Positions 1 through 14,104 of a stretch of 14,104 nt of DNA are shown here, in pieces (positions within the stretch are counted from its first letter, which is position 1; every line of letters starts with the position of its first letter). Both the position numbers and the translations under genes were made by a program. This stretch comes from Microcystaceae cyanobacterium (lineage in GTDB: Bacteria > Cyanobacteriota > Cyanobacteriia > Cyanobacteriales > Microcystaceae), in NCBI GenBank assembly GCA_041746575.1, contig JBGTGT010000065.1, positions 1 through 14,104 on the forward strand, written 5' to 3'. The notes below the pieces were generated by a model. That model was not told the DNA's origin and made no database searches. It was given only the letters and a program-made list of their open reading frames with translations.

Positions 1-139
1 CCTTTCCCTGAAAAACGACGAAATACTCCTGAGTTTTTCTTTTCTAGCAATCCTCTTATTTCTGCGTAAAGATTTTGGAGATAACCCTTTTTTAAAACTC
101 CCTTGACATCTGGCTTACAGTCTTAAGTTGTCACGAATG
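1..139 (+). mobile_element. Right end of a probable IS4-family insertion sequence (possible transposase C-terminus plus terminal inverted repeat)
   Basis: Frame 1 is open from the window edge (PFPEKRRNTPEFFFSSNPLISA*, stop 67-69). CTTAAGTTGTCACGAATG at 122-139 resembles the CTTAAGTTGACAC.AATG terminus I recall for cyanobacterial IS4-type elements. An unrelated start-less reading frame opens at 141. Family call is from recall. Confidence 0.55.
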
Positions 140-140
140 A

Positions 141-649
141 TTAACTGTAGATTCACAAATAGAGACAAATATTGAAATTTTGTATAAAAATAATCCATTA
201 AATTCATTATATAAAACGGTTTTTACTATAAGAAATGAAGGAAACGAAACGATTTCCGATATATCTTGTAATATAGAGTTTGAGGAACAAGAAGTAAATA
301 ATAGTATTTTAGAGTTCTTTGCAGAAGACAGGACAGGTAAAATACTTCAGAATTCTAATATTAATATCAACTTAACTAATAAAGGAGTAAATTTGTCTAT
401 TAATTTTTTAAATTCCTTTAGAGATTATAAGGACAAAATTTCTTTAACTATTTATTCTACTGAACCTTTGAGTGTAAAAAATGCTACAGGAGAGGTAGAG
501 GATGGGGAGTAAAATATAAAGACTACTGGAACTTAAGTCAAAAAACAGAGAAAATTGATAAAATTCTAAGTTTTTTGGGAACTGGAATTTCATTTGCATT
601 TGTATTTCTTGGAATTATCGGAATCATAATTGCTATTAGTTTGAGATAG
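141..649 (+). pseudogene. 5'-truncated, frameshifted hypothetical protein with a C-terminal transmembrane helix
   Basis: The 180..512 frame is open back to 141 (LTVDSQIETNIEILYKNN...), next to the IS end. A -1 shift near 489-503 continues RGRGWGVKYKDYWNLSQKTEKIDKILSFLGTGISFAFVFLGIIGIIIAISLR* (TAG 647-649), a clear hydrophobic tail. Confidence 0.6.
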
Positions 650-737
650 TGCGATCGCCAATCTTGTAGGGTGCATTAGATCGCTGATCTTATAGATTGC
701 AAAGCACGGAGTGTAATGCACCTTAATTAATCTATTT
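647..737 (+). repeat. Post-stop repeat element copy 1: TAG + HIP1 + GTAG REP-like inverted repeat + TTAATTAA
   Basis: GCGATCGC at 651-658. GTAG 666-669 is followed by GGTGCATTA (670-678), with its perfect complement TAATGCACC at 714-722. TTAATTAA at 723-730. 647-675 matches 1254-1282 at 24/29, and 680-737 matches 1261-1318 at 45/58, both ungapped (hand count). Confidence 0.8.
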
Positions 738-765
738 GATAACACTCTTAAGTTTAGGTTACGAT
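736..765 (+). promoter_or_regulatory. Candidate sigma70-type promoter for the antitoxin-RelE operon
   Basis: TTGATA (736-741), 18 nt spacer, TACGAT (760-765), about 35 nt upstream of ATG 800. Confidence 0.35.
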
Positions 766-799
766 AGCCTATAGACTTTATCAATTTCTATTGACTACT

Positions 800-1003
800 A
801 TGATCACTCAAGCAAAAGAACCTGAAATCGTCCTTAGAAATGGAAAACCAGTAGCAGTAATTCTCGATATTGACGTTTATCAAGAAATATTAGAAAAACT
901 TGAAGCCATCGAAGATTTAGAGATTTTAGCTAAGATGAGACAAGAAAAGCTAGAATTTCGCTCCTTAGATGATTTTCTTCACGAATATAACCCTGATGTA
1001 TAG
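800..1003 (+). CDS. Type II antitoxin, Phd/YefM-like
   Basis: PEIVLRNGKPVAVILDIDVYQEILEKLE has the Phd-type 'I..NGKP.AV' N-terminus and an acidic C-terminus. It overlaps the downstream toxin. ATG 800 is preferred over TTG 791. Confidence 0.8.
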   Translation: MITQAKEPEIVLRNGKPVAVILDIDVYQEILEKLEAIEDLEILAKMRQEKLEFRSLDDFLHEYNPDV

Positions 1004-1256
1004 CGTTTTTCTGGAAAAAAGAGCAGAACGAGATTTAAAGAAATTACCTACTGATTTATTTTATCGGATTATGCCCGTTATTCAGGCTCTAAGGAATAAT
1101 CCCAGACCGTCTGGTTGTCTTAAACTAAAAAATACCCTTCAAGATTACCGAATACGAGTAGGAGATTATCGAATTCTTTATGAATATGAAATTGATGATA
1201 AAAGTCAGGTAGTAAAAGTAATGCGGGTTAGACACAGAAGAGAAAGCTATCGTTAG
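996..1256 (+). CDS. relE: Type II toxin, RelE/ParE superfamily (RelE/StbE-like mRNA interferase)
   Basis: MYSVFLEKRAERDLKKL...NPRPSGCLKLK...YRIRVGDYRILY...VMRVRHRRESYR carries canonical RelE motifs. ATG 996 overlaps the antitoxin end. Contains an in-frame TATGAA duplication at 1179-1190. Confidence 0.9.
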   Translation: MYSVFLEKRAERDLKKLPTDLFYRIMPVIQALRNNPRPSGCLKLKNTLQDYRIRVGDYRILYEYEIDDKSQVVKVMRVRHRRESYR

Positions 1257-1318
1257 CGCAATCGCTACTCTTGTAGAGTGCAAAAATGTGCGTGTAATGC
1301 TGCTTAATTAATTTATTT
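1254..1318 (+). repeat. Post-stop repeat element copy 2 (degenerate)
   Basis: TAG-c-GCAATCGC-tactcttGTAGAGTGC...GTGTAATGC...TTAATTAA (1304-1311). It begins at the relE stop codon and aligns to copy 1. Confidence 0.8.
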
Positions 1319-1384
1319 TAGCTGATCTGTGTAGTAAAATGAAACAAGATACTAGATTTATCCTTTAAAACCTCAAAAATCATC

Positions 1385-1644
1385 ATGAATATTAAACTAA
1401 AACCTAATCAAGAACAATTTATCCAAGAACAGTTAAAAAGTGGTAGATTGAACAACGCAGAACAAGTCATTGATACTGCTTTTCATTATTAGAAAACCTC
1501 AATGAAGATTACTTACAATGGGTAGAAGAAACTCGTCAAAAAATTGATTTTGCTATAGAAGAATTAGATAAAGAAGAAGGATTATATGGAGAAACAGTTA
1601 TTAATGAAATACTCGGAAAATTTCAACAAGAAAAACACAAATAA
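1385..1644 (+). pseudogene. ParD-like (ribbon-helix-helix) antitoxin, frameshifted
   Basis: MNIKLKPNQEQFIQEQLKSGRLNNAEQVIDTAF stops at 1490-1492. A -1 shift at ~1485 continues LLENLNEDYLQWVEETRQKIDFAIEELDKEEGLYGETVINEILGKFQQEKHK* (TAA 1642-1644). The joined sequence looks like a cyanobacterial ParD and precedes a ParE start. Confidence 0.85.
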
Positions 1645-1646
1645 AC

Positions 1647-1709
1647 ATGAATCGTTATATTATCTCTCCCTCAGCAAGTCAAGATTTAAACACAATCGCT
1701 AGAAACTAA
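1647..1709 (+). pseudogene. ParE-family toxin N-terminal remnant (~18 codons)
   Basis: MNRYIISPSASQDLNTIA matches the ParE N-terminal 'Y.ISP.A..DL..I' pattern and starts 2 nt after the parD stop. Similarity ends at ACAATCGCT (1692-1700); TAA at 1707-1709. Confidence 0.8.
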
Positions 1710-1725
1710 GTTAAGATTATCTATC

Positions 1726-2142
1726 ATGTCAGCTAAAGATAAATTTCATCGTGTGGTAAAAGTTGCTTTAGAAAAAGAAGGGTGGAAAATTACAGATGAT
1801 CCCTTTTATCTTAGTTTTGGTGCGGTAGATGTCTATATTGATTTAGCCGCAAAAAAATTAATCGTAGCTGAAAAAGAAGGTCAAAAAATTGCGGTAGAAG
1901 TCAAAATTTTTCTAGGAAGCTCAACCATTTCTGATTTTCATTTAGCAGTCGGTCAATTTATCAATTATCGAACGATTTTAAATCAAAAAGATCCCAAGCG
2001 TATCCTTTACCCTGCTATCCCTTAAGCAGCTTATACGAGCTTTTTTCTGCTAGAATTTACTCAAATGATTATCAATAACTATCATCTTAAATTTATTGTC
2101 TATGATATAGAAAAGGAGGTTATTATCAAATGGCAAAACTAG
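1726..2142 (+). pseudogene. xisH: XisH-family protein with a premature stop
   Basis: MSAKDKFH...GWKITDDP...DLAA.KLI.AEK...IAVEVK...GQFINYR is XisH. After TAA 2023-2025 the same frame continues AAYTSFFLLEFTQMIINNYHLKFIVYDIEKEVIIKWQN* (TAG 2140-2142), the expected C-terminus overlapping xisI. Confidence 0.9.
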
Positions 2143-2471
2143 AACAATATCGAGACGCTATTAAAAAACTCCTATTTCAGTATGCTAATTATAAACACGC
2201 TTACGGAAACATTGAAAATCAAGTTATTTTCGATATAGAGCATGAGCATGATCATTATCAATTAGTTCATGTTGGATGGGAACAAAATACAAGGATTTAT
2301 GGTTGTTCAATTCATTTAGATATTAAAAATGATAAAATTTGGATTCAATGGAATTCAACTGATGTTGATATCGCTGAGGAATTAATTAATTTAGGTGTTC
2401 TTAGAGAGGATATCGTTTTAGGATTTCAGCCTGAATATATGCGACAATATGCAGATTATGCTGTGAGTTAG
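2130..2471 (+). CDS. xisI: XisI-family protein
   Basis: MAKLEQYR...DHYQLVHVGW...YGCSIHLDIKNDKIWIQ...IAEEL...GV..EDIVLGF..YMRQY.DYAV is the XisI signature. RBS AAGGAGG upstream. Confidence 0.93.
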   Translation: MAKLEQYRDAIKKLLFQYANYKHAYGNIENQVIFDIEHEHDHYQLVHVGWEQNTRIYGCSIHLDIKNDKIWIQWNSTDVDIAEELINLGVLREDIVLGFQPEYMRQYADYAVS

Positions 2472-2483
2472 TGATGGTAATTT

Positions 2484-2660
2484 ATGGTGATAGAAGACAA
2501 TAAACTGCAAGCAGGGAAGTTTATCAGTGAAATTGCCAAAATTTGCGGTGTTGGAGGCGGAGGTCGTCCAAATTTGGCGCAAGCAGGGGGACGAGATGCG
2601 AGTAAGTTGGATGAAGCGTTAACGGTTGCGAAAGAGAAGTTAAGGGAAGGTTTGAAATAA
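2484..2660 (+). pseudogene. alaS: Orphan 3' fragment of alanyl-tRNA synthetase (C-terminal DHHA1/C-Ala region)
   Basis: [58 protein letters not shown] (58 aa) carries the AlaRS C-terminal GGGGGRP.LAQAGG motif. No upstream alaS sequence is in the window. Confidence 0.9.
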
Positions 2661-2667
2661 GCGTTTT

Positions 2668-2693
2668 AGGGTGGGTTTTATGCTTACCTTTTT
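2668..2693 (+). terminator. Probable intrinsic terminator / degenerate REP-like hairpin after the alaS fragment
   Basis: GGTGGGT-TTTAT-GCTTACC stem with G-U pairs, followed by TTTTT, 7 nt after the stop. Confidence 0.45.
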
Positions 2694-2748
2694 GATAAAT
2701 ATTGAGTATAATTTACCTAAAAGACTAATCTAGGAATGTCTTGCAACT

Positions 2749-2916
2749 ATGATTCCATTAAAAACCTTTACTAGCGAAAAACGTCCTTGGATAGTTAATA
2801 CATTAAGAAATATGTGGAATTATATTTTTAAATATGAACAAACAAGACAGCAAGAACAAGGCACTGGTCAGTTACTGCAAAGTTATGCTTCCAGTTACAA
2901 AAACAAAATAATTTAA
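2749..2916 (+). CDS. Possible 55-aa small protein
   Basis: ATG 2749 to TAA 2914-2916 (MIPLKTFTSEKRPWIVNTLRNMWNYIFKYEQ...), with TATAAT at 2707-2712 upstream. No recognised family. Confidence 0.3.
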   Translation: MIPLKTFTSEKRPWIVNTLRNMWNYIFKYEQTRQQEQGTGQLLQSYASSYKNKII

Positions 2917-2932
2917 TCCGATTCAGATGCTA

Positions 2933-3006
2933 TGGACGTAACTGGATTCGAACCAGTGACCCCATCGATGTCAACGATGTACTCTAACCAACTGAGCTAT
3001 ACGTCC
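2933..3006 (-). tRNA. trnV: tRNA-Val(GAC)
   Basis: Reverse complement GGACGTATAGCTCAGTTGGTTAGAGTACATCGTTGACATCGATGGGGTCACTGGTTCGAATCCAGTTACGTCCA. Acceptor stem GGACGTA/TACGTCC, anticodon stem CATCG/CGATG with GAC, T-loop GGTTCGAATCC. CCA not encoded. Confidence 0.98.
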
Positions 3007-3018
3007 GTGCGATTAGTT

Positions 3019-3047
3019 ATCATAACATAAACGTTTGGTCCGAGCAA
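3019..3047 (-). promoter_or_regulatory. Candidate tRNA-Val promoter
   Basis: Minus strand TTGCTC (3047-3042), 17 nt spacer, extended -10 TGtTATGAT (-10 at 3024-3019), 12 nt before the tRNA 5' end. Confidence 0.6.
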
Positions 3048-3150
3048 ATCCTCCTCCCAAAAATCTCTCTGTCAAAAGATCAGCAAAAAGGAGCGTGATT
3101 TGTTACAATGATTCACTGCCATCATAATAAACTAATAATCGAGAACGTCT

Positions 3151-3654
3151 TTGAGTCAAGCTGTTGATATTTCCAATCTAGATACCCTAGCGCAGGAACT
3201 TGCGGCTATCCAGCAAACCGGTTCTAAACGAGTCGCTCTACTCGGCTCGCGCCACGTTCCCATCACCCATCAGCAACTCATTGAAATGATGAGTTATGCT
3301 CTTGTTTTAGGGGGAAATCGTCTGATGACCTCAGGTGCCGCTGGAACCAATGCCGCCGCTATTAAAGGAGCAATGCGTGCAGACCCCAATCTTCTAACGG
3401 TTATCTTACCTCAAAGTTTAGATCGTCAACCCAGAGAATCCCAAGAACAACTGCGACAAGTCATCCATTTAGTCGAAAACCCTGAAAATGATCATTTACC
3501 GTTAGGAGAAGCCAGCGCAATCTGTAACCGTGAAATTGTTGCACGCTGTCAGCATTTGATTTGTTTTGCTTTTCACAACAGTCATACCCTCTTGCAAACC
3601 TGCCAAGAAGCAGAAGAGCAGCGAAAACTGGTTACTCTTTTCTATTTTGATTAA
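3151..3654 (+). CDS. Short DprA/Smf-like Rossmann-fold protein (cyanobacterial type)
   Basis: VALLGSRH...LMTSGAAGTNAAAIKGA...CNREIV parallels the DprA/SLOG motifs (VAIVGSR, SG.A.G.D..A, RNRII). TTG start. Confidence 0.8.
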   Translation: MSQAVDISNLDTLAQELAAIQQTGSKRVALLGSRHVPITHQQLIEMMSYALVLGGNRLMTSGAAGTNAAAIKGAMRADPNLLTVILPQSLDRQPRESQEQLRQVIHLVENPENDHLPLGEASAICNREIVARCQHLICFAFHNSHTLLQTCQEAEEQRKLVTLFYFD

Positions 3655-4526
3655 GCTTGTTTTTGATGGAGCAACCAAAATCCTGCAAAAGATTCTGCCT
3701 CGGCACTGCTTTGAATTCCCAAAAAATGGAGTCCATTAGCCTGTTGCTTGGCCTTTTCAAATCCTTGTGCTTCGACAAGGGTTTTAGCGTCCGTTATATT
3801 GGCGAGAATCCAACTTTCGCTGATGCCCGTCTCAAGACAAACGAAAGGACGAGATCCCGACTCAAAACGTAAAAATGCTATTTCCAAGCCTGACAACCAA
3901 GCGGCAAACGCTAAAGCACGAGGGGAAAAGATTAATAAACCCGGAATGCGCGTTTCTGGGCTGATATCCATAGCTTGAATTGGTAAAGCTTCGCCAAAAC
4001 TCATCTCCCATTCGTTTAAGTCTCGTAATCCGAGGGCGTCTAGACTGACTAACGCCCAGCGATCGCCTTTATCGCCTCGCACGGCATCGGGCAAAAAAAC
4101 AGGATTAGAAGCAGGATATTGAACAGAAGCGGATGTAGCAGATCCTTCATCATAACCGTCTTGTTTCGGATAAAAATCTCTCATCCGAGCAGTAATCCAT
4201 TGATTTAAAGCATAGGTACGGCGGCTCGGCGCAGGGGCAATTCCCGCTTCTTCACAGCCTTTCGTAATCATATTATTCATCTGACGCCGGAAAAATCGGA
4301 TTTTTTGAGGAGTTTCTCCTGATTCTGCGATGGCTTTTTCTATAGCTTGCCTCAACCACAGCGAGTTAACCGTGTTACTCGGGCAAAACTGACTATAACG
4401 AAACAAATCATCTAGCGATTGATTCACATCCGATGGCGTTTCACAAATCAACACTTCCCAAACTTTTTTTTGATTTTCATCCAAAATTGGACGAGAATAA
4501 AAATCCAGTTCCCAAATTTTACCCAT
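3651..4526 (-). CDS. Tab2/Atab2-family RNA-binding protein (DUF1092)
   Basis: IWELDFYSRPILDENQKKVWE.LIC, VNSLWL, IRFFRRQM and the C-terminal FAGFWLL are characteristic of this family. Confidence 0.92.
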   Translation of the reverse strand: MGKIWELDFYSRPILDENQKKVWEVLICETPSDVNQSLDDLFRYSQFCPSNTVNSLWLRQAIEKAIAESGETPQKIRFFRRQMNNMITKGCEEAGIAPAPSRRTYALNQWITARMRDFYPKQDGYDEGSATSASVQYPASNPVFLPDAVRGDKGDRWALVSLDALGLRDLNEWEMSFGEALPIQAMDISPETRIPGLLIFSPRALAFAAWLSGLEIAFLRFESGSRPFVCLETGISESWILANITDAKTLVEAQGFEKAKQQANGLHFLGIQSSAEAESFAGFWLLHQKQA

Positions 4527-4537
4527 TTTCGCCTCGT

Positions 4538-5551
4538 TTAAGTTACATTATTCGTCTCGCCAATCACTTCTCGTACGCGATAAATCGGTCGTTTTTGAGA
4601 TTCGTGATAGGTTCGCATCAAGATTTCTGCTAATAAGCCTAGACTAAACCATTGTACTCCGGTTACGACCAATAAAACCGCTAAAATGAGTAAAGGACGA
4701 TTTCCAATCTGTTGACCTAACCCTAATTTTAAATAGGTTAAATAAAGTCCCAAAAGAAAGCCTAATCCCATCGTTCCTAAGCCTACTATTCCAAAGACGT
4801 GCATAGGACGAGTTAAGAATTTTTTGATGAAAAAGACTGTCACCAAATCCATCAGCACTCGAATGGTGCGCCCTAATCCATATTTACTTTTGCCGTATTT
4901 TCGGGCATGGTGATTAACAGAAATTTCGGCAATTCTTGCGCCTTCAATATAAGCTAATGCAGGTAAAAAACGATGCAATTCTCCATAAAGGTTAAGGTCG
5001 GCAATTAATTCGGCTCGATAGGCTTTTAATGAACAACCATAATCGTGTAATTTGACCCCTAAAACCTGTCCAATGATCTCATTGGCAATCGCTGAAGGAA
5101 GAAGGCGAGTAATTTTGTCGTCCTGCCGATTTTGACGCCAACCACTCACTAAATCATACCCTTCATTGAGCTTATCAATTAACTTAGGAATGTCGGCCGG
5201 ATCATTTTGTAAGTCACCATCTAAAGTCACAATAATTTGACCTTTAGCGTGGTTAAATCCAGCGGCGATCGCAGGAGTTTGACCATAGTTGCGACGCAAA
5301 ATAATAGCTTTTAACGTAGGATAAATAACGGCTAATTGCTTTAAAACTACGGATGAATTATCTTGAGAACCATCATCAACAGCAATCATTTCATAGGTTA
5401 AAGATTGATGATTTAGAGTATGGGCAATTGCTTCAATTAAGAGGGGAATACTATCTTCTTCATTATAAATAGGAATGACAACGGAAACATCTATGGTTTT
5501 CCGTGCATGAGGTGGAGCCACCTGAGCATCATAATCTTGCAGTTGATTCAT
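4538..5551 (-). CDS. GT2 polyprenyl-phosphate glycosyltransferase (ArnC/GtrB/DPM synthase-like)
   Basis: SVVIPIYNEE, VDDGSQD, RNYGQTPA, LDGDLQNDP, LHDYGCSLKAYR, ELHRFLP, and two C-terminal TM helices. Confidence 0.93.
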   Translation of the reverse strand: MNQLQDYDAQVAPPHARKTIDVSVVIPIYNEEDSIPLLIEAIAHTLNHQSLTYEMIAVDDGSQDNSSVVLKQLAVIYPTLKAIILRRNYGQTPAIAAGFNHAKGQIIVTLDGDLQNDPADIPKLIDKLNEGYDLVSGWRQNRQDDKITRLLPSAIANEIIGQVLGVKLHDYGCSLKAYRAELIADLNLYGELHRFLPALAYIEGARIAEISVNHHARKYGKSKYGLGRTIRVLMDLVTVFFIKKFLTRPMHVFGIVGLGTMGLGFLLGLYLTYLKLGLGQQIGNRPLLILAVLLVVTGVQWFSLGLLAEILMRTYHESQKRPIYRVREVIGETNNVT

Positions 5552-5736
5552 CTTTAATCTCGCCTTAGGGATTTACTTTCTGTTGGCGTTAAAATTTGGT
5601 TTGATTTGTATCCCTAACCCCATTGCAATTTTTTTGAGGATGAAATCCTCGGTTTTGAGTCTTAGAAAATAAACAATCGTGAGTTGGAAAAAAGTTAATT
5701 TTATAAAATTGAAAAACGCTAAAGGGGTTATTCGAT

Positions 5737-5755
5737 TCAAATGATTATCATTATT
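5737..5755. promoter_or_regulatory. Candidate Fur-family operator
   Basis: Reverse complement AATAATGATAATCATTTGA matches the classical Fur box GATAATGATAATCATTATC at 15/19 (15 contiguous). It lies in a divergent intergenic region. Confidence 0.4.
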
Positions 5756-5919
5756 TACGATACCATAAATGATACGGTCTGACTAGCACAAACTTAAAGG
5801 TCACAAAATTAGGTAAAAATTTATCCTCAAAAATATTTTGTATAATCGTGCCGTTTTCTCAAGAGTAGGTTAAAATGACAAAAAAATGTATATTCTAGGT
5901 AAAAACGGTTGCTCCTCCA

Positions 5920-6615
5920 ATGACGAACTCTAAAGGCTATTTTCAGTATTTTAACTTCGGGCTAGGCCAATTAATTGACCGCACTTTGTCTAAGAAAAGG
6001 AGAGAAATTTTTCATTGTTTTCTTAAAGAAATGACGCCAGAAGAAACAGATACTATTCTAGACATAGGAGTTTCTGACGAAGATCATCCTTCGTCTAATA
6101 TGTTTGAAAAACTCTATCCCTATCCTCATAGAATAACAGCCGTAGGGATTGATAATTTTAACCATCTGGAGAAAATCTATCCGGGTTTAACCTTTGTTCA
6201 AGCAGATGGCAGAATGCTTCCTTTTCCAGACCAGACGTTTGATTATGTCTATTCCCATGCTGTTCTTGAGCATACAGGTTCAAGAGAATTACAACTAAAA
6301 TTTTTAAAAGAAGCCTTTCGAGTCGCCATTAAAGGGGTTTTTATGACAACGCCTAATCGCTCCCATCCTATTGAATTTCACACTGCCCTTCCCCTACTTC
6401 ATTATCTTCCTCATTCGTGGTATCGCAAAATTTATCGGTTATTAGGAAAACGCTTCTATTCAACTGAAGAGAATCTCAATCTTTTAACGGCTAAAGAGTT
6501 ATTCACTCTAGCTGAATGCTTATCTAATGAGAAAGTAAATTACAAAATAAGAGACACTAAATTTCTTTTCTTTAGTGCCAATTTAATTCTCATTCTTAAA
6601 CGCTCAATGTTTTAA
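5920..6615 (+). CDS. Class I SAM-dependent methyltransferase
   Basis: ILDIGV (motif I), QADGRMLPFPDQTFDYVYSHAVLEH, FMTTPNR..PIE.HT.LP. Confidence 0.9.
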   Translation: MTNSKGYFQYFNFGLGQLIDRTLSKKRREIFHCFLKEMTPEETDTILDIGVSDEDHPSSNMFEKLYPYPHRITAVGIDNFNHLEKIYPGLTFVQADGRMLPFPDQTFDYVYSHAVLEHTGSRELQLKFLKEAFRVAIKGVFMTTPNRSHPIEFHTALPLLHYLPHSWYRKIYRLLGKRFYSTEENLNLLTAKELFTLAECLSNEKVNYKIRDTKFLFFSANLILILKRSMF

Positions 6616-7611
6616 AAATTTTTGATTAGATGGGTAAGCTAAATAAGCCATACGTTTCAATTCTTTTCGGCCTCGTGCGACGGAATCTAAAATGAGTCCA
6701 CAAGTGAAACTGAGGAAAGCTAAAAGCATAATAGAAGCAGACAACATGGCAGTCGGAAAGCGAGGAACTAAACCTGTTTTCAAGTAAGTCGCTAGTAAGG
6801 GTAAACCCAGACCTAAAGAAAGACTGGCTAAAATGAAAGAGACAATACTAAAGAACAGAAAAGGTTTAACTTCTTTAAATAATAAAATAGAGGTTCCCAG
6901 AACGCGCCATCCATCCGAAAACGTTCTTAGTTTACTTTCTGAGCCATCAGGTCGTTCGCCGTACAAGGTTGGTTCTTCTGCGAAAGGTATCTTTAATTCT
7001 AGTGCATGAACGGTTAGCTCTGTTTCAATTTCAAAACCACTTGATAAAGCAGGAAAAGACTTGACAAAACGTTTAGAAAACACCCGATATCCTGATAACA
7101 TATCTTTGAGTTTTGCCCCAAATAACAACTTAACCACACTGGTTAAAAATAAGTTACCAAATTGATGGCCAGGGCGATAGGCTTTAGTGGCATGAGAAGC
7201 AATACGGCGAACCCCAACCACCATATCTAATCGTTCTTGTAACAAACGTTGAATTAAGCGGGACACTGCGCTAGGTTCGTAAGTATTATCGCCATCAATA
7301 AGTATATAAATATCTGCCTCAATATCGGCAAACATTCGACGGACAACATTTCCTTTACCCGGTTGAAATTCATGACAAACAATTGCCCCTGCTAATTGAG
7401 CTTTTTCTGCAGTATCGTCGCTGGAGCGATTATCATAAACGTAGATTTTAGCGTGGGATAATTCGGTCTGAAAATCTTGGACAACCTGAGCGATGGTTAA
7501 ACTTTCATTACGGCAGGGAACAATGACCGCAATTTCGTAATGATGAAGATGAAGGGCAATATTTGAGCCAGTCTTAAGGGTATCTAACATAAATAAGGAT
7601 TGAAAATACAA
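6604..7611 (-). CDS. GT2 glycosyltransferase (DPM1/polyprenol-phosphate type)
   Basis: IAVIVPCRNE, YDNRSSD, GKGNVVR, IDGDNTY, DMLSGYR, GFEIETE, and two C-terminal TM helices. The start may be a downstream Met. Confidence 0.93.
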   Translation of the reverse strand: MYFQSLFMLDTLKTGSNIALHLHHYEIAVIVPCRNESLTIAQVVQDFQTELSHAKIYVYDNRSSDDTAEKAQLAGAIVCHEFQPGKGNVVRRMFADIEADIYILIDGDNTYEPSAVSRLIQRLLQERLDMVVGVRRIASHATKAYRPGHQFGNLFLTSVVKLLFGAKLKDMLSGYRVFSKRFVKSFPALSSGFEIETELTVHALELKIPFAEEPTLYGERPDGSESKLRTFSDGWRVLGTSILLFKEVKPFLFFSIVSFILASLSLGLGLPLLATYLKTGLVPRFPTAMLSASIMLLAFLSFTCGLILDSVARGRKELKRMAYLAYPSNQKFLKH

Positions 7612-7614
7612 TGT

Positions 7615-8766
7615 TTAAGGTTGAACAGGGGTTTTAAGTTGTTCTTGTTGAATTTCTTGAACCCATTGAGCGTCTTTAGCATTATTGCGTCGCCAAAGTT
7701 TCCCTTTTTGACGAATCGATAACAATGTTTGTTCAATATTATCTGGCGTTAATAAAACACCAAAATCGGAAGGCACGGGGACATCATTAAGATTAAAAAT
7801 ACGAGCAAGAACAAGCCTTCCCGTCTGGGGCGTATAATGATGGTTATCAATATAGTTGATCATCTTATTACTGACCGGCTCTTGAGTAATTGAATTATAT
7901 CCCGAAAAATCCCAGATAGTAGGTTTAATTTTTACTAATTCTCGCTTCCACTGTTCAAAATCGTCCCACAAATTGCGCAGATGAAGCATTTCGTTGTGGG
8001 TGGCGTGGGTAGGAGAAATGAAAAGATATAACTCAATATTATTTTGCTCACACAATTCTACAATTTTTTTGAGATTATTTAACTTCTCAGAGGAAAGAGC
8101 ATAATCTTTAAACCAACTTTCTGTTTGTCCTAGAAATGTAGATAACCAAGAATGGAATTTCTCGCGGGTTGTTTGTCTTTCGGGATACTCAGCGTATTGT
8201 AAATTATATTTGAGAGTTTCATAACTCGATTCAGTTGCATCTAAAGAAACAGAAGCACTCATTAAGTCAGTGATAGGAAAAGGATTGTTCTTTCTCTCCT
8301 CCCAAAAAGAAATATGCTCTTTGAGAGCTGCAGTGGTTGTAAACATATAAAAATCTAGTCCAAGAATGACTCGTTTTAAATGATGATTTTTATCCTGTTT
8401 AATGGTATGTTCTAATTGTAATCTAATTTCATCTATATGAGCGGCGTGTAGTCCCCCATTGTAAGCCTCTTTAAAAGGGGGTAAGTTCATTTGATCAATG
8501 TCCATTCCCTCAATCATTCTAGAAGAGCCGAGAAAAATCGTAGAAGGAGTATGATGGCTTAAATAAATATACTTTGAGAGACGACCATGGGTAAACAATT
8601 CTGGCTTTAGCCGGTTGAAACGGACAATTTGTGGCGTTAAAAAAATGTCATAAGGATCAACCAGTATATTAATTAAACCAACCAATCCCAACCCACTTAA
8701 TGTAGAACAAAAAATGCCTAAAATAAATCGTTTATAGCTATCACTTTCCTGCTTTTTTTTCATCAT
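7615..8766 (-). CDS. Membrane-anchored SGNH-like protein, probable extracytoplasmic partner of the MBOAT acyltransferase
   Basis: N-terminal TM helix followed by DPY. IFLGSSR is a block I Ser candidate and YIDNHHY a DxxH candidate. It lies 7 nt downstream of the MBOAT gene. Confidence 0.65.
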   Translation of the reverse strand: MMKKKQESDSYKRFILGIFCSTLSGLGLVGLINILVDPYDIFLTPQIVRFNRLKPELFTHGRLSKYIYLSHHTPSTIFLGSSRMIEGMDIDQMNLPPFKEAYNGGLHAAHIDEIRLQLEHTIKQDKNHHLKRVILGLDFYMFTTTAALKEHISFWEERKNNPFPITDLMSASVSLDATESSYETLKYNLQYAEYPERQTTREKFHSWLSTFLGQTESWFKDYALSSEKLNNLKKIVELCEQNNIELYLFISPTHATHNEMLHLRNLWDDFEQWKRELVKIKPTIWDFSGYNSITQEPVSNKMINYIDNHHYTPQTGRLVLARIFNLNDVPVPSDFGVLLTPDNIEQTLLSIRQKGKLWRRNNAKDAQWVQEIQQEQLKTPVQP

Positions 8767-8773
8767 TTTTTAT

Positions 8774-10288
8774 TTAAAATTGGAAATACAAAAATTCAGA
8801 AACTTTGTTAAGAGAAAGCAAGGAAAAACTAGCCATTAGACCAATGCCAATTGCCCACCACCAAGTCGGTTTAAGCTTGGTTACTATTTGCTGACTATTT
8901 GGCAAGGTTAGGGTACATAAAGTCAGTAGCATTAAGCCAAAAATAGCGATAGATTTTTGGTTAAATAAAGTGGGTAGATAGGGAAATTCGGTCCAAGTTT
9001 TAAGGTTGATACCCAACGCAGTCAGCACAGATAGCTTTCCATTAGGATTTCCCACCGGCAGAATAATCCCTTCCATTCCTAGCATTGTTTTAATGATATC
9101 AAATGCTTCGCTGAAGCGACTGGCTCTAAATAAAACCCAACTCAAAAGTACGGCCAAAAAAGTAATCAGCCATGCTAAAAATTTGGGTAAAGGCATCTTT
9201 AATTTGCGCCAAGCATGATGAATAGATAAAAATAAACCATGTAAGCCACCCCAAATTACATAAGTCCAACCTGCGCCATGCCATAATCCTCCTAATAACA
9301 TCGTTATAAGTAAGTTAAGATAGCGACGAAACTCTCCTTGACGACTTCCCCCTAAGGGGATGTATAGGTAGTCTCTCAAAAAGTTAGATAGAGTGATATG
9401 CCAGCGTCGCCAAAAATCACTGATAGAAGTGGCCTTATAAGGGGAATCAAAGTTAATAGGGAGCTTAATATTAAACATTAAGCCTAACCCAATAGCCATG
9501 TCAGAATAGCCCGAAAAATCAAAGTAAAGCTGTAATGTGTAACTGAGTGCGCCCACCCAAGCTTCGGTAAAGTTTAAGGATTCTGCATTATTAAAAGCTA
9601 AGGCAACCCAAGGAGAAATGGTGTCGGCGATTAAGACTTTTTTCGATAAACCAATGATAAATGTAGCTAATCCTAAGGCAAAATTTTTGTGATTAAAAAT
9701 AAAATTTCGTAAGTTATAAAATTGGGGAATGAGTTCGTCATGTCGCAAAATAGGACCGGCAATTAATTGAGGAAAAAAGGTTACAAATAAGCTATAGGTT
9801 AGAAGATCATAGGATTTATTTTTGGTTTCGCCTCGGTAAGCATCTACAAGATAAGCAATTTGGGTAAAGGTATAAAAAGAAATTCCAAGCGGTAAGACAA
9901 TTTGGCCAAGAGATAAGGTTATTCCTGTTAATCCTTGTAGAGAAGATAGAAAGAAGTTTGCATATTTGTAGTAGCCAATTAATAATAAGTTTAAACTCGT
10001 ACCAATCAATAATAATGTTTTTGCTTTTTTACTTTTTAATTTACATTCAGTAATCCATTGTCCTATTTGATGATTCATGACCACAGACAGAACAATAAGA
10101 ATAAAATAATGAGGCGTTGGCGTTTGTCCTTCTGGCGGAAAAAAATTCCAATAACTGTAGAACACAAAGGAGGCAATGGTTAACCAAATAACAGACGCTT
10201 GGATAAAACGAAAGCGAGTTAAACTAAAGAAACCTACCAAAGTGATGGGTAGGAAAAGAAAAATAAAAATGTATGAGTTAAATAACAT
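8774..10288 (-). CDS. MBOAT-family O-acyltransferase (AlgI/DltB/PatA-like)
   Basis: MLFNSY.F, LPLGISFYTF, FPQLIAGPI, YFDFSGYSDMAIG, FWRRWHITLS, GGLWHGAGW (catalytic His), terminal FLYFQF. Confidence 0.95.
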   Translation of the reverse strand: MLFNSYIFIFLFLPITLVGFFSLTRFRFIQASVIWLTIASFVFYSYWNFFPPEGQTPTPHYFILIVLSVVMNHQIGQWITECKLKSKKAKTLLLIGTSLNLLLIGYYKYANFFLSSLQGLTGITLSLGQIVLPLGISFYTFTQIAYLVDAYRGETKNKSYDLLTYSLFVTFFPQLIAGPILRHDELIPQFYNLRNFIFNHKNFALGLATFIIGLSKKVLIADTISPWVALAFNNAESLNFTEAWVGALSYTLQLYFDFSGYSDMAIGLGLMFNIKLPINFDSPYKATSISDFWRRWHITLSNFLRDYLYIPLGGSRQGEFRRYLNLLITMLLGGLWHGAGWTYVIWGGLHGLFLSIHHAWRKLKMPLPKFLAWLITFLAVLLSWVLFRASRFSEAFDIIKTMLGMEGIILPVGNPNGKLSVLTALGINLKTWTEFPYLPTLFNQKSIAIFGLMLLTLCTLTLPNSQQIVTKLKPTWWWAIGIGLMASFSLLSLNKVSEFLYFQF

Positions 10289-10546
10289 TTTTGGGGTCAG
10301 AAAATCGGTTAAAAGTAACAGTTAATGGAGGATAACGGGGAAAGCTTAACGACGGAAAGGACGTTCGATAACGAGATATAAATTTTTGTTAGGTTTTGTT
10401 AACTCCCAACGATACCATATTTTGCTCAAATTGCCTAGGGTTAGCGTTCGTTCAAATTGAATCATGAATTAGTAGAGACAAGAATTCAGAAGTCAGTAGC
10501 AGTATAAACTCTATTTTTGTCTTAAAAATAATAAATCGGACTTATT

Positions 10547-11239
10547 TTAACGCTTAGGGTAGCGACGCTGACGTTGGGATGAAGGACGGTTTGTTTGTCT
10601 GCCGCTTAATTCGTCACTGACTTCCAGAAAAATGTCCCGTCTGAGACAGGGATATTCCCCTATCCATAAGTTAAGTTGAGGGAGATAAACGTCGCTAATT
10701 TTCTCAATCCGGCTTAAATCGGTTTTTTTAGAGAAAACCATCATTTCTGCTGGACTTCCCCGTCTTATTTCTTTATAAATACGCTGAATCGGCGATTGTA
10801 CCCTTGCCCGAAAACCATTTTTATCACCTATTTCAACATTAATACGTCGTTCTCGATTTTCAGTAATCACTAATTCTCCCTTTTTATTGACGCTTTCTTC
10901 TTCGTTTAACACTTCTTCTGTGATGTAAACGTCCAATACATTACCTCGCCAAAATCCACTGTAAGGCAATCTACGATACCGATTATTACGAATACTGGCT
11001 AAATAAACAGGACACCACAACCAATATAAACCGGCAATTGCATCAAAAATTAATTTAATCGATTCTCCTCCGCTTCCTAAGAATTTACCAATTAACCATG
11101 TAATCGTGAGGGCAACGAAGGAAACCAACAATCTACGCAAAAAATCCTGCCATTTTCCCCAATAATACTTGTACTGTGTCCCTGTGGCAATAAGAGGGAC
11201 AAGTCGTTCAAAGGTTTCACGGGTAAGGGGCATCAGCAT
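10547..11239 (-). CDS. Cyanobacterial membrane protein of unknown function
   Basis: 230-aa ORF with two N-terminal hydrophobic segments. The MLMPLTR..FE.L.P.IATG.QY.YYWG N-terminus is recalled from a conserved cyanobacterial family. Confidence 0.8.
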   Translation of the reverse strand: MLMPLTRETFERLVPLIATGTQYKYYWGKWQDFLRRLLVSFVALTITWLIGKFLGSGGESIKLIFDAIAGLYWLWCPVYLASIRNNRYRRLPYSGFWRGNVLDVYITEEVLNEEESVNKKGELVITENRERRINVEIGDKNGFRARVQSPIQRIYKEIRRGSPAEMMVFSKKTDLSRIEKISDVYLPQLNLWIGEYPCLRRDIFLEVSDELSGRQTNRPSSQRQRRYPKR

Positions 11240-11242
11240 GAA

Positions 11243-11278
11243 CAGTCACCAGTAACCAGTCAATAGTTTAGCAGTTAC
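11243..11278. repeat. Degenerate heptamer tandem repeat (STRR-like)
   Basis: CAGTCAC CAGTAAC CAGTCAA (TAGTTTAG) CAGTTAC. Confidence 0.55.
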
Positions 11279-11511
11279 CCGTCGCCCTCGGTATCGTAAG
11301 TCTCTTTCGGCGTTGTTCTAAAAAGGGGTAACACTCACAATTCTACTGGAATCATCATTCAAAGCGTCTTGATTTACGCTCAATATTTTAAGCGAAACCC
11401 TAAAAACTCACTCTAAAACCAGTGTCCTCTTCAATACACCCGATCAACTTCGTACCCCTTCTCCCATCTGACGCTATGATTAATCGGGATCATCTCTTAA
11501 CCTAAACTATC

Positions 11512-13026
11512 ATGAATCATGCCAAAGTAGCGATCGCAGCCAGTTCTTCTCTATCAGCAGAAGCGGGGGCAAAAATCGCTAAAATGGGCGGCAATGCCGT
11601 CGATGCGGCTATCACTACTACAATTGTCTCGATGTGTACCGATATCGGGGTAATGGCACCGGGAGGTAGTGGATTCATTACGTTAACAACGCCTCAGCAA
11701 GATCCTATCACGATTGATGCTTATGCGGCGATGCCGGGTTTAGGCGTCGAAACCCTCCCTCCTCAAGATCCCGTGATCACCTTTGATTATGGTGGCTTGA
11801 CACAAACCCATATTGGTTATAAGTCTATTGCGGTGCCGGGGATTTGGCGAGGGTTAGCTCTAGCAAGTGAACGATATGGTCAACTTTCGTGGTCAGATTT
11901 ATTGATTCCTGCTCAAGAGGCGGTAAAATACGGATTCAATCTGCTACATGGAGGGGCAGAATACTTAAAGTATAGCCATGACGTGATTTTTGGCTGGCAT
12001 CCTCAAAGTAACGCTGTTATTCATCACGAAGACAAAAAACCAAAAAGTAAGGGAGAAATCATTAATATCCCCGATTTAGCCGAAAGTTTGGCAATTATTG
12101 CTCGTGATGGCGTTGATGCCTTTTATCAAGGAGAAATCGCTCAAAAAATAGTGCAGGAAATTCAAAGAAATCAAGGAATTCTTAACGCCTTAGATTTAGC
12201 TTCTTATCAAGCAATAATACGAGAATCTATTGATCTTCAGTTGCAAGAATGGCACATTTTCACGAACCCTGCGCCAGCGATTGGAGGGGCTTGTTTAGCG
12301 GCTTTATTATTATTATTAGATAATCAAACATGGGTGTCAAAAGATATCTGTACAAATCTGATTAAAATTCAAGATGCTGTTTTAAATTATCGAGCCAATA
12401 ACCTCCAAGAGAACAATGAATTGATGCTCAAGTCTAAGATAAAAACCTTACTCAATCTTGCAACTCAAGGAAACCTAAAATCCCCTTCTACGATTCATAC
12501 TTCTGCGGTAGATATTAATGGAATTGCTTGCTCAATTAGTGCCTCTGCCGGATATGGCTCAGGGGTAATGATTGAAGGCACGGGTTTATGGTTGAATAAT
12601 AGTTTAGGAGAAATTGAACTTCACCCTAATACAGAGACTTCTTTAATGTCAGGTACTCGCTTAATTTCTAATATGGCACCGACAATTGCTAAAAAAGAAG
12701 ACGGTGATTTACTGGCAATTGGTTCACCCGGTGCCTCTCGCATTACAACAGCTATCTCTCAAGTTTTATACTATTTTATTCAGCAAGGAATGCCTTTAGA
12801 AGAAGCAATTTCTCATCCTCGTCTTCATGTCGAAAAGTTTCACAATTGTTCTATAGTCTCCTATGAAGAAGATTTATCAGTTCATTTAGAGAATCATTAT
12901 CAAACCCGTTTATTTCCCGCTTTATCAATGTATTTTGGCGGCGTACAAGCGGCTTACTATCACCCTCAAGAGGGACTTTTAGCAGTCGCGGATTTAAGAA
13001 GAGAAGGGGGAATTGCCTACGCTTAA
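11512..13026 (+). CDS. ggt: Gamma-glutamyltransferase family (Ntn-hydrolase) protein
   Basis: GGNAVDAAI, SIAVPG, FYQGEIA, DLASY, STIHTSAVD (nucleophile Thr), G.WLNN, SNMAPT, GSPGASRI, AISHPRLH, AD.RREG. Confidence 0.9.
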   Translation: MNHAKVAIAASSSLSAEAGAKIAKMGGNAVDAAITTTIVSMCTDIGVMAPGGSGFITLTTPQQDPITIDAYAAMPGLGVETLPPQDPVITFDYGGLTQTHIGYKSIAVPGIWRGLALASERYGQLSWSDLLIPAQEAVKYGFNLLHGGAEYLKYSHDVIFGWHPQSNAVIHHEDKKPKSKGEIINIPDLAESLAIIARDGVDAFYQGEIAQKIVQEIQRNQGILNALDLASYQAIIRESIDLQLQEWHIFTNPAPAIGGACLAALLLLLDNQTWVSKDICTNLIKIQDAVLNYRANNLQENNELMLKSKIKTLLNLATQGNLKSPSTIHTSAVDINGIACSISASAGYGSGVMIEGTGLWLNNSLGEIELHPNTETSLMSGTRLISNMAPTIAKKEDGDLLAIGSPGASRITTAISQVLYYFIQQGMPLEEAISHPRLHVEKFHNCSIVSYEEDLSVHLENHYQTRLFPALSMYFGGVQAAYYHPQEGLLAVADLRREGGIAYA

Positions 13027-13140
13027 CCTTTGAATCAAGGGAGAAGCTAGAAGGGGTGAGGTTTCATTCCCTGTAAACGGACAGACTTTAACAATAGCAG
13101 TTATCTTATAGATGAGATGTCTATTTTGAACTCATATATA

Positions 13141-13969
13141 TTAAGTTGCAAACTGCCGTGATAATTGACGAACAAAGTCCTTATCTTTAATTAGTAGTTC
13201 GTCAAACATTGAACCCTCAATCGCTAAAATATAACAGCCAGAGGATGCTGTAATTAGTGTTTGAGAAGGAATTTTTTCTAAAATATCTAAGTAATTAAGA
13301 AGCGTCACAGGCGACAATATATTTTGTCCTTTTTCTCTGTGTTGTAAGTGAACTTTTCTCTTGACCAGTAATAACAAATCTGCGTTCCATTCCCCTTGCT
13401 TGATAATAACATCAAATGCCTCGTACTTTTTTCCTTGTGTTTGATAAGCAAGATGGATTAAGCTTTCCGTTTTAAGGGAACGAAATCATTGACATTCCGA
13501 TAGATACAGAATCTTCTCTAAAGTACTTAATTCTATTGAAGGATTGGCAATAATGAGTTGCTTTGCTGTTTCCTTAACAAGAGGATTTAAGGTTAAATAA
13601 GCATCTAGCATTTGTTGTGCTTGTTGTTGAGCAAAAGGTAAATCCAAGTGTGATAATAAATATAAACTTATTGCTTTCGTTAAAGAATCAGGTTCACTTA
13701 ATAAAGCCTGTAATTGTTCTCTGACGTGTTCAAGAGAAAAAGAGGTTTCAGGATGAATTTGGGTAGCTTGATATTCCATGCGAGAAATTAAGATTTCATC
13801 CAGACGATTAGTCCAATTTTGAGGGCTATCTTGCAGTAACTTAGGAATGATTGAAGGTGCGAAACTTGCCACTGCTAACCCTAAATACGTTGCATCACTG
13901 CCATTCGGAAGTTGTTCTAAAATCTCGAAAATTCCCTTACCTAATAATTGTTGTTTTCGTTCAATATAA
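13141..13969 (-). pseudogene. C-terminal remnant of a helical-repeat (HEAT-like) plus cyclic-nucleotide-binding domain protein, IS-interrupted and with an in-frame stop
   Basis: ORFs 13486..13983 and 13141..13377 share one frame: ...LSTLEKILYLSECQ*FRSLKTESLIHLAYQTQGKKYEAFDVIIKQGEWNADLLLLVKRKV..., a cNMP-domain pattern. The 5' side abuts the IS701 end. Confidence 0.8.
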
Positions 13970-14104
13970 CCCTCTTCTGTCACTCTCCGAAAATCAAAGT
14001 AAAATAAAGAGAGCTACAAACGGCTAGAAAGCAGAGGGGACAATGGATATAGAATTACAAATTCTCAAACATTTGGCTAGAGATGCACAACCAACAGTAT
14101 CAGT
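13970..14104 (+). mobile_element. Left end of an IS701-family insertion sequence
   Basis: CCCTCTTCTGTCACT at 13970-13984, preceded by ATAA, resembles cyanobacterial IS701-type termini (recall). A transposase start follows at 14043. Confidence 0.75.
14043..14104 (+). CDS. IS701-family transposase, N-terminus (runs off the window)
   Basis: GAGGGGA RBS, then MDIELQILKHLARDAQPTVS..., matching the cyanobacterial IS701 transposase N-terminus as I recall it. Confidence 0.8.
   Translation, partial: MDIELQILKHLARDAQPTVS

Follow-up and report, generated by a model that had tools for sequence, protein, structure and literature searches.

The window analysed here is a whole contig (C65, 14,104 nucleotides) of G000, a Microcystaceae cyanobacterium genome of 4.2 Mb with 40% GC and 1780 HIP1 sites. 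Public runs with contigs matching it are hot-spring metagenomes. Contigs of two runs (X1 and X2, a possible source) cover 112-2606 as one piece with zero differences, and a third run, X4, covers parts of this interval with identical letters. The window begins with the end of an insertion sequence (IS) common to four other contig ends; no contig end pairs with its flank by target duplication. A row of small cargo genes follows (Table 1), with a GC content of 31% vs 45% for the genes beyond tRNA-Val.

Table 1. Features of the array and its flanks, in window coordinates
Position	Strand	Feature	Details
1..139	-	Multicopy insertion sequence end	Contig break
141..649	+	Gene remnant with C-terminal hydrophobic anchor	Stop TAG 647-649
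648..737	+	Leader-REP 1	AG 648-649, HIP1 651-658, 7 nt, GTAG 666-669
791..1003	+	Phd/YefM antitoxin, intact	PF02604
996..1256	+	RelE/ParE-family toxin, intact	PF05016
1255..1318	+	Leader-REP 2, decayed	AG 1255-1256, one-mismatch HIP1 1258-1265, GTAG 1273-1276
1385..1644	+	parD antitoxin, frameshifted near 1485	TIGR02606, below cut-off
1647..1709	+	parE 5' stub, 20 codons	Homology ends at 1692-1700
1726..2142	+	xisH, premature stop 2023-2025	PF08814
2130..2471	+	xisI, intact	PF08869
2486..2660	+	Duplicated last 175 nt of alaS, frame open	DHHA1 tail
2661..2695	+	Decayed copy of the hairpin following intact alaS	Belongs to duplicated segment
2933..3006	-	tRNA-Val(GAC), flank only	

The original prediction, made from the bare sequence, described four co-oriented modules: a membrane protein, Phd-RelE, ParD-ParE and XisH-XisI. 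The Phd, RelE/ParE, ParD, XisH and XisI families are all matched, but the membrane gene, parD, parE and xisH are broken, which makes four of the seven cargo genes. The membrane-anchored remnant has lost its 5' part at the IS and carries a frameshift near 509; it matches no Pfam family and has no homologues among longer proteins, the latter being weak evidence. No integrase is found among the window ORFs, as was noted, and boundaries 1 and 2 do share a repeat (58 nt, 680-737 and 1261-1318, 78% identical). These are the only two of the four junctions to bear one. The HIP1-like 8-mer assigned to boundary 3 (1692-1699) is parE coding sequence at which homologues read differently; parE homology stops there, and the 8-mer therefore marks a truncation, not a repeat. 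The terminator-like hairpin after the alaS tail folds no better than shuffled sequences (z +0.1).

Anatomy and spread of the repeat

The repeat contains both HIP1 and a REP, as anticipated, in the order AG, T, HIP1, 7 nt, GTAG and bulged hairpin. In leader-REP 1 the hairpin arms lie at 670-678 and 713-722, with a second partial leader in the loop and an AT-rich tail. The AG of leader 2 is supplied by the TAG stop of the RelE/ParE toxin gene. GTAG stands 5' of an imperfect hairpin in the window, as in GTAG-type REPs, here in decayed copies: the two fold no better than shuffles (z -0.9 and -0.6), unlike intact ones of congeners (z -1.9 and -2.6). A profile of eight repeat copies finds 25 matches in G000 at E up to 10, 11 of them at E < 0.01, including by construction the five profile copies taken from this genome. 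The matches cluster on short contigs rich in toxin-antitoxin (TA) genes.

The 5' edge of the leader is sharp. Among the distinct sites of all loci examined, AG precedes HIP1 at positions -3/-2 in 90 of 111, against 289/2898 of the remaining HIP1 sites of these loci and 250/3559 in G000. Positions -3, -2 and -1 are A in 86%, G in 86% and T in 83%, position -4 is unconstrained, and nothing 5' of the AG is conserved. The AG lies within TAG at 35/111 sites, including the stops used by both window copies, which helps explain why the repeats had been seen as post-stop elements; both do adjoin TAG stops, but they equally head the downstream module. At 11/111 sites, an earlier GTAG has received a leader at its AG. 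On the opposite strand the leader's AG is CT, and E. coli TnpA-REP cleaves a CT dinucleotide 5' or 3' of the REP (PMC8266576). The leader's AG edge may be a RAYT cut.

An exact 21-base motif of the repeat occurs in 54 of 301 cyanobacterial genomes of the order, at 127 sites and in few copies per genome (1-8), vs 0 for the reversed control. The repeat flanks a RAYT gene in six genomes (G001, G002, G012, G069, G152 and G258), and in the congeners G001 and G002 it stands at the 3' end of the RAYT genes. Five proteins scanned with the NCBIfam RAYT model NF047646 score 187-208 against a cut-off of 80. The protein at locus L154 has DHFH and YIHYNP motifs, close to those tabulated for TnpA-REP subclass 2.2 in PMC6006769. 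In a hand-picked subset of the 301 genomes, a RAYT match is present in 28/40 motif-positive vs 11/40 motif-negative genomes (p 3e-4, with kin not independent), which leaves 12/40 motif-positive genomes with none; a single genome has up to five. A RAYT module shared by G069 and G071 (91% identity) sits in different contexts in the two, starting at the leader and ending at a CT beyond an inverted REP. The expected co-occurrence with RAYT thus holds in relatives, where the repeat flanks RAYT genes, but G000 itself has no detectable RAYT: there is no Y1 match, and tblastn with the L154 RAYT gave only a 22% match. Judged by its sequence and by the RAYT association in relatives, the repeat appears to be a member of the GTAG-type REP family.

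Cargo, gene ends and integrons in related genomes

Neighbouring repeat sites are co-oriented in 15 of 16 pairs within 5 kb. In 20 regions, selected for holding repeat pairs or other matches, the genes enclosed by copies include XisHI, HicAB, other TA-like pairs, Uma2-like genes and RAYT; HicAB is confirmed by family match, and several of the other names are presumptive. In an unselected set of 30 loci, 29 have downstream ORFs, and TA, XisHI, Uma2 or RAYT occupies the next two ORFs at 14 of these (6 TA or TA-like, 3 XisHI, 3 Uma2, 2 RAYT). This compares with 1/30 control gaps (p 6e-5), or 2/30 when DUF29 is counted, although these gaps all lie upstream of alaS in partly related genomes and so may understate background TA density. 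The other 15/29 sites are followed by no such match, and some repeat copies lie behind housekeeping genes and have no TA next to them.

Comparison of repeat copies indicates what is duplicated. Sequence beyond the hairpin is at least 70% identical in 12/21 within-locus pairs vs 1/25 between-locus pairs of the same genome, and sequence upstream of the AG in only 1/21 within-locus pairs; 9/21 share nothing beyond the hairpin. The within-locus likeness is a duplication that starts at the leader and has cargo between its copies.

That modules move between sites, as was predicted, is borne out by two of those in the window. The Phd-RelE block (710-1262) lies at another site in the sister species G002, with decayed repeats at both ends, and a leader plus parDE in G075, from another genus, has a match to the window that begins exactly at base 1255, with the same one-mismatch HIP1 variant at its head and a different upstream gene. 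Module order also varies, being different in G002. An unrelated XisHI pair is bracketed by repeats in G114. No leader-REP stands directly at the module 5' end in 14 more distant parDE or Phd-RelE loci (L169-L182), and none lies directly upstream of xisH homologues in 26 loci. Co-oriented repeats bracketing swappable gene blocks are a widespread cyanobacterial arrangement, of which the window is one example.

The alaS tail is real, but it does not close the array as proposed: the same xisI-tail junction lies mid-array in G002, where three repeats, Tox-PL-2, HigB and a Phd fragment follow. This position, and the occurrence of relatives' leader-REP arrays at many unrelated genes, leave a platform anchored at alaS unsupported. 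The alaS-to-tRNA-Val interval is not conserved either, with no tRNA-Val near alaS in any of the best 80 of 474 alaS-like loci (53 of them with at least 5 kb of downstream DNA); in G014 and G016, tRNA-Val adjoins a DprA-like gene away from alaS. Four of these 80 loci have a downstream tail and one is an orphan tail. The other 75, distant and none conspecific, have one alaS end and no second copy in the DNA examined; no empty site at strain level was found for the window itself.

The window tail is 91% identical to the end of the intact alaS, which is on another contig (C125). Of the 16 differences in 175 nucleotides, 11 fall at third codon positions (p 0.004), so most of the divergence arose in a working allele. 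This speaks more for replacement of the allele by incoming DNA than for duplication in situ. C125 reads intact alaS, a small gene, a second alaS tail (81 nt) and, at the contig end, the start of an IS that we take to be IS630-like. Both contigs end in ISs, which differ in type, and run contigs do not bridge the two.

Duplicated gene ends extend beyond this case. Six gene tails in G000 lie downstream of their gene within 15 kb and none upstream; one of the six (C73) belongs to a repetitive protein family. A direct duplication of more than 30 bp surrounds cargo, with no mobile-element gene, at the C125 first tail, L134 and L141, the alaS tail duplication of L134 enclosing HicAB; the G063 array is not counted among the tail cases, as the stretch examined holds a single tail copy. 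The alaS tails begin at -175, -81, -184, -31, -139 and -345 relative to the stop. These varied 5' ends, together with the tails of other genes, point to a general long target duplication rather than an alaS-specific site. A site-specific integrative element at the gene 3' end was rejected on the varied 5' ends and the lack of a recombinase in the window. A CT/AG or HIP1 rule for the 5' junctions was also rejected, being absent in the window and inconsistent elsewhere (CT/AG at L066 and L083; HIP1 in C55 and near L134).

Nor is the window integron-like, as had been suggested. A rule-based attC scan, which uses no curated model, finds 0 sites on either strand of window 1-2950 or in the G002 array; the same scan did detect sites in L301, L303, L304 and contig C126. 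The window repeat is not an attC. The full-length IntI of G000 (TIGR02249, 471 bits) is on C126, so that neither a linked IntI nor attI is found in the window; IntI is without a match in G002 (77% complete), and its one match in G001 is weak and generic. The C126 array has one attC-like site followed by a leader-REP, but the window is not its continuation, as the pairing of IS target duplications shows it to continue into C104.

Leader-REPs and attC-like sites are interleaved within a real integron in genus g11, where intI, an attI-like junction and the array (3.5 to 11.6 kb in the 8 genomes mapped) lie within a gene-tail duplication of 218 bp. Thus the architecture originally proposed for the window exists in relatives. 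Of 24 shared cargo blocks in g11, 6, representing 3 distinct modules, begin with the leader; 17 begin elsewhere, and cargo far ends follow no rule.

Possible routes to the array

The window is probably, if by no means certainly, a decayed array built by accretion through short portable homologies, with RAYT-seeded repeats, homologous recombination and no local integrase. In an initial step, a subclass 2.2 RAYT, present in relatives and lost here, would spread the leader and GTAG-REP as a unit, joining it at CT dinucleotides; CT reads AG on the coding strand, and joining would therefore often occur at TAG stops. In the second step, cargo enters in such a way that it ends up between duplicates of the repeat and of some downstream DNA, giving the observed pattern X-D-cargo-D-Y, for which the simplest route would be homologous recombination between like repeats with incoming or circular DNA. 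The alaS tail may reflect an event of this type in which segment D is a gene end, duplicated so that a second allele stays beside the cargo. In the third step, cargo between direct repeats would readily be deleted, and TA pairs would remain because they penalise their own loss. G000 would represent this process run down, with repeats eroded, most cargo broken and the locus cut by ISs. Gain and loss by recombination at HIP1/REP sites, as originally proposed, fits in that modules travel with the repeat, but not at boundary 3, where there is no HIP1 site.

A more active role for the enzyme is conceivable but doubtful. The RAYT itself may excise and insert single-stranded circles of leader-REP and cargo at CT, the modules being cassettes of an HUH nuclease and the window a fossil of them. 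The leader's edge falls on the TnpA-REP cut dinucleotide (PMC8266576), leaders are inserted into earlier GTAGs, the G069/G071 module runs from leader to CT, RAYT matches reach several per genome, and TnpA-REP was suggested in 2012 to sequester genes (PMC3333891). However, cargo far ends and gene-tail 5' ends lack a consistent CT/AG, and over a quarter of motif-positive genomes lack a RAYT match. Homologous recombination between repeats would leave its apparent breakpoints at this very edge, and alignments are therefore unable to tell the two routes apart. The fullest version, which we hold to be rather unlikely, is an undescribed integron-like system in cyanobacteria: a group 2 RAYT would cut at a CT fixed by the HIP1 leader and would capture, stack and exchange its own gene as well as those for TA, XisHI and nucleases between co-oriented REPs, even within true integron arrays, again with the window as a fossil.

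It is improbable that REPs, TA genes, ISs and gene fragments simply pile up independently in dispensable regions, with the repeats as mere markers. The decay of the window copies, the copies behind housekeeping genes and the roughly half of sites with no cargo-type match would suit such an origin, and REP ends often supply TAG stops (Di Nocera et al., PMC3733652, as far as compared), but it leaves unexplained both the local duplications that run from the AG past the hairpin and the same HIP1 variant accompanying parDE in another genus. There is a very slim chance that the window holds an array of integron cassettes detached from its integron, on which the IntI of C126 acts in trans. The full IntI, the leader-REP behind the attC-like site of C126 and the interleaved g11 modules are compatible with it; the absence of attC-like sites from the window and the G002 array, the continuation of C126 into C104, and the IntI results in G002 and G001 argue against it. 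Accretion through portable homologies remains the preferred reading.

Relation to known systems

Two elements of this reading are published, as far as the parts of these papers compared show: the proposal of gene sequestration by TnpA-REP (PMC3333891) and long target duplications (PMC2853133). With REP/BIME elements and the REPtrons of subclass 2.2 (group 2) TnpA-REP/RAYT, as described in the parts of PMC3333891, PMC8266576 and PMC6006769 compared, the repeat shares the GTAG foot, a bulged hairpin, inverted dimers beside the RAYT gene and a CT-compatible edge, and its GTAG-plus-stem start matches a subclass 2.2 consensus row of PMC6006769. Unlike the known REPs of these accounts, it carries a fixed leader that contains HIP1, is present in few exact copies in each genome, and brackets whole genes with co-oriented copies. 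RAYT modules here occupy varying sites, whereas E. coli REPtrons are reported there not to move as a unit. The likeness to cyanobacterial GTAG-15/16 REPs (PMC3733652, in part) is by description, without comparison of consensus sequences.

Insertion with long target duplication was described by Furuta, Abe and Kobayashi in 2010, in Microcystis among others (PMC2853133, in the part compared). It likewise places cargo within a direct duplication that is long and variable, and no mobile-element gene is present. Its cargo is restriction-modification genes and it is attributed to DNA breaks, whereas the cargo here is TA/XisHI and the duplicated segment, unlike in those cases, is a gene tail or a leader-REP. 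A TnpA-REP at prochlorosin genes (bioRxiv 10.1101/2020.03.09.984088) is likewise a cyanobacterial RAYT proposed to diversify neighbouring genes. It is a subclass 2.1 enzyme, no repeat boundary is defined in the part compared, and the evidence for causation is not strong, according to its authors. SDR5 repeats at HIP1 sites (Elhai 2008, as cited in PMC5861425) are also small and HIP1-associated; compared by description and not by sequence, they are reported there to be restricted to Nostocaceae, and are not described as marking the ends of cargo. A search of the literature, figures and supplements aside, found no account of HIP1-led REPs as module boundaries or as bracketing TA genes, and a prior description is possible.

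The spread of REPs and the function of RAYTs for their hosts are described as unresolved (PMC8266576), as is the role of HIP1 (PMC5861425). For these questions the repeat offers a ready substrate: it occurs naturally, its edge is defined to the base at the known TnpA-REP cut dinucleotide, its HIP1 leader is fixed, and it comes with a cognate enzyme and whole genes as cargo. The arrangement would also explain how TA-rich clusters are built in cyanobacteria without an integrase. The window alone is a decayed example, and its value lies in the repeat family to which it points.

Integrons and integrase-less cassette arrays consist of tandem small modules, are enriched in TA genes and vary in content and order, and the arrays considered here have these features in common with them. 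Unlike integrons, the window has no attC, attI or linked IntI and its repeat heads the module, and related leader-REP arrays hold modules in both orientations. The window array behaves as a cassette store that is supplied through short portable homologies.

Edges of the repeat and the alaS tail

Two loci (L195 and L196) share a RAYT locus that is 96% identical, with unlike genes abutting the AG of the leader: a gene with an ApeA N-terminal domain in one and DUF6602 in the other. At a further locus (L141), the GTAG of the REP 3' of intact alaS marks the exact end of the duplicated alaS tail (stop +34). In the window, an in-frame ATG lies 5' of the alaS tail there, so that a 58-aa DHHA1 fragment could be produced. 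The G002 copy of the tail is interrupted by an internal stop codon, which argues against a function for the fragment. The window genes that we take to encode a glycosyltransferase, a methyltransferase and an MBOAT-like acyltransferase are unrelated to the array.

Further duplications and repeats

More gene tails with enclosed cargo occur in G000, the window's own genome (contigs C55, C113, C40, C101 and C124), and in the congener G002. An AAA_26 (bioD-like) gene and its tail enclose an aspartyl-protease pair, an mfd-like gene and its tail enclose DCC1, and a DprA-like gene and its tail enclose a Uma2-like gene; an ABC-ATPase tail precedes an MNT-HEPN pair. A hydrolase gene and the C101 gene also belong to this set.

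Other repeats separate TA or TA-like modules. Copies of a promoter-like segment set apart small TA-like modules in G000, with a decayed REP before four of the five; related copies lie upstream of a presumed gnd-like gene. In G002, copies of another, long REP, also of GTAG type, divide BrnT, YafQ-RelB, HicAB and HicB modules.

Locations of the features
Feature	Location	Description
ATG 5' of alaS tail	window 2484-2486	in frame
Transferase genes	window 4538-10288	
Gene-cargo-tail duplication	G002:C151:7761-8717	
Promoter-like segment	G000:C103:1070-4263 (L362); C97:6976-7695	~100 bp, five copies, co-oriented
Long REP	G002:C151:311-2624 (L047)	GTAG-type, five copies
G000 integron	C126:1-9000 (L363, L002)	full IntI, divergent array
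Genus-g11 integron	G012:C1:2421899-2426164 (L223); L300-L306	hypervariable array

Integrons

G000 carries a genuine integron, continued on C104, with one attC-like site followed by a leader-REP and an IS. A second, broken intI fragment lies on C120. In the cyanobacterial genus g11, intI is truncated in some genomes and intact in others, and a 218-bp duplication of the 3' end of a FUSC-like gene encloses the whole integron.
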